Below, in pieces: positions 1 through 64,000 of a DNA stretch of 64,000 nt; the stretch's first letter is position 1; the number at the start of each line of letters is the position of its first letter. Under the pieces are notes generated by a model. The model saw only the letters and a list, made by a program, of their open reading frames with translations, was not told where the DNA came from and did not search any database. This stretch comes from Verrucomicrobia bacterium UBA6982 (lineage in GTDB: Bacteria > Verrucomicrobiota > Kiritimatiellia > RFP12 > UBA3636): assembly GCA_002448475.1 (NCBI GenBank), contig DJYI01000049.1, positions 5,475 through 69,474 on the forward strand. Reading direction: 5' to 3'. The position numbers and the translations under genes were made by a program.

Positions 1-224
1 GCATCCGTTTCGACGACTCCGAAGTCGATTTTTCCAAGGACACCGTCGCCCTGTATCGATATGACGGCTCGATGTGGCGGCGCGTTGGCAAGGCCACAAG
101 CGGCATCCACGTCGAAACCAACGAGCTTCAGCCGCGCTACGATTCCGAGTCCGACAACTGGAACATCGGCTGGCTCGCCGTCGTCCGCAAGCGCATCAAT
201 CCCTTTGTGCTGGTTGTCCGGTAA
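1..224 (+). CDS. 3' end of an upstream gene truncated by the window edge. The encoded C-terminus is ...NWNIGWLAVVRKRINPFVLVVR*.
   Basis: Open frame from the window edge to TAA at about 222-224, with GC3-biased codons. It ends in the same hydrophobic-x4-5 plus Arg C-terminal motif seen on four other secreted proteins in this window. Confidence 0.45.
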   Translation, partial: IRFDDSEVDFSKDTVALYRYDGSMWRRVGKATSGIHVETNELQPRYDSESDNWNIGWLAVVRKRINPFVLVVR

Positions 225-232
225 ATGAAGCG

Positions 233-2659
233 ATGAACATGCCCCGTTTGCATTCCCTTTGCGCCTCTCTCTGCGTCCTTTGCGCCGGTTCCGCCGCCGG
301 CGGCATCAAATGCGTCGCGCACCGCGGCGACTATCCCGACGCGCCGGAACATTCGATGGCCGCTTACCGCAACGCGGTGGAGCGCGGCAGCGAGGTGCTG
401 AAGCTCGACGTTCATCCGTCCAGGGACGGCGTGATCGTCCTTTCCCACGACCCTACCTTCAAGCGCACGATGGGCTGGGACGTCCGGATCCGCGATGTCA
501 CATGGGACGAAATCCGGCGGCACACCTATCTCCTGGGCGGGCAACCCACGCAGGAGCGCGCCATATCGCTCCCGGAGGCGCTTGAAGTCGTGAAGTCGAT
601 CCCGGAGTTTTGGATTGACTTCAAGTCCTTTGATCCGGACTTTGCCGAACGGGTGCTCGCGACCTTCGCGCAGTTTGGAATCGGCCAGGACCGCCTCATG
701 GTGGCGACCTACAATGGCGACGCCCTGCAATACTTTCGCAAGGCACACCCATCGATCCGCCGCATCGTCCACATCGACTTTTGCGAACAGGACGGCAAAT
801 GGTCCCTTTCCTTTGAGAGGCACTTGGGAATCCTGTGCCGAAAAGCCGCCGACGGCGAGCCGTATTCGCCGGAAGTGGCCGAACACATTCTCGAATGCGC
901 CCGGACGCTCGACCTCTGGGGCGTGAATCTAGGCGCCGTGCCGCAGGTCGTCACGCCGGGACTCGTTGCGCGGCTGCACGGCGAAGGGCTGGCCGTCTCG
1001 CTCGCGCTCGTCCACGATGCCGCGACGGCGCGCGTTTTCGCCAATCACGGCGGGGACTTCGTCGTGACGCGCGACCGCCGCGTTGTAGCGCCGATCATAT
1101 GCGCTGGACAAAGAAAGGAACTTTGCTGGCAATGCGGGCCCAACGCCCGCATCGAGGGGAATCTGCTCATTGCCGAAGTTCCGCCAGGCGAGGAGAAGAC
1201 CGGCGGTCTCGCCACGGCCGAGATCGACCTTTCGGCGTGGGATGGCAAGCCCGTCGGGGCGGAGATCGTCGCGAGCGGCGAGCGCATCGCGAAGCCGCTC
1301 CACTGGTACACCGGCCTCAAGTTCCAGTTCGAATACGAGGATTCGCTCTCCGGCGAGTGGAGCTACCCGAACACGCCCGGACGCCTCGGCGACTTCCCGG
1401 AGCAGACGATTCGCGTCTCCGACCTCGCCTCCGGCGTGTCGCGCACGAAGGCGCGCATGATGATCGGCCTCCAGGAGACGAGCGGCCGCGCCGTCTTCGA
1501 CCTCTCCACCCTCCGCATAGGCGACCCCGTGCCTCTCTGGCCCATCACGAACCAGAACCACCGGTGCGCGTACACTGGAAGTCTTAACGCGGAGGCGCAG
1601 AGACGCGGAGAAACGCAGAGTGACAATCTTGCAATCCTGTCTACTCAATCTTCGGGCGAAAACGCCTCTGCGCCTCTGTGTCTCTGCGTTAAAAAATTGC
1701 GCGGCGTCATGTCCCCGTCGCGGAAGGAGCCGCCGTTCATGACGGAGGCCGACTTCGACACGCTTCAGTCGTGGGGCGTCACCCTGATCCGCTACCAGAT
1801 GTCGAGCAACGACGTGCGGCCCGACGGCGAAGACGCCGTCGCGTGGTTCGACCGCTGGCTGGCACCCAAGCTCGACCACTTCGATTCGTTCCTCCTTCCC
1901 GAAGCGGTGAAACGCGGCATGAAGGTCGTCCTCGACCTCCACGAGCCCCCTGGCAGCAGGGACGAGTCAAACGAAATGCGGATGTTCCACGACGAGCGCC
2001 TGGCCACACATTTCGTCGAAACGTGGCGCCGCATCGCCGAGCGCTTCAAGGGGCGCGAGGGAATCTACGGCTACGACCTCGTCAACGAGCCGATGCAGAT
2101 CTCGGAGGCGGCGCCGGACTGCGATTTCTGGACGGTCCAGAAACGCGCCGCCGAGGCCATCCGCGAAATTGACCCGGACATTCCGATCCTCGTGGAATGC
2201 AACTCCCAGGACGACCCGGCGGCGTTTGCGTCCTTCTCGCCGCTGGACCTGACGAACATCATTTACGAAGTCCACATGTACAAGCCGCTCGCCTACACGC
2301 ACCAGGGCGTCATGTGGAAGCAGGGCGAACTGCGCACGTATCCCGACGAATCGAAAGGCTGGAACAAGGACTACCTGCGGGCGTGCCTCAAGCCGGTGCG
2401 CGACTTCCAGCTGCGGCACGGCGCGAAGATCTACGCGGGCGAGTTCAGCGCCGTCGCATGGGCCCCGGGGGCGGACCAATACCTGCGCGACTGCATCGAC
2501 CTCTTCGAGGAATACGGCTGGGACTGGACCTACCACGCCTTCCGCGAATCCGGCGTCTGGAACGTCGAATGGGAGGGACCGGACCGCGACTCCCTCGGCC
2601 CCGCGAAAGGCGACACCCCGCGCAAGAAGGCGCTGCTCGACGGCTTGCGGCGGGAGTGA
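233..2659 (+). CDS. Secreted fusion protein: N-terminal glycerophosphodiester phosphodiesterase (GDPD) domain, a beta-sandwich (CBM-like) middle domain, and a C-terminal GH5 (cellulase-family) glycoside hydrolase.
   Basis: Signal peptide MNMPRLHSLCASLCVLCAGSAAG. GDPD motif HRGDYPD...ENS-type (VAHRGDYPDAPEHSMAAYRNAVERG). GH5 acid/base motif GYDLVNEP and nucleophile motif YAGEFSA. The C-terminal two thirds are paralogous to CDS 8058..9761. The ORF track begins at 74 (GTG), but the signal peptide starts at Met 233/239. Confidence 0.8.
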   Translation: MNMPRLHSLCASLCVLCAGSAAGGIKCVAHRGDYPDAPEHSMAAYRNAVERGSEVLKLDVHPSRDGVIVLSHDPTFKRTMGWDVRIRDVTWDEIRRHTYLLGGQPTQERAISLPEALEVVKSIPEFWIDFKSFDPDFAERVLATFAQFGIGQDRLMVATYNGDALQYFRKAHPSIRRIVHIDFCEQDGKWSLSFERHLGILCRKAADGEPYSPEVAEHILECARTLDLWGVNLGAVPQVVTPGLVARLHGEGLAVSLALVHDAATARVFANHGGDFVVTRDRRVVAPIICAGQRKELCWQCGPNARIEGNLLIAEVPPGEEKTGGLATAEIDLSAWDGKPVGAEIVASGERIAKPLHWYTGLKFQFEYEDSLSGEWSYPNTPGRLGDFPEQTIRVSDLASGVSRTKARMMIGLQETSGRAVFDLSTLRIGDPVPLWPITNQNHRCAYTGSLNAEAQRRGETQSDNLAILSTQSSGENASAPLCLCVKKLRGVMSPSRKEPPFMTEADFDTLQSWGVTLIRYQMSSNDVRPDGEDAVAWFDRWLAPKLDHFDSFLLPEAVKRGMKVVLDLHEPPGSRDESNEMRMFHDERLATHFVETWRRIAERFKGREGIYGYDLVNEPMQISEAAPDCDFWTVQKRAAEAIREIDPDIPILVECNSQDDPAAFASFSPLDLTNIIYEVHMYKPLAYTHQGVMWKQGELRTYPDESKGWNKDYLRACLKPVRDFQLRHGAKIYAGEFSAVAWAPGADQYLRDCIDLFEEYGWDWTYHAFRESGVWNVEWEGPDRDSLGPAKGDTPRKKALLDGLRRE
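1584..1696. repeat. GC-rich palindromic (hairpin) element of about 113 bp inserted in frame in the linker of the GDPD-GH5 gene.
   Basis: Inverted repeats TTAACGCGGAGGCGCAGAGACGCGGAGAAACGCAGAG ... CTCTGCGCCTCTGTGTCTCTGCGTTAAAAAA. It encodes a roughly 40-aa segment (TGSLNAEAQRRGETQSDNLAILSTQSSGENASAPLCLCVK) that is absent from the paralog. Confidence 0.7.
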
Positions 2660-2769
2660 TGTTCGAGAATCCGAATGCAGTCGAATGCCGTCGATAGCGG
2701 TCGATGGCAATCGATTGCAGCCGGTAGCAGTCGATTGGGCTCATTGCCAGTTTTCCTTCCAACACCGTC

Positions 2770-5472
2770 ATGTCATGCATCCCCGTCGGCCTCGTCGCCG
2801 AATTCCTTGAAAATCCGATATGCCTTGAAACCCCGACGCCGCGCCTGTCGTGGCGTCTTGACGATTCGCGCACCGGCGCGAGGCAGACTGCATATCGCAT
2901 CGTCGCCGCGTCGTCCGCCGCCAGACTCGAAGCGGAGCATTGCGACATCTGGGACTCGGGCAAGGTTCGGAGCGAAAACACGCTGGACATCGTGTGGGGT
3001 GCAGGGCCGCTGCGTTCGCGCGCTTCCGTCTTCTGGCGCGTAATGGTCTGGGACAAGGACGGCAAGCCTTCGCCGTGGAGCGCCATCGCGCATTTCGAGA
3101 TCGGGCCGTTTGCGCCGGGCGACATCGCGGCATCGTGGATTGGCTCCGCGCGGCCCCGCACGAAGTCCGACATGCCCGTGCCGATGTTCCGCAAGGCGTT
3201 TTGCCTGCCCGCCGCGCCGGTCCGTGCGCGGCTCTACGCCACGGCCTTCGGAGATCTCGCAATGTCCGTCAACGGCCGCCCCTCCGGCGATGACCTCTTC
3301 GTGCCCGGATGGACCGACTACGGCAAGCGCGTCCCACTCGTCGCATGGGACGTGACGCCGCATTTGCGCGCGGGCGAAAACGTCCTTGGCGCGATGCTCG
3401 CAGACGGCTGGTTCGCCGGGACGATGGTCTGGCCGGACCACCGCAACCATTACGGGAGGCACACCGCCTTCATGGCGCAGCTGGAGGTCGAGTTCGCCGA
3501 CGGAACGCGGCAGGTCGTCGTCTCGGATGCCTCCTGGCACTGCACGGAGCGCGGCCCCATCCGCGCTTCGGACCACTACAACGGCGAAACCTACGACGCG
3601 AGGCTTGAAATGCCCGGATGGGACGCGCCTGGCTTCGCCGCGCGCGGCTGGCGTCGCGCCGCCGTCATCGAGGACCGCCCCAACGCGGCGCTCTGCGGCC
3701 GCATCGCCGGCCCGGTGCGCCGGCAGGAGGTCCTTGCGGCCCGGCGCCGCACCGAGCCGCAGCCGGGGCGCTATGTCTTTGACTTCGGACAGAATATGGT
3801 CGGCGTGCCGCGCATAGCCCTGAGCGGCAGCCCCGGAGCGAAAATCACGATCCGCTACGCCGAGATGCTCAATCCCGACGGCACGCTCTACACCGCCAAC
3901 TACCGCACGGCCAAATCGACGGACGTTTACATCTGCGGCTTGGCAGCCACAAAGAACACAAAGAGGCACAAAGGTTTTGCGGACTCCGTGTCCTCTGTGC
4001 CTGGAAATGAAACCTACGAGCCGCGCTTCACCTACCACGGCTTTCGTTATATCGAGCTTTCCGGCGATTTTTCCGCGCCGCCGGAATGCGGCGACGTCGT
4101 AGGCGTCGTTATCCATTCCGACATGGCGCAGACCGGCGCATTCGAATGTTCCGACCCTCTCGCCAACCGGCTCTTCTCCAACATCAACTGGGGGCAGCGC
4201 GGCAACTACTTCGAAGTGCCGACCGACTGCCCGCAGCGCGACGAACGTCTCGGCTGGCTCGGCGACGCGCAGGTCTTTATCCGCACCGCCGCCTACAATC
4301 GCGACATCGCGGCCTTCATGGAAAAGTGGATGCGCGACATCTCCGACGCGCAGCACGCCGACGGCGCCTTCACGGACATCGCGCCGGATGTCTTTCCCTT
4401 CGAGAACCACGGGCACTGCGGCTACGCCGACGCCGGCGTGGTCGTCCCGTGGACGATGTACCAGTTCTACGGCGATCTCGAAATCCTCCGGCGGCACTTC
4501 GACGCCATGGCGCGCTGGGTCGGCTGGTGGGAGCGCATCGCCGGGCCGGGGCTCGTCATCCCCTACAGGGGCGAAGGCAGCTGGCACTACGGCGACTGGC
4601 TCGCGGTCGATTGCCCCGTGGACGAAGACGGCCATCCGATCCGGGAAGGCGCCCCGACCCCGACCGACCTCCTCGCGACCGCGTATTTCGCGCGTTCCGC
4701 CGGCATCGTGGCCGACGCGGCGCGCGCCCTCGGGCGCAAGGCCGACGCGCGGCGGTTCGACGCGCTCCGCCGCCGCGTGGCAGCCGCCTACCGCCGGCAG
4801 TTCGTGACGCCCGGCGGACGTGTCGCGGGCGACACGCAGACCGGGTATCTCGTCACGCTCGGATTCGGGCTCGTGGACGACAGACAAACCGTGGCCCGCA
4901 TGGTGGACAGGCTTGCGTTCCTCGTCGAGTCGCGCGACTGCTCGCTCACGACGGGATTCCTCGGGACGCCGCTCGTCTGTCCCGTGCTGACGCGATTCGG
5001 CCGCGCCGATCTGGCCTACAGGATCTTCCAGCGCCGCAAGTATCCGTCATGGTATTTCCAGATACTCGACGGCGACGCCACGACGATGTGGGAGCGCTGG
5101 AACAGCTATTCCTCCAAGTCGGGCTTCGGCGACGCGAACATGAATTCCTTCAACCACTACGCCTACGGCGCGATAGGGGAATGGATGTTCGAAACGCTCG
5201 CCGGCATCTCTCCCATGGAGCCGGGCTTCCGTAAAATACGGTTCTCGCCCATCCCGGGAGGGGATGTGACCTGGGCAAGGGCATCGATCGCAACCAGACA
5301 CGGAACGGCGTCGATCCATTGGCGCAAACAGAAGGGCGGCCGCATCGCCGTCGATCTCGTCGTTCCGCCGTGCACAACCGCCGTGCTGGAACTGCCCGGC
5401 GCCGCGCCGCGCGAACTACAGGCGGGGCACCACCACATGACCGTCCAGGGCCTTCCGGGAAACTTCGCATAG
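2770..5472 (+). CDS. alpha-L-rhamnosidase, GH78, cytoplasmic (no signal peptide).
   Basis: N-terminal PRLSWRL motif and the GH78 catalytic-region signature EVPTDCPQRDERLGWLGDAQVF. Length 900 aa. Confidence 0.85.
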   Translation: MSCIPVGLVAEFLENPICLETPTPRLSWRLDDSRTGARQTAYRIVAASSAARLEAEHCDIWDSGKVRSENTLDIVWGAGPLRSRASVFWRVMVWDKDGKPSPWSAIAHFEIGPFAPGDIAASWIGSARPRTKSDMPVPMFRKAFCLPAAPVRARLYATAFGDLAMSVNGRPSGDDLFVPGWTDYGKRVPLVAWDVTPHLRAGENVLGAMLADGWFAGTMVWPDHRNHYGRHTAFMAQLEVEFADGTRQVVVSDASWHCTERGPIRASDHYNGETYDARLEMPGWDAPGFAARGWRRAAVIEDRPNAALCGRIAGPVRRQEVLAARRRTEPQPGRYVFDFGQNMVGVPRIALSGSPGAKITIRYAEMLNPDGTLYTANYRTAKSTDVYICGLAATKNTKRHKGFADSVSSVPGNETYEPRFTYHGFRYIELSGDFSAPPECGDVVGVVIHSDMAQTGAFECSDPLANRLFSNINWGQRGNYFEVPTDCPQRDERLGWLGDAQVFIRTAAYNRDIAAFMEKWMRDISDAQHADGAFTDIAPDVFPFENHGHCGYADAGVVVPWTMYQFYGDLEILRRHFDAMARWVGWWERIAGPGLVIPYRGEGSWHYGDWLAVDCPVDEDGHPIREGAPTPTDLLATAYFARSAGIVADAARALGRKADARRFDALRRRVAAAYRRQFVTPGGRVAGDTQTGYLVTLGFGLVDDRQTVARMVDRLAFLVESRDCSLTTGFLGTPLVCPVLTRFGRADLAYRIFQRRKYPSWYFQILDGDATTMWERWNSYSSKSGFGDANMNSFNHYAYGAIGEWMFETLAGISPMEPGFRKIRFSPIPGGDVTWARASIATRHGTASIHWRKQKGGRIAVDLVVPPCTTAVLELPGAAPRELQAGHHHMTVQGLPGNFA
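3946..4003. repeat. Short palindromic element of the CACAAAG-repeat family, inserted in frame in the rhamnosidase gene.
   Basis: GCCACAAAGAACACAAAGAGGCACAAAGG....CCGTGTCCTCTGTGCCTGG. Its 5' arm matches the intergenic element at 63825..63945. It encodes ...AATKNTKRHKGFADSVSSVPG.... Confidence 0.5.
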
Positions 5473-5547
5473 GCCACTTCACATTGGCCAAACAATACAG
5501 CGTGCTATTTTTTTCCAACGAATCGAGAGCAATCGGGTATTCTCCAG

Positions 5548-6606
5548 TTGAGGGCGCTGCACGCCCGTCCCCGAATGATCTCGATCGTCGAAGAACTCCG
5601 CACGAACCGCGAAAGCGGCGCAAAACGGCTTGAAGCCGAATACAAGGCCGGTCTCATGACTCTGGCCCGGCGCTTCCACGCCGACGAAGGCGACGCCGAG
5701 GAACTCGTCAACCGCACGCTGGCCGAAGTCATCGCGGGCATCGACGCCTATCTGGAGCAATCCGCCTTTTTCGGCTGGATGTGCAAGATCCTCGAAAACC
5801 AATACTCCAAGGACGTGCGTCGCAAGTCGAACAGGACAATTGTCGAGGCACCCGAAGCATTGGACGCGGCGGACGACGCGGATGCGGCCAACCGGATTTT
5901 CCGCGAAGTCGATGCGGCGATTCTCCGCGACGCCATCGCCACGCTTCCCGACGACATGAAGGACGCGCTCATGCTCCGCTATTTCATGGACATGCCCGTC
6001 GGGCGCGTGGCGAAAATCCTGTCGGTCCCGGAGGGCACCGTGAAGTGGCGCCTGCATTGCGCCCGGCTCACGCTCTCCGCCAAGCTCGGCGCCGCCGCGA
6101 AGAAGCCGGGCGGCAGGTCCGTCCTCCTCGCGCTGGCGCTCTGCGGCTTCGCGGCACTTGGCGCGGCGGTGTGGAACCTCGGGTGGGGCGAGCCGTCCCG
6201 GCGAGCCGACGCCCCCGCCTGGGCCTACGGCGAGGGGACGGGCGGGACCGGCGGGACGGGCGGGACCGGCGGGACGGGCGGGACCGGCCTTCAACCTTTC
6301 AACTTTTCATCCGAACAATCAACTGAACAACCCCAACAGGAAACCTCCTCTATGACCATACGCACACGTTCCGCGGCGCTGGGCGCCGCCTCCGCGCTGG
6401 CGCTTGCCAGTGCGCCTTCCGCCGCCTCCGGCGACGAATACCAGTTCATCGTCTCCGGCGATCCGGCCGCCGCCGCGACGGCGGGCGTCGTCGAGGCGGA
6501 ATCGACGGCCGGCCCGCTGGACGTCCGCCACCATGCCGTCGCCGAATCGCGCGCGATGGCCCTTTCGTCGATCAAAAACGGCAGTTTCGTCATTGTCGTC
6601 AGGTAG
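5548..6606 (+). CDS. ECF-type sigma-70 factor (regions 2 and 4) whose ORF continues, with no stop codon, through a TM segment, a GTGG tandem repeat and an intergenic-type octamer array into a small secreted-protein coding segment.
   Basis: Sigma region 4 helix-turn-helix LMLRYFMDMPVGRVAKILSVPEGTVKWRLHCAR. It is followed by the TM-like segment SVLLALALCGFAALGAAVW, then EGTGGTGGTGGTGGTGGTG, then LQPFNF (from the CTTTCAAC array), then MTIRTRS.... Confidence 0.6.
   Translation: MRALHARPRMISIVEELRTNRESGAKRLEAEYKAGLMTLARRFHADEGDAEELVNRTLAEVIAGIDAYLEQSAFFGWMCKILENQYSKDVRRKSNRTIVEAPEALDAADDADAANRIFREVDAAILRDAIATLPDDMKDALMLRYFMDMPVGRVAKILSVPEGTVKWRLHCARLTLSAKLGAAAKKPGGRSVLLALALCGFAALGAAVWNLGWGEPSRRADAPAWAYGEGTGGTGGTGGTGGTGGTGLQPFNFSSEQSTEQPQQETSSMTIRTRSAALGAASALALASAPSAASGDEYQFIVSGDPAAAATAGVVEAESTAGPLDVRHHAVAESRAMALSSIKNGSFVIVVR
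6232..6290. repeat. Tandem repeat of an 18-bp unit (GGGACGGGCGGGACCGGC), about 3 copies, encoding (GTGG)n.
   Basis: Direct reading of the sequence 6232-6290. Confidence 0.8.
6291..6320. repeat. CTTTCAAC octamer array (CCTTCAACCTTTCAACTTTTCA).
   Basis: The same motif array is found at 9781-9803, 9893-9920 and, reverse-complemented, at 63740-63773. Confidence 0.7.
6352..6606 (+). CDS. Possible separate small secreted protein (85 aa) with a signal peptide and a C-terminal ...NGSFVIVVR.
   Basis: ATG at 6352 is followed by the signal-peptide-like MTIRTRSAALGAASALALASAPSAASG. It is in the same frame as the sigma ORF with no intervening stop. The C-terminal motif is shared with four other secreted proteins. 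Confidence 0.4.
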   Translation: MTIRTRSAALGAASALALASAPSAASGDEYQFIVSGDPAAAATAGVVEAESTAGPLDVRHHAVAESRAMALSSIKNGSFVIVVR

Positions 6607-6638
6607 CAAACTCGCCCAAAAACAAAGGAGAACACACC

Positions 6639-8009
6639 ATGAACCTCGCAAAACGTCTTTCGCTTCTCGCCTGCCTGTCCGCCGCGTCGGCCGCCACGGC
6701 CGTTGACGTGACCAACGTCAAGATGACCCAGAACACCGTCAACTGCAAGGTGACCATCACCTACGAACTCTCGGGACCGGCCGTCGTCACGCTCGACATC
6801 CTCACGAACGCCATTCCGAATGCTACGACCGGGTGGACATCCATTGGCGGCCAATACATCTCCAGCGCAACGGGCGCCGTATGGCGCAAGGTGACGGACG
6901 CCGACGCCGCGAACGGCGTCTGCACGATCACATGGAAGCCGGCCGATTCGTGGCTCGACGAGAGCGGCGAAGGCTTCAAGGTGGGCGACGGCTGCGCCAA
7001 GGCCGTCGTCTCGGCCTGGCCGCTCGACAATCCGCCCGACTACATGGTGGTGGACCTCTCCGCCTCAGCGCAGCCGAACACGCAACGCTACTACCCGGCC
7101 GTCGATTTCCTCCCCGGCGGGTTGCTCGACAACGGCGACTACCGCGAATCCTCGCTCGTGATGCGCAAGGTCCCCGCCGCCGGCGTCGAGTGGACGATGG
7201 GCAGCGTCGCCGAGCTTGGCCGCATCACTGCCAAAGAGGCGACGCACAAGGTGCGACTTGACGCCAACTACTACCTCGGCGTATTTCCCGTGACGCAGTC
7301 GCAGTGGGCACTCGTCCAGCCGAGCCGCCCGAATCCGTCATGCTTCCAATACGAGGCCGACAAAAAGTGGCGCCCCGTCGAATATGTCTGCTACAATGAG
7401 CTACGCCTCAGCAATTCAGAAACAAGCGGAGCGGCGACCTACTACTGGCCGAACCCTCCGCACGCCAACTCCTTCATTGGTCGTCTGCGCACGAAGACCG
7501 GCATCGCGTTCGACCTGCCGTCTGAGGCGCAGTGGGAGTTCGCCTGCCGCGCAGGGAACGGAGAGGGCAAGTGGGGCGACGGTTCGGACTACCTGTCCAA
7601 CACGACCGACGCCAACCTTGCGGCCCTGGCCTGCTACGGGCGCGCAGACATCCAGAACCAGGTGTCCGAGGGCAACACGACCTGGTCCGCCGCCGACGGC
7701 GGCACGATGCCGGTTGGCACCCACGCCCCGAACGCATGGGGCTTCTACGACATGAACGGCAATGTATTCGAGCCGTGCAACGACTGGTTCGAGAACAATC
7801 CGTCCGCGCATGGGGGAGCCGTGAACGTGGATCCCGCCAATCCCGCGAAAGACCTCACCGGCAACGCTGGCACATATCGTGTCTGGCGTGGAGGCTCGTA
7901 TCGCCACTCCGCCGCATCGTGCCGTAGCGCCTTTCGCACAGAGGGAATTTCCAACGGCCGCTACAACATCGCAGGCGTCCGCGTAGCGTGCCCCGCAAGC
8001 GCGGAATAA
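6639..8009 (+). CDS. Secreted protein with a C-terminal formylglycine-generating-enzyme (FGE/SUMF1)-like domain.
   Basis: Signal peptide. Motifs HKVRLDANYYLGVFPVTQSQW, WEFACRAG, YDMNGNVFEPCNDW and RVWRGGSYRHSAASCRSAFR are typical of the FGE-sulfatase domain family. A good RBS (AAAGGAG) lies upstream. Confidence 0.8.
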   Translation: MNLAKRLSLLACLSAASAATAVDVTNVKMTQNTVNCKVTITYELSGPAVVTLDILTNAIPNATTGWTSIGGQYISSATGAVWRKVTDADAANGVCTITWKPADSWLDESGEGFKVGDGCAKAVVSAWPLDNPPDYMVVDLSASAQPNTQRYYPAVDFLPGGLLDNGDYRESSLVMRKVPAAGVEWTMGSVAELGRITAKEATHKVRLDANYYLGVFPVTQSQWALVQPSRPNPSCFQYEADKKWRPVEYVCYNELRLSNSETSGAATYYWPNPPHANSFIGRLRTKTGIAFDLPSEAQWEFACRAGNGEGKWGDGSDYLSNTTDANLAALACYGRADIQNQVSEGNTTWSAADGGTMPVGTHAPNAWGFYDMNGNVFEPCNDWFENNPSAHGGAVNVDPANPAKDLTGNAGTYRVWRGGSYRHSAASCRSAFRTEGISNGRYNIAGVRVACPASAE

Positions 8010-8057
8010 GGCTGAAAGGCTTTCGAAGCCCCTGCGGCGATCATCCGAACCCAAGAC

Positions 8058-9761
8058 ATGAAAACAATATTCCTTCTCGCCGCCGGCTTCTCCCTGGCGG
8101 CGGGCGCCCCGGCGTGCGCCGCCGGGCAGGATACCCGCCTCGCCGAACACGGCGGCCGCGTCTGGCGGCTCTCGCCGGGCTGCCGCATCGACGGCGACCA
8201 GCTCACGGTCTCGATCCCGGAGGGCCTTTACCCGCAGACCCAGTGGGCGCGGACGGACATCGACCTCTCGCCGTGGGAGGGGCGCGGCTTCGAGGCGCAC
8301 GTCCGGGTCCGCGGCGAGGACATCGCCACGCCGACGCAGCCGTGGCTCGGCTTCAAGTTCATGCTCAGCTGGCGCGACCGGTTCACGGGCGCCATGCGCT
8401 ATCCCGGCGCCGGCGCGCCGCTCGGCGCGTTTCCGTGGCAGGACGTCTCGTTTCGCCAAATGGGCTGGTTCCGCGGTGCGGATGGCCCCGGCACACTCCA
8501 TCTCGGGCTTCAGGGAACATCCGGCACCGTCGTCTTCGACCTCTCGTCGCTCCGCATCGGCGATCTCGCGCCGATCTGGCCCGTCACGAACCAGAACCAC
8601 CGGTGCGAGTATTTCGCACCGAAGGGAATGTTCACAAATCTCAAGTGTTCACAAATCGACAATGCCACAAATAACAATTGCGGCGCGCCCGGCGGTCGCG
8701 CCCTACCGGTAGGGGCCGACCGCCGGGCGGCCCGCAATTTTGATTCGCCATTTATGAACAATGATGAACAATTGTCATTTGTGAACAATGCCGCCAAGCG
8801 GCTCGCTCCCCTAAGGGGCGTGATGTCGCCAAGCGGCCGCGACATGAACGAGGACGACTTCGCGACGCTCGCCTCGTGGGGCGCGACGCTTCTGCGCTAC
8901 CAGATGGTGCGCGACTGGCACGGCGTGGGAACCAACGCCGACCTCGAAGACTACGACCGCTGGCTGGACGGCAAGCTCGACCATGTCGAGGGCGTCGTGC
9001 TGCCGCTCGCCCGGAAATACGGGCTGAAGGTCGCCATCGACCTGCACGTCACGCCCGGGGGACGCGACGCCTCGCACGAAATGAACATGTTCCACGACGC
9101 GACATTCGCCGGCCATTTCGTCGAATGCTGGCGACGCATCGCGCGGCGCTTCAAGGGCAACGGCGACGCGATCTACGGCTACGACCTCTGCAACGAGCCG
9201 CAGCAGCAGCGCGCGGCGCCGCCGGGAATGGACGGCTGGAACCTCCAGCGCCGCGCCGCCGAGGCGATCCGGGAAATCGACCCGGAAACGCCGATCATCG
9301 TGGAATGCAACGCCAACGACGCGCCGGACGGCTACCGCAACCTCTCGCCGCTCACCCTGACGAACGTCATCTACGAAGTCCACATGTATGGGCCCGGCGA
9401 CTTCACGCACCAGGGGATCCAGGGGATGTCGATGGCGCGCTGCCGCTGGCCGGACGCGTCGCGCGGATGGGATGCTGGCTTCCTGCGCTCCGCGCTCGCG
9501 CCAGTGCGCCAGTTCCAGCTGCGCCACGGCGCGAAAATCTACGTTGGCGAGTTCAGCGCCGTCGCGTGGGCGGAGGGCGCGGACATCTGGCTCCGCGACA
9601 TCATTTCCGTTTTCGGGGAATACGGCTGGGACTGGACCTACCACGCCTTTCGCGAATGGCGCGGATGGAGCGTCGAGCACGAAGGCCCGGACATCGACCA
9701 CATGGCGCCGTCCGCCGACAACCCGCGCAAGCGCGCCCTTCTGGAGGGCCTGCGGCGCTGA
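8058..9761 (+). CDS. Secreted CBM-like plus GH5 glycoside hydrolase, paralog of the C-terminal part of 233..2659.
   Basis: Signal peptide MKTIFLLAAGFSLAAGAPA. GH5 motifs GYDLCNEP and VGEFSAV. Alignable to ORF1 across the beta-sandwich and the TIM barrel. Confidence 0.8.
   Translation: MKTIFLLAAGFSLAAGAPACAAGQDTRLAEHGGRVWRLSPGCRIDGDQLTVSIPEGLYPQTQWARTDIDLSPWEGRGFEAHVRVRGEDIATPTQPWLGFKFMLSWRDRFTGAMRYPGAGAPLGAFPWQDVSFRQMGWFRGADGPGTLHLGLQGTSGTVVFDLSSLRIGDLAPIWPVTNQNHRCEYFAPKGMFTNLKCSQIDNATNNNCGAPGGRALPVGADRRAARNFDSPFMNNDEQLSFVNNAAKRLAPLRGVMSPSGRDMNEDDFATLASWGATLLRYQMVRDWHGVGTNADLEDYDRWLDGKLDHVEGVVLPLARKYGLKVAIDLHVTPGGRDASHEMNMFHDATFAGHFVECWRRIARRFKGNGDAIYGYDLCNEPQQQRAAPPGMDGWNLQRRAAEAIREIDPETPIIVECNANDAPDGYRNLSPLTLTNVIYEVHMYGPGDFTHQGIQGMSMARCRWPDASRGWDAGFLRSALAPVRQFQLRHGAKIYVGEFSAVAWAEGADIWLRDIISVFGEYGWDWTYHAFREWRGWSVEHEGPDIDHMAPSADNPRKRALLEGLRR
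8626..8790. mobile_element. MITE-like element (TGTTCACAAAT-TIR family, about 165 bp) inserted in frame in the GH5 paralog linker.
   Basis: 5' end ATGTTCACAAATCTCAAGTGTTCACAAATCGACAATG. 3' end ATGAACAATGATGAACAATTGTCATTTGTGAACAAT (inverted). GC-rich palindromic core GCGCGCCCGGCGGTCGCGCCCTACCGGTAGGGGCCGACCGCCGGGCGGCCCGC. The ends are similar to the TIRs of the composite element at 10876..11380. It encodes 61 extra aa at the same linker position where ORF1 carries a different element. Confidence 0.7.
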
Positions 9762-9780
9762 CGTAGAGGCCTGCGCCCCA

Positions 9781-9920
9781 TGCGCCGACAACCTTTCAAC
9801 CGTTCAACCGGATTTATTGGGACAGACCCCGTAGATTCAAAAATGTTGCCAGTGTGAGACTGTTGCCAATTGCCAATCCCAATTCCAATTGGCCTTTCAA
9901 CTTTTCAACCTTTCAACTGT
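9781..9920. repeat. Intergenic region, relatively AT-rich, bounded by CTTTCAAC octamer arrays (CAACCTTTCAACCGTTCAACC at the 5' end; CCTTTCAACTTTTCAACCTTTCAACTG at the 3' end). Internally it has CCAATTG repeats.
   Basis: Direct reading. The 27-mer at 9893-9919 is identical to the reverse complement of 63740-63773. Confidence 0.7.
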
Positions 9921-9923
9921 TTA

Positions 9924-10733
9924 ATGTTTTCCATCGACCACGACCTGCATTGCCACACGCACCTCTCCGGTTGCTCCAACGACCCGGAGCAGACGCCGGA
10001 AAATCTCCTCGCGTTCGCCACGGCGCATGGCTACGCCGCGATGGCCTTCACCGACCACTTCTGGGACGCGCCGGCCGTTCCGGGGTCGGAAGGCACCTAC
10101 CTCGACGGCTGCGGTCTGGAACACGTGTCGGCCGATCTGCCCCTGCCCGACGGCGGTCCGGTGCGTCTTGTCTTCGGCTGCGAGACGGAACTTTCGTCTG
10201 CGAGGGTTCTCGGCCTTGCTCCGGAACATTGCGACCGCTTCGGATTCATCGTCATTCCCCCCAACCATTTCCACATGACGGGATTCGTCCGCCCGGCGGA
10301 GTGCGCGACGGCGGAACGGCGCGCCGAACTTCTGGTCTCTCGCCTGGAAACCGTGCTTGGCATGTCTCTGCCCTGGGAGAAAGTCGGGATCGCGCACCTC
10401 AACTGCGGACTCATGTTCGCCGACGGCGACCTCGGGGCGGTGCTTCGCGCCGTTCCGGAGGACCGCTTCCGCGACGCCATGCGCGGCTTTGCCGAACGTG
10501 GCGCCGGGATCGAACTCAACATGGCGAGCTTTGACGCGAACCGCCGGCGCGGCGTCTCGCCGGAAGACGCCCTGCGCCTCTTCCGCTTCGCCCGGGACGA
10601 AGGCTGCCGCTTCTATCTGGCAAGCGACGCCCACCACCCGGCCGGACTCGAACTCGTCCCCGGCATCGCGTCAGAGATCGTGGACGCGCTTGATCTTGAC
10701 GCCCGCCACGTTTACAGGCTGCCCGAGCCCTGA
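9924..10733 (+). CDS. PHP-domain (polymerase/histidinol-phosphatase family) metal-dependent phosphoesterase.
   Basis: N-terminal MFSIDHDLHCHTHLSGCS...AFTDHF is the PHP-domain His motif. The ORF track starts at 9870 within the repeat; the Met at 9924 is the likely start. Confidence 0.7.
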   Translation: MFSIDHDLHCHTHLSGCSNDPEQTPENLLAFATAHGYAAMAFTDHFWDAPAVPGSEGTYLDGCGLEHVSADLPLPDGGPVRLVFGCETELSSARVLGLAPEHCDRFGFIVIPPNHFHMTGFVRPAECATAERRAELLVSRLETVLGMSLPWEKVGIAHLNCGLMFADGDLGAVLRAVPEDRFRDAMRGFAERGAGIELNMASFDANRRRGVSPEDALRLFRFARDEGCRFYLASDAHHPAGLELVPGIASEIVDALDLDARHVYRLPEP

Positions 10734-10768
10734 TATCCGATTGTGTCGCGCGCTTCCGCTCGTCGTCG

Positions 10769-10875
10769 CTACAGCCCGACGACGTGAATCGTCTTGCCGC
10801 CAAAAGCCACGTCGCGGGTGAAAAGCCGCTCGTCCCAGGACTTGCCGGAGTCGTCGTCGAAGACCGGCATCCAGC
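10769..10875 (-). pseudogene. 3' fragment (last ~35 codons) of a second copy of the AAA-ATPase/PD-(D/E)XK gene (paralog of 18658..20232).
   Basis: About 105 bp are roughly 90% identical to 18658-18765, including the stop codon. Homology ends abruptly at the left TIR of the inserted element. Confidence 0.7.
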
Positions 10876-11380
10876 TCGAAGAATTGTTCACAATTGACAA
10901 TTGAGACAAATGTTCACAAATGGGAAATGACAAATTCATCTTCTGTCCTGTTCGTTAAGATTTCGCCGGGCCGTTGTCACGCTTGCGTAGAAAATCTTTA
11001 TCAATTCTTCGGTTTCCTGCAATACGTGCGACACGAGATTTTGATCGGCATAATTCCTCATCGCGATGATACGAAGCCACATTCTGGTTTCAATGAGTTC
11101 CTTGAGCGCGATATTTGTCTTGTGGGCGAAATCTTTGCGCGATTCCGGAACGCACGCCTCGGCATAATTGGCTGCAACCGACGTGGCTGCTCGAAACAAT
11201 TGGTCCTGGAGGTGCGCTTTCCCGATTTTGGAAACCATGGATTCGCAAACATCGATGGCCGCTGCTGCAAAAGCCGCTACCCGGAATTCAATTTCGGAAG
11301 ACGTTAGCATGGCAAATTGCGTTTTGTTATTTGTGAACAATTGTTTCAATTGAAAATTGTGAACACTCTAGCAGAGCGCG
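10876..11380. mobile_element. AT-rich (about 45-48% GC) ~0.5-kb element with ~50-bp imperfect terminal inverted repeats of the TGTTCACAA family. It carries a four-helix-bundle gene and replaces the middle of an AAA-ATPase gene copy.
   Basis: Left TIR ATTGTTCACAATTGACAATTGAGACAAATGTTCACAAAT. Reverse complement of the right TIR AGTGTTCACAATTTTCAATTGAAACAATTGTTCACAAAT. Low GC compared with the flanks. Flanked by the N- and C-terminal fragments of the ATPase paralog. Confidence 0.7.
10936..11310 (-). CDS. Four-helix-bundle protein of the 23S rRNA intervening-sequence / DGR Avd-like family (PF05635/TIGR02436-like).
   Basis: Motifs LQDQLFRAATSVAANYAEACVPESRKDFAHKTNIALKELIETRMWL match the family consensus (L..Q..RAA.S...NIAEG ... 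S.K.F..........E....L). Length about 124 aa from ATG 11310; the ORF track's TTG at 11349 lies inside the TIR. Confidence 0.75.
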   Translation of the reverse strand: MLTSSEIEFRVAAFAAAAIDVCESMVSKIGKAHLQDQLFRAATSVAANYAEACVPESRKDFAHKTNIALKELIETRMWLRIIAMRNYADQNLVSHVLQETEELIKIFYASVTTARRNLNEQDRR

Positions 11381-11577
11381 ACTGCGTCGCCCTTGGCGTT
11401 GATTTCGCGGACGAGCGCCTTGACGGTTGTCGTCTTGCCCGTCTGTCGCGGCGCGTGGATGACGAAATACGTCTCCTGCTCGACAAGGCGCCGAATTTCC
11501 GGCATCCGGTCGAGAGCGGGCAGCATGTAATGCTTGGCGGGAAAGCAGGGGCCCGCGACGTTGAAGAACTTTTCCAT
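11378..11577 (-). pseudogene. 5' fragment (first ~66 codons) of the second AAA-ATPase/PD-(D/E)XK gene copy, ending at the element junction.
   Basis: Encodes MEKFFNVAGPCFPAKHYMLPALDRMPEIRRLVEQETYFVIHAPRQTGKTTTVKALVREINAKGDAVALC*, near-identical to the N-terminus of 18658..20232. The upstream region also shares the TGGTAGCAT -10 element. Confidence 0.7.
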
Positions 11578-11743
11578 TTGAACATCCGTGTCGCCGACAC
11601 GGAGAATGCTACCATAATGCCACCCCCGGGACAACAGGCCGCACGCGGGCGCGCTGTTGGCGAAGGCCGCAGCGGTTGGCGGCGGCCGTCGAAGTCGTTG
11701 CCGGAGGCGTTGCGGACGCGGGCGCCGAGGTCGCTGAAGGGTG

Positions 11744-11932
11744 TCAGAGGCATCCGAGAAGGATGCCGGAAATGCCGAGGACGAAACCCGCCGCCTGCCT
11801 CGCATCAAGGCGCTCCCGAAGAACGAGCGCACCGTAGGGGAAGTATCCGGCGATGCAGGCGGCGACGAAGACGCGCCCGTCAAGCCAGCATGTGAGCGTT
11901 CCGTGCAAATCCTCGGCGTCGAGTTCTTTCAT
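11744..11932 (-). CDS. Small (62 aa) membrane protein with two hydrophobic segments, translationally coupled (ATGA overlap) to the upstream GH gene.
   Basis: Strong GC3 bias. The start ATG overlaps the stop of 11929..13710 by 2 nt. No recognisable family. Confidence 0.4.
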   Translation of the reverse strand: MKELDAEDLHGTLTCWLDGRVFVAACIAGYFPYGALVLRERLDARQAAGFVLGISGILLGCL

Positions 11933-13710
11933 TTTCCGACTGGCGATGCGGCGGCGCGGCGCGGATACATGTCGGCGGCGGTTTCGCGGCAGGCGCCAAC
12001 GAGTTCTGCATGCGGCACGTCGCAGACGCTGGTGAGGCCGCAGGCGAAGTTTTCGCCGTCGAAACGGCCGCTCGCCGGCTGGTCGTGGTACTGGAACCAG
12101 TGGCAGCCGACGTAGCGAGGATGGTCAAGACACGCGCCGGCGTATTCGCGGAACAGGCGCGCCTGTTCCGCCGCGTTGAAGGCGGAGACAAGCCCGCCGT
12201 TGAGGTTGCCGCCCCCCTTGTGGCCGAAGTGGAACTCGCCAATGAGGATCGGCTTGTCGTCGGCGCCGGCGGGAAGGTCGTGGGACGGCAGAAAGTCGTA
12301 GTGGTTGTTGCTCACCACATCGCAGTGGCGCGAGGCGGCGATCCACACGGCGGGAATTTCACCGAAGTCGTTGTGGAGGCGCGATCCGAGGTAGAGGTGG
12401 TTCGGAAGCGACTTTTTCAGCACGGCGCGAACGGCAGCGTAGTACTTCTCCGCCACCTCCCCGGCCTTCTCGCCGCATCCGTCCCAGCCGAGTTCGTTGT
12501 CGACGAAGACTCCGACGCACCACGGATCGTCCCTCATCCTGGCCGCCCAATGTTCGGCCTGGGCCGCCAGGTCGGCGGCAAACTGCGGCGAATCCACGTC
12601 AGGCACGGCGCGCCCGTGAGCCTTGCTTCCGTCCCACGCGGGCGAGACGGTTCGCGACGAGAAGTCGATGCAGAGGCAATAGGGGGTGCGGCGCAGGGCG
12701 TAGATGAATTCGTTGTTCCAGTTGCCGATGGTGTTGAGCCCCCATGCGCGGAAGCGCCGCTGCGTGGTCTCGGCGTAGCGCGCCCGCCAGTCCTCGCCGT
12801 ACTTGCGGACGATATTTTCCCGGACGACCCAGAAATCGGAGCTGTCGGCGCGATTCTCGAAGTAGTTCTCGCGTCCGGCAACCTTCGTCGATAGCCCCGG
12901 ATATACGCTGCACACGCCGAGCGACCAGAAGAGGTGGCCTTCGGGATCGACGAACCACCACTTGCCACCGACCTTCTCGGTGCGGAAATAGCCGGTGGCG
13001 GCGAGCTGCGGACCGCCCGCCCAGCCGCCGAAGCGGTCGGCGTCGGGGATCGGACCGCCGGCGTGGGCGTCGAGCCACGCTTCCTCCCGGGCGCGAGCGA
13101 CGGCGAAATCGGCGTCTGAGTGGATCTTGCCCGGCCAGTCGTCGTGCCTGAACTGGCCGTAGCGGTCGATGAACGGGAAGAACGAAGCAGCGGGGAGGAC
13201 GATTGGCTTGCGGGCCGGAAGGGCGGTCTCAATGCCCAAGATGGCAAGGGGAGGGTCAATAGGGGGTGTCCCCCACACCTCGATTCTCCCCACTTTCCCG
13301 AAATCGGGCAGCTCCTTCAGCGCCGGGGGCTTCCCCAGCATTCCAGTGAGCGTCACGGGTTCGTCGGTGGCGTATGGGGTGTCGTTGAGCGGGATGGCGA
13401 TTGTGCGGACGGCGTGTGGCGGGATGCGTGAGCCGCGCTGCGCGGCTCTGGGCGCGGCTTCGAGCGACATCCCCTCGTCGAAGACGGCGACGCTGACGCG
13501 CCTGGGTTGGTCGCTCTCGTTGCGCACGGCGACCCGCACCTCGCCAACGCCGGAGAAATCCCAGGTCTCCGCGCCGACGGGCGTCAGCATGATTCCCGCC
13601 CGTTTGGACGCCTCGAAGCCACGCGCGGCAAACGGCAGCGATTCCGCCGCCGCATTCAGCACGGCGGCAGACAAGGCAGCGGCAAGGATGTTCAAGTTCG
13701 CGAAACGCAT
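11929..13710 (-). CDS. Secreted clan GH-A (beta/alpha)8 glycoside hydrolase, family uncertain (GH50/agarase-like or related); paralog of 21251..23344.
   Basis: Signal peptide. NEL acid/base-like motif (VFVDNELGW) and nucleophile-like motif ILIGEFHFG. Shared block WWFVDPEGHLF and C-terminal HWFQYHDQP..GR.DGENF. The family assignment is inference from the motif pattern only. Confidence 0.65.
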   Translation of the reverse strand: MRFANLNILAAALSAAVLNAAAESLPFAARGFEASKRAGIMLTPVGAETWDFSGVGEVRVAVRNESDQPRRVSVAVFDEGMSLEAAPRAAQRGSRIPPHAVRTIAIPLNDTPYATDEPVTLTGMLGKPPALKELPDFGKVGRIEVWGTPPIDPPLAILGIETALPARKPIVLPAASFFPFIDRYGQFRHDDWPGKIHSDADFAVARAREEAWLDAHAGGPIPDADRFGGWAGGPQLAATGYFRTEKVGGKWWFVDPEGHLFWSLGVCSVYPGLSTKVAGRENYFENRADSSDFWVVRENIVRKYGEDWRARYAETTQRRFRAWGLNTIGNWNNEFIYALRRTPYCLCIDFSSRTVSPAWDGSKAHGRAVPDVDSPQFAADLAAQAEHWAARMRDDPWCVGVFVDNELGWDGCGEKAGEVAEKYYAAVRAVLKKSLPNHLYLGSRLHNDFGEIPAVWIAASRHCDVVSNNHYDFLPSHDLPAGADDKPILIGEFHFGHKGGGNLNGGLVSAFNAAEQARLFREYAGACLDHPRYVGCHWFQYHDQPASGRFDGENFACGLTSVCDVPHAELVGACRETAADMYPRRAAASPVGK

Positions 13711-13721
13711 CAGGCTTTATT

Positions 13722-15071
13722 CTATTGTCCCTGCGCGACGTCATCAAGTTCCAGTAGCGTCGCTGCGGAGGAACCCATGCAGTTGAGCCAGTCGTAAAGC
13801 GGCGAACTGAGCGCCTCGTGTGTCCAGAATGTCGGGATGCGCCCTTCCGGCGTCTGGACGCGGGTGATGGTGTCGCCGAGCGCCCGCGCCTTGGCCAGCA
13901 GCTCCGGCTCGCCGGTTGCCCGCCAAAGCGCCAGGTAGGCGCGGATCATCTTCGCCGCCGATGCGTCGATCGGCACGAAGCAACTGTATTGCTCAAGCAC
14001 CGACGGGGTATCCCACAGCGGGTGGTTGGCCGGCGTCTCCCAGCAGACGAAGCGCTTTTCACAGAAACGCAGGATGCGGCGGCACTGCTCAAGGCGAGCG
14101 GAATCGCCTGGGAAACGACGCAGAATCTCAAACATCACCTCGACGGCGTTGTGCTTTGTCGGGTTGGCGTAGGGCGGGCGCGGCTGGATGTCCTCAAACT
14201 GCCCATCCCAGTTCCAGTCGGTGAGCGGATGCGCCTCCAGCCACGCGAAGCAGCCGTCGGCCGCCTCGGCCCAGCGCTTTTCCCCGGTCGCGTCGGCGAG
14301 GGCGTTGAAGAGGGCGAGCGGGCGCGTCGGGACAAGCGTGTTCTCGCCGATGGGCTCGCCGGTTGCGAGCCGCATCTTGAGTGACCAGCTGCCGTCTGGG
14401 CGGCGGGTTTTGAGGTAGGTCTCGCCGATGCCGCGCGCGGCGTCGAGGAAGCGGCGGTCGCCTGTCTCGCGGAAGAATGCGACGAACGCCGTGCCCACGT
14501 CGGCCGGGTAGAGGAGCATGACCTCGCCCCGGTACTTGACGGCGCCCTCCGGCTCGTTGCCGATCATCGACGGACGGTTTTCGCCGCCATCGTTCGGGTC
14601 GCGACGCAGCGGCGTCCGGCCGTAGGTCGGCGGCCACCACGCGAGCGGGGCGTCCTTCGGCTCCAGCTGCGTGAGGAGGTATTCGGCGGACGCCGCGGCG
14701 AAGCGCATCGCCTCGTCGCGCCGGGCCGGCTCGCGCCGCGCCCATTCCAGCATCCAATTGATGTGCGCCGCGTGGGTTTTGGAGACGTAGGCGTTGTGCT
14801 GGTAGGTCTGCTCCGGTTCGCCCTTTTCGACAAGCGTCCGCATGGCGGGGAGCGAGACCATGTAGGCGAACGCCTTCAGTGCGGCCTCGCGGTAAGGGCG
14901 CGCCGCCGGGGGATAGGCACCCGCCTTGAATGCCGCCGCCGTCTCCGGGCGCGGCGGGCAGAGCCTGTCCACGTCCGCCTCGGAGAGTTCAGCCGCCACG
15001 CAGGGACGCGGCAAGGACATTGAGGCTGCGGCCAGCGCCGCGCCCACGAGAAGGTTGCATCCGGGATTCAT
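13722..15071 (-). CDS. Secreted hypothetical protein, possibly an alpha/alpha-toroid glycoside hydrolase/lyase-like protein.
   Basis: Signal peptide MNPGCNLLVGAALAAASMS (the start was trimmed from the ORF-track 15227 to Met 15071). 450 aa, no confident family motif. Confidence 0.45.
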   Translation of the reverse strand: MNPGCNLLVGAALAAASMSLPRPCVAAELSEADVDRLCPPRPETAAAFKAGAYPPAARPYREAALKAFAYMVSLPAMRTLVEKGEPEQTYQHNAYVSKTHAAHINWMLEWARREPARRDEAMRFAAASAEYLLTQLEPKDAPLAWWPPTYGRTPLRRDPNDGGENRPSMIGNEPEGAVKYRGEVMLLYPADVGTAFVAFFRETGDRRFLDAARGIGETYLKTRRPDGSWSLKMRLATGEPIGENTLVPTRPLALFNALADATGEKRWAEAADGCFAWLEAHPLTDWNWDGQFEDIQPRPPYANPTKHNAVEVMFEILRRFPGDSARLEQCRRILRFCEKRFVCWETPANHPLWDTPSVLEQYSCFVPIDASAAKMIRAYLALWRATGEPELLAKARALGDTITRVQTPEGRIPTFWTHEALSSPLYDWLNCMGSSAATLLELDDVAQGQ

Positions 15072-15085
15072 GTCCGTAGATCCGA

Positions 15086-17005
15086 TCACCGGATGACCAT
15101 GGTGAAGGCCAGCCCCCCGGCGCATTCCAGGGCTCCCATGTCCACGCCGCTGTATTTCACGCGCTTGTTGCCGAGGATGTCTGTCTCGTTCTGTTGCCCG
15201 TCGAGCAATAAGCCACTGTCGCGGCAAGGCGAACCCGGCTTGATAGCAAACGCCGACGGGGAAAATCCAACAATTACCGTAGGATGATCAGTAACCGTCA
15301 CGCCCTCGAACTTCGGGTCCTTGTCCTCGCCGCTGATGCAGCCTGTCTGGTTTTCAACCGTCCCGATGCGCCAGAAAGAGTTGACTGCGGAGGGGATGTA
15401 TTCCACGCTCCCGGCAATGCAGTTCGTCATATAGGTGCGGGAAACCTGTGCCGAGCTGTTGTCGTTGCCCCAGACCGTGCAGTTGACGGCAACCGCTTCA
15501 GCTTCCCCGGCATCCGCGCCGATGCCGCTCGCCGCGAGCGGGTTAATCAACTCGTTGCGGTTCCCGTACACAAGCGTTCCGTAGTGGGAACCCTTGCAGA
15601 TCGCGTAATACATTGCCGCACGATTTCCGACGGCGATGCAGTTGCGGGTGTTGGCGTTGTATGTCGCGCCACCCTCGGCGGCGTATGCGTAGTTGTTCGT
15701 CATCACGCAGTTCTCCAGATATCCGCTGAACGCGGCGCCGCCGTATTTGGCGCTGTTCCCGGCGAAAACGCAGTTCGTCGCAAGAGATCCGAATGCGCCG
15801 CCGCCAAAGACACGGTAGTCTTCGCCGCTGGCGGCGTTGTTCAGGATCTCGCATCCCGTCAGGCTGCTGCACGCCGCGCCAGCGCCGCCGTTGTAGCTGG
15901 TGTTGCCCTCGATGACCGAATCGACGACCTCGCAATCCATCACGCCGCCGCCCGCGCCGACGCTATAGTCGTGACCGTAGTTCTCAAACACGAACGCTGT
16001 CGGTCGCGTGGATGCATTGCCCCTGACGTCGCAGTTGGAGACGACACACTGGTAGGCGCCGCCACCCAGCCCGCCTCCTTCGGGGTCGGTGTAGGCGGCC
16101 GTGTTTCCGACGAGTGTGCAATCAAAGAGCTGGCAGTAATCGCGAGTGCCGTAGATTGGCGCCGCGCCCGCCCCGCCGCCGTATGTTGAGCGGTTCCAGC
16201 CAATCAGGCAGTTGTATGCCTTGGTCACGCACACCGGCAGGTCAAGGGTGCCATTCTGCCTGCCGCCGGCGATGCCGCCGCCGCAGAAGCCCGCATAGTT
16301 GTTGGTGACCACGCAATCGTGGAGAACGGCGTGGAAGACTCCGCCGCCCGACCCCTCGACTTTCAAATACCATTCCGGGTCGTCATAGCCCGGAGTCCCC
16401 ATGTTGTGGCGAACCTCGTTGTTGCGAATCACGCAGTCGAGCCACAGGCCGCCGAAGTTCGCCCCCGTGTAGAGCGCCGAGCAATTCTCCACCACGCAGT
16501 TGGAGGCTGTGAACGCAGCTTCGGGATTGCCGATGAAACCGCCATCCATGCAGAAGCCCGCGCCCTGGTAGTCCGTGTAGCCGCCGGAAACAGTCAGGTC
16601 GCGGATGACGTGCCCTCCTACGGATGGTAAGCAGTAAAAGATGCGCATCCCGTCCGTTGCGGGAGACCCGACAAGTCGCACGTCCTCAGGGTTGCCGCTT
16701 TCGCCAACGAACGTCACGCCGCTGACCTGCGGAACGAGGTAGACACCTGAACCATAAGAGGGATAGGGGCTCTTGCTCTTGTCGAGGTTGTATGTTCCGA
16801 CGGCAAGATGGATGGTGTCGCCACTGGCGACCTGGCCGTTGTAGAGGACATTCATGACGTCGCCCCGATCCGAGGGTGATGTGCCGTTGCCGGTGCCGCC
16901 GGGGGCGACATACCAGTCGGAGGCGGTGGCAGTGAGCGTGAACGACGCGGTGGTGACGGCCAGCGACGCGAGCCGCGTCGATAGTGGATGACGATTCGAG
17001 TTCAT
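15086..17005 (-). CDS. Secreted right-handed parallel beta-helix repeat protein (pectate-lyase-superfamily-like), C-terminus ...GGLAFTMVIR*.
   Basis: Signal peptide MNSNRHPLSTRLASLAVTTASFTLTATA. More than 10 repeats of the type C..NN..(x)GGA (NCVFAGNSAKYGGAAF, ENCVMTNNYAYAAEGGATY, and so on). Confidence 0.7.
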   Translation of the reverse strand: MNSNRHPLSTRLASLAVTTASFTLTATASDWYVAPGGTGNGTSPSDRGDVMNVLYNGQVASGDTIHLAVGTYNLDKSKSPYPSYGSGVYLVPQVSGVTFVGESGNPEDVRLVGSPATDGMRIFYCLPSVGGHVIRDLTVSGGYTDYQGAGFCMDGGFIGNPEAAFTASNCVVENCSALYTGANFGGLWLDCVIRNNEVRHNMGTPGYDDPEWYLKVEGSGGGVFHAVLHDCVVTNNYAGFCGGGIAGGRQNGTLDLPVCVTKAYNCLIGWNRSTYGGGAGAAPIYGTRDYCQLFDCTLVGNTAAYTDPEGGGLGGGAYQCVVSNCDVRGNASTRPTAFVFENYGHDYSVGAGGGVMDCEVVDSVIEGNTSYNGGAGAACSSLTGCEILNNAASGEDYRVFGGGAFGSLATNCVFAGNSAKYGGAAFSGYLENCVMTNNYAYAAEGGATYNANTRNCIAVGNRAAMYYAICKGSHYGTLVYGNRNELINPLAASGIGADAGEAEAVAVNCTVWGNDNSSAQVSRTYMTNCIAGSVEYIPSAVNSFWRIGTVENQTGCISGEDKDPKFEGVTVTDHPTVIVGFSPSAFAIKPGSPCRDSGLLLDGQQNETDILGNKRVKYSGVDMGALECAGGLAFTMVIR

Positions 17006-17181
17006 GGTGTTTTGCCTTCTGTTCGCACCGGAGCCGGAATGGCCCCACACCTGCGTGACGGGGGCAATGATAGCACTCCGCAACGGTAGAAGTGTTCATT
17101 TCGGGAAAAATAGTTTTGAGGTGGTGATTCGGTGTTGCGACGCGGGCGACCGTCAAATACAATGGAGGCGTTCCGGCGCTG

Positions 17182-17352
17182 ATGTCGCTTTACATGGAGA
17201 AATACAAGGACGCCAACGAATACGCGGCTCTGCGCAGCATGACGTATTTCGAAGACGCCGAGAAGCAGCCTCTTCCCAACATGCTCATGCCGTTCGACTG
17301 GGAGGAGGCGAAGGCCACGATTCGCGAGGCCGTCCGGGCGTATGCCCGATAG
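17182..17352 (+). CDS. Unannotated small ORF (56 aa): MSLYMEKYKDANEYAALRSMTYFEDAEKQPLPNMLMPFDWEEAKATIREAVRAYAR.
   Basis: Not in the ORF track (below 60 aa). Strong GC3 codon bias, GGAGG 8-12 nt upstream of ATG, located in a divergent intergenic region. Confidence 0.4.
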   Translation: MSLYMEKYKDANEYAALRSMTYFEDAEKQPLPNMLMPFDWEEAKATIREAVRAYAR

Positions 17353-17371
17353 GGGCGCCCGAGTTCCCCCC

Positions 17372-18577
17372 CTATGTGTGAGAATTCTCCTTCCTCCACT
17401 CCCGCAGGGACTTTCCCATGCGAGCGCGGAAGACGCGCCGGAGTTCCACGCCGGAGCCGAAGCCGCAGAAGTCGGCGATGGCCCCGATGGCCGTGTCGGT
17501 GCCGGAGAGAAGCGCGAAGACCTTCTCCAGGCGGACGTACTGGATTTCGTCGAGGACGGAATGCCCCGTCGCCTCGCGGAAGCGCAGGTTGAAGAGTCGG
17601 CGCGAGCAGCGGAAGCGCCTGGCAAGCGTCATGGCCGTGAGGCCGTCGCACGCCTCGCGCCGGATCATCTCGACCGCCTCCAGGACGAACTTCTCGCGCC
17701 GCCCCGCGCCGCCGGTGGAGCGTCGACGCACGGCGAGGAGCGGGGCGATGAAAAAGGTTTTTGGATCACACGGAGCCACAGAGACACGGAGATTTGCATT
17801 TCGGCTCCGTGTCTCCGTGTCTCTGTGTGAGGTCTTGTTCCCGATCATCCTCGCCGCGACATATCCGGCGCGCTCATGGTCGAGCTGGATGCTTGAAATG
17901 GCCGGTTCGGACGTCTCGCAGACCGTGAGGTCGTTGTCGACACCAAGCAGCGTCAGTTCACGCGGGATGTCGCGCCGGGAAGCCTTCGCGGCGGCCACGA
18001 CTTCGGTGGCAATGCGGTCGTTGACGGCGAAGATGGCGGTCTTTTGCGGCAGTTCCTCCACGAATCGGGCAAGACGTTCCATCCTCTTGATCTCCGGCTC
18101 TTCGCGGAACGGGAACGTGTGGCACGACATTCCGGCTTCCCCGCAAAGTGCGGAGAAGGCGTCGATCCGCTTTCCAGCCCATTCGACATCCCAGCAAGCG
18201 CCGACCACCGCATACGCGGCGGGGCGCCCGGCGGAGAGTTCTTGGAAGGCAGCGCGCGCGACGGCCTCGTTGTCGGCCGAGACGCGGACGATCCGGCCTC
18301 CGTAGAGCGACGGTGCGGCGTGGAGATAGACGACCGGAACGCGCCCGAACAGGCGCGGCGGGAGATGCGAGTTGCCGTCCGAGCACTCGACCACGCAGCC
18401 CGCGACGGGGCGGTGCGCCCCGAGCAGCGGGGCGATGTCCTCCGGGCGCGATTCCTGCCACGGCACGGATCGAACCTCCCATCCCAGCGCTCCGGCGTAG
18501 CGCCGGATGCCGGCGAGCGTTATCGCCTGGATGCGGTCGCCTTTGGCGGTGTTGAGGTATAGGATGGTCGAAGGCAT
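17372..18577 (-). CDS. XylR-like transcriptional regulator: periplasmic-binding-protein-fold sugar-sensing N-domain plus C-terminal AraC-family helix-turn-helix.
   Basis: C-terminal AraC signature ...LTAMTLARRFRCSRRLFNLRFREATGHSVLDEIQYVRLEKV...FCGFGS..LRRVFRARMGKS. Paralog of 27021..28220. The start was trimmed to MPSTILYLN (18577). Confidence 0.75.
   Translation of the reverse strand: MPSTILYLNTAKGDRIQAITLAGIRRYAGALGWEVRSVPWQESRPEDIAPLLGAHRPVAGCVVECSDGNSHLPPRLFGRVPVVYLHAAPSLYGGRIVRVSADNEAVARAAFQELSAGRPAAYAVVGACWDVEWAGKRIDAFSALCGEAGMSCHTFPFREEPEIKRMERLARFVEELPQKTAIFAVNDRIATEVVAAAKASRRDIPRELTLLGVDNDLTVCETSEPAISSIQLDHERAGYVAARMIGNKTSHRDTETRSRNANLRVSVAPCDPKTFFIAPLLAVRRRSTGGAGRREKFVLEAVEMIRREACDGLTAMTLARRFRCSRRLFNLRFREATGHSVLDEIQYVRLEKVFALLSGTDTAIGAIADFCGFGSGVELRRVFRARMGKSLREWRKENSHT
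17766..17830. repeat. 65-bp perfect-stem palindromic element inserted in frame in the XylR-like gene (interdomain region).
   Basis: CACACGGAGCCACAGAGACACGGAG atttgcattt CGGCTCCGTGTCTCCGTGTCTCTGTGTG. It shares the CAGAGAC(G/A)CGGAG motif with the element at 1584..1696. It encodes ...SHRDTETRSRNANLRVSVAP.... Confidence 0.7.
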
Positions 18578-18657
18578 CGTCACATCGCATGGCGAATGAC
18601 TGGCGGAAGAGTCATCTTGGGTAGTCCTGGCCGCAAAACCGACGGAGTCCGCCGTCG

Positions 18658-20232
18658 CTACAGCCCGACGACGTGGATGGTCTTGCCGCCGAACGCCACG
18701 TCGCGGTTGAAGAGCTTTTCGTCCCAGGACTTGCCGGAGTCGTCGTCGAAGACCGGCATCCAGCCTTCGGCGAGACCGAGGGAACCGAGGTAGTCGGCGA
18801 GCTGCGCGTAGGACTTCTCCCCGGCGAAGTTCTTCGAGGTCTTGACCTCGATCGCGTAGCGCTTGCCCCGATACTCCACGCAGAGGTCGAGGCGGCGGGA
18901 CCCCAGCGCCATTTCGCGCAGGATGTGCCCGTCGCCGTTCGTGACGCGCTGCAGGAACGCCATGAGGACGAGGTGCGGCAGCGCCTCCTGGTAGTCGTGA
19001 GGGTTGCGGAGGACGCCGCTGTTTTCGCGCCAGAACGCCTGGAACGCCGCCATGAGTCCGGGCATGTCGAGACCGTCGGGCAACGCCCAAGGCGTCTGCG
19101 GAACGGACTTCACCATGTCGTCCTGCGTATCGCGGGTGAGATAGCGCCCGATGATTTCCGCATACATCCGGTTGGACGGGACGAGTTCGCGCAAGTCGTT
19201 TTCCCGCATGAGGCCAAGGTCGATGACGAACCGGTAGTCCTCGCTGTCACGGGATACCGGGCTGGCGCCGCCGAAGATGACGGGTTCGACCACACGCCGG
19301 ACGCGCGGCTCGCGGAGGCGCTCCATGAGGCTGTCCACGTGCGTGTCGCGGCGTCGAATGATCGTCTCCTTGGCCGTTTCCACGTCGGCCGCGGTAATCG
19401 GGGCCGCGTAGTCGAAGGAGTGGATTTCCTCGACGCACTCGCGGGCGATGGCATTGACGAGCCAAGGTTGGCCGCGCGTGAACTCCCAGACCCGATCGAG
19501 CGCTTCCTTTTCGAAGACCTGCCCCGTCGCCACGGTGTGCTGCGCGTAGAGGGCGGCGATCTCAGCCTCCGTGAAGTTGCGAAGCATCAGGTCCTTGGTG
19601 ATGATGTTGAAGGGGCTGATCTGGCCGCGCGACTCCCCGTCGGGGCGAATCTGGGCCTTGTAGTCGCGCACGTCCAGCATCCCGATCAGGGCGATGGAGG
19701 CTGGGAACGGAACAGAATCGCGGTTTACGTATCCGTCGCGAAGCTGGCGCAGGAAGGAGATCAGCACATTTCCCGCGAGGCAGTCCGCCTCGTCAAAGAA
19801 CACCACGAGCGGCTTCCTTACGCGGCGGCAAAGCGAGGTCAAAACCTCCCTGACGGCGAGGGACTCGGCGGCATACGTCGGGCCGGATTCCTCGACGCGC
19901 GGCAGTTCGCCGGATTCGGGAAAGTATTCCGGGAGCGTGTTCCGGGCCGCGAAAAGGAGCAGCCCGCGGATGGCGTCGGCGGAGCGGGCCGAATCCGTGG
20001 CGTTCTGGAGCGTTTCCAGCGTGCAGTAGAGCGCAACCCTTTCCCCCTTGGCGTTGATTTCGCGGACGAGCGCCTTGACGGTTGTCGTCTTGCCCGTCTG
20101 CCGCGGTGCGTGGATGACGAAATACGTCTCCTGCTCGACAAGGCGCCGAATTTCCGGCATCCGGTCGAGAGCGGGCAGCATGTAATGCTTGGCGGGGAAG
20201 CAGGGGCCCGCAACGTTGAAGTATTTTTCCAT
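18658..20232 (-). CDS. AAA-ATPase (PF09820-like) with a C-terminal PD-(D/E)XK nuclease-like domain (PDDEXK_9-like).
   Basis: Walker A HAPRQTGKTTTV. C-terminal RLDLCVEYRGKRYAIEVKTS (D...E.K). 524 aa. Confidence 0.8.
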   Translation of the reverse strand: MEKYFNVAGPCFPAKHYMLPALDRMPEIRRLVEQETYFVIHAPRQTGKTTTVKALVREINAKGERVALYCTLETLQNATDSARSADAIRGLLLFAARNTLPEYFPESGELPRVEESGPTYAAESLAVREVLTSLCRRVRKPLVVFFDEADCLAGNVLISFLRQLRDGYVNRDSVPFPASIALIGMLDVRDYKAQIRPDGESRGQISPFNIITKDLMLRNFTEAEIAALYAQHTVATGQVFEKEALDRVWEFTRGQPWLVNAIARECVEEIHSFDYAAPITAADVETAKETIIRRRDTHVDSLMERLREPRVRRVVEPVIFGGASPVSRDSEDYRFVIDLGLMRENDLRELVPSNRMYAEIIGRYLTRDTQDDMVKSVPQTPWALPDGLDMPGLMAAFQAFWRENSGVLRNPHDYQEALPHLVLMAFLQRVTNGDGHILREMALGSRRLDLCVEYRGKRYAIEVKTSKNFAGEKSYAQLADYLGSLGLAEGWMPVFDDDSGKSWDEKLFNRDVAFGGKTIHVVGL

Positions 20233-20259
20233 GTTGGCCTCCGTGTCGTGACGCCGCCA

Positions 20260-20288
20260 ATGCTACCACAACGTCGGCCGAGTGGCAA
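20260..20288 (-). promoter_or_regulatory. Putative sigma70 promoter for the AAA-ATPase gene: -35 TTGCCA, 17-bp spacer, extended -10 TGGTAGCAT.
   Basis: Read on the minus strand. The same TGGTAGCAT/TGGTAGAAT element is found upstream of the fragmented ATPase copy (about 11606) and of the ABC operon (63619). Confidence 0.4.
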
Positions 20289-20327
20289 AGCCGCCCGGGC
20301 GAATTTGCCGGAATCAGCGATTCGGCG

Positions 20328-21260
20328 TCAATGATCCGGCCGCAGAATCCAAGGGTCGCCGATCTGCGCGTCGTTCACGAAATCGCGACGAAGGATTTCG
20401 ATGCGGCCGGGAAACACATCGACGAGCAGTCCCTGCGCGAACGGAACGCCGCCCTCCCAGCCCAGCACGGCGGCGCGAGAGGCCGCAGTTTTCTCCGGCT
20501 CTCCCGGCCAGAAGCCGTAGCTCAGCGAGGCCGTCGCGATGGATGTGAACGCGCCGCGCCAGACGGCGTCCGCGCCTGTGATCGGGATGTGCGAATGGCC
20601 TGAAAAGGCGACGGCGTTCGGGAATCGGGACAGGATGCGCGTGGAAGTCCCGTCGTCGCATCCCGGCGCACCGGGCCCGTAAACCGTGTCCCTGGGGTGG
20701 GGGTGCTGGACGTAGAAGAAGGGCCTGTCCGACGGGAGGGTGGCGGCGTTTTCGGCAAACCACGCTTCGAGGCCGTCGGGACTCCGCCACGCGCTGTGGC
20801 CGCCAATGAAGTCGAATCCCTTCACGCGCTTGCGCCAGATCGGCGCGAACGGTTCGCCGAAGCACCGCTCCCATGCCTTGTCAAAGCCGACGTTCCGGAT
20901 GCGCAGCGGTTCCGCCTCCTCGCGCGAAACGCCGTGGAAGTCGAAGGCCGCGTCCATCCACTTGTCGCGGTAGTCGAGGCCGTCGTAGTCGTGGTTGCCG
21001 TAGATGAAAAGCTTTTCGACGTGACGGCCGTCCGGGGCGCGGTCGCCGGGGAACACGTCGCGCCAGGTGGCGGCGGCGTTCTCAAGCTGCGGCAATAGGC
21101 CGTGGTCGGTGAGATCGCCGGCGATCAGGACGGCGTCGACTCTCTGGTCACGATACCAGAGAAGCGCCTTCCTGAACGTGGACGCGGACGCGAGGTCGGT
21201 CAGGTGCAGGTCGCTGATGGCGGCAAAACGAAGAAGAGGGGAAGTTTCGTTCATTTGCAT
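20328..21260 (-). CDS. Calcineurin-like metallophosphoesterase.
   Basis: Motifs ISDLHL, AGDLTDHG, GNHD and GHSH. Confidence 0.75.
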   Translation of the reverse strand: MQMNETSPLLRFAAISDLHLTDLASASTFRKALLWYRDQRVDAVLIAGDLTDHGLLPQLENAAATWRDVFPGDRAPDGRHVEKLFIYGNHDYDGLDYRDKWMDAAFDFHGVSREEAEPLRIRNVGFDKAWERCFGEPFAPIWRKRVKGFDFIGGHSAWRSPDGLEAWFAENAATLPSDRPFFYVQHPHPRDTVYGPGAPGCDDGTSTRILSRFPNAVAFSGHSHIPITGADAVWRGAFTSIATASLSYGFWPGEPEKTAASRAAVLGWEGGVPFAQGLLVDVFPGRIEILRRDFVNDAQIGDPWILRPDH

Positions 21261-23344
21261 TCAAAGCGGCGCCGATACATCGTGGCGGCGACGTCGCGCG
21301 CCGCCTGCACGAGTTCGGGATACGGGGAATCGGCCACGGAAACGAATCCAACCTGGTAGTTTTCGCCGTCGGGGCGCCCGGTAAGCGCCTGGTCCATCCA
21401 CTGGAACCAGTGGGTCCCGACGTATCGCGGGTGGTCGAGGCATGCGCCGACGTAGGCGCGATAGCAGTCCGCGCGTTCGTCCTGGTCGCGCGTGGCGACG
21501 AGTCCGGTGTGGAACATCCCGCGATCCAGCGCGCCGAAGTGGAATTCGCCGCTGAGCATGGGCCTGTCCTCGGCGGCGGGCGGCAGGTCGCGCATTGGGG
21601 GGAAACCGTAGGCGTTGACGCTCACCACGTCGGCGTAGCGGGAGCACTCCTCGTAAACCACGGCGCGCCCCCAGGCGATGCGGCAGCCGAGGTAGAGGCG
21701 GTGGGGCGCGACGGACTTGATGGCGTCGCGCACGGTGCGGAAGTACTGCGCCACGACGGCGCGGTGGATGGCGGCGAGATCCGCGCCGGATCGCGTCTCG
21801 TCCGGCACGTCGGTGGCGGCGAGGAAGGCGTCCCACGAGGCGTAGCCCGTTCCCCACGCCGCGTTCAGCGCCTCGACGGCGCCGTATTTTTCCTCCAGCA
21901 GGCCGCGCGTGGCGACCTTGGCCGGCTGCGCCGCCGGCGAGCGCAGCACGGCGCGGCCGATTTCGAAGTCGTCGCTTCCCCAGCTCAGTTCGTTGTCGAC
22001 GAACCAGCCGACGCACCACGGATCATCGCCGGACGTCGCGGCCACTTCGGCGACTCCTGCGTGGCAGCTTTCGGCGAACGCCGGCGCAAAGGGATCGCGC
22101 AGCTTGCCCCACCAGCCGGTCGAGCCCTCGATCGCGGGACCTCGCGTGTTGAACTTGGCCGTGTAGGGCGTCCGGCGCATTTCGCGGATGGAAAGGTCGC
22201 TCCAGCACGCGATCGTATTGAGGCCCCAGGCGCGCATCCGCGCGTGCGCCCGCTCCGCGCACTGCGTCTTCCAGTCCGGGCCGTATTTGCGCCGGGCGTT
22301 CGCCTTTGCGAAATCGAAGAGGGCGAACGGGACGTGCGCGGAGTCCCTGTAGAATCCGTGCGCGGCTGGCCGGTCCTGGACGGACCAGAATTCGCCGAAG
22401 TCCGGATCGTCCTTCGGCGGCAGATGGGAAAAATAGTTTTCGCGAAAACTATAACCCGTCGCCGCGCCAGTGGCGACGGCATTCACGCCATGCGAAAAGA
22501 AGAGATGTCCTTCGGGATCGACGAACCACCACTTGCCATTGACCTTCTCCGTGCGAAAGAAGCCCGTCGCCGCGAGCTGGGGTCCTCCGGCCCAGCCGCC
22601 ATACTGGTCAAGGTCCCGCGCCGGGCCCTCCGCGTTCGCCGCCAGCCACGCATCCTCGGCTTCGCGCGCGGCGGCGAGATCGGCGTCGCCGTGGACTTTC
22701 CCCGGCCAGTCGTCGTGGGCGAACTGGCCGTAGCGGTCGACGAAAGGCAGGAACGTCGCGGCGGGAAGGATCTTCTGCTCCGCGCCGTCGTCCGATACGG
22801 CGACGCCGCGAACGGCGAAGCCGCCCGGATTGCCATCCTGCTTGAGGAAGATGTGGAAGGAGCAAACGCGGCGCAAGTCGAACGTGCTGCCCTGGCCTGG
22901 CGCCTTCGGGAAGCCGCGCATTCCGACAAGTTCCAGCGGGGCGTCGAGCGCCCACGGCATATTCTTGAGATCGACGCGCAATTCGCCGGCGGCATGCGGC
23001 GCGAGGTTGACGCTACCGCCGGGGGTCTGGCCCTGCACGGTCTCGCCCTTGACGCTGAGCTGCACCTTTTCGGCGCGGTCGGTGATGTTGCTCACCGAAA
23101 CGACAACGCTCCCGTAGGAGGAAAGGTCGCGTTCGCCGGCGAGAAAGTCCATGCGGACTCCGGGAAACGCGGCTTCCACGCCAGTGCGCACCTCGGCCGC
23201 GCCATCCGCCGACATCACAAGGGCCGAATCGGGCTGCGCGCGCAATTCCGTTTCGCCGGACGGCCACAGGACGACACCATCCGCCGCCGCCGCCGACAAC
23301 GCGGCGGCGGCGAGCGTGGTCGCTGCTGGCATGGCAAGGTTCAT
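21251..23344 (-). CDS. Secreted clan GH-A glycoside hydrolase, paralog of 11929..13710, with an extra N-terminal beta-sandwich.
   Basis: Signal peptide. WWFVDPEGHLFFSHGVN, VDNELSWG, LSGEFHFG, and HWFQWMDQ..GRPDGENYQ. Confidence 0.65.
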   Translation of the reverse strand: MNLAMPAATTLAAAALSAAAADGVVLWPSGETELRAQPDSALVMSADGAAEVRTGVEAAFPGVRMDFLAGERDLSSYGSVVVSVSNITDRAEKVQLSVKGETVQGQTPGGSVNLAPHAAGELRVDLKNMPWALDAPLELVGMRGFPKAPGQGSTFDLRRVCSFHIFLKQDGNPGGFAVRGVAVSDDGAEQKILPAATFLPFVDRYGQFAHDDWPGKVHGDADLAAAREAEDAWLAANAEGPARDLDQYGGWAGGPQLAATGFFRTEKVNGKWWFVDPEGHLFFSHGVNAVATGAATGYSFRENYFSHLPPKDDPDFGEFWSVQDRPAAHGFYRDSAHVPFALFDFAKANARRKYGPDWKTQCAERAHARMRAWGLNTIACWSDLSIREMRRTPYTAKFNTRGPAIEGSTGWWGKLRDPFAPAFAESCHAGVAEVAATSGDDPWCVGWFVDNELSWGSDDFEIGRAVLRSPAAQPAKVATRGLLEEKYGAVEALNAAWGTGYASWDAFLAATDVPDETRSGADLAAIHRAVVAQYFRTVRDAIKSVAPHRLYLGCRIAWGRAVVYEECSRYADVVSVNAYGFPPMRDLPPAAEDRPMLSGEFHFGALDRGMFHTGLVATRDQDERADCYRAYVGACLDHPRYVGTHWFQWMDQALTGRPDGENYQVGFVSVADSPYPELVQAARDVAATMYRRRFECK

Positions 23345-23371
23345 CTGGACCCGATTCTAGCGCACGACCAT

Positions 23372-26008
23372 CTAGCGCACAACCATCACAAACGGGGGCG
23401 AGACGAGTTCATCGGTTTCCGGGCCCACGGCGCTGAATGCCGCATAGCCGCCGGAAGCCGATTTCGGGAGATGCGCCTTTTTGTCAATGGAGTCCCAAAG
23501 CGCAACGAGGCCGTTCTTGAGGCGGACTGGCTGGAAACGGCGGACAGGCTCGCCGTCCTGCCTGAGTTTGAGCCAATAGAGACGCGATTTTGCGAACGAT
23601 GCGGCCGTGCCGTTCTGGTTGTTTGCGAAGAGGTATAGATTCTTTCCGGTGTTGATGTCGTCGGCAAGCGACCGGGATGAAACGACCGTCGAGGTCTTCG
23701 CCTCGTCGTCGATGATCGTGATGACTTGCGATCCTGCCGAAAACGAAACGCGCGCGTGGTTGGTCGCGTTGCAATACAGGCGATAGACGTCCGCGTAGCC
23801 CGCGCCCCACTGCGATGCGGGCGTGGCGGGATCGCTCAGGCTGGGACGCCAATACGAGTCGGCGTAGCCGAAGGCGAGCGTGTCCAGGGCACCGTGATAC
23901 CACATGTAGAACCGGGAATTGGCGTCGCTGCCGAGCGATCCGAGGAAGCACTCCTCGCCGCCGCCGTTCGGGCGCAGGTTCGTCTCGATGAATTCGGCGG
24001 TCGTCCCAGCCTTGCCAATGACGCCCGTATCGACATACTGCGTCCCGTCAGTTTCGACATATTCGAGAAAGGCATCGACGGAAGAGCGGGCCGATTCTTC
24101 CGTCACCTCTCCCGTGTTGCCTTCGGCGGGAATGGCGGGAATCGGGTAGAAAATGCGCTGCGAGACGGTATCGTAGAGCGCGGCCTGGCCGTCCTTCACG
24201 CACGGCTTGAAATCGCGCACCGGCGTCTCGCCGCCTTGGTAGATCGCGAGCCCGTAGCAACGCGCGGCGGAACGGTAGATCGGCTTGCCGTTCTTCGTGT
24301 CGTTGCAGGCGAAGAGGTAGAGGTTGCCTTTGCCGGAGGCTTCGCCGGACCAGGTCTGGGGTGTCGTCGTGGGCGAACCGCCCTCCGGCGTCAGCGTGAC
24401 GGACTGCGCCCCTGCGGCGAACGACACGTCGAAGGAGTATTTCGTTCCAGCTTCATACGCAGAGCCGAAGGACTTGGTGTTGTTGCCATATCCGATCCAC
24501 GGCTTCTGCGCGGTCTGGTCGATCATGTAAAAGCGGTTGGCGTCAGAACCGCTGTTGTAGCATCCGCAGGCGAGATAGGAATGGTGGTTTTCGTCGAGAT
24601 ACTGGTTCTCTTCGTCCGACGTGCGCATCTGCGTCCACGCCATCTCGCCCGTCGCGCGCGTCGGAGAGCTGGCGTCCACCTGCGTGTCGAGGTGCGTGAA
24701 GCCGTCGGACTCGATGTAATCCACGAACACGACATCGTCCGGGGAGGCCGCGACCGAGTTGTCGAACTTGAGCGGATCGCCTTCCGGATAGAAGATGGTC
24801 TTCGAGACGTCGTCGTAGAGCGCTGCCTGGCCGTATTTGAGGCACGGGCGGAAGTCGCGGACCATCACGCCGTCCTGGAAGAGCTTGAGCCAATAAACGC
24901 GCGCCTTGCCCCAATACTGCTTGGCGAGCGCACTGCCGCTCTGGTTGCAGCAGAAGAGATACAGGCTGCGACCGGTGTCGATGGAGGTCGTGCCAGTTCC
25001 CGCGTAGCTTCCCACGACGCTTCCCTCGGGACCTCCTTCGCGAACCGTGATCGCCTGGTTTCCGACGGCGAACGACGCATCGACATGGTATCGCTCGCCG
25101 GGCGTGAAGGTGCCGAACGTTCCATACGAGCCATAGCCCCAGAGCCATTTGTCGCCCGTGTTGCGGTGGACGAGGTAGAAGCGCTTGTTCGTTCCGTCGC
25201 GTGAATCCAGCAGCGCCTGGTCGGAGCTCGTTCCGATCCAGGCCATTTCCATCTGCGCGGCGGTCCCGGAGCGACCGGTCACCTTTGTGTCGATGTAGGA
25301 ATTGCCCTCAGACTCCACGTAGTCGATGAAGGCGTCGGGGACGTCGCAATTGGTGTCGTAGGTCAGGTCCGTGCCGGAAGCGGAGTAGTAGATTTTGTCG
25401 TTCTGGGAGTCGTAGAGACCGGCGCGACCGCCGTGGACGCAGGGGCGGAAGTCGCGGACGAGCGCTCCGTCCTGCCAGATCTTGAGACCATAGCAGCGCG
25501 TCTTGGAGAAGCCCGCCGCCGTTCCGTTCTGGTTGTTGGCGAAGACGTAGAGGTTCAGCCCGGTATCGAGCGCGGTGTAGTCCTTTGAAAACACCTTCGT
25601 GCCGTCGATGATGACCGTATTCGTCGAATAGTTGTTCGCGTCTGCGGCGGAGAAGTCCGTCGCGTAGGTGTAAACGCGCTTTTTCTCAAACAGCAGATCC
25701 TGCCCGTTGTTGACCTTGTCGCCCTTTCCTTGCGCCGTGAACATGTTGCCGGACGTCGAACTGCACCAGCAGGCGTAGAAGCGGGTGTCGCTCGACCAGT
25801 ATCCGGAGGCGAGGAATGCGGAGTCGGCGAGGTTCATCCACTCGACCTTGCATTCGGCCTTGGTTCCGTGGCGTCCGACGACGCCGGTGTCGATCCATTG
25901 CGAACCGGTCGATTCGACGTAGCGGACGAACTTGTCCGGCGTTCCCGCCGAAGTTGTCAAAATCGCGGCGGAAGCCACGAAGACGGACAAGAGAAGATTG
26001 CGATTCAT
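23372..26008 (-). CDS. Large secreted protein built from about 5 tandem ~150-aa beta-sandwich (ConA/LamG-like?) repeats, C-terminus ...PPFVMVVR*.
   Basis: Signal peptide MNRNLLLSVFVASAAILTTSAG. Repeat hallmark (F)IDYVES.G..YIDTGV.G.....(A)LYD.....IFYP occurs five times. Confidence 0.6.
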   Translation of the reverse strand: MNRNLLLSVFVASAAILTTSAGTPDKFVRYVESTGSQWIDTGVVGRHGTKAECKVEWMNLADSAFLASGYWSSDTRFYACWCSSTSGNMFTAQGKGDKVNNGQDLLFEKKRVYTYATDFSAADANNYSTNTVIIDGTKVFSKDYTALDTGLNLYVFANNQNGTAAGFSKTRCYGLKIWQDGALVRDFRPCVHGGRAGLYDSQNDKIYYSASGTDLTYDTNCDVPDAFIDYVESEGNSYIDTKVTGRSGTAAQMEMAWIGTSSDQALLDSRDGTNKRFYLVHRNTGDKWLWGYGSYGTFGTFTPGERYHVDASFAVGNQAITVREGGPEGSVVGSYAGTGTTSIDTGRSLYLFCCNQSGSALAKQYWGKARVYWLKLFQDGVMVRDFRPCLKYGQAALYDDVSKTIFYPEGDPLKFDNSVAASPDDVVFVDYIESDGFTHLDTQVDASSPTRATGEMAWTQMRTSDEENQYLDENHHSYLACGCYNSGSDANRFYMIDQTAQKPWIGYGNNTKSFGSAYEAGTKYSFDVSFAAGAQSVTLTPEGGSPTTTPQTWSGEASGKGNLYLFACNDTKNGKPIYRSAARCYGLAIYQGGETPVRDFKPCVKDGQAALYDTVSQRIFYPIPAIPAEGNTGEVTEESARSSVDAFLEYVETDGTQYVDTGVIGKAGTTAEFIETNLRPNGGGEECFLGSLGSDANSRFYMWYHGALDTLAFGYADSYWRPSLSDPATPASQWGAGYADVYRLYCNATNHARVSFSAGSQVITIIDDEAKTSTVVSSRSLADDINTGKNLYLFANNQNGTAASFAKSRLYWLKLRQDGEPVRRFQPVRLKNGLVALWDSIDKKAHLPKSASGGYAAFSAVGPETDELVSPPFVMVVR

Positions 26009-26207
26009 CGTTTTGTTCCCTGTTGTTGACCATGTCGCCCGGCATCCGCCCCGTCCGGGGCGAACTGCGCGGCAACGGGAACGATGATAACGCATCTCCT
26101 TGCAAAAAGCGTTGATTTTGGAGCAAAACTTATTTCGACGAAAAACATTCCACTTCGACGGCCCGACGCGCTCGCCAACAAACCCGACGCCGAACGTTTC
26201 AATTCCA

Positions 26208-26236
26208 TTGACATCAAATCGGCTGTGATGTAGAAT
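26208..26236 (+). promoter_or_regulatory. Canonical sigma70 promoter: TTGACA, 17-bp spacer, TAGAAT, 7 nt upstream of the vapB ATG (near-leaderless).
   Basis: Direct reading: cattgacatcaaatcggctgtgatgtagaatttgtggcATG. Confidence 0.6.
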
Positions 26237-26243
26237 TTGTGGC

Positions 26244-26498
26244 ATGATACGCACGCAAATCCAACTCCCAGACGCCCTCTACGCCCATACCCGGCGCTTC
26301 GCCGCAATCCGCGAAATCAGCATGGCGGAACTTTGCCGCAACTCGCTGGAACTCTTTCTGGCGATCCATCCCCTCGCCGAAGACGGGCCGCCGAGTCGGC
26401 GCTGGGAGCCACCGGTCTGCCGATCCACGGGACTCAAGGCCGATCCGTTCTCCGCCGAGGACTGGCGCGAGCGCATCTATGCCGCCGACCAGGAATGA
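26244..26498 (+). CDS. vapB: Antitoxin of a type II TA pair (ribbon-helix-helix/VapB-like), 84 aa.
   Basis: Small ORF immediately upstream of and adjacent to the PIN gene. N-terminal MIRTQIQLPDALYA has beta-strand-then-helix character. Confidence 0.55.
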   Translation: MIRTQIQLPDALYAHTRRFAAIREISMAELCRNSLELFLAIHPLAEDGPPSRRWEPPVCRSTGLKADPFSAEDWRERIYAADQE

Positions 26499-26511
26499 GG
26501 GGGCGTTCGCC

Positions 26512-26949
26512 ATGGTCTCCTGCGACACCAACATTCTGTTCGCCGCATCCAACCCGGACGATCCGAACCACGCCGCCGCCGCCGCGTTCGTTTCCAAGCA
26601 TGCCGAAGACCAGCGTTTCGTGATTGCCGAGCAGGTGCTGGTCGAATTGTACTGCCTGCTTCGGAACCCAGTCGTGCAGACTCGGCCGCTCACTGCGCCC
26701 GAGGCCGTGTCCGTCGTCTCCGCGTATCGAAGCAACCCCGCATGGGCGGTCGTGGACATCCCCTCCGGCCCGGACGCGATGAACGCCGTCTGGAGCCGGG
26801 CCGCCGCTCCCGGTTTCGCCCGCCGCCGAATACACGACATGCGTCTGGCCGAGACGCTTCGGCACTGGGGGGTGGACGAATTCCACACCCGGAACGTCCG
26901 CGATTTCGTAGACGCCGGCTTTCGCGTCCTCTCGAATCCTCTGGACTGA
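26512..26949 (+). CDS. vapC: PIN-domain toxin (VapC family).
   Basis: MVSCDTNILF (first acidic D), IAEQVLVEL, and RRIHDMRLAETLRHWGVDEFHTRNVRDF. An AGGGGG RBS lies 8 nt upstream of ATG 26512. Confidence 0.75.
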   Translation: MVSCDTNILFAASNPDDPNHAAAAAFVSKHAEDQRFVIAEQVLVELYCLLRNPVVQTRPLTAPEAVSVVSAYRSNPAWAVVDIPSGPDAMNAVWSRAAAPGFARRRIHDMRLAETLRHWGVDEFHTRNVRDFVDAGFRVLSNPLD

Positions 26950-27020
26950 ACGGTCGCTGGCCGTTCGTGAAGCGCCGCTCGGGCGAACCGTGCGAACGCA
27001 TGAAAGTTCGCCCTGTCGCG

Positions 27021-28220
27021 CTATCCGAGATGGTTCTTGCGCCACTGGCGCATCGACATGCCCGTGCGAGCCCGAAAGGCGATGCGCAGCTCGACCTGCG
27101 AGCCGAAGCCGCAGAAGTCGGCGATGGCACCGATGGGCGGCTGAGGTCTGGCAAGCAGGTCCTTCACCGCCTGGAGGCGCACATGCATGATCTCGTCCAT
27201 CACCGAGTGGCCCATTGCCTCGCGGAACCGGCGTTCGAAATGCTTGCGGGAGCCGGGAATCCGCGCGGCGAGACCTGCCGCCGTGATCCCTCCGCAGGCC
27301 TCCTTCCGGATGATCTCGACGGCCTTGAGGACATGCGGGTCGCGGCGACCGCGGCCAAGCGTGGACTCGCGCCGCAGGATGCACAGCGGACCGAAGCGCG
27401 CCGAGAGGTCGTCCGTCGCGGCATCCTTGCAACCGCCAGAAGCCCCCGCGTCCACGAGTCGGGCCAGGAGGCGGGCTGCCAAATAGCCCGCAAGCTCGAA
27501 GTCAAGCTGTGCGGACGACACGCCCGCGATGGCCGTTTCGCCGTCGGAGTCGCCCCATCCGTCGACGCCGACAAGCGTCAGATCGCGCGGAAGGGAGCGC
27601 CCGGCGGCGCGGGCGGCGAAGGCGACGTCCTGCGCCGAGAAGTCGTTCGCGGCGAAGACGGCGCAGCCTCTTGGCAGGGTCGCGACCCATTCCGCGAGAC
27701 GGCGGCGGCGGCGCACCAGGTCGTCGGTGACGTGGCCCGGCCTCACGCGGATCGCGGTAAAAAGGTGGCACGCGGCGCCAGCGCCGTCGCAGAGTTCCCG
27801 AAACGCATCGATGCGCTCCGCGCTCCACAGCTGCATTCCGTGGCTCGGGACCGCGGCATAGCATGGCGGAAGCCCCGCCGCGAGTTCGCGGAAAGCGGTC
27901 TTCGCGACGGCGGCGTTGTCGCACGCGACACATGCCGCGCCGCCCAGGGAACGCGGCTCGGGCGGATCCAGCCACACGGCGGGGACGCAGCCGAAAAGGG
28001 CCGGTCTGGGAAATCGCCGCACAGAGGAGCTCTCCACGATGCAGCCGACGGGACGGCGGTCCTTCAGAAGCCTGCGAACGTTTTCCGGCCGCGACTCCGA
28101 GGATTTCAGCGCCGCGACTTCCCAGCCGCGCATCCTCGCAAAGCGGAGGATGCCGGCCAGCTTGCGCCGCCGCGTGTTGTTCTCCCCGCTGCCGTTCAGA
28201 AACAGGACCGTTCCAGCCAT
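27021..28220 (-). CDS. XylR-like regulator (PBP-fold sensor plus AraC helix-turn-helix), paralog of 17372..18577.
   Basis: C-terminal ...ITAAGLAARIPGSRKHFERRFREAMGHSVMDEIMHVRLQAVKDLL...FCGFGSQVELRIAFRARTGMS. Confidence 0.75.
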   Translation of the reverse strand: MAGTVLFLNGSGENNTRRRKLAGILRFARMRGWEVAALKSSESRPENVRRLLKDRRPVGCIVESSSVRRFPRPALFGCVPAVWLDPPEPRSLGGAACVACDNAAVAKTAFRELAAGLPPCYAAVPSHGMQLWSAERIDAFRELCDGAGAACHLFTAIRVRPGHVTDDLVRRRRRLAEWVATLPRGCAVFAANDFSAQDVAFAARAAGRSLPRDLTLVGVDGWGDSDGETAIAGVSSAQLDFELAGYLAARLLARLVDAGASGGCKDAATDDLSARFGPLCILRRESTLGRGRRDPHVLKAVEIIRKEACGGITAAGLAARIPGSRKHFERRFREAMGHSVMDEIMHVRLQAVKDLLARPQPPIGAIADFCGFGSQVELRIAFRARTGMSMRQWRKNHLG

Positions 28221-28255
28221 TGTCTTTCCCCCGCGATGGCGAGCGTCGGTGCCGT

Positions 28256-30412
28256 CTATCGAATGCGCTTCACGGGGAAGCGCTCACCGGAAAGGGCGCG
28301 GCGGACGTATGCGCCCCAGAATGGTGTCGGCGTGTAGTCCCAATCGAGCAGAAGACGCGGCGTGGAACCGGTGTGCATGCACCAGCCGGTCCAGTGAAGC
28401 CTGTGCTTTTGGATGAAGCCCAGCAGATCCGGGCAGAAGGTGTTCGGGTCCTCCTGGTCGGAGTGCTTGATGAAGTCCATCTTCTTCTCGTCGCCGCCGC
28501 ATTCGCCAACGAATACCGGATGCTTCTCCGCTATTGGCAGGACACGCGCCCAGCCCGGATGCCAGTTGTAGGTGTGCCACGAGTAGATGATCCCGTCGCC
28601 GTCGGGGTCGTCCATCGCCCAGCCCTGGTCCCAGCCTGTGAGGTCGTTGGTCCAGAACACGCCTGAGACTATGGCCGGATTGCGCGCGCCGGTCGAGCGC
28701 GCCGCCGCGAGAAGCCCCTTGAGGCCGACGCTTTCAAAGCCCGCGTTCGCCTTTTTCTCGGCATCGGTCAGGAAGGCCGATTCGTCATGCTGCCCCGCTT
28801 CGCCGACCCAGCCGCCGTTCACCAGCACGTCCCAGCCGATGCCGTGCGGCTCGTTGAAGAGTTCGAAAAGGACGGCAGGGTGGTTCCTGAAATGCGCGGC
28901 GGCGTCCTTCCAGAACTCCGCGTGCTCTGGCTTAGGCGCCCTGAACCTGTGCAGGTCGAGCACGACGTATGCGCCCCTGTTCGCGGCAAGCGTCACGATC
29001 CTGTCAATCAGCGCCCGGTATTCTTTTCCGCCGTCATTCTGGTAGCCGGTCTTACCAAACCAGAAGTCGTCCTTTACCGGAACGCGAATGCAGTTTGCGC
29101 CCCAATCCTCGATAGCGACGAGTGTCGATTTCTCGGCCTGCCTGTCGTGCGCGACGCTCTCGGTCCCCGAGAGGCTCACCCCCTGGAGCCAGACTTCATT
29201 TCCGGCGTCGTCAAGCAGCTTCGGGCCTTCGACATGCAGCGGACGCGGGAACTTGGCTGGATTTGGCTCCTCCGGCGGCACGTAGCGCGCGGCCTCCTGA
29301 CGTGCGCGCATCTCGGCGGCCTGGCGCGGGCCTTCGGCGTCCGTCGGGGCCAGAACGAGGTTTTCAATTTCGTAATGCCCGGCCTTCACTTGGAAGAGGC
29401 TTGGCATCACCGCAATCGCCGTCGCGCCTTCCGGCACGAGGAATTCGAGCTTTCGTTCAAACCATTCGGGCCTGTCCTTCTGCGAGTAGGCGGGCTGCGG
29501 ATGCCGGACGCCGCTCATTTTCTTGCCGTCCGGGCCGAGAAATTCTGCAATGACCCGCGCGTCAAACCACGGTTTCTCGCCCTTGACGAGTCCGGTGATC
29601 TTCTCGCGCCACGAGAGGCGCAGCGCTTCCGTGCCTTCGGGGATGTAGGCCACAAGGTATTTGCAGAGCATTTTGCCTGGCTCGGTCTGTTCGAGGACGA
29701 TCGTGCCATCTCCGGGGAGGAGGCTGCCGGTCTTTTCAAGACGGGCCGCGCACTTGGCGCGGCGCTTCGCGAGTTCGGCCTTCGCCTTGGCGGCCGCTTC
29801 TGCCGCGCGTTTCTCCGCAGCCGCACGCAAATCGGCCGGGTCGGTTGGTTCAAGTGAAATGTCGTCGATGTCGAGCGTCCCGGCCGTTACATTGAGGAGC
29901 GACGGCATGAACTTCAGAATCCGGGCCTCGGGCGGCACAAGGAAATCCTTCGCTCCCTGCTCCCAGCCGTCGGTGTCCTTGCCGCGGTTCGGCGCTCCAG
30001 GCGCCCCGCCCACCTTTCTGCGCGCGCCGTCCATGAACTCCATCATGATCCGCGCGTCGAACCAGGGCTTGTCGCCCTTCCTGAGGCCCGTGACGCGCCA
30101 GCGCCACGCGAGGCGCAGAGCCTCGACGCTTTCGGGAATCGCGATTTCGCGGTAGATCATCGCCGTGCCGCCGTCCGAGTGGATGCGCGCGAAGCGGTTG
30201 CCGTCCTCGGTCTCGTATGTTATGCCCTTGCCCGGATTTGGCGCCGGCCAGCCGTCGGGCGCCGTCGCAGCGCCATCGAATCCGGGGTTCTCGATCAAGT
30301 TGCCACTGGAAGCGGAGAGGGCCAGGAGGACGAACAATCCGATGGTGAAGCCTCGGACACGGAACCGGCTGCGCGACCGGACCGGGGAAAGGGCGTTGAA
30401 AATCCGTTTCAT
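28256..30412 (-). CDS. Secreted GH5 glycoside hydrolase with two N-terminal CBM-like beta-sandwich repeats and a coiled-coil linker.
   Basis: Signal/TM MKRIFNALSPVRSRSRFRVRGFTIGLFVLLALSA. Duplicated ~150-aa domain (..ALRL.WR..(V/I)TGL.KG(D/E)KPWFDAR..). GH5 motifs LFELFNEPHG and FVGECGG. The start was trimmed to 30412. Confidence 0.8.
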   Translation of the reverse strand: MKRIFNALSPVRSRSRFRVRGFTIGLFVLLALSASSGNLIENPGFDGAATAPDGWPAPNPGKGITYETEDGNRFARIHSDGGTAMIYREIAIPESVEALRLAWRWRVTGLRKGDKPWFDARIMMEFMDGARRKVGGAPGAPNRGKDTDGWEQGAKDFLVPPEARILKFMPSLLNVTAGTLDIDDISLEPTDPADLRAAAEKRAAEAAAKAKAELAKRRAKCAARLEKTGSLLPGDGTIVLEQTEPGKMLCKYLVAYIPEGTEALRLSWREKITGLVKGEKPWFDARVIAEFLGPDGKKMSGVRHPQPAYSQKDRPEWFERKLEFLVPEGATAIAVMPSLFQVKAGHYEIENLVLAPTDAEGPRQAAEMRARQEAARYVPPEEPNPAKFPRPLHVEGPKLLDDAGNEVWLQGVSLSGTESVAHDRQAEKSTLVAIEDWGANCIRVPVKDDFWFGKTGYQNDGGKEYRALIDRIVTLAANRGAYVVLDLHRFRAPKPEHAEFWKDAAAHFRNHPAVLFELFNEPHGIGWDVLVNGGWVGEAGQHDESAFLTDAEKKANAGFESVGLKGLLAAARSTGARNPAIVSGVFWTNDLTGWDQGWAMDDPDGDGIIYSWHTYNWHPGWARVLPIAEKHPVFVGECGGDEKKMDFIKHSDQEDPNTFCPDLLGFIQKHRLHWTGWCMHTGSTPRLLLDWDYTPTPFWGAYVRRALSGERFPVKRIR

Positions 30413-30465
30413 GGTTGGGGGTTCCGAAGATTGCGCGTCGCGAAGTCTGTTTTGCGCGCCGGGCT

Positions 30466-31449
30466 TCAGCCAAGAGGCGCGCAGAGCGAGAGCAGTTCCC
30501 CGACGTCGGCGGTGGCGAGGCATTCGACCGTGTCGGCGGCGCCGTAGTAGATCTTCACCTCGCCGGAGTCTTCGAGGATCATGCCGCCGGGGAAGATCAC
30601 GTTGCCGCGAAAGCCCGAGGTCTCGTAGCGCTCGACGGGCGGTAGGATCGGCTCGCGCGAGAGGCCGATGACCTTCGACGGGTCGTCGAGGTCGAGCAGC
30701 ATAAGTCCCGCGCAGTATTCCTTGTGCCAGCTGCCTTCCCACGAGGCAAGTTCGCGATCGACGACGCGCACGGCGTGGAACGTGGCAAGCCAGCCCTTCG
30801 TGGTGCGGATCGGCGGCGCGGCCGGGCCGATCTTCGTGGTGGCGTAGGGCACGCTTTCGGCGCCGATGACGAGCCGGGATTCGCCCCAGAAGCGAAGGTC
30901 GGGCGACTCTGAGAGCCAGATGTCGAACGCCTCGGTTTTCCCGTAGCGGGAATAGACCGGCATCGGACGCTCGAGCCGAACGTAGCGCCCGCCGATTTTC
31001 TCCGGAAAGACAGCCATGTTGCGGTCGTCCGGAACGGAGAGCGACCGGATTTCAAAGTGCTCGAAGTCCTCCGTGGTCGCCACGCCGCCGCGCAGGCCAT
31101 GCCGGGTGTCCATCGCGAAGCAGAGCACGACGCGACCCTCGACCACGGTAAGGCGCGGATCATAGACGCGCAGTATCTCGTCGTCGTGCAATTCAAGGAC
31201 TGGCTTGGGCCCGACTGTCCAGCGCACGCCGTCCCGGCTGCGGGCGATGCCGAGGTTTGTTGACAAACCGGGGAACGGAAGCCCCCTGGAGGCCGCTTCA
31301 CGCCACTGCGACTCCGTCGATCCGTAGTCGTTGCGGAAGAGCATCACGTATTCTCCCTGCCACTTGCAAACGCCGGCGTTGAAAACCAGCGATGCGTCGA
31401 AGGGGACGTCCTTCGCGGAGAGGACGGGGTTGAGGGGGGAGCGGACCAT
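30466..31449 (-). CDS. GH130 family glycoside phosphorylase/hydrolase (beta-mannoside phosphorylase-like).
   Basis: Five-bladed beta-propeller family hallmarks including KIYYGAADTV near the C-terminus. 327 aa, no signal peptide. Confidence 0.75.
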   Translation of the reverse strand: MVRSPLNPVLSAKDVPFDASLVFNAGVCKWQGEYVMLFRNDYGSTESQWREAASRGLPFPGLSTNLGIARSRDGVRWTVGPKPVLELHDDEILRVYDPRLTVVEGRVVLCFAMDTRHGLRGGVATTEDFEHFEIRSLSVPDDRNMAVFPEKIGGRYVRLERPMPVYSRYGKTEAFDIWLSESPDLRFWGESRLVIGAESVPYATTKIGPAAPPIRTTKGWLATFHAVRVVDRELASWEGSWHKEYCAGLMLLDLDDPSKVIGLSREPILPPVERYETSGFRGNVIFPGGMILEDSGEVKIYYGAADTVECLATADVGELLSLCAPLG

Positions 31450-31507
31450 GGGAGGGGAGAGGTAAGAGGTGAGAGGTGAGAGGGAAGAGGTGAGAGGGAA
31501 GCCGCCT

Positions 31508-33661
31508 CTACCGGAACACGATCACTGTGGAGGAGTCCGGCTTGACAACCCAGAGCTCGGTGTTGTTGACGCGCTTTTCCAGGCGAATCCTGCTGGACGT
31601 GGCGGTGAAGGTCGCGGCAATCGGCGAATCCGAACGGAGAATGCAGGCGGAAGTACCGTCGCGGAGTTCCCCGGAGACGACCACGCCCGCGGAGCCCGTC
31701 ACCTCGCCGTTCACTGTGAGGCACGGCACGGCGCCGTCGGTAACCGCCACCGCCAGCGATGAGCCTTCCGCGAAGGTGATGTTGCCGGTGATCAAGCCGG
31801 CGCCGCCCAGCGCCGCCCCGGCGGCGACGGATGGCGATGTGCCGGTGACATCGCCATCAAGCAGAAGAGTCCCTTTCTCGACGGCAAGGGTGCCGTTGAG
31901 CGTGATCGAGCCACCGATGCGCTGCGTTCCTTCGCCGATCTTCCGAAATGCCAGCGTGCCGCCGGTGCGGTTGATGTTACCTTCGAAATCGGCGTCGGAA
32001 TCGTTGTCGCCGACGACGATGGAAGAGTTAAAGCTGTTGTTGAGGGTGATCGTTCCGCGGCCGCGGAGTCCGTTCATCGTGAACGCCGGGGCATTGCCGA
32101 TACGGAGGTTTCCGTCCACGACGGTGTCGCCCGTGCGATTGCCGGAAGGCAGGAACGAGTCGCTCTGGAGCCAGACGTTCCCGACAATGGTCACATCACC
32201 GGTGAAGGTTCCCGTCGAATAGACCGAGAGGCTGCCTTGGCCGGGGTAGGTGGCCGGGACCTGCGGAGTACCCAACGGAATGGATCCGAACGTGATGCCG
32301 GACGATCCGGCAACCGATCCGTGCAGTTCGGAATACTTTCCCGGGCGATTCGTGAAGTAGCCCCGGCGCCCGCCGAAGTCGAGGTTCGCGCGAAGACAGA
32401 CGCGCTGGTTGCTGTCGAGCATGACCGCTCCGGACGTGACGACGAGCGTTCCGTTCGTGGCGACGACTTCCTGCGCGACGGTCGCGTAGCCGGTCGCGAG
32501 GCTGTTCACGACCGTCCGCTGCCCGGTGAACTCGACTTTCGAGACCCCGGACGCGATGTAGACGTTTTCGCCTTCGGTTTCGAGTTCGCCCTCGAACGCT
32601 TCGGAAATGGTTCGGCGCTCCGTGTCGGCCGACAGCGCGCGGAAGCCGTTTGCCGCATCGTAGACGGCAAACCCGGTTTCGGCGATGCGGGCCCACGGGA
32701 CGATCGCGCAGGAGGTCGTGCCGGCGCTGCCGCCGACCGTTTCGACGCCATCTTCGACGAGCAGCCGAACCGCGTTGGCCGCTTCGGCGCTGCCCAGAAG
32801 GGTGTAGTTGTTGGCCGAGATGTCCAGAAGCGTGTCGTGCACCCTGTCGAAAGTTCCGACGCGAACGGTCAACGGCTTGCTCGAACTCCGGAACGAAAAC
32901 ACCGGATACCCTCCTTGGTAGTCGCCCGGAGCGGTTTTCGGCGACGATGCGAGCTGGACCGTGCCGAAGGAATCCTCCGCGCCGCTGCCGTTTTTCCGGG
33001 CGTAGAACTGGACGGTTCCCGCCTCCAGCCGGAGCGTGGACGCGATGCGGCGCCCGGCGTCCGAACCGCTTTCTTCGCCGATGCGGAGAATCGGCATGGC
33101 CGTGTTGCCGGCGGACTTGCGCAGCGTGATCGTCCCCGTTCCGGCGAGGGCTGACGCGCCATAAAAACCGAAGGGATTGGCCGTTCCCTCCAGCATGAGG
33201 TCTCCGTTGGAGAGGGTGTTGTAGAAGGACACGGGAAAGGTCGAGGAGAGTGTGCGCGTCCCGCCGCCCAGATCGATGTCCAGGTGCTGCCCGGCAGTCG
33301 CCGAGCCGAACACCAGGTTTCCTTTGGTCGCCGGCGGAGCCCAGGCCATGTCGGATGCGAACGTGGCCGTACGGTCCGTTCCGTAGCCGCGAAGGATGAA
33401 CGTCACCTCTCCGGGATGAGCGAACGAAAGTCCGTTCTCGCCAAAGGTCCAGTCTCGATCAAAGGTTAGGTTCAACGTGACCTTGGACGTCAGATTGTCT
33501 CCAAAGAGGCCGGAGACGATGCCGTCCTGCCAGTTTTCGATATCGGTGAAGGAGTAGGTTCCCGCTGTCGTCTGAAGCCAGCCGGTGTCGGCGTGTACGG
33601 GGCAGAGTCCTGCCGACAGAAGGGCGAGCGAGGTGAGGGTGAGGAGGGCGTGTGGTTTCAT
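31508..33661 (-). CDS. Secreted beta-helical protein with autotransporter-associated beta-strand-type repeats, C-terminus ...DSSTVIVFR*.
   Basis: Signal peptide MKPHALLTLTSLALLSAGLCPVHA. Repeats such as GGTLAFRKIGEGTQRIGGSITLNGTLAVEKGTLLLDGDVTG. No PEP-CTERM tail. Confidence 0.65.
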   Translation of the reverse strand: MKPHALLTLTSLALLSAGLCPVHADTGWLQTTAGTYSFTDIENWQDGIVSGLFGDNLTSKVTLNLTFDRDWTFGENGLSFAHPGEVTFILRGYGTDRTATFASDMAWAPPATKGNLVFGSATAGQHLDIDLGGGTRTLSSTFPVSFYNTLSNGDLMLEGTANPFGFYGASALAGTGTITLRKSAGNTAMPILRIGEESGSDAGRRIASTLRLEAGTVQFYARKNGSGAEDSFGTVQLASSPKTAPGDYQGGYPVFSFRSSSKPLTVRVGTFDRVHDTLLDISANNYTLLGSAEAANAVRLLVEDGVETVGGSAGTTSCAIVPWARIAETGFAVYDAANGFRALSADTERRTISEAFEGELETEGENVYIASGVSKVEFTGQRTVVNSLATGYATVAQEVVATNGTLVVTSGAVMLDSNQRVCLRANLDFGGRRGYFTNRPGKYSELHGSVAGSSGITFGSIPLGTPQVPATYPGQGSLSVYSTGTFTGDVTIVGNVWLQSDSFLPSGNRTGDTVVDGNLRIGNAPAFTMNGLRGRGTITLNNSFNSSIVVGDNDSDADFEGNINRTGGTLAFRKIGEGTQRIGGSITLNGTLAVEKGTLLLDGDVTGTSPSVAAGAALGGAGLITGNITFAEGSSLAVAVTDGAVPCLTVNGEVTGSAGVVVSGELRDGTSACILRSDSPIAATFTATSSRIRLEKRVNNTELWVVKPDSSTVIVFR

Positions 33662-33716
33662 GGTGTTTGCGTGTTTGTTTTGGTGAATGTCGGTTGCTGT
33701 CGATTGCGATGGATGG

Positions 33717-34862
33717 CTACCGATCGCAATGGAGTTCGCGTGAAAAAACGGCAAGGGCGGCCGGGCGGCGGCGCCGCGGGGACGCGATGGAGGCGCGCTC
33801 GACGAGCGCGACGGGGACGGCGATGTGCAGGTCGTCTCCGTCCGGGTGGTCGGAGGTCTTCCCCGTCGCCTTCCCGAGTTCGGCGGCGAGGGCGGCGAGG
33901 GCGCGGCGGCCCATTTCGGAAAAGTCCTGCCGGACGGTCGTGAGGGCCGGCGAGGACCATTCGGCGATGGGGTCGTCGTCGAAGCCCGTGACGCTCACGT
34001 CGCGCGGGACGGCGAGCCCGGCGTCGGAGAAGGCGCGGATCGCGTGGAGCGCCACGGCGTCGCAACTGCACGCGAGCGCCGTCGGGCGCGGACGCATGCG
34101 GAGCATCTCCGCGATGCGCTCGCGGATGACCGGCTCCCAGTTGGCGAAGCGCTGGCCGGGGATGTTGAAGACAACGGGCGGCGGCACGAGCGCGGCGGCG
34201 CAGGCGTCGGCCACGCCCTGCGCGCGCTCCGCCGTCGTGTCCGCCGCGAGGTCCCCCAGGAACGCGAGGCGGCGGTGCCCGGCGGCGAGCAGCGCCTCGG
34301 CCGCGAGCCGCCCGCCCGCGCGGTTGTCCGACGAAACGGACGCGCCCGGCAGGTCGGCGAGAGTCTGATCTACGACTACGAACGGGAATTCTGCCTCTGC
34401 CAGCGCCTTGAGCGCGCTGTCGAACGCGGAATCGTGCTGGGACATGACAATCGCACCTGCGGCACCGGAGGTTGGCAACTCAAGAATCGCCGTGACGACG
34501 ACGTCCAGGTCGCCGCGACCGTCGAAGACCGAAACATCCAAACCTTCCGCAGCCGCGCCTTCCTGCACCGCGTGCGCCACGCGCACTGCTGGCGCCCAGA
34601 GCAGGTTGCCGGCAATGAAGCGCACCGTGCGCGCCGTCCCCCTTTCGTCGCGGACGAACACGCCGCGCCCGGCACGACGTTCGACGAGACCTTCGTTCAG
34701 GAGTGACTGCACCGCCCGACGGGCTGTCATGCGCGAGACGCCGTTCTCCTCCGCGAACTTCACCTCGGTGCCAAGCCATGAGCCAGGCGGCAGGTGCTGT
34801 TCCTCTATGAGCCCGCGGAGTCGGGCGGCCAGTCTGGCGTATGGTGGAAGATGCTTTCTCAT
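33717..34862 (-). CDS. AraR-like regulator: N-terminal GntR-family winged helix-turn-helix plus C-terminal LacI/PBP-type sugar-binding domain.
   Basis: N-terminal ...KFAEENGVSRMTARRAVQSLLNEGLVERRAGRGVFV (GntR helix-turn-helix). C-terminal PBP type-1 fold blocks. Divergent from the GRE operon. Confidence 0.7.
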   Translation of the reverse strand: MRKHLPPYARLAARLRGLIEEQHLPPGSWLGTEVKFAEENGVSRMTARRAVQSLLNEGLVERRAGRGVFVRDERGTARTVRFIAGNLLWAPAVRVAHAVQEGAAAEGLDVSVFDGRGDLDVVVTAILELPTSGAAGAIVMSQHDSAFDSALKALAEAEFPFVVVDQTLADLPGASVSSDNRAGGRLAAEALLAAGHRRLAFLGDLAADTTAERAQGVADACAAALVPPPVVFNIPGQRFANWEPVIRERIAEMLRMRPRPTALACSCDAVALHAIRAFSDAGLAVPRDVSVTGFDDDPIAEWSSPALTTVRQDFSEMGRRALAALAAELGKATGKTSDHPDGDDLHIAVPVALVERASIASPRRRRPAALAVFSRELHCDR

Positions 34863-35216
34863 TTAAAGCGGCCCTTAGGACCTTTGATCACGGACTCGTC
34901 GCAGAAGTCAGCGCCGGCTTCCGTGAATCGTCGCGGTGTCGCGTGACGGGAGGCAGAATAAGCATCCCCCCGAGTAAAGTCAACAAAAATTTATACATGT
35001 ATCAGTTCTCGCCCGCAAAAACATGCAGGCGAAAGCGTCGCGAACGGCGAGAGAGGCCGTTCCAGATCAAACGGCTTCGCGTGGCGGAGCCACTGCAAGT
35101 CCAGTGCGCCTTCGCAAAAATCGCGTTTTTATTTTTCGCACAAGTCACGATGCGGAGCGCGGGGAGTCGGATAATCTTCCGCGTTTGAAATTCCGGAATC
35201 CGAAATTCGCGACGAC

Positions 35217-37508
35217 ATGGCAACCGACGAATCGAACTATCCAGCGCGCATGGCGCGCCTCACCGCGCGCAAGATCGAACAGACGAAGGCGAAACTCGCC
35301 GCGCTCGGCACGCGCGACGAGGACGACTACGGGCTCGTCCTGCCCCCGGCGTCGTTCAAGGTCGAGCTTCCGGCACGCGACGCGACGGGCCAATGGTCCG
35401 GCCCGCGCGCCTGGGCCGCGAACTTCCGCTGGCTCATGGAGAACCACCCGTGCTACATCGACCCAGACGACGCCATCGCCGGGCGCTGGATGTTCATGCT
35501 TTCCCGAATGCGCCTCGGATACCAGCTTTCGCGCTCCAACTTCGCCTTCGACTACTCGCATCTGGAGCCGGAGCAGAAAAAATACGACATCACGCCGGGC
35601 ATCGGCAAGGACGCCCATTTCGCCCCGGACTACCAGATCGGCCTCGACCTCGGCTGGGGCGGGCTGCTCGCGAAGGTGCGAGCTTCGCGGCGAACGATCG
35701 CCGCCAAGCCAGTGTTCACAAATGACAATCGTTCGCAAGTCTCAAATGGCACAAATGTCAATATTGAACCCAAAATCGCCGGCAGTTCGTCCGTCCTGAC
35801 GCAAGGGCGAGCGCAAAGCGCCGCGCTTGCGGATTCCGCCTACGCGCTTGAACTCCTCGACTCCGAAGAGCAGGCGATCCTCGGCGTGCAGACCTGGATC
35901 CGGCATCTAGCCGCGGCGGCGGACGATCGCGCGATGTCGGAGGACGACCCCGCGCGCCGCGCCAACCTTGAAGAGACGGCACGCACGTGCTACGCGATCG
36001 TGGACGCCCCGCCCCGCACCTTCCGCGAGGCGGTGCAGTGGATCGCGGTCTTCAACATGGCCTCGCGCACCTACAACCGCGACGGCGCCGGCGGGCAGCT
36101 CGACGAGCTGCTGCGCCCCTACTACGAGCGCGACAAGGCCGCGGGACTTCTCACCGACGAAGACGCGGAGTTTCTCGTCTTCTGCCTCCTGCTCAACGAC
36201 CCGCACTACTACCAGATCGGCGGACCGGACGCGGATGGCCGCGACCAAACGTCGCCTCTCTCATACCTCATCCTCGAAGCGGCCGGCAAGCTCAAGGCGT
36301 CGTGCAACCTCACGATCCGCGTCTGGGACGGCATGGACCGCCGTCTTTTCCGGCGCGGCGTGGAGATACTTCTCGCCAACCGGCAGGGCTGTCCGCGCTT
36401 TTCCGGCGACAAGGCGCTCGTCGAGGGCTTCATGCGCAGCGGCTACTCCGCCGAGCTCGCGCGCCGCCGCATCGCCGTCGGCTGCAACTGGATGAGCCTT
36501 CCCGGGCTCGAATACACGCTCAACGACGTCGTGAAGATCAACGTCGCCAAGGTCTTCGAGGTCGCGTTCGCCGAGACGGAGCGTCCGGAGGATCTCGAGA
36601 AAAACTACGTCCGGCACTTCCGCGCCGCAGTGGACGTCACCGCGCGCGGCATCGACTTCCATCTCGCGCACCAGTATCTTAACGAGCCTGAGCTGATGCT
36701 CAACCTCCTCTCGCACGGCCCGATCGAAAAGGGCATGGACGTTTCGCACGGCGGAGCGACCTACTACAACATGGCGATCGACGGCGCGGGGCTGGCCGTG
36801 GTGGCGGACAGCTTCGGCGCGATCGAGGAGCGGGTCGTGAAGGAGAAGGCGCTTTCGTTCGCCGCGCTCAAGGCCGCCGTCGCCGCCAACTTCGAAGGCG
36901 AGGAGGGGGCACGCATCCGGGCGCTCGTCCAGGGCGCGGGCCGATACGGAGCGGGCGGCACCGCCGCAGACCGCTGGGCGGTGCGCCTTACGGAAATCCT
37001 CCGCGCCGAAGTCGCCGGCCGCACGACCCCGAACGGCTTCAAGCTCATCCCGGGCTGGTTCTCGTGGGCGGACACCATCCGCTTCGGCAAAGCCGTTGGC
37101 GCCACGCCGAACGGCCGCCTCGCCGGGGAGCCGATTTCGCACGGCGCCAACCCGCTGCCGGGCTTCCGCAAGGACGGCGCGCTCACGGCCATGGCCGCCG
37201 CCATCGCCTCCGTGCAACCGGGCTACGGCAACACCGCGCCATGGCAGCTGGAAGTGGACATCGGGCTGGCAAACGACCCGGACGCGGCCGAGAAGGTCAT
37301 GGCGCTCATCGAGGGGCACTTCGCGCTCGGAGGGACGCTCGTCAACATCAACGTCGTCGACGCGAAGAAAATCCTCGAAGCGCACAGGGATCCGTCCAAG
37401 CACCCGGACCTCGTCGTGCGCGTGACGGGCTTCACGGCCTACTTCAACTCCCTGTCGCCCGCGTTCCGGCAGCTCGTCGTGGACAGGCTCATCCGGGAAG
37501 CCGTTTGA
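35217..37508 (+). CDS. Glycyl radical enzyme of the PFL2/glycerol-dehydratase (DhaB1) family; the substrate is unknown.
   Basis: C-terminal glycyl radical motif VVRVTGFTAYFNSL. Catalytic-loop Cys block IAVGCNWMSLPG. Alignable to DhaB1 blocks (IRVWDG...; FGKAVGATPNGRLAGEPISHGANP). 763 aa. Confidence 0.85.
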   Translation: MATDESNYPARMARLTARKIEQTKAKLAALGTRDEDDYGLVLPPASFKVELPARDATGQWSGPRAWAANFRWLMENHPCYIDPDDAIAGRWMFMLSRMRLGYQLSRSNFAFDYSHLEPEQKKYDITPGIGKDAHFAPDYQIGLDLGWGGLLAKVRASRRTIAAKPVFTNDNRSQVSNGTNVNIEPKIAGSSSVLTQGRAQSAALADSAYALELLDSEEQAILGVQTWIRHLAAAADDRAMSEDDPARRANLEETARTCYAIVDAPPRTFREAVQWIAVFNMASRTYNRDGAGGQLDELLRPYYERDKAAGLLTDEDAEFLVFCLLLNDPHYYQIGGPDADGRDQTSPLSYLILEAAGKLKASCNLTIRVWDGMDRRLFRRGVEILLANRQGCPRFSGDKALVEGFMRSGYSAELARRRIAVGCNWMSLPGLEYTLNDVVKINVAKVFEVAFAETERPEDLEKNYVRHFRAAVDVTARGIDFHLAHQYLNEPELMLNLLSHGPIEKGMDVSHGGATYYNMAIDGAGLAVVADSFGAIEERVVKEKALSFAALKAAVAANFEGEEGARIRALVQGAGRYGAGGTAADRWAVRLTEILRAEVAGRTTPNGFKLIPGWFSWADTIRFGKAVGATPNGRLAGEPISHGANPLPGFRKDGALTAMAAAIASVQPGYGNTAPWQLEVDIGLANDPDAAEKVMALIEGHFALGGTLVNINVVDAKKILEAHRDPSKHPDLVVRVTGFTAYFNSLSPAFRQLVVDRLIREAV
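35712..35770. repeat. Solo TGTTCACAAAT-family element remnant inserted in frame in the GRE gene.
   Basis: GTGTTCACAAATGACAATCGTTCGCAAGTCTCAAATGGCACAAATGTCAATATTGAAC. It matches the TIR motif of the elements at 8626 and 10876 and encodes ...PVFTNDNRSQVSNGTNVNIEP.... Confidence 0.55.
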
Positions 37509-37532
37509 CCGTTTGACCGTTTGACCGTTTTG
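37501..37532. repeat. Tandem octamer CCGTTTGA, about 3.5 copies, in the GRE-activase spacer.
   Basis: ccgtttgaccgtttgaccgtttgaccgttttgaatg. The array overlaps the GRE stop codon. Confidence 0.7.
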
Positions 37533-38318
37533 AATGTTCGGGCAAGGAACGTGGATAATCCACAGGGAATAAGAGGCGTCGTCTTCGACATCAAGCGGGG
37601 AGTCGCGAAAGACGGACCAGGACTGCGCACGAGCGTGTTTCTGAAGGGGTGCCCGCTGCGCTGCCGCTGGTGCCACAACCCGGAATCCCAGGAATTCGAG
37701 CCGGAGCGCGCCGTCACGACCGGGGAACTCTGCGGAATGGAAACCACGGTCGAAACGGTCATGGAAGAAGTCCGCAGAGACAAGGTCTTCTACGCGGCGT
37801 CCGGTGGCGGGCTCACCATCACCGGCGGCGAACCGCTCGCGCAGCCTGCCTTTACCACCGCACTCGCGGCGGCGGCGCTCGCCGAAGGCATCGGCGTCGC
37901 AATCGACACGAGCGGCTTCGCGCCATGGAGCGTGTTCGAGGCGGTGCTGGCCGCCGCAGACGCAGTAGCCCGGACTGAGCAGGATTCTCCCCATGCGGCA
38001 GACGGCACCGTTCGCAGCAAACTTCTTTTCCTTTACGACCTCAAATGCATGGATGGTGCAAGGCATAAGGTACTCACGGGCGTTGATAATGCACGAATTC
38101 TCGACAATCTCCGTCGTCTCGATGCCGCTGGCGCTCGCATCTGGATCCGCTGCCCCGTCGTGCCTGGACTCAACGACTCGGACACAGACCTCGCGGCAAT
38201 TCGGGCGTTCGTCGCCCAGCTTCGCCACGTCGAGCGAATCGACTGGCTCCCATATCACCCCCTTGGAGTGGAAAAATACGCCAAGTTCGGAAAACCTGTG
38301 CCGCCAGGCCTCCCCTGA
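37521..38318 (+). CDS. Glycyl-radical enzyme activating enzyme (radical SAM).
   Basis: CPLRCRWCHNPES contains the CxxxCxxC radical-SAM cluster motif. 265 aa, immediately downstream of the GRE. Confidence 0.85.
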   Translation: MTVLNVRARNVDNPQGIRGVVFDIKRGVAKDGPGLRTSVFLKGCPLRCRWCHNPESQEFEPERAVTTGELCGMETTVETVMEEVRRDKVFYAASGGGLTITGGEPLAQPAFTTALAAAALAEGIGVAIDTSGFAPWSVFEAVLAAADAVARTEQDSPHAADGTVRSKLLFLYDLKCMDGARHKVLTGVDNARILDNLRRLDAAGARIWIRCPVVPGLNDSDTDLAAIRAFVAQLRHVERIDWLPYHPLGVEKYAKFGKPVPPGLP

Positions 38319-38402
38319 CAGCCATTGTGGCAAGCCGGAGCGGAAGCGGGCCGGTTGGCATTTGTCCTGAAAGGGGCGCTTAACAGTTCCTTCGACGTGC
38401 CC

Positions 38403-39182
38403 TTACTTTTCGGCGTAGCGCACGGGGGAAACCGAGCGGCAGCGCCTGGAGTCTGGATCAATGTCGAAAATTGCGCCGCAGAGAGCTGCCGGCCCCTTTG
38501 CTATCTCGTATTTCTGAGGCATGCCGGTGATGAACTTCCTTTCGACGGCGGCGATCTCCCGGCCAATCACGGAATCCACGGGCCCCGTCATTCCGAGGTC
38601 AGTCAGATAGCCGGTTCCACCGGGCAGCACAGTCGCGTCGGCGGTCTGGACATGGGTGTGAGTGCCGAACACCGCCGAGACGCGTCCGTCAAGGTGCCTC
38701 CCGAGGCAAATCTTTTCGCTTGTTGCCTCCGCGTGGATGTCCACGACAATCGGCACGTCCCGAGGAACGGGGCCGGAAAGAAGGGCGTCAAGCGCCGCGA
38801 ACGGATCGTCCACCGGATTCATGAACACGCGCCCGAGAGCGCAGGCCACGACTAGGCGCCCAACCGGGGTCTGGACGAGAGTCCAGGCGCGTCCCGGGCA
38901 TGAGGACGGATAGTTGGCCGGGCGGACGACACGCCTGTCGGAGGAAATCCACGCCGCAGTTTCCTTCTGGTCCCACGTGTGATCGCCGAGCGTGATGGCG
39001 TCGGCGCCAGCGGCGTAGAGTTCCTCGGCAATCGCGGCAGTGCATCCGCGTCCGCCTGCGGCGTTCTCTGCGTTGACAACCACGGCATTGACTTCGCCGC
39101 TGGTTCGCAGTCCTGCGACGACTGATTTGAAGACACGCCGCCCGGGTTCCCCGACAACGTCTCCGACGCAGAGGACTTTCAT
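38403..39182 (-). CDS. YmdB-like metallophosphoesterase (TIGR00282 family).
   Basis: MKVLCVGDVVGEPGR....VVNAENAAGGRG...ITLGDHTWD resembles the YmdB N-terminus. The start was trimmed to 39182. Confidence 0.8.
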   Translation of the reverse strand: MKVLCVGDVVGEPGRRVFKSVVAGLRTSGEVNAVVVNAENAAGGRGCTAAIAEELYAAGADAITLGDHTWDQKETAAWISSDRRVVRPANYPSSCPGRAWTLVQTPVGRLVVACALGRVFMNPVDDPFAALDALLSGPVPRDVPIVVDIHAEATSEKICLGRHLDGRVSAVFGTHTHVQTADATVLPGGTGYLTDLGMTGPVDSVIGREIAAVERKFITGMPQKYEIAKGPAALCGAIFDIDPDSRRCRSVSPVRYAEK

Positions 39183-40461
39183 TTGCGCTTGCCGCGGTAG
39201 ATGACGTCGTTGCGGCCTGGCCCCGTGGAGAAAAACGTGATCGGGACGCCGAGCATCTTTTCGATCCAGAGCACGTAGCGTTGTGCCGCCTCGGGGATGG
39301 CGTCCCAGTCGCGCGCGCCGCGTATGTCGCACTTCCAGCCTGGGAACTTTTCAACAATCGGCTTGGCATCCTCAAGCCAGGGCGTGGGCGGGAACGAATC
39401 GACGCGCTTTCCGTTGATTTCGTAGGCCACGCAGACCGGAACCTCGTCCAGATATCCGAGGGCGTCAACGAGCGTGAGCGCGATCTCCGTCGCTCCCTGC
39501 ATCTCGCATCCGTAGCGCGTTGCCACGAGGTCGAACCATCCGACGCGCCGGGGACGCCCCGTCGTGGCGCCGTATTCGCCCTTGTCGCCGCCGCGGCGGC
39601 GAAGCTCCTCGGCCTCGTCGCCGAATATCTCCGAAACGAACGGACCTGCGCCCACGGCGCTGGAATACGCCTTCACGACTGTCACGACGTCCGTGATCGC
39701 GTAAGGCGGGATGCCGGCGCCGATGGAGGCGTATCCGGCAAGCGGCGACGAGCTCGTCACCATCGGGTAGATTCCGTGGTCGGGATCCTTGAGAGTGCCG
39801 AGCTGCCCCTCAAGCAGGATGTTTTTCCCTTCCCGGATGGCGTCGTGGAGCAGCTTGTTCGTGTCCGTTGCGTAGGGGCGGACGATCTCCGCCAGTTCCG
39901 CCAGTTCCGCCTCCACGGCGGCCGGATCGAGCGGCGGCCTGCCGTAAACGCCGACGAGCAGCGGGTTTTTCCGGTCGCAGAAGAGCTTTATGCGGTCCTT
40001 CATGCGCGGCAGGTGGAAGAGCTCGCACACCTGAAAGCCGATCTTCGAGAACTTGTCCGCGTAGAAGGGGGCTATGCCGCTTCTGGTCGAGCCGAACGAC
40101 GCCTTGCCCAGTCGAATCTCCTCAAGCGCGTCAAGTTCCTTGTGAACGTCGAGGAGAACCTGCGCCCTGTATGAAACGGCGATGCGCGGATCGATTCCGG
40201 CGGAGTGAAGATCGTCCAGCTCCTTTTTGAACGCGCGCACGTTGAGCGCGACTCCCGGCCCGATGACGTTGAGAGTTCTCGGATTGAAGCACCCGGAAGG
40301 GAGCAGATGCAGGGCGAAGCGCCCCTTGTCGTTTATGATGGTGTGACCCGCGTTTGCGCCGCCCTGAAACCGGACGACCACGTCCGCGTCGCGGGCCAGC
40401 AGGTCCGTCATTTTGCCCTTGCCTTCGTCGCCCCAGTTGGCGCCAACGATCGCCGTTGCCA
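39179..40461 (-). CDS. purA: Adenylosuccinate synthetase.
   Basis: GANWGDEGKGK P-loop, GGANAGHT, TTGRPRR, and so on. 427 aa. The ORF-track N-terminal extension to 42007 is spurious antisense. Confidence 0.9.
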
Positions 40462-40542
40462 TTTTAGTGAAACCTCCACGAAAGGAACGGCCGGGCATTC
40501 TGCCACAATCCCCGTCCAAAAGCAAAAAACCGACTTGTTGAT

Positions 40543-40571
40543 TCCGGGTCCGTTTTCGCGTAGAATCCGGG
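40543..40571 (+). promoter_or_regulatory. Putative sigma70 promoter (TTGATT, 17-bp spacer, TAGAAT) for the proteolipid-exosortase-EpsI operon.
   Basis: gacTTGTTGATTccgggtccgttttcgcgTAGAATcc. About 60 nt further downstream an RBS AGGAAG lies ahead of ATG 40634. Confidence 0.5.
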
Positions 40572-40633
40572 GCCGTCGGGTCCACAGCGGCCCGCTTAAC
40601 CGCAGTTTCGCAACAAACAGGAAGAGACAAGAA

Positions 40634-41107
40634 ATGCAATACGACACCGCTCTGTGCGTCGCAAGCGCGATCGCAGTCGTCGGCATCAGCGCCGTGGGTT
40701 CGGCAATCGGCATCGGCAAGGCGGCATGCGCCACAATCGGAGCATGGAAGAAGTGCTACGCCCAGAACAAGCCCGCGCCATACACGCTCTTCACGTTCGT
40801 CGGCGCGCCGCTCACGCAGACTCTTTACGGCATGATCCTCATGTCGATGCTGCTCAATGTGGCTTCGAAGCCGATCCCCGGAGCCGGAGTCGCCTCTCTC
40901 GTTCTGGCTCTTCTTGCCGGTTCGGGCATCTGCGCCTCGGCGATTTTCCAGGGCCAGGCCGCCGCCGCCGGTGCCGACGCCCAGGCCGAAACGGGCAAGG
41001 GCTTTACGAACTACCTCGCCGCGATCGGCGTCATCGAAACCGTCGCGATCTTCGTGATGGTGTTCGCCATCTTCGGCATTCTCCGCCTCGGCGCCGCCGC
41101 GGCGTAG
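40634..41107 (+). CDS. V-type/A-type ATPase proteolipid (K/c subunit)-like four-TM protein, an orphan with no other V-ATPase genes nearby.
   Basis: 157 aa, duplicated hairpin. Resembles NtpK: PLTQTLYGMILM (compare LPGTQGLYGFVIA) and ICASAIFQGQAAAAGADAQAETGKGF....IGVIETVAIF with a Glu in TM4 at the ion-binding position. Confidence 0.6.
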   Translation: MQYDTALCVASAIAVVGISAVGSAIGIGKAACATIGAWKKCYAQNKPAPYTLFTFVGAPLTQTLYGMILMSMLLNVASKPIPGAGVASLVLALLAGSGICASAIFQGQAAAAGADAQAETGKGFTNYLAAIGVIETVAIFVMVFAIFGILRLGAAAA

Positions 41108-41113
41108 TGATCC

Positions 41114-42061
41114 ATGTCCGGCGCCGCCTCCTTCCGGCTCCGCGCCGGCAATCCCGAAACCGTCGCGCGCAGGTGTCTTTTCCTGCTCGCGACGGTCGCG
41201 GCCTACTGCCTCTTTTCGTTCTACGGCAACGATTCGGCCAAGGAGGGCGTGTCGGTGTTCTCTTGGGTCGCCATGCACTGGCGGCTCGACGCCCATGACT
41301 TCGGCGCCATTCCCTGGACGATGCTGGCGGTGGGCGCCCTTGTGACGTGGCGCGAGCGCGGGGCCCTCGCTGCCGCTCCCGTTTCGCCCTCGTGGCGGGG
41401 CGTGGCGATGGTCGCCATCGGGCTTCTTCTGCATGTGGCCGGCTATAGGTCGCAACTGGCCAGGCTGTCGCTTGCGGCGTGCGTCGCCGTGTTCTGGGGT
41501 ATTCCGTGGGCGATATGGGGCGGCGAGGTGGCGCGGCTGCTGCGCTTTCCCGCCGCGTATGCGCTGCTTTGCCTGTGCGGCTCGATTCTTGTCGATCTCA
41601 CGATGCCGCTGCGCCTGCTTTCCAGCGCCCTGGCCGCGTTTCTCCTCAAGGGGATAGGCATAGCCGCCTCGTGCGACGGCACTGTCGTCTATTCTGCGGC
41701 CGGCGGCGGATTCCAGTTCGACGTCGCGGACGCATGCTCCGGTCTTCGCTCGCTCATTACCATGACCGCCCTTGCGGCGCCGTATGCGTATTTCACGATG
41801 GGGACGACCGGCAAGAGGCTCCTTCTCTTCGCCCTTTCCGTTCCGCTCGCGATGGTTGCCAACGCCCTCCGCATCTTCACCCTCGGCGTAGTAGCGGAGT
41901 GGATCGGGATGCGTCTGGCGATGCAACTTTACCACGATCTTTCCGGATACATCGTTTTCTTCCTGTCGATCATGCTGCTTATGGCGGCCGGAACGGCAAT
42001 CAACCAAGACTGGGGGGCCAGGCTATGCTCGCTCAAGCAAAGAAGGCGCTACCGGGTCTGA
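41114..42061 (+). CDS. Exosortase (EpsH/Xrt family transpeptidase).
   Basis: Polytopic membrane protein with the catalytic-region motifs DVADACSGLRSL (Cys-Ser-Gly) and ANALRI (Asn...Arg). Confidence 0.8.
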   Translation: MSGAASFRLRAGNPETVARRCLFLLATVAAYCLFSFYGNDSAKEGVSVFSWVAMHWRLDAHDFGAIPWTMLAVGALVTWRERGALAAAPVSPSWRGVAMVAIGLLLHVAGYRSQLARLSLAACVAVFWGIPWAIWGGEVARLLRFPAAYALLCLCGSILVDLTMPLRLLSSALAAFLLKGIGIAASCDGTVVYSAAGGGFQFDVADACSGLRSLITMTALAAPYAYFTMGTTGKRLLLFALSVPLAMVANALRIFTLGVVAEWIGMRLAMQLYHDLSGYIVFFLSIMLLMAAGTAINQDWGARLCSLKQRRRYRV

Positions 42062-42945
42062 CGGCGCTGGCGCTTGTCCTTGCCACCATTGCGGCCCTGT
42101 CCGGCGACAGGGTGATATATGGCGACCCAACCGGTCCCGTGCCGCTCGAAATGCCCGCGACGCTTGGGCCGTGGAGCGGCGAGAAGGTCCGTTTTTGCCA
42201 GAGCGACCAGTGCGCGGCCTCGTTTCTGGTTTCGACGCTCCCCCCCGACGCCGCCGAATGCCCGATGTGCGGCGCTCCTCTCGGCGACATTTCCGTGGGT
42301 GAAATGTCCCTTCTGCCGGAGAACACGCCGATTTTCCGCAGCGCCTACCGCCGCGCCGGGCATCCGGACGTAATGGCCACGTTCGTGTTTTCTGGCATGG
42401 AGCGCCGTTCAATCCACAAGCCCCAGCGCTGTCTTGTCGCCCAGGGTAACCGCATTACCGACGAATACACTCTCCACGTGCCGAACGACGTTTCCGACCC
42501 CGACTCGCGCATGTCGGTGCGCGTGCTGGAAATCTCGCACCCGGTGCGCGGCGCCGACGGCAAGGTGACCGGGCAGAACGCGAGCGTTTACGTTTACTGG
42601 CTTTTCAATCCGGAGCGGGAGACGGTCCATCACTGGGTGCGGCTCGGATGGATGCTTTTCGACAACGCCTTCCGCTCCTACCGTCCGCGCTGGGGATACG
42701 CCTCGATCACGATTCCCCGCGATCCAGAGTCTCCCGACGCCTGGAGGGCGGAACTGGAGGACTTCCTTCCCCGCCTGTATCCGACCGTCACGGCGCTTCG
42801 CCGCGATCTTGATTCGCGGCGCGACCGGGTGTTCAGGCTCTCAGGCCATTCCTGGGACTCCAACGTTTACGAAGGCGACAACGCGGCTCTGACGCGCCAC
42901 ATCAGGCCCGGTCCCGCCAAGCCGGCCCCCAAAAAAGAGAAATGA
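42025..42945 (+). CDS. Exosortase-associated EpsI-like protein with an N-terminal TM anchor and a Cys4 zinc-ribbon insertion.
   Basis: Overlaps the exosortase 3' end. TM segment LPGLTALALVLATIAAL. CQSDQC...CPMCG. The position and size fit EpsI-family partners of exosortases; similarity is weak, so this is inference. Confidence 0.5.
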   Translation: MLAQAKKALPGLTALALVLATIAALSGDRVIYGDPTGPVPLEMPATLGPWSGEKVRFCQSDQCAASFLVSTLPPDAAECPMCGAPLGDISVGEMSLLPENTPIFRSAYRRAGHPDVMATFVFSGMERRSIHKPQRCLVAQGNRITDEYTLHVPNDVSDPDSRMSVRVLEISHPVRGADGKVTGQNASVYVYWLFNPERETVHHWVRLGWMLFDNAFRSYRPRWGYASITIPRDPESPDAWRAELEDFLPRLYPTVTALRRDLDSRRDRVFRLSGHSWDSNVYEGDNAALTRHIRPGPAKPAPKKEK

Positions 42946-42978
42946 CGTTCCGGGCCGCCATGGCCGGGAACGTCATTT
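42940..42978. terminator. Bidirectional intrinsic terminator hairpin between convergent genes.
   Basis: AAATGACGTTCCGGGCC-gccat-GGCCGGGAACGTCATTT (16/17 bp stem), with an A-tract upstream for the reverse direction. Confidence 0.5.
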
Positions 42979-43002
42979 GCGGGCGGATTTGCTGGTCCGC
43001 CG

Positions 43003-43956
43003 CTATTTTGCTGATGGCTCCGCAGCCTTTTTGAGGTCGCGGATTGCGGCGAACATCACGCTTGGATAGTCGGAGGAGAATCCGTCGCATCCGAGATCGA
43101 AGAGGTCGAAATACGTCTGCTCCCGCTCGCCGCCCTCGAAGGGGATGGAGCAGACAGGGATGCCATGCTCGTGAAACTCCTTCACGAGAGATTCGACGTA
43201 GGATGCGCGCGGAACGAATTTCTCGGCAGCGTCCGGGTTGCAATACGTGTGAAGCGAGACGGCTGAAATTCCCGCGAAGCCGCCGGCTCTGACTTCCGAC
43301 ATGATTTTCTCGAAATGCGACTCGAATCGCGCAATGTCCGCCTCGTTGTGGTCAGGGGCGGGCACCGGCCAGGTGCCGATCCACAGCAGCGTCTTTCCGC
43401 CTGGGAGGATTCTGGTCCATTCAACGGCCTTGGAATAGTCCTGCCCGGTGTAGTAAACCTGGTCCTGGACTCCGGCCTCCACCGCCTTTCGCGCGATCTC
43501 CGCGGGGCCGATGCCCTTTTCGTCAACCATGCACAGCCAGGTGGGGTGGCCCTTCATCGCGCCAAACACCTCGTCGATGGTCGGAATGCGGTGGTGAGAA
43601 AATTCCGGCGAGAGATATGAGCCGACGTCGATGTCCTTGATGCTGTCCCAGTCCAGCTGCGTGGAGACGTCCATCGAGGCGAGTTCCTCGGATATGCCGC
43701 GCGCAGTGCGGCGCAGAGTGGCGTCGTGCAGCATGATTCCCACCCCGTCGCGGGTGCGTCGGCAGTCGCATTCGAGAGCGGAGCCGTTGCGCCAGCACCA
43801 GAGAAAAGTCTCCAGCGTGTTGTCGGGACGCTCGAACTTCCCGCCGCCGCGGTGGACGTGGGAGATATGCATGAGGGATACGCGCTCGGCGGGAACCGGC
43901 GCATGGACAAGCCCGCCCTGCGAGGAGGACGGCTTCGTGGATTCTGTGTTGTTCAT
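43003..43956 (-). CDS. Glycerophosphodiester phosphodiesterase (GDPD) family protein.
   Basis: HISHVHRGGGKF..ENTLETF...LECD.R.TRDGV.IMLHD. Confidence 0.8.
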   Translation of the reverse strand: MNNTESTKPSSSQGGLVHAPVPAERVSLMHISHVHRGGGKFERPDNTLETFLWCWRNGSALECDCRRTRDGVGIMLHDATLRRTARGISEELASMDVSTQLDWDSIKDIDVGSYLSPEFSHHRIPTIDEVFGAMKGHPTWLCMVDEKGIGPAEIARKAVEAGVQDQVYYTGQDYSKAVEWTRILPGGKTLLWIGTWPVPAPDHNEADIARFESHFEKIMSEVRAGGFAGISAVSLHTYCNPDAAEKFVPRASYVESLVKEFHEHGIPVCSIPFEGGEREQTYFDLFDLGCDGFSSDYPSVMFAAIRDLKKAAEPSAK

Positions 43957-43960
43957 TTGC

Positions 43961-45355
43961 TCAGACGACCTTGCCCGGATTCAGAATTCCTTTGGGGTCG
44001 AATACGGATTTGATGCCGCGCATCACGGCGCGCAGCGTCGGAGGCAGGGATTCGGCCAGATACGGCCTCTTCGCGCAGCCGATGCCGTGTTCGCCGCTGA
44101 CCTGACCGCGCAGCTGGCGAGCCTTGGCGTAGAGGTCCTCGAACACGGCGGAGAGGGTTTTCCTCCACTGCTCGTCGCCCAACGAGTCGCGAAGCACGTA
44201 GATGTGGATGTTGCCGTCGCCGGCGTGGCCGAAGGACTGAATGCGCACGCCGTGCTTTTCCTGAAGCCGGTGCGAGTAGAGGACGAATTCGGCAAAGTTG
44301 GAGCGCGGGACGACGACGTCGCACTCGTCCATTTCCGTCGTGGACGCCTTGATGGCCTCCAGAAAAGCCCCGCGAGCGGACCAGATTGACTCGTTGCGTT
44401 CCTGCGTGTCCGAGATGAACACGTCAAGCGCCCCGGCGCCGAGGCACGTCTTGGCCGCAGTCTCCCAGGCCAGATCGACTTCCTGCCTGCTTGCGCCGTC
44501 AAAGGTCAGCAGCAGATACGCGTCCGCCGAGTTGTCGGGGAATTTTCTGGCCTGGAAGCGTTCCGCCGCCAGTATGACTTCGCGCTCCATGAACTCCACG
44601 GCGGTCGGGACGGACGACGCCTTGATGACATCCGGTATCGCCCTGATGGCCGCTTCGACGCCGGGGAAGGGGACAAGCAGCGATATTTTCGCCTTGGGCA
44701 TCGGGACGAGCCTCAGAATCGCCTTGGCTATCACGCACAACGTGCCCTCGGAGCCGACGACCAGATCCTTCAGCGCGTAGCCGGAGGAGTTCTTGACGAC
44801 CTTGCCGCCGAGCTGCACGACGTCCCCGTTCGGCATGACGACTTCAAGCCCGCGCACGTAGTCGCGCGTGACGCCGTATTTCACGGCGCGCATGCCGCCC
44901 GCGTTCGTGGAGATGTTTCCGCCGATGGTCGCCGTCTTTTCGCCCGGATCCGGCGGGTAGAAGAGGCCGTGCTCCTCGACGTATTTCGCCACGTCCATGA
45001 GCAGGACGCCCGGTTCGAGCGTCAGCGTCATGTTGCGCTCGTCAAGTTCCAGAATGTTCGTCATCATGCTCGTGTCGAGCAGAATGCCGCCTTCAAGAGG
45101 AACAGCGCCGCCGACGAGACCAGTGCCGCCGCCGCGCACGGTGACGGGGATGTTGCGCTCGAACGCGTAGCGCATGACGGCCGAGATTTCGGCGGTGGAG
45201 AGCGGGCACACTCGCGCGTCGGGCCGGCTGTATGCGCCGCCAAGTTCGTCGTGGCAGAAGTCTTCCCCTATTTCGTCGCGAGGGGTGACGCGCGCCTCGC
45301 CGCAGATGGCGCGGAGCGCCTCGAGATCTGATTCCCGCATTTTTTCGAAGTTCAT
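43961..45355 (-). CDS. FAD-linked oxidase (GlcD / D-lactate dehydrogenase family).
   Basis: FAD-binding PCMH domain [26 protein letters not shown]. 464 aa from Met 45355. Confidence 0.8.
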
Positions 45356-46548
45356 TTCGCAGCCTCCTTCTTTGCCTTGATTTTCGCCACGAGTTCGGGG
45401 ACGATCGTGTAGAGGTCGCCGACAAGGCCGACATGCGCGACCTTGAAGATCGGTGCCTTGGGATCGGTGTTGATCGCTACGATGGTCTCCGATCCGCCCA
45501 TTCCGGCCACGAACTGGATCGCGCCGGAGACGCCGCAGGTTATCATGAGCTTGGGCTTCACGGTGCGGCCGGAGAGTCCGATCTGGAACTTTGAGTCGAT
45601 CCATCCGGCCTCGACGACCGCGCGCGTGGCTGCCACGCGCCCGCCGAGTTGCGCCGCGAGCGACTCAAGAAGCGCGATGTCGCCTGGATTTCTGACGCCG
45701 CGCCCGCACACGACCAGAACCTCTGCCTCTTCGATTCCCTTTTCGGCGGCCTTGGGACGGCACTCAAGGATTTCGATTCTGGAGGCAAGCTTTTCCGGAG
45801 GGAGCTCGTGGCGGACGATCTTTCCGCGCGTGGCGGATTTGAACGGGATCGAAAACACCTTGTAGCGGACGGTCGCGAACTGCGGGCGGTGGCGCGGCGT
45901 GTTGATGTGCGCCATGATGTTGCCGCCGTAGGCGGGCCGTATCTGGTCAAGGTCGGTCGAAGGCGACATTCCAAGCACCGTGCAGTCGGCGGTAAGCCCC
46001 GTGCGGAAGCGCGCGGCCACGCGCGGCGCGAGGGAGCGGCCGTTGGCCGTGCCGCCGACAAGCACGGACGAGGGGCGGACGGACCGGATGAAGTCCTCCA
46101 GCGCGTTCGCGTATGGCTCGATGCGGAAAAACTCCAGCGCCGGGTCTTCGTAAACGTGGACTTCGTCGGCGCCGTAGCCAAGGAGTGTCCGGGCGGCCTC
46201 GGCCGTGTGAGCGCCCATGGCGACGGCCAGCACCGGGTGTCCGATGGCGGCCGCCAGTTCGCGCGCCTTTCCGAGCAGTTCCAGGGCGACAGGGTGGACT
46301 TTGCCTTCCGGCGAAAGTTCCGCGACAACAGCGATGCCACGCCAGGCCGACTTGTCAACGCCGGGCGCGGAGTCGTCAACGAATTCAAACGCGCCGCCGC
46401 CGCCGCGCACGCAGGCCCGGCACATCCTGCATCCGGCGCCGATGGCGAGTCCGCCGCCGGGTTCCTCTTCGATCGCGCCGAACGGGCAGAGGGCCTTCGC
46501 CGCCGCCGTGTCGGCGATTTTGTCCATGTGTATTCTGATGTGGCTCAT
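45352..46548 (-). CDS. etfA: Electron transfer flavoprotein alpha subunit with an N-terminal ferredoxin-like [4Fe-4S] domain (FixB/LctC-like).
   Basis: N-terminal Cys cluster CPFGAI...CRMCRACV, then Etf alpha domains. Confidence 0.85.
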
Positions 46549-47342
46549 CGCAGAAACTTCCTTTCTTCAAGCAGGTCCGCAAGCGCGGCGGCCTTCTTCT
46601 TGTCGTCGCCGCCAAGCGCGATGCGTTCGACGCGCAGTTCGGGCGGGAAAATCCTCTTGACCTGCGTGGGGGATCCGTTGAGTCCGTAGTGGCGCGGATC
46701 CTTGTCCGGCATGTCGGCGAGCGCAAGCCAGAGAATTTCGCGTCCCTCCGTGGCGCAGCGAAGCTTGTAGGACGGCAGTCGCGGCTCGAAAATTCCCTTT
46801 TCGACGGTCATGAGGAAGGGGAATGGAATGCGCTGGGCCACTTCGCAGTCCGGAAGATCCACCGTGAGGTCGATGTGGTCGGCAGCGACGTCGTCCACGG
46901 ACTTGACGTTTGTGACGTGCGGTATGCCAAGCCACTCCGCGAGCTCCGCTCCGACCTGCGCGGTGTCGCCGTCCGTTGTCTGCTTGCCGCAGACGACGAG
47001 GTCGTATGGCCCTGTCTTGCGCGCCCCCTGCGAGAGAGTGTAGGAGGTGGCAAGCACGTCGGCGCCGCCGAATGCGCGGTCGGAGAGAATCGCTCCCTTG
47101 TCGGCGCCCATCATGAACGCCTCCCGGACAACCTGTTCGCACTGGGGCGGACCCATGGTCAGGACGGTCACTTCGGAGTCTGGTCCGGCGGCCGCCTTCA
47201 CGCGCATCGCCGTTTCAAGGGCGTAGAGGTCGAACGGATTCATTTTGGCGGCTACGCCGTCGCGCCTCAATGTGCCGGTTTTTTCGTCGATCTCGACTTG
47301 GGTCGTGCCCGGCACCTGTTTTATGCAAACAAGAATTCTCAT
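46545..47342 (-). CDS. etfB: Electron transfer flavoprotein beta subunit (FixA/LctB-like).
   Basis: MRILVCIKQVPGTTQVEIDEKTGTLRRDGVAAKMNPFDLYALETA. The start was trimmed to 47342. Confidence 0.85.
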   Translation of the reverse strand: MRILVCIKQVPGTTQVEIDEKTGTLRRDGVAAKMNPFDLYALETAMRVKAAAGPDSEVTVLTMGPPQCEQVVREAFMMGADKGAILSDRAFGGADVLATSYTLSQGARKTGPYDLVVCGKQTTDGDTAQVGAELAEWLGIPHVTNVKSVDDVAADHIDLTVDLPDCEVAQRIPFPFLMTVEKGIFEPRLPSYKLRCATEGREILWLALADMPDKDPRHYGLNGSPTQVKRIFPPELRVERIALGGDDKKKAAALADLLEERKFLR

Positions 47343-49474
47343 TGATTTACGTGTTTGGTTGAAGCTGTGGTTGCCGTTGAAGCTGTGGTTGCCGTGTTCG
47401 CGTCTTCCGCCTCCGCCGCGGCGGCCAGAAGCGCCAGTTCTGCGGCCTTGAATTGTGCCGGTGCGTCTCTTTGCGGGTTGCCGGAGGCGACGGCGGCGAA
47501 GATGTCGGCAAGGTTGTCGCATGCGTCGCCCCATGCCGCGCCGCGTCCCGCGGCTGCAACTCTGACGCGGCGCTCAAGAGCGGCGGCGACGGGGCGGGCC
47601 CAGTCGGCGTTTTCCGGCAGGAAGATCGCTTCCGGCGGCAGGAAGCTGGCGCCTTGTCCAGTTTCGGAGAGCGCGTCGGCGCCCCGTGGCGAGCCGGAGG
47701 GCGGCAAGGTCGAAGCGGACGGAGCCGCCGCGCCCTGCGGCACGCCGTCGCGCCCCGGCACGAGGCGGAGCGAGGCGAGCAGCGCCTCGGCTCCGGCCGC
47801 GGAGGTCGATCCGGGCGTGAGGACCTTTCCGGCGCGCTCCTTCATGAATTTGGCGAAGGCGTCCGCCCCGCGCTCTTCCGATTCCACGCCAATGCCGTGC
47901 AGGAGAAAGAGCGATGGCGACCACGGAACTCCGGACGCAAGCGCGCCGCCGATCGCCGCGAATCGGGCCTGGCGATCGGGGCGGGAGAGCCAGAAGGCGA
48001 CAAGCTGGGCCGCGATTGCGGGATCCGAACATGCGGCTGGAGAGTCGGCGGCAATTAGTTCGGCAAGAGGCGGAAGCGACCCGACTGCGGCCTTGGCCGC
48101 CACTTCGTCGTAGTCGCTTTGCCGCAGCGCGGTGTCGGTCAGTCTTGCAAGTCCGAGCGCGAACCATCGCGGGAAGGGGCGTGGCCGCGCGGCGGCCGCG
48201 GACGGGACTCCGGCCGCGATGGCGTCGCGCGCGGCGGCCAGGACTCTAAGTCGCAGCAGTCCGTCGGCGATTTCCACCCCGAGCGCGTGCGAGTCGAGCT
48301 CGGACACCGGTCCGGAGACCGAAACAATCAGCGACGTGTGCGGAGGTTCGCCGACGACGCGCGGCAAAAGGCTCGAACGAAGGCTGGCGGGAGCGTCAGG
48401 GGCGTCGGAGCGAACCAAGATGCGGTAGTCGTCGGTTCTGAATGAATTTGGACCCGGAACGGGTCCGGATGTTCCGAAGAGTTCCTTTTCCAGCGCCGTG
48501 CGAAAATCTTCAACGAATCCCAGAATCACCGACCTGTCGGCGTAGGTGAACGCCTCGCCGGAAACGGCGACGGAACCGTCGGACGACGCCGTTCGCGACG
48601 CCTCCGCCCTGCGAAGCGCCTCCAGAGGACTCGCCGGGCGGGACGGGGTGGGGGAGGGGGCGGCCACGGCTGGAGGCGCAAGCAGCAGCGCCAGGGCGGC
48701 GAGAACGCCCGCCTTTGCTCCAGCCTTCATGGCCGCTGCCGCGCCGTTTCGCGCGGTGCCGCTCCTTGCGGCGCCTGAATTCGTCGCCGCGCCGGGACTC
48801 GCGGATCCGCTGGCGGGGCGGCGCGGAACAGCGCGGAGCGCGCGGATTCCGCCCATCGTGAAGGCGCAGATCTCGCGCACGAAATGCTCCGCCTCCGCCT
48901 CCGTCGGGGCGTCGTTGCGGAAAATGGCGCGGCGAACCGCTCGGTTGAGCGCGAGCGCCGTGAACTGGGAATTGATCGCGAAAACGCAGCAACCGATCTG
49001 CCACGCGGTGGCGTCAGGTCCGAGCATTCGGCGCAGCCTCGCCGCCAGCTCCGTGCGGCGGGGGGCGAGATGCTCGGCGAGAACCTCCTCGGAAACGGGG
49101 GAGGGGTCCACGGCCTCGTTTGCCATGAGTCGGCGCAGGAAGCCGCCGGTGCCTGTGTCGAACACGCTCCGGACGCAGGCGCGCACGTATTCGTAGAGCC
49201 ATTCGCGGTCGGCGTCCGCGGAGAGGGGGCCGGAAATGGCCGCGTCCTCGGCCACGGCATGCTCGAGGGCATGGTCCCAGACCGCTTTGTAAAGCCCCTC
49301 CTTGCCGCCAAAGTGGTAGTTGACGGCGGCGATGTTGGCGTTGGCCGCGGCGCAGATCTCCTGAATGCGCGTGTTCCGATAGCCGCGTTCGGCGAAGATC
49401 CTGCAGGCCTCGTTCAAAAGCCGTTCGCGCGTGTTGCCGGACGGCGGCTTTCTGGCCTGATGCTTCCTCTCCAT
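47339..49474 (-). CDS. TetR-family helix-turn-helix N-domain, then a TM segment, then a large extracytoplasmic domain (membrane-anchored regulator?). The C-terminus carries a (TATTAS)n repeat.
   Basis: TetR helix-turn-helix RERLLNEACRIFAERGYRNTRIQEICAAANANIAAVNYHFGGKEGLY. There is no stop before the signal/TM-like MKAGAKAGVLAALALLLAPPAVAAP. It could instead be two genes fused by an error. Confidence 0.5.
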   Translation of the reverse strand: MERKHQARKPPSGNTRERLLNEACRIFAERGYRNTRIQEICAAANANIAAVNYHFGGKEGLYKAVWDHALEHAVAEDAAISGPLSADADREWLYEYVRACVRSVFDTGTGGFLRRLMANEAVDPSPVSEEVLAEHLAPRRTELAARLRRMLGPDATAWQIGCCVFAINSQFTALALNRAVRRAIFRNDAPTEAEAEHFVREICAFTMGGIRALRAVPRRPASGSASPGAATNSGAARSGTARNGAAAAMKAGAKAGVLAALALLLAPPAVAAPSPTPSRPASPLEALRRAEASRTASSDGSVAVSGEAFTYADRSVILGFVEDFRTALEKELFGTSGPVPGPNSFRTDDYRILVRSDAPDAPASLRSSLLPRVVGEPPHTSLIVSVSGPVSELDSHALGVEIADGLLRLRVLAAARDAIAAGVPSAAAARPRPFPRWFALGLARLTDTALRQSDYDEVAAKAAVGSLPPLAELIAADSPAACSDPAIAAQLVAFWLSRPDRQARFAAIGGALASGVPWSPSLFLLHGIGVESEERGADAFAKFMKERAGKVLTPGSTSAAGAEALLASLRLVPGRDGVPQGAAAPSASTLPPSGSPRGADALSETGQGASFLPPEAIFLPENADWARPVAAALERRVRVAAAGRGAAWGDACDNLADIFAAVASGNPQRDAPAQFKAAELALLAAAAEAEDANTATTASTATTASTKHVNQ
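47360..47398. repeat. 19-bp direct repeat x2 (GTTGAAGCTGTGGTTGCCG) at the 3' end of the TetR-like gene's coding region.
   Basis: Direct reading. Confidence 0.7.
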
Positions 49475-49500
49475 CGAACGCCTCGTTCCTGCCAGGGACG

Positions 49501-49974
49501 TCAGTCCCCGCAAAGGACGGCCCATAGCGACTTGCCCTCGGTGATCGGCGAACAATATAGGCCGAGAAGGAACGCCGCGCACATGAAAGCGCCTATGCCT
49601 AGAACCGCGAAACGGAGAGACGAGATGGATTTTTCAAGTTGTCCGGCGTTCCAGTCTCGCATGATCAGCTTTACCCCACCCCAGGCCAGCCAGATCGTGA
49701 GGGCGGCGATGACCATTGTGAACGCGACGATCGAGACGAGAAGGTTCGTCGAGTCCGGCCCGCCGTATGTCAGCAGCGAGTCCATTGGCGACATGGCCTG
49801 CCAGCAGATCCACGTGACGCGGGCCACAAGCGCCACGATGAAAAGCATCGCCGGGCGCCACAGGGGCATGAATATCCTGTCGAGCCGATAGAGGGTCTGC
49901 TCGAGCCCGACTGCGGCGAGAAAACCGACGAATGGCGGGACGGAGGCTTTCAGAATGGCGAAAAAAGTGATCAT
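49501..49974 (-). CDS. Small integral membrane protein (about 157 aa, 4 TM), unknown function.
   Basis: Hydrophobic segments. The start was trimmed to MITFFAILK. ATGA overlap with the upstream fucU-like gene. Confidence 0.5.
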   Translation of the reverse strand: MITFFAILKASVPPFVGFLAAVGLEQTLYRLDRIFMPLWRPAMLFIVALVARVTWICWQAMSPMDSLLTYGGPDSTNLLVSIVAFTMVIAALTIWLAWGGVKLIMRDWNAGQLEKSISSLRFAVLGIGAFMCAAFLLGLYCSPITEGKSLWAVLCGD

Positions 49975-50408
49975 GACGGCGTCACTCCCTTTCTCAAGAT
50001 CAAATTGCCGTATTTTCGGGTCTCCCCGGTCTGGATGATCAAAAATGCCCTTTTCGCGCGTTCGTAGAAGGCGAAGCGCTCCATGCGCTCCATCTTCGCC
50101 CATGCGTATCCCGCCTTGTCCGCCGCGGCGCGATAGGACTCCTCGACGTCCGGATCGAGCGCATCGCCCGGAACGGCCTCCATTGTCACCATCGGGGCCC
50201 CGCCGTAGGAGTCGAGCTCGAAAAGCGGCAGAATCGCGTCGAGAAGCCGGGCGACGGAAATCCCGTCGGCGCGCAGGACAACGGCGCCGCGGCCAAAGGT
50301 CTCGGCCGGAAAATGCGCGTCCGCGAGGACTAGTTCGTCGCCATGCCCCATGCGCGAAAGCGCGGATAGCATGTCGGGCGAGACGAGTGGCGAGATTCCC
50401 TTCAGCAT
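49971..50408 (-). CDS. RbsD/FucU-family sugar mutarotase (L-fucose mutarotase / D-ribose pyranase family).
   Basis: MLKGISPLVSPDMLSALSRMGHGDELVLADAHFP matches the family N-terminal signature. Confidence 0.75.
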   Translation of the reverse strand: MLKGISPLVSPDMLSALSRMGHGDELVLADAHFPAETFGRGAVVLRADGISVARLLDAILPLFELDSYGGAPMVTMEAVPGDALDPDVEESYRAAADKAGYAWAKMERMERFAFYERAKRAFLIIQTGETRKYGNLILRKGVTPS

Positions 50409-50409
50409 T

Positions 50410-51258
50410 TCAGTTTTTCACCTTTCCGAGAAAATCGCGAGTTCGCGCGTTCTTGGGGGATCCGAACAGCTCCGTCGGGGTGCCTTCCTCCAGAATGTTT
50501 CCGCCTTCGAGGAAGAGGATGCGGTCGGCCACGTCGCGGGCGAAGTTCATCTCATGGGTCACCACCACCATCGTCATGTGGTTGGCGGCGAGCTCCTTCA
50601 TCACGGCGAGGACCTCCCCGACCATTTCCGGGTCGAGAGCCGACGTGGGTTCGTCGAAGAGCATCACGCGCGGCTCCATGGCCAGCGCCCTTGCGATCGC
50701 GATGCGCTGCATCTGCCCGCCGGAGAGCTGCTGCGGGTAGGCGTTCGCCTTGTCTGGCAGGCCGACGCGGTCCAGCAATTCCATCGCCTTGCGCCTGGCG
50801 GCGTCGGCGGAAACGCGGCGCACCATGCGCGGCGCCATCGTCACGTTGTCGATCACCGTCATGTGCGGAAACAGGTTGAAGCGCTGGAACACCATCCCCA
50901 TGTCGGAGCGGTAGCGGTTTAGGTTGCGCTCGCGCTCGCGGTGGGAGAGGTTCGCGTCCGTTCCGTCACGGCGAAGGGATCCCCCGGAGACTATTTCCTC
51001 CCCGCCGAACCAAATGCGGCCGGATGTCGGGACTTCAAGGAGATTGAGGCAGCGCAGGAACGTTGACTTGCCGCCGCCGGACGGGCCGATGACCACGACC
51101 ACTTCGCCCTTGCGGATCGTCGTCGTAATTCCACGGAGCACGTGAAGGGATCCGAAGCTCTTGTGCAGATTCTCGACCTCTAGAAGCGGCCGGCCCGGGG
51201 CGACGACGGGGCGGTCAGAAAGGAACGGGTCGGATTTTGCCTGTGCGGGTGTCGTCAT
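50410..51258 (-). CDS. Polar amino-acid ABC transporter ATP-binding protein.
   Basis: Walker [10 protein letters not shown], signature [15 protein letters not shown], Walker [11 protein letters not shown]. Confidence 0.85.
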
Positions 51259-51267
51259 GGCTGTCTC

Positions 51268-52005
51268 CTATTTCCCGCCCGTGCGCCGGAGGTGGCGCTC
51301 CAGCCTTGCGAGAAGCTTTGAGAATATCATCACCATGACCAGATATATGGCGGCCACGGCGAGGAATGGGATGTATGCCTGATACGTCTGGGAGCGAATG
51401 ATCGAGCCGCCGCGAGCGAGGTCGTCCAGCCCGATGAAGGATGCAATCGACGTGTCCTTGAGCATCACGATGAACTCGTTGCCAAGCGCAGGCAGGATGT
51501 TGCGAATCGCCTGGGGAAGCACGACGCGGCACATTCCCTGCGTGTAGGAAAGTCCCAGGGAGCGGGCGGCTTCCATCTGCCCGTCGTCAATGGACGTGAT
51601 TCCCGCGCGAATGATTTCCGCAACGTATGCGCCGGAGTTGAAGCCGAAGGCCAGAATCGCGACGAGAACCTTGTCGTTGAGGTTTGAGAATACGATGAAG
51701 TAGGCGATGAGCAATTGCACGGTCATTGGCGTCCCTCTAATGACCGTGATGTAAATTTTCGCAATGGCGTTCAGGAATCCGAATCGCCCATGCTTGTCGT
51801 GCGTCGAGCGCACGACCGCCACCAGAAAGCCGAGAATGGCGCCTAGAACAACGGCGCAGAGCGCGACTTCAAGCGTCCGCCACAGACCGTTGGTGATGTA
51901 TTGCCAGCGGTCGTTCTTGACGAAGCAGATGTAGAAGTTCTCCGACTGCGCGCTCCACCATGATGACAGGGAGGCGAGGGAGGCTGCGAATGTCAGCGGA
52001 TGCAT
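51268..52005 (-). CDS. Polar amino-acid ABC transporter permease (His/Glu/Gln/Arg/opine family).
   Basis: EAARSLGLS....LP.A.....P....EF..LLKDTSL-type EAA loop block. Confidence 0.85.
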   Translation of the reverse strand: MHPLTFAASLASLSSWWSAQSENFYICFVKNDRWQYITNGLWRTLEVALCAVVLGAILGFLVAVVRSTHDKHGRFGFLNAIAKIYITVIRGTPMTVQLLIAYFIVFSNLNDKVLVAILAFGFNSGAYVAEIIRAGITSIDDGQMEAARSLGLSYTQGMCRVVLPQAIRNILPALGNEFIVMLKDTSIASFIGLDDLARGGSIIRSQTYQAYIPFLAVAAIYLVMVMIFSKLLARLERHLRRTGGK

Positions 52006-52077
52006 GTGGGACGTGGTGGTGGAAACTGGCGCGGCGCGCCGTCGGCGAAAAAGCCGCCGGCGCGCCGCCGCGCAAGG

Positions 52078-52917
52078 CTATTTCGCGCAGGGGCAGGCGG
52101 ATTTGTCGCAGGCCGCGTTCGGGCACGACTCGCCGCAGGCGCAGGCGCCGGAACCGGCGGCGAGGGCGTCGGCCTTGGCCTTGAATTCCTCGAAAATCGC
52201 AGCCAGGCGGCCGGAAGCCTTCATCTCTCCGATCACCTTGTTGATCGTGGCGAGCAGTTCCGGCTGGCCCTTCTTGATCGCGATGGCGTAGCACTCGGAC
52301 GTGAGGAACCGGGGCTCGGAGGTGATGGCGTAGTCGGCGTCACCCTTGACGAGGTTCTCCGCCGGATCGACGTCGGCGATGACGAGATCGATCTTGCCGG
52401 CCTTCAGGGCCGCGAACGCGCTCGCCGGGGAGTCGAAGCGGTCCGGCTCCTGGCCAAGCTGCTCGACGCAGTAGTCGGCGGAGGTCGTTCCGTTCTGGAC
52501 TCCGATGCGCTTGCCCTTCGCGTCCGCGGCGCCTTTGACAGGGGCGGACTTGGCGGAGATGACGACTATCCCGGTCTCCACGTATGGATCGGAGAAATCG
52601 ACCATCTTCTTGCGGTCTTCGTTGACCGTGATGCCGGCGGCGGCGAGCTCGGCCTTGTTGGCGATGAGGGAGGGGAGAACGGAGTCGAATTCAACGTCCT
52701 CAACCGCAAGCTCCTTGCCCAGTTCGGCGGCAATCGCCTTGCATATCTCCACGTCGATGCCGACGACTTCGGAGCCCTGGCGGAACTCGTATGGGGGGAA
52801 GGTGGCTTCTGTGATCATGCGGATTTTGCCCGAATCGGAGGCTTTGCCGCAACCGGAGAGAAGGGCAGCTGTAGCCAAAGAGGCCAGAGCCGCGCTTGAA
52901 AGGAACTTGCTTTTCAT
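52078..52917 (-). CDS. Lipoprotein, family-3 solute-binding protein for the ABC transporter, with a Cys-rich C-terminal tail.
   Basis: Lipobox LLSGC. SBP_bac_3-like core. Tail AAGSGACACGESCPNAACDKSACPCAK. The start was trimmed to 52917. Confidence 0.75.
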   Translation of the reverse strand: MKSKFLSSAALASLATAALLSGCGKASDSGKIRMITEATFPPYEFRQGSEVVGIDVEICKAIAAELGKELAVEDVEFDSVLPSLIANKAELAAAGITVNEDRKKMVDFSDPYVETGIVVISAKSAPVKGAADAKGKRIGVQNGTTSADYCVEQLGQEPDRFDSPASAFAALKAGKIDLVIADVDPAENLVKGDADYAITSEPRFLTSECYAIAIKKGQPELLATINKVIGEMKASGRLAAIFEEFKAKADALAAGSGACACGESCPNAACDKSACPCAK

Positions 52918-53043
52918 GGCGTTTTGGAATGTTGGTTGGAACGCAAACGCGCGTTCGCCGTCGATTCTAGGGTATTTCCCCTTGAGGCGCAACAAAGAAA
53001 TTGTGGTTGCCAAAGCAGGGCGCTTGTGGCAGAATCAACGCCC

Positions 53044-53556
53044 GTGAAATGCGAAATCTGCCATTTGAACGACGCGACACGCGCCATCAACCGCAAGGTT
53101 GACGGCGAGATGCGCGAGCTGTTTGTCTGCGATTCCTGCGCGGCGACCGCCGCCTCACCCGCTTCCGGCGGTCCTGGCCCCTCGCTTCCGCGCTCCATCA
53201 CCGACATCCTTTTCTCCGTCGGTCTGCGCCTGCCCGGCGCACATGGGGTGGAGGACGCCACGTGTCCGGTCTGCGGCATGGATCGCGGCGAGGTTCGCGC
53301 GACGCACCGTCTCGGCTGCCCGCGTTGCTACTCCGTTTTCGGGGCCGACATCAGGACTTTTCTTTCCGAGCAGGTTCCCGCCGAGCCGCGTTCGCGCGAG
53401 GATCCGGGGCTGGCGATGCACAAGCGCGAACTGCGGCAGCTGCGCGCCGAGCTTGGGCGCGCGGTCGCGGAGGAGCGCTACGAGGACGCCGCCGCAATCT
53501 CCGCGCGCATCGCGATGGCGCGCCGCGCGGCGGGCATTGAAAAGGCCGGGGACTAG
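53044..53556 (+). CDS. McsA-like protein (zinc-finger CxxC pairs plus C-terminal UVR domain).
   Basis: CEICHL...CDSC and CPVCG...CPRCY. UVR-like LRQLRAELGRAVAEERYEDAAAISARIA. GTG start assumed at 53044. Confidence 0.55.
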   Translation: MKCEICHLNDATRAINRKVDGEMRELFVCDSCAATAASPASGGPGPSLPRSITDILFSVGLRLPGAHGVEDATCPVCGMDRGEVRATHRLGCPRCYSVFGADIRTFLSEQVPAEPRSREDPGLAMHKRELRQLRAELGRAVAEERYEDAAAISARIAMARRAAGIEKAGD

Positions 53557-53560
53557 CGTC

Positions 53561-54700
53561 ATGGAAGGGCCACGCACCCGGAACGGGGCGCCGCGCCGTT
53601 CCCGCGACTGGCGGGGCGATTTGCCGTTCCGGACTGTTTTGCTGCACCGCGCTGTCGGGCTGTATCGCAATCTGGCCGACACGATTTTCCCTCCGCGCTC
53701 GTCTCCGGAGGGCGACGCGGTCGTTCGCCAGCGCGTCGTGGAGGCCGTTCGCAAGTCTTCCGGTCTTTCCGCTCCGCGCCATCTTGAGAATCCCGATTCC
53801 TTTTTGGTGGAGAGCGCCCCTCTGCGCTTCGTCGAGCGCGTCCTTGACCCGTTTCCGCTTCCTCCTCGCGACGGCGGCGGCGCTTCGGAACAAGGTGCCG
53901 GGGACGGCGGCGCAACAAGGCGCCCATCCGTCATGGTTCTCAAGCGCGGACAGGTTCTGGCGCTTGTGGGCGGCGAGGATCATTTGACGCTGTTCTGCCG
54001 CACGGACGGTCCGTTCTCCGCCCAGTTCAAGACGCTTTCCTCTCTGGCGGATTCCATCGGCAAGGTGTCTCCGTTCGCCCGTTCGGACGAATACGGGTGG
54101 CTCGCCTCAGATCCCGACCACGCCGGCGCCGGAATGGTTCTTTCCTGCGACGTGTGTCTGATGGGCCTTTGCGTTTCCCGGACTCTCGACCAGTCGCTAC
54201 GCGCGCTTGATCGCCTTGGCTTTGACGTCTATCCGATATATGGCCCGTTCCCGGCCGAGGACAATCCGCTCGATGCCCCGGGGTGCCTCTATCGCGTCGC
54301 GTCTGTTCGCAACGCCGGTTCGGCGCGCGACATTGTCGGGCGCATGGACGCCGTGTGCCGCGAACTGGCGCGTCAGGAGCAAAACGCCCGTCTCACGCTC
54401 CTGCGCCGCCACTCGCCGGATCTTTTCGACTTCGTCCGGCGCGCCATCGCCTCCGGCGCATGGTGTTCATCCCTGCAGCTGAGCGAGGCGCTGGAAATCG
54501 CGCAGGTCGTCTTTTTCGCCGCCGATCTCGGCCTTGTCCGGATTTCCGCCAAGGACGCGTCCGACCTGGCGCGCACTCCGTTCGCGCTGACCGACGAAGC
54601 GGTTTCGCGCGATTTGCCGGCGGGCTACGAGGCGCGCCATGCCCGCGCTGCGCTTGCGGCCCCGCTTTTCCGGCGGATTCTCAAGCAGTTTCAAGCCTAG
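53561..54700 (+). CDS. McsB-like ATP:guanido phosphotransferase (protein arginine kinase) homolog with a non-canonical active-site loop.
   Basis: Blocks LLHRAVGLYRNLADTIFPP, GGEDHLTLFC and YGWLASDPDHAGAGM correspond to McsB RIRLARN..FP, EEDHIRIQ and GYLTSCPTNVGTGL, but the Cys-Pro-Thr-Asn core is replaced by Asp-Pro-Asp-His. Confidence 0.55.
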   Translation: MEGPRTRNGAPRRSRDWRGDLPFRTVLLHRAVGLYRNLADTIFPPRSSPEGDAVVRQRVVEAVRKSSGLSAPRHLENPDSFLVESAPLRFVERVLDPFPLPPRDGGGASEQGAGDGGATRRPSVMVLKRGQVLALVGGEDHLTLFCRTDGPFSAQFKTLSSLADSIGKVSPFARSDEYGWLASDPDHAGAGMVLSCDVCLMGLCVSRTLDQSLRALDRLGFDVYPIYGPFPAEDNPLDAPGCLYRVASVRNAGSARDIVGRMDAVCRELARQEQNARLTLLRRHSPDLFDFVRRAIASGAWCSSLQLSEALEIAQVVFFAADLGLVRISAKDASDLARTPFALTDEAVSRDLPAGYEARHARAALAAPLFRRILKQFQA

Positions 54701-54772
54701 CATGTTGTTTTCACGTTGGAGACCGCCACGCGGTTGCCAGCAAAAACGAGTCAGAAGGAGCAGAAAAACGCA

Positions 54773-56221
54773 ATGAAGAACGAGGGGCCACTTTCCGCCG
54801 CCTACTACGGGCGCTGGAATGCCGAAGAGCAGGCGCGCATCGACGCCGACATTGAGAAATACCGCAAGGCGGACGCCTCGATTCCCGTTGGGGCGCCTGC
54901 CGGCGCAGAGGTGAAGGTCGAGCAGGTTTCTCACGCTTTCCGTTTCGGCGCGCATCTCTTCAACTTCAACCAGCTCGGCTCGCACGAGGCCAACGAGCGC
55001 CACAAGGCGTGCTGGAACTCCACGTTCGCCGACGGCGCGCTCTTCAATTCCGGCACCATCGCCTTCTACTGGCGTCCGTTCGAGCCGGTCGAGGGCAGGA
55101 TGCGCTTTGACGAGGGGCCGGAGGACACCGAGGCATGGTGGAACGCCTGCCGCGAGCCGAAGCTCCAGCGCTTCTGGCGCCGCCCGCCAAGCGAGCCGGT
55201 CGTCCGCTTCTGCGAGGAGAAGGGAGTCTGGAAGCACGGTCATCCCATAGTCTGGTCAAACACCCAGTGGCACTACCCGGACTGGCTCATGGCGAAGCTG
55301 CCGCACGCCATCCTCGCCGAGATGCTGACCGACGACCGCAGCGGAGTCTCGATCCTGAAGCAGCCCATGGAGACGGTTCTGAAACGTCTGCCGCCGGACT
55401 TCCCGGCGGTGGTCGAATCGACGCTGCGCCGCCGCATCGACGCTCTCGCCGCGCGCTATGGCGAGCGCATGAACAGCTGGGACGTCTGCAACGAAAGCGC
55501 GGTGGACTGGCGAGTTGGATGCCTTGGGCGCGGCGCCGTTCTCTCTCGCAGCTGCCGCAAGTCGTGGATGCCCGGCGACTACTGCCACTGGGCCTTCCGC
55601 GAGTGCATGCGGGCGTTCCCGGCAAAGACCGTGCTTTCGATCAACGACTACGAACTCCAGGAGTCGTACGCGGAGCAGACGCGCGACCAGCTCGCGCGCG
55701 GCGACAAGATCGACATGCAGGGCATGCAGATGCACCTGTTCAATCCCGACGACGTCAACCGCATCGCGGAGGGTTCCGAACTTCGCTCCCCGACGCAGGT
55801 GCGCTCGCAGATCGCCGCCGCGCACGCCCGCGATGGCCTTCCCATCCACCTCTCCGAGATCACAGTCTCGTCGCCCGGCGGCGACGAGCGCGGGGAAGTC
55901 ATCCAGGCCGAAGTCACGCGCAATCTGTATCGTCTGTGGTTCTCGCTTCCGGACATGACTGCCATCACCTGGTGGAACATCGTTGACGACTGCGGCGCTC
56001 CAGGCGAGCCTTCGGTCTCCGGCATCTTCAATCGTGACATGACGCCGAAGAAGGCGTATTTCGCGCTGGATGAACTGATCAACTCCGAGTGGCGCACCCG
56101 CGCCACCGTGAAGGCCGACGCCTCCGGCACCGTGTCCTTCCGCGGCTTCAAGGGGCGCTATCGCCTGTCCTGGCGCGATGCGTCGGGCGAGGCGCGCTCT
56201 GTCGAAGCTCAGGTTCGCTGA
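54773..56221 (+). CDS. GH10 endo-beta-1,4-xylanase family protein, cytoplasmic.
   Basis: SWDVCNE (acid/base) and IHLSEITV (nucleophile, ITE). An AAGGAG RBS lies 8 nt upstream of ATG 54773. Confidence 0.8.
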   Translation: MKNEGPLSAAYYGRWNAEEQARIDADIEKYRKADASIPVGAPAGAEVKVEQVSHAFRFGAHLFNFNQLGSHEANERHKACWNSTFADGALFNSGTIAFYWRPFEPVEGRMRFDEGPEDTEAWWNACREPKLQRFWRRPPSEPVVRFCEEKGVWKHGHPIVWSNTQWHYPDWLMAKLPHAILAEMLTDDRSGVSILKQPMETVLKRLPPDFPAVVESTLRRRIDALAARYGERMNSWDVCNESAVDWRVGCLGRGAVLSRSCRKSWMPGDYCHWAFRECMRAFPAKTVLSINDYELQESYAEQTRDQLARGDKIDMQGMQMHLFNPDDVNRIAEGSELRSPTQVRSQIAAAHARDGLPIHLSEITVSSPGGDERGEVIQAEVTRNLYRLWFSLPDMTAITWWNIVDDCGAPGEPSVSGIFNRDMTPKKAYFALDELINSEWRTRATVKADASGTVSFRGFKGRYRLSWRDASGEARSVEAQVR

Positions 56222-56314
56222 CGCATCGCGACTACCGCCGATTGTTGACTGGGCGGCGCCACGGCGGCCGTCTGGACGCTCCGTCTCGATTGGTATCCGC
56301 AACAGAACAATTCA

Positions 56315-59074
56315 ATGGACAATCCGATGAAGACCAATCCGACTTTTCCTTTTTTTCTGTCCGCCGCGCTTTGCATGCTGCCATGCGCCGCCACCGCCAC
56401 CGAGGCGACGCTGGCCCCGGTCTGGGGGACTTCGCTTTCCATCTCCGACCCGATCGACACGTTCTTCCGGGTCGGAGCATACACTGAAGGGTGGAAGTTT
56501 CGCGGCGCCGCCGGAGGGGCGCGCGTAGGCGGCGACTCTTCCGGTCAAAGGATATTCTCGATAGACATGGGCGGCAGCGGGGGCGCCAACGTCGCCGCCG
56601 GGGCGCTTCGCTTTGACGGTTCCGCGACCTTCTCGGAAACCTCCGACGGCGGAGTTCGCGCAGAATGGAAGATCGTCCCCGATCGAGACGGTTTCGTCCA
56701 GGAGGCCATGGCCGAGGCTCGCATTCCCATCGGAAAGGTCGCGGGCGGATTCATCGTTGACGGCCGCCATGTTCCGATTCCCGAGACGACACCGGAAAAG
56801 CCGCACTTGTTCCGCGGACTGGTTTCGCGCGTGGAGGCACTGGGGCAGGACGGATCCCCGTGGCTGCGCATTGACCTGCCGGAATCGGCCGGAATTCTGA
56901 TCCAGGACAACCGGTGCTGGGGCAGTTCCGTCGTTGCCACTTTGCGGCTGTTTTTCGTCATTGGGAAGGTCGAGGCCGGGCGCGAGTATCGCCTTTCCGC
57001 CGAATTTCGCGCTCCTGGCGGCTCCATAGGCCTCGCGCAGGACAATCAGGTTGTCATTTCGGCCGGAGCGGAGTGGATTCCGTTCCGTCCGGCACCTCGC
57101 GGGGAGGACTGGATAGAGCCTGGATCCGCGCTGGATTTCTCGCAGTCGATCCGTCGCCACGCTCCGGCGGGCGCTTTCGGCCGCGTCGTCGCGGTTGGCG
57201 ACCATTTTGAGCTTGAGGGCCGTCCAGGCGAGGAATTCCGCCTCTGCGGCGTCAATCTCGTGCATGGCGCCAACGCGCCATCTGTCGAGTCCGCCGACCG
57301 TTTCGCTGCGAATCTTGCGCGGATGGGCTTCAATTCCGTGCGAATACACCACCACGAGCGCCCGCTTCTTGCCAAGGGCGACGGAGCCGCGCTTGCGCTC
57401 GATCCCGACGCGCAGGACCGCTTCGACGCCCTTTGCGCCGCCTGCATTCGCCACGGTCTCTACATCACGACGGATCTTTACGTCTCCCGCGCACCGATAT
57501 CCTGGCGCTCCGTTGGCGTGGACCGCGACGGCGCGATGAACAAGGACGAGTTCAAGATGCTCGCGCTTTTCCATGAAGGAGCGTATTCAAACCTCGTCGC
57601 ATGGACGCGCCAGTTCCTCGGCCACGTGAATCCATACACCGGACGGAGCCTTGCCGAAGAACCCGCGCTTGCCACGCTCGCCCTTGTGAACGAGGGCAAT
57701 CTCGGAAACTACGGCCGCAATGCGCTGCTAGCCATCCCGGGAGTGGAGGATGCCTGGCGCGAGTGGCGCGCCGCGCGCGGCCTGGAGCCGGCGTCGCTAG
57801 ACGCGCTTCCGGCCGATCTGTATCAGGGGGCTGGCGAATCAAAGGCGCTGTCGGACGAATTCGCGTTGTTTCTTGCCGACAGGGAGACGCTTGTCTTTCG
57901 GCGTCTGACCGAACTTCTGCGCGGCGAACTCGGCTGCCACGCGCTGGTTTCCTCCCTTTCGTCGTGGTATAACCCGGCGTCGTATTGTCTGCCGCGCGCG
58001 GAATTCGACTACGACGACGACCACGGCTATGTCGATCACCCGTATTTCCTTGGAAAGTCTTGGGGGCTGCCTTCGTCGCACCCAGGCGCCAATCCGCTTC
58101 TTGGCGGCGATGGGGTGCCCGGTTTCGCCTGGCGTCGCCTTTTCGGCAAGCCGTTCTGCGTGACGGAGTGGAACTGGGCCGCGCCGGGGGAATACCGCAT
58201 GGCATACGGTCTGGTGATGGGCGCGCTCGCGGCGCGGCAGGGCTGGTCCGGACTGTGGCGCTTCGCCTGGAGCCACGACCGGGACGGTGTGGAGGCGCCG
58301 GGGAGCGTCCGGATGCGCTATTTCGACCTGCACGCCGATCCTGCGCTATGCGCTTCGGAGCGCGCGACCCTCAGCCTCTTCCTGCGCGGAGACCTGACCC
58401 CGTTGCCGACAGAAAACGAGGCGCCGATAGTGTTCGACGAAGCTTCGCTTCGCGCGGGCAGGGACGCGGCCCGCCGCCTTGCGCCGCCCAAGGCATCTCC
58501 GTCCGGATGGGAAACTCGCGTCGGAGTGCGCCTGGCGACTGCGGAAACGGCGAAGACGCCGGGCGCGAGTGCGCGGCTTTCGGAGTCTTCGCTCCCAGAC
58601 CGGGCCGAGCCCGACTCCGCGCGCGGCGCTTTCGTCGTCGATTCGCCACGCACGGCCGGAGGTTTCGCGCTGGAGGGCAAGATTGCGACTTCGGCGCTGA
58701 CTTTCACGCTCGACGGAACTCCCGCCGCCGTGTGGGCGACGTCCGTTGACGGTCTTCCGCTTCGAGACAGCTCTCGAATCCTTGTTTCCCATGTCACCGA
58801 CGCGAAGAACACCGGCGCAAGATTCGACGATGCCGCGTGCCGCGTCTGGCTCGAATACGGAACCACTCCCGCTCTCGTGCGGCGAGGCGAGGCGAAGATC
58901 GAGATGTCCATCGCACCCGGTGGAAGAGCCGAAGTCTGGCGGCTCTCTGCGTCAGGCCGTCGCTTGGCGACCATCCCTTCTGAATTCGATGCGGAATCGG
59001 GACTTCTGCGCTTCACGGCCCGGACAGATTTCGACCCGGACAGCGCCACTTTGTGCTACGAGGTGGCCAGATAG
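56315..59074 (+). CDS. Large secreted clan GH-A (TIM-barrel) glycoside hydrolase, family uncertain.
   Basis: Signal peptide MKTNPTFPFFLSAALCMLPCAATA. LALVNEGNLG (acid/base-like) and FCVTEWNW (nucleophile-like). Confidence 0.55.
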   Translation: MDNPMKTNPTFPFFLSAALCMLPCAATATEATLAPVWGTSLSISDPIDTFFRVGAYTEGWKFRGAAGGARVGGDSSGQRIFSIDMGGSGGANVAAGALRFDGSATFSETSDGGVRAEWKIVPDRDGFVQEAMAEARIPIGKVAGGFIVDGRHVPIPETTPEKPHLFRGLVSRVEALGQDGSPWLRIDLPESAGILIQDNRCWGSSVVATLRLFFVIGKVEAGREYRLSAEFRAPGGSIGLAQDNQVVISAGAEWIPFRPAPRGEDWIEPGSALDFSQSIRRHAPAGAFGRVVAVGDHFELEGRPGEEFRLCGVNLVHGANAPSVESADRFAANLARMGFNSVRIHHHERPLLAKGDGAALALDPDAQDRFDALCAACIRHGLYITTDLYVSRAPISWRSVGVDRDGAMNKDEFKMLALFHEGAYSNLVAWTRQFLGHVNPYTGRSLAEEPALATLALVNEGNLGNYGRNALLAIPGVEDAWREWRAARGLEPASLDALPADLYQGAGESKALSDEFALFLADRETLVFRRLTELLRGELGCHALVSSLSSWYNPASYCLPRAEFDYDDDHGYVDHPYFLGKSWGLPSSHPGANPLLGGDGVPGFAWRRLFGKPFCVTEWNWAAPGEYRMAYGLVMGALAARQGWSGLWRFAWSHDRDGVEAPGSVRMRYFDLHADPALCASERATLSLFLRGDLTPLPTENEAPIVFDEASLRAGRDAARRLAPPKASPSGWETRVGVRLATAETAKTPGASARLSESSLPDRAEPDSARGAFVVDSPRTAGGFALEGKIATSALTFTLDGTPAAVWATSVDGLPLRDSSRILVSHVTDAKNTGARFDDAACRVWLEYGTTPALVRRGEAKIEMSIAPGGRAEVWRLSASGRRLATIPSEFDAESGLLRFTARTDFDPDSATLCYEVAR

Positions 59075-59088
59075 GGAGGCGGCTCAAT

Positions 59089-59126
59089 AGGCGCGGGGAG
59101 GCTGGCGCTTTGCGCCCGCCTCCCCG
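59089..59126. terminator. Strong GC hairpin between convergent genes, probably a terminator.
   Basis: GCGGGGAGGC-tggcgctttgcgccc-GCCTCCCCGC (10-bp stem). Confidence 0.45.
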
Positions 59127-59157
59127 CTCTGTTGAAAACGGCTGTGCCGCTTTGCCG

Positions 59158-60195
59158 CTATGATTCCGCGACGGGTGGGGTAGTCTGTTCTGACTGGCTC
59201 GGCTTCGTAGCGGGAGCTTCCGGCTCCGTTGCGGGTTCCGTCTCAGCAGCGGGAGTTTCCGGTTCCGTTGCAGGGGCTAGCTCAGCAGCGGGAGGTTCCG
59301 GTTCCGTTGCAGGGGCTGGCTCAGCAGCTGGAGTTTCCGGCTCCGTTGCGGGGGCTGGTTCGGCAGCGGGAGTTTCCGGTTCCGTTGCAGGGGCTGGTTC
59401 GGCAGCTGGAGTTTCCGGTTCCGTTGCAGGGGCTGGTTCGGCAGCGGGAGTTTCTGGCTCCGTTGTGGTTTCCGGCTTTGGAATGAGTCGTTCGGCGGAA
59501 TACGATGGCACGACGAAAATCCACGGCTCGCCTTCAATCCGCAGATACCGGCCGGAACCATCCGGCAGGGGGTTCCCGACGGTGACAAGACGATTGGTGT
59601 CCGAACCGATTGTGACTCGCGCAACGGCGCCAGTCGCGAATCCGGTGGCATCCTCCGACGTGGTTGGGTCTGCCACAGAGGAGAATGAAATCCACGGCGA
59701 ATCCACGATCTTGGTTTCGCACCAGCGCTTCGGGTCGCCGTCGAAGGCTTCGAGCGCGTCGGCCACGAGAACGGTTTCGCCGTTGAACTCGGCGTAGCGG
59801 CCGAAGTCCCATCTCGGATGTCGCTCTCCGAGTGTGACTGAGGCGAGGGTTTTTCCCTCGGCGTCCTTGAGCGCAACCGGAGTCTGGTTGGCAATTTTGC
59901 GTCCCTTGGCCGTCTGCCCGACTTTGATGTCGAGCAGACGGCGGAGGTTTTCGAGGATTTTGGATCTGTCGGCCGGATAGCCGTGCATTGATTCCACGAC
60001 CCATCCGCCGTCGCCGGCGGCGATGGCAAGCGTTCCGGCCTCGATCCGCGAAACATCGGCGATCGAGACGTCCGGAAGGATTTTTCGCCCGTTCAGCTTC
60101 GGGGCTGAGTGCCTGGACTGTCCGTTGAGGAAGAAGGCCGCTGCGGAAACAACCGCTGCGACGGCGGCGAGAGTGGCGAGATTTTTAGCGTTCAT
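59158..60195 (-). CDS. DUF4340-like protein of the GldG-type ABC operon with a C-terminal tandem (PATEPETPAAEPA)n repeat.
   Basis: N-terminal TM segment. Located downstream of the ABC-2/GldG fusion as in gliding-motility-type ABC operons. About 6 repeat copies. Confidence 0.55.
   Translation of the reverse strand: MNAKNLATLAAVAAVVSAAAFFLNGQSRHSAPKLNGRKILPDVSIADVSRIEAGTLAIAAGDGGWVVESMHGYPADRSKILENLRRLLDIKVGQTAKGRKIANQTPVALKDAEGKTLASVTLGERHPRWDFGRYAEFNGETVLVADALEAFDGDPKRWCETKIVDSPWISFSSVADPTTSEDATGFATGAVARVTIGSDTNRLVTVGNPLPDGSGRYLRIEGEPWIFVVPSYSAERLIPKPETTTEPETPAAEPAPATEPETPAAEPAPATEPETPAAEPAPATEPETPAAEPAPATEPEPPAAELAPATEPETPAAETEPATEPEAPATKPSQSEQTTPPVAES
59222..59462. repeat. 39-bp coding tandem repeat, about 6 copies (GGAGTTTCCGGTTCCGTTGCAGGGGCTGGTTCGGCAGCG).
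   Basis: Direct reading. Confidence 0.8.
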
Positions 60196-60230
60196 TTGCT
60201 GTCTCCGTCAAAATCGTTTCGCATCATGTT

Positions 60231-62816
60231 TCAGGAGCGTCTGCGGCGTATGCCTCTGATAATGCCGAACAGCGCCACGAGAGCCGGGACAAGCGCGATG
60301 TTCAGGCATTTCACGCGGAGCCCGAGCGCGTCGATGTCGGCCGTCAGTTCCTTGCGGACGTTTTTGAGCTGGCGGCGGGTGTCCGCCTGAGTTTGACGGA
60401 ACTTCGCGATCTCGCTTTGCTGTTCGGGCGAGAGAAGCCGGCGCTCGGATCCGCTCTTCTGCCGTTCGAGTTCCGAAAGGCGGCGTTGCGTATCCTCAAG
60501 CGCCGCGCGCAGCTCCTCCTCCTTGCTTTGCCAGCGCGCAAGGGCGCGCGTCTCAAGCGCATCGACCTTCTCGAACGGCCTGTCGGAAGCGCCGCGAGTG
60601 CGGATGCCGATCAGCTCCTCGCGTCCTGCGAACTGCTCGATCATGTTTGAAAAGAGCGAGAGATTGTCGTTCAGCGGCTGAAGCATCGCGCCGAATGGCG
60701 TCTGGAGGACGCGCACGCAGAAGTCGTCCGAGACGAAGTCGGAGTCGCCGACGAGCAGAACGGATCCGCTTCCCGAAGAGAGCGCGCCTTCGACGGCGTT
60801 CGTGCCGTCCGGGCCCGACGGAAACGCCGTCGGGAACGAACCGGAAAGACGGGCCGCCACGACGCGCGAGGTTCCGTCCGGCTTCATCGCGCCGCGAAGC
60901 GCCGACATTCCGCCGAGAGCCGCCATGCGATCGATGTCGCAGGAATGGTCCGTCGAGGTCGAGGCCACCGGTTCGAAGACAAGTCCTGGCGCCTTGCTCT
61001 CGAACGAGAACGAACCGGCGAATGGCAGAAGCAGCCGCGAGAGGCCGGTAACGAGGACGTCATCCTTTTTGAGATTGTCAGCGCCGAGCGTCAGAAAGGC
61101 GGGGTTTTCGTCAACGCCGCCCATGCCGTCGTTGAGGGCCGTTGACGCGGCGAGGTCGCAGACGACGGACGACAGCTCGAAGCGGACGCCCCATGCGTCG
61201 AAGAGCGCGCCCAGGGTCGAGGGGCCGTCGCCGCCGCCCGGGCCGCCGAACTGGTTCGCGCCCGACGCGACGAAATCGGCGACGCTGAGCGGATCGACGC
61301 AGGCGATAAGGCGCCCGCCGCGCAGAACGAACTGGTCGATGGCGTAGAGCGTCTTTGCGGAGAGATCCTTGGCGTGGAGGACGACAAGCGTCTTCACCTC
61401 CGGATCGATCGACTCGGCGTCAGTCGCCACCGGGCGCACGTCGTAGTCCTTCGCAAGCTCCGCGAACGCCGCCCAACCGCGCGGGGCGCGCCGCCTCCGC
61501 ATCGCGGTCATCGGATCTTCGTCGGCGCCAAGAACCCCCTTGAGCGACGTCATCACGCCCACGACGGGGCGCTCCGGCCACGCGACGCGGGTCACGAGGC
61601 GCGTGATGTCGTATTCGAGCGTCGATTCAGTCCGGCGGGAAATGACGCCAAGCGTCTCCTCCCTGTCGCCGCTGACGGCGACGAGCCCGAAATACACGGG
61701 GGAGCCAAACGGCGTGACGGTCTGCGGCTCCACGCCGTAGCGCTGCGCCCATTCCTCCGCGTCGGAATCCGGTTCGGGATCGTAGATTTCCAATTCAAGG
61801 CGACCGCCGGCCGCGCGTTCGTATTCGCGAAGGAGATTGCGGACCTGGCGTGCGTATGACTTCATGTCCGACGGCATTTCCGGGGAGCGCGAACTCACGT
61901 AGAACTTGAGAGCCACGTCGGTGTCGAGCTTGCCCAGCACTGCGCGCGAGCCGTCTGAAAGCGTGTAGAGTCGGCCCTGCGTGAGATCCGCCCGCAACGG
62001 AACGGCGGACAGGAGGGCGACCGCCGAGACGGCGATCACGCCGACGCAGGCGAGGGCCGCGACGCCGCCGGCGGCGCCGCGACGCCCGTCAACGACCGTC
62101 TTGGCCGCGAAGACGAAGAATGCCATCGCTGCGATGTAGAAACCGACATCGGAGGCATCGACAACCCCGCGCCCAAGCGCCTCGAAGTGCGACAGCAGCG
62201 AACACGCCGCGACGGCGTCAACGAGGCCGATCGGCACGCCCAGCCGCGCAAGCGCTCCGCTTACGGGTTCAAATCCGGCGACGAGCATGAGGAAGAGCAG
62301 GGCGAAGGCTATGACAAAGCCGACCACGCCGGACTTCGACAGCGTCGAGGCGAAGAGGCCCACGGCCGCTGCAGCGCCGAGCAGCAGCAGCGAGCCGGCG
62401 TAGCCGCACGCGACGGCGCCCCAGTCCGGGGAGCCGAGGTAGCCGACAGTCGCCGCCACGGGGAACGTCAGTGCAAGCGCGATGGCGAGAAATGCCCAGG
62501 CCGCAAGAAACTTTCCGGCAAGCGCTTCAAGGGCCGTGATGGGAAATGTCAGGAGCTGCTCGATCGTGCCGCTTCGGCGCTCGTCGGCCCAGAGTCCCAT
62601 CGTCGCGGACGGCACCAGCAGCAGGCAGACCCATGGAATCCAGAAGAAGAACGACGAAAGGTCGGCTTGGCGGCGCTCGTAGAGCATCGCCACGCAAAAG
62701 GTCAGGAATCCGGTCAGCACCAGAAAGGCGGTTAGAAACACGTATGCCACCGGAGAATCGAAATATGAGCGGAATTCGCGCCGGAACACGGCGCGCGTTC
62801 TGTCGAACGCCTTCAT
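60231..62816 (-). CDS. ABC-2 type permease fused to a GldG-like auxiliary domain.
   Basis: Six N-terminal TM segments (the ABC-2 permease) are followed by a large periplasmic domain and a C-terminal TM segment, typical of GldF/GldG fusions. Confidence 0.7.
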   Translation of the reverse strand: MKAFDRTRAVFRREFRSYFDSPVAYVFLTAFLVLTGFLTFCVAMLYERRQADLSSFFFWIPWVCLLLVPSATMGLWADERRSGTIEQLLTFPITALEALAGKFLAAWAFLAIALALTFPVAATVGYLGSPDWGAVACGYAGSLLLLGAAAAVGLFASTLSKSGVVGFVIAFALLFLMLVAGFEPVSGALARLGVPIGLVDAVAACSLLSHFEALGRGVVDASDVGFYIAAMAFFVFAAKTVVDGRRGAAGGVAALACVGVIAVSAVALLSAVPLRADLTQGRLYTLSDGSRAVLGKLDTDVALKFYVSSRSPEMPSDMKSYARQVRNLLREYERAAGGRLELEIYDPEPDSDAEEWAQRYGVEPQTVTPFGSPVYFGLVAVSGDREETLGVISRRTESTLEYDITRLVTRVAWPERPVVGVMTSLKGVLGADEDPMTAMRRRRAPRGWAAFAELAKDYDVRPVATDAESIDPEVKTLVVLHAKDLSAKTLYAIDQFVLRGGRLIACVDPLSVADFVASGANQFGGPGGGDGPSTLGALFDAWGVRFELSSVVCDLAASTALNDGMGGVDENPAFLTLGADNLKKDDVLVTGLSRLLLPFAGSFSFESKAPGLVFEPVASTSTDHSCDIDRMAALGGMSALRGAMKPDGTSRVVAARLSGSFPTAFPSGPDGTNAVEGALSSGSGSVLLVGDSDFVSDDFCVRVLQTPFGAMLQPLNDNLSLFSNMIEQFAGREELIGIRTRGASDRPFEKVDALETRALARWQSKEEELRAALEDTQRRLSELERQKSGSERRLLSPEQQSEIAKFRQTQADTRRQLKNVRKELTADIDALGLRVKCLNIALVPALVALFGIIRGIRRRRS

Positions 62817-63539
62817 CTACTTTTCCTCCTTCATCGTAAGTTTGCGGAACACGACGTCGAGCCTGCCCGACGGATCCATCGCGCGCAGCTGCGCCGGCGT
62901 TCCGTCGGCGCGGATTTCGCCGTCGGCGATGACTATCGCGCGAGTGCAGACGGCGTCAACCTCTTCGAGAATGTGCGTCGAGACGACGATCGTCTTTTCC
63001 GCTGCCATTTCGCGGATCATCTCGCGGACCGTGAATTTCTGGTTGGGGTCAAGCCCGTCCGTGGGTTCGTCCATCACGAGAACCGGCGGGTCGTGCAGGA
63101 TCGCCTGCGCGAAGCATGTGCGCTGGCGGTAGCCCTTCGACAGCGTTTCGATCGTCTTGCGCGCGACTGATCCCAGCCTCGCCTTTTCAATTGCCGCGGC
63201 GACGCGGTCGCCGGCCTCGCTCCCCTTGTAGCCGCGGATTTCGGCCACGAAGCGGAGATAGTCCGCCACGGTCATCGCGCGGTAGCTCGGAGCGGATTCT
63301 GGCAGGTATCCGATGTTCTTTTTCGCCTCAACCGGTTCCCTTGCCACATCGTGGCCGCACACGACGGCGGTCCCGTCAGTCGGTGGAAGGAATCCGGTGA
63401 TCATTCGCATTGTAGTCGATTTCCCGGCCCCGTTCGGACCGAGAAAGCCCAGCACTTCGCCCTTGCCGGCGCTGAAGGATATCCCCTTCACGGCCTCGAA
63501 GGAGCCGAAGCGCTTTTTCAGGTTCTTTACTTCCAGCAT
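62817..63539 (-). CDS. ABC transporter ATP-binding protein (GldA-like).
   Basis: Walker A GPNGAGKST, signature LSKGYRQR, Walker B VLVMDEPTDGLD. The start was trimmed to MLEVKNL. Confidence 0.85.
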   Translation of the reverse strand: MLEVKNLKKRFGSFEAVKGISFSAGKGEVLGFLGPNGAGKSTTMRMITGFLPPTDGTAVVCGHDVAREPVEAKKNIGYLPESAPSYRAMTVADYLRFVAEIRGYKGSEAGDRVAAAIEKARLGSVARKTIETLSKGYRQRTCFAQAILHDPPVLVMDEPTDGLDPNQKFTVREMIREMAAEKTIVVSTHILEEVDAVCTRAIVIADGEIRADGTPAQLRAMDPSGRLDVVFRKLTMKEEK

Positions 63540-63618
63540 TGTTGTTCCTCTCTTTTCCACCTCTAAGCGGTGGCGGACGGAGCCGGTGAAATGCCTCCCC
63601 GGCAACCCGTGCCCACGG

Positions 63619-63647
63619 ATTCTACCACAATGTCATGATTGTGTCGC
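63619..63647 (-). promoter_or_regulatory. Putative promoter of the ABC operon: -35 GCGACA, 17-bp spacer, extended -10 TGGTAGAAT.
   Basis: Reverse complement of 63619-63647: tGCGACAcaatcatgacattgTGGTAGAAT. Confidence 0.4.
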
Positions 63648-63739
63648 ATTCCCGTGTTTGCCTCCCCGCATGGGTGTGACCAAACTTTGTCAGAACGCAA
63701 AGGACGCAATCGCGCGGGCCGATGTGTCCGGGGCTTTGC

Positions 63740-63773
63740 CCAGTTGAAAGGTTGAAAAGTTGAAAGGTTGATA
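63740..63773. repeat. CTTTCAAC octamer array on the minus strand, identical to 9893-9919.
   Basis: Reverse complement: CCTTTCAACTTTTCAACCTTTCAACTG. Confidence 0.7.
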
Positions 63774-63824
63774 AGTCTGATGCCGAATATCTGTGGATGG
63801 GATGTCGAATGGTCAAGTTGTTTT

Positions 63825-63945
63825 AGCCACAAAGAACGCAAAGAACACAAAGTTTCTGGAAAATGGCGGCTTGTGGCATAGCCGCCACGGCGGCGTCCGA
63901 TGCCACGGCCACCATTTTCCTAGCGCTCTTTGCGTTCCGCTGCAT
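63825..63945. repeat. Intergenic nested-palindrome element of the CACAAAG-repeat family.
   Basis: GCCACAAAGAACGCAAAGAACACAAAG ... GGAAAATGG[CGGC..GTGGCAT..ATGCCAC..]CCATTTTCC ... CTCTTTGCGTTCCGC. The 5' arm matches the rhamnosidase insert at 3946. Confidence 0.6.
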
Positions 63946-64000
63946 GGACAGTTTCTGGTCGCGCCCGGCAACATTTTCCAACTTGGCTTTCTTCCCGCGT

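Follow-up and report, generated by a model that had tools for sequence, protein, structure and literature searches.

A V-ATPase subunit K gene in front of an exosortase/EpsI module in a gut Kiritimatiellia bacterium looks like a recent accident of gene order

Introduction

Does a membrane proteolipid that is encoded directly in front of an exosortase take part in protein sorting, or do the two genes only happen to be neighbours? The question is raised by a 64 kb stretch of DNA from a gut Kiritimatiellia bacterium, taken from a metagenome assembly and referred to here as the window. Within it, three tightly packed genes follow one promoter-like site; they encode a proteolipid resembling subunit K of the V-type ATPase, an exosortase and an EpsI-like protein. 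A first-pass annotation, made from the sequence, had seen in this arrangement an orphan c-ring protein that might work together with the exosortase. In the literature that we searched, no paper connects exosortases to subunits of the V-ATPase, and none describes exosortases in Kiritimatiellia. Below we ask what each of the three genes is, where the partners of the proteolipid may be, and how far the arrangement is conserved among relatives.

Results

Layout of the locus

The promoter of the form TTGATT-17-TAGAAT that had been proposed ahead of the proteolipid gene is present at 40538-40566 on the plus strand, as a sigma-70-like candidate with 9 of 12 consensus matches and a 17 nt spacer. The start codon of the K gene is found 67 nt downstream. 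Across the region 40300-43100 no second promoter-like site is seen; shuffled sequences contain a mean of 0.4, so that by itself the site is weak evidence. The same consensus scan of 40300-43100 shows no promoter-like site between K and the exosortase.

All three genes are on the plus strand. The first, annotated here as ntpK/atpK (V-type ATP synthase subunit K, 157 aa), covers 40634-41107. After a gap of 6 bp it is followed by an exosortase of the EpsH family (315 aa, 41114-42061), and the end of the exosortase gene overlaps by 37 nt with the gene of the EpsI-like partner (306 aa, 42025-42945), a protein that is anchored in the membrane by its N-terminus and carries a Cys4 motif. Further downstream, a terminator-like hairpin with an 8-pair stem and a T-rich tail (42982-43001, plus strand) sits between the EpsI-like gene and a convergent GDPD gene (43003-43956, minus strand), and a second hairpin is found on the minus strand at 42961-42942; both hairpins are consensus matches only. 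By layout the three genes form an operon, and they are probably co-transcribed from the K promoter.

Identity of the first gene

Gene 1 scores 165.1 bits against the model NF005174, "V-type ATP synthase subunit K" (cutoff 127), and 38.9 bits against PF00137, the ATP-synt_C family (cutoff 24). The motif IETVAIF is present, E135 is the single carboxylate in the last helix, and the equivalent position in the first hairpin is occupied by Q62. In an alignment with 34 orthologues, operon-encoded K subunits among them, the protein keeps all invariant columns, including Q62, T63, Q106, E135 and T136. Further, K genes standing at the end of E-x-A-B-D-I-K, B-D-I-K or D-I-K clusters share 55-69% identity with it.

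Sequence searches of the PDB are uninformative for this protein: phmmer with K against PDB sequences gives no match at E <= 0.001, while a profile of the 34 orthologues finds F-type c subunits only, weakly and in the first hairpin only. Structure prediction and a fold search were therefore used. The AlphaFold2 model has four long helices and a pLDDT of 91.6, and its top match in a Foldseek search of the PDB is 2bl2_A, the V-ATPase rotor of Enterococcus hirae (TM 0.77), followed by eukaryotic V-ATPase c subunits.

The description of the first gene as a K-like, four-helix proteolipid with a Glu in the last helix thus holds. Judged by profile scores, conserved residues and predicted fold, gene 1 encodes a genuine subunit K of the V-ATPase, orthologous to the K subunits encoded in operons. 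The first-pass annotation had left room for convergence, with gene 1 encoding some unrelated small membrane protein; the NF005174 score, the invariant residues and the 55-69% identity to operon K genes lead us to reject this. That subunit I is missing next to this K is a matter of gene order, and membership of the protein family is unaffected by it.

The K gene is also under purifying selection. Its dN/dS is 0.07-0.17 when compared with the closest free-standing relatives, and of 35 codons compared with a K fragment from a sister contig, 10 are different but just 1 changes the amino acid. Such selection points to a gene that is being used, and says nothing on what it is used for.

The exosortase and its EpsI-like partner

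The second gene is clearly recognized as an exosortase, with 149.2 bits against PF09721 (cutoff 25.7), 128 bits against TIGR02602 (cutoff 105.55) and 73 bits against the signature model TIGR04178 (cutoff 23). The Cys-Ser-Gly and Asn/Arg motifs that had been read from its translation are C208-S209-G210, continued by L211-R212, together with N250 and R253, all invariant in comparison with 36 relatives; H274 is at least 90% conserved in the same set. None of the named subtype models (XrtA-XrtZ, cyanoexosortases, archaeosortases) reaches its cutoff, and the best subtype scores are 134.8 for XrtA (cutoff 208), 123 for XrtD (400) and 108 for XrtV (313). About 100 sequence clusters are related to the protein at 44-85% identity, after which there is a sharp fall to 33% or less, and those of the 44-85% clusters that carry names given by their source are Kiritimatiellia. 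By these comparisons the predicted exosortase is intact, falls outside the named Xrt subtypes and belongs to a populous clade.

The third protein had been called EpsI-like and described as membrane-anchored, with a Cys4 zinc ribbon and in the usual place of EpsI. The position, overlapping the end of the exosortase, and the anchor are as described, and the family assignment depends on the model: the score against PF11984 (EpsI) is 35.4 bits, above the cutoff of 26.1, while against TIGR02914 it is 15.6 bits, below the cutoff of 42.8. The cysteines are C58, C63, C79 and C82; 4 orthologues, the most distant of them at 46% identity, keep them without exception. The corresponding pattern, CxN[ED]xC...CPxC, is found in 44 of 68 EpsI-like partners.

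In 61 of 65 loci the gene after the exosortase is EpsI-like, and elsewhere this pair comes after unrelated genes, for instance a GH2 gene at 9 bp or an MFS transporter at 63 bp. The conserved unit is the exosortase plus EpsI, and apart from this species and its sister it is kept without K at all loci examined.

Short hydrophobic-Arg C-termini

The nearby secreted proteins had been said to end in a short hydrophobic stretch and an Arg. Indeed, five ORFs in the window have such an end, three of them clearly with N-terminal signal peptides. A loose pattern search of the 64 kb detects no PEP-CTERM-like tail. Classical PEP-CTERM tails are present in related Kiritimatiellia loci, in one case beside a relative of this exosortase (locus L141). 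The hydrophobic-Arg tails contain no transmembrane helix and no PEP-like motif and have no link to the exosortase, and we set them aside as exosortase substrates. They may be an undescribed sorting tag, which is worth a separate study.

V-ATPase gene order and the partners of K

In a scan of GTDB genomes with a K profile, in which the source species itself is absent, the best of the matches listed is 87% identical. Among these matches there are 80 genome loci, and subunit I is located directly upstream of K in 75 of the 78 that are informative. Free-standing K genes are also found in several relatives, in varied contexts: relatives at 83% identity show the orders Aminotran_5-K-LemA and K-tRNA-Arg, and one at 64% identity stands free as well. 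From gene order, it appears that the V-ATPase operon is fragmented in gut Kiritimatiellia, down to a free-standing K.

The window fits this picture. A tblastn search with the E, DUF2764, A, B, D and I subunits of relatives finds no other V-ATPase subunit in the 64 kb, as the first-pass annotation had stated for the neighbourhood. A locus with the order PGI-D-I-HlyIII and no K, in which HlyIII starts 2 bp past I, comes from biosample SAMN02144231 (locus L107), and the same biosample gave a contig with the K-exosortase-EpsI triad. It was reached through the subunit I candidate P0280, which was picked by clustering the subunit I matches and by source pattern and is the only member of its group that was looked up. 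In tetranucleotide similarity to the window L107 ranks first of 131 non-self loci (r 0.979; chunks within the window give 0.982-0.991 among themselves), with a locus from a different species, L088, nearly as close. From the shared biosample and the composition only, L107 probably belongs to the same organism as the window, and partner subunits for K probably exist in the genome. K is therefore an orphan in its gene position; otherwise the term does not fit, as the K-less D-I locus probably supplies its partners. With its shared biosample, its composition and its D-I pair without K, L107 points to a K that most likely still serves a V-ATPase with scattered genes.

A different possibility is that K is a true orphan or a paralogue, i.e. 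that the rest of the V-ATPase has been lost or that another K is present in the operon, and that this K has some other role in the membrane, one without connection to the exosortase. The several relatives with a free-standing K agree with this, and so does the purifying selection, which shows a gene in use while leaving its purpose unspecified. However, L107, which shares a biosample with the triad and has D-I without K, is nearer to the window in composition than any other locus compared, and the protein keeps all residues that are invariant in operon-encoded K. In addition, a V-type ATP synthase has been described for chemiosmotic ATP synthesis in the cultured relative Kiritimatiella glycovorans (PMC5148204). 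We therefore regard an orphan or paralogous function as unlikely.

How widespread is the K-exosortase adjacency?

K next to an exosortase is found in this species and in one sister contig only, where the exosortase is 85% identical. Two lineages, with a 15% difference between their exosortases, thus share the 6-bp junction, and there may be some selection for co-expression. Beyond that, the adjacency disappears: an exosortase is found within 10 kb of K in 0 of 80 GTDB genome loci among the matches listed, K adjoins the exosortase in 0 of the 53 metagenome loci that extend more than 600 bp upstream of it, and it is not seen in any other relative with a free-standing K and readable downstream DNA, including those with K at 83% and 64% identity. 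Conservation of the triad therefore extends to one sister species and is absent further out.

Looser proximity is seen in one case. In the species of loci L102-L104 and L024, a B-D-I(-K) cluster lies about 7-10 kb from an exosortase-EpsI pair. This could be an ancestral linkage, and it could also be a hint of a non-random association. A single inversion of this order, with K-I-D-B on one strand and exosortase-EpsI on the other, does not yield the present order.

If the genes were coupled, a proteolipid ring or platform would work with the exosortase and EpsI, for example by coupling the sorting of C-terminally tagged proteins to ions or by providing a scaffold for it. The tight layout with its 6-bp gap, 37-nt overlap and single promoter-like site would suit such a machine, as would the junction conserved in the sister lineage and the V-ATPase cluster within about 10 kb of exosortase-EpsI in one relative. 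However, the pairing is missing from all of the other exosortase and K loci counted above, close relatives hold K in unrelated contexts, the exosortase-EpsI pair has unrelated upstream genes elsewhere, and K matches operon-encoded K at every invariant position. The first-pass proposal, that a c-ring protein on its own works together with an exosortase, fails on these grounds: it is largely refuted by the lack of conservation, and we consider it very unlikely. A variant, in which the exosortase operon took up the c-ring gene because the proteolipid had gained a second role with the exosortase and EpsI, as a membrane platform or in an ion-coupled sorting step, and the 6-bp junction was selected, is to our judgement extremely improbable.

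Finally, the chance that a chimeric contig joins K and the exosortase through an error of assembly or binning is negligible: all data come from metagenome assemblies, but different assemblers recovered K-exosortase-EpsI, with the same genes on either side, separately in at least 6 samples, the arrangement recurs in the diverged sister contig, and the composition is uniform across the window. Identical copies of the contig are available at NCBI and ENA, among them ERZ12302817 NODE_400 and ERZ1029114 k87_1989084.

Discussion

An ordinary subunit in an unusual place

In our view the probable explanation is that an ordinary V-ATPase K has been split from D-I and recently placed ahead of an exosortase/EpsI module, and that the products work separately. 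The V-ATPase operon would have been broken up in gut Kiritimatiellia, with K parted from D-I in this lineage. K would then have landed, recently, directly upstream of the conserved two-gene module, so that all three genes are now probably read from the K promoter. The K protein would join subunits encoded elsewhere and form an ion-translocating rotor, while the exosortase and the Cys4-bearing EpsI most likely process PEP-CTERM-type proteins encoded elsewhere in the genome, substrates that we infer. The neighbourhood of K and exosortase looks like a recent accident of gene order and not like a new sorting machine; a functional coupling of the two is not supported.

As a candidate for a new sorting machine the locus fails, and it serves mainly as a warning: genes packed tightly, like an operon, in a single species are no evidence that a functional system exists. 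The progressive break-up of the V-ATPase operon matters more widely, for annotation and for judging the completeness or metabolism of metagenome-assembled genomes, since an operon without K may be taken for a defective ATPase.

There is a minor novelty in an exosortase that matches no named subtype and is accompanied by a Cys4-bearing EpsI partner. The exosortase clade and the separate Cys4 EpsI are a reasonable target for the definition of a new family, and the Cys4 knuckle could give a clue to the function of EpsI.

Comparison with known systems

The sorting module resembles the EpsH system of Haft et al. 2006 (PMC1569441) in the conserved Cys, Arg and His motifs of the exosortase, and, as in the epsH-epsI pair of Methylobacillus (PMC1569441), a gene of the EpsI family comes immediately downstream. 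Unlike the PEP-CTERM/exosortase system, it has no exopolysaccharide genes around it. Related Kiritimatiellia loci do encode PEP-CTERM tails; the loose pattern search of the 64 kb detects none. Compared with EpsI as defined by TIGR02914 and PF11984, the partner protein is separate and not fused, scores below the TIGR02914 cutoff and has the conserved Cys4 knuckle.

The proteolipid differs from a usual subunit K in that no V-ATPase gene adjoins it and an exosortase lies downstream, and from its nearest relatives in being without their Ala/Glu/Pro-rich C-terminal tail. It shares only about 15-22% sequence identity with solved K or c subunits. Nevertheless, it scores above the equivalog cutoff of the NF005174/PRK06649 type of subunit K known from spirochaetes, chlamydia and PVC bacteria, and by fold its nearest solved structure is the NtpK rotor of E. 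hirae (PDB 2BL2), with which it shares four helices derived from a duplicated hairpin.

The proteolipid belongs to the V-ATPase K family

Three genes are packed on the forward strand: that of a 157-aa proteolipid, K (40634-41107, +), that of a 315-aa exosortase beginning 6 bp past it (41114-42061, +), and that of a 306-aa membrane-anchored, EpsI-like protein (42025-42945, +), which overlaps the exosortase gene by 37 nt. Within 40300-43100 there is a single sigma-70-like site, TTGATT-17-TAGAAT, which lies upstream of K (40538-40566), and the sequence pattern of a terminator-like hairpin follows 3' of the third gene (42982-43001). The neighbors are purA, upstream and divergent, and a GDPD gene, downstream and convergent. 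Since both the promoter-like site and the gene packing are found, the layout in the first-pass annotation, read from the sequence alone, was accurate.

The same annotation called K a V-ATPase K-like proteolipid, and profile searches bear this out. K scores 38.9 bits against Pfam ATP-synt_C (cutoff 24) and, more tellingly, 165.1 bits against the NCBIfam equivalog NF005174 'V-type ATP synthase subunit K' (cutoff 127). In an alignment with 33 homologues K retains all invariant positions, including Q62/T63 in helix 2, Q106 in helix 3 and E135/T136 in helix 4. PDB searches with K by sequence alone were uninformative. The AlphaFold2 model (pLDDT 91.6, four long helices) recovers a predicted V-ATPase rotor fold, as the proposed structural check had asked: the PDB entry nearest in fold is the V-ATPase rotor of Enterococcus hirae, 2BL2 (TM 0.77), and eukaryotic V-ATPase c subunits rank next. 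K belongs to a known family; what is unusual is only where its gene lies.

In the nearest clades, the C-terminus of many K subunits is extended by 10-45 residues rich in Ala, Glu and Pro (alignment A1, proteins P0001-P0038; for example at L013 6432-7007 and L016 3934-4515). This extension is absent from the window K and from K of the sister contig L101.

V-ATPase genes are scattered in related genomes

A tblastn search of the 64 kb window, with the relatives' subunits E, DUF2764, A, B, D and I as queries, gave no match. K thus stands apart from other V-ATPase genes here, in agreement with the first reading of its surroundings. Source-named homologues of K and of the exosortase come from metagenome-assembled genomes annotated as Kiritimatiellae/Kiritimatiellia, and many related genome records originate from animal gut, rumen or faecal samples.

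Relatives at 58-69% identity have K as the final gene of E-x-A-B-D-I-K, B-D-I-K or D-I-K clusters. A scan with one genome per species gave 80 K loci among the matches listed, 78 of them informative. Among these listed matches, subunit I lies directly upstream of K in 75/78 loci, and K is free-standing in the other 3. Further, A and B are missing beside D-I-K in the majority of the listed K loci, which means that break-up of the operon already extends across the class. In gut Kiritimatiellia such fragmentation, with A and B elsewhere, can be seen at L009, L025, L027-L035 and many other K loci.

In a small clade with 81-92% identity to the window K, K is free-standing wherever this can be checked. 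It stands in the order Aminotran_5-K-LemA, or between a divergent T2SS ATPase gene and tRNA-Arg; at L021 the 5 kb upstream of K hold no V-ATPase gene, and the contig stops ~110 bp past the K match. K is also alone in a relative at 64% identity. The dN/dS values of 0.07-0.17 within the clade indicate that the free-standing gene is maintained.

For the partner subunits, we used subunit I of a 65% relative as query, clustered the matches and chose P0280 by a source pattern matching the window organism. Its contig, L107, has the order PGI-D-I-HlyIII-LpxI (D-I at 6398-8888); HlyIII begins 2 bp past I, and there is no K. The biosample of L107, SAMN02144231, is also the source of one contig with all three genes. 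In tetranucleotide composition L107 is the nearest to the window among 131 non-self loci with a length of 6 kb or more (distance 0.0151, r 0.979), while 18-kb chunks of the window compared with its remainder give 0.0096-0.0140 (r 0.982-0.991). L088, from a second species, is nearly as near, so composition supports the link but does not settle it. A D-I locus without K is just the counterpart that a K outside its operon would call for. Kiritimatiella glycovorans, a cultured relative, is described as depending on a V-type ATP synthase to make ATP chemiosmotically (PMC5148204).

Taken with homology and gene order, these loci make it likely that K serves as rotor subunit in a V-ATPase with scattered genes. 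K would then head a transcript shared with the exosortase and EpsI genes, and the products of these two would act independently of K. Its isolation in the window would also suit a K that is truly orphaned or is a paralogue serving some other function. Given the retained invariant residues and the K-less D-I locus, we regard this as unlikely.

The K-exosortase junction is restricted to the window species and a sister lineage

The contig with the closest exosortase (L101, 85% identity) carries the 3'-terminal 35 codons of a K gene 5 bp before the exosortase; 10 codons but only 1 amino acid differ from the window K. Hence, the junction is inherited in the sister lineage. In the next relatives the exosortase-EpsI pair lies 9 bp behind a GH2 glycosidase gene (65% identity) or 63 bp behind an MFS transporter gene (60% identity). 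We also surveyed 80 metagenome loci with exosortase relatives at 33-66% identity. An EpsI-like gene comes next after the exosortase in 61/65 loci with room for one, while K is upstream in 0/53 loci having >600 bp of upstream sequence. The junction reaches the sister lineage and no further. The conserved unit is the exosortase with EpsI, which is commonly found right behind whichever gene chances to be upstream, K being one more neighbor of this sort.

It had been proposed that a lone c-ring protein is coupled to the exosortase. The adjacency in the window species and one sister speaks for this; elsewhere it is found at none of the 53 surveyed loci, and no exosortase lies within 10 kb of K at any of the 80 K loci (among the matches listed, one genome per species). 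The proposal is unsupported, and functional coupling appears very improbable. An assembly artefact can practically be dismissed, the three genes and their flanking genes being the same in independent assemblies from at least six samples.

In L102-L104, from a 65% relative, B-D-I is on the strand opposite to the exosortase and ~7 kb upstream of it (L102 1-3009 and 10001-11826). In L024, where B, D and I match their L102 counterparts at 98-99.8% identity, the cluster ends in K. This suggests an ancestral proximity of the two loci, which could be a route by which K reached the exosortase. A single inversion from the L102-type arrangement was rejected, as it does not reproduce the present order.

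Hydrophobic-Arg C-termini and other features of the window

The short hydrophobic-Arg C-terminus noticed on nearby secreted proteins is a correct observation. Five reading frames end in [FT][VT][ILM]V[VIF]R (FVLVVR, FVIVVR, FTMVIR, FVMVVR and TVIVFR), at 224 (+), 6606 (+), 15086 (-), 23372 (-) and 31508 (-). Three of the five proteins have clear signal peptides and one is cut by the window edge. Similar tails, TLIVFR and LTVVIR, occur in two other Kiritimatiellia-type loci, L088 and L031.

In one frame (5548-6606, +) an ECF sigma-70 domain is followed by a transmembrane segment, a Gly/Thr linker of the form (GTG)n and a part of ~85 aa with a signal-peptide-like start and the FVIVVR end; the frame either encodes a sigma/anti-sigma-like fusion or comprises two genes. 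NCBIfam 'choice-of-anchor' domains usually sit just ahead of a C-terminal sorting signal. In the protein at 15089-17005 (-), a near-cutoff 'choice-of-anchor Q' domain (NF041518, residues 586-628, 24.5 bits against a cutoff of 25) stops 11 residues short of the FTMVIR C-terminus.

None of the five tails has a transmembrane helix or a PEP motif. Lacking the helix, they are not standard exosortase substrates, and with no link to the exosortase either, we rejected them as substrates of the window enzyme. They may be a sorting tag of another, undescribed kind, or a shared terminal beta-strand.

Elsewhere in the window, a 39-bp tandem repeat (59209-59465, 6.6 copies, 89% matches) reads in one frame as repeated REFPVPLQGLV peptides. 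Two short ORFs at 10936-11883 (-) have third-position GC of 0.54 and 0.74, against ~0.8 in their neighbors, and one contains a P-loop-like motif, HAPRQTGKTT; judged by sequence, the two may represent an ATPase gene that is foreign or in decay.

The exosortase and its EpsI-like partner

The second gene is above cutoff on PF09721 and TIGR02602 and has the invariant Cys-Ser-Gly-Leu-Arg, Asn and Arg, as well as a conserved His, which confirms the exosortase with Cys-Ser-Gly and Asn/Arg motifs first read there. No named subtype model reaches its cutoff, the best being XrtA (134.8 bits against 208). The clade comprises ~100 clusters at 44-85% identity, followed by a gap down to at most 33%. Tandem exosortase-EpsI pairs occur at L134 (3978-7613) and L135 (4046-7751), with the second exosortase ~27% identical to the query.

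Exosortases cleave and re-attach proteins with a PEP-CTERM-type signal (Haft et al. 2006, PMC1569441). With its conserved motif residues intact, the window enzyme should do the same. A pattern search found no PEP-CTERM-type tail in the window. Such tails are present in related Kiritimatiellia loci (e.g. ...VPEPGAIVCLILAALVLLFAWMFRARKVRA and ...IPEPTTWALIGVGGLAIALRRRFGKR), and one adjoins a relative of the window exosortase.

The reading of the third product as EpsI-like with a Cys4 motif stands in part: it passes Pfam EpsI (35.4 bits, cutoff 26.1) and its four Cys are invariant among orthologues down to 46% identity, but it scores only 15.6 bits on TIGR02914, below the cutoff of 42.8. A CxN[ED]xC ... 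CPxC knuckle is found in 44/68 EpsI-like partners of the exosortase clade (L101-L188); we found no description of it in the family libraries searched or in literature searches. The knuckle is on the predicted extracytoplasmic side, and C136, a fifth Cys, does not vary among the four closest orthologues.

In the window the EpsI-like partner is a gene separate from the exosortase. The pair is a member of the EpsH/EpsI system, yet falls outside every named subtype. A Cys4-bearing EpsI together with an exosortase clade of unnamed subtype is a modest extension of a known kind.
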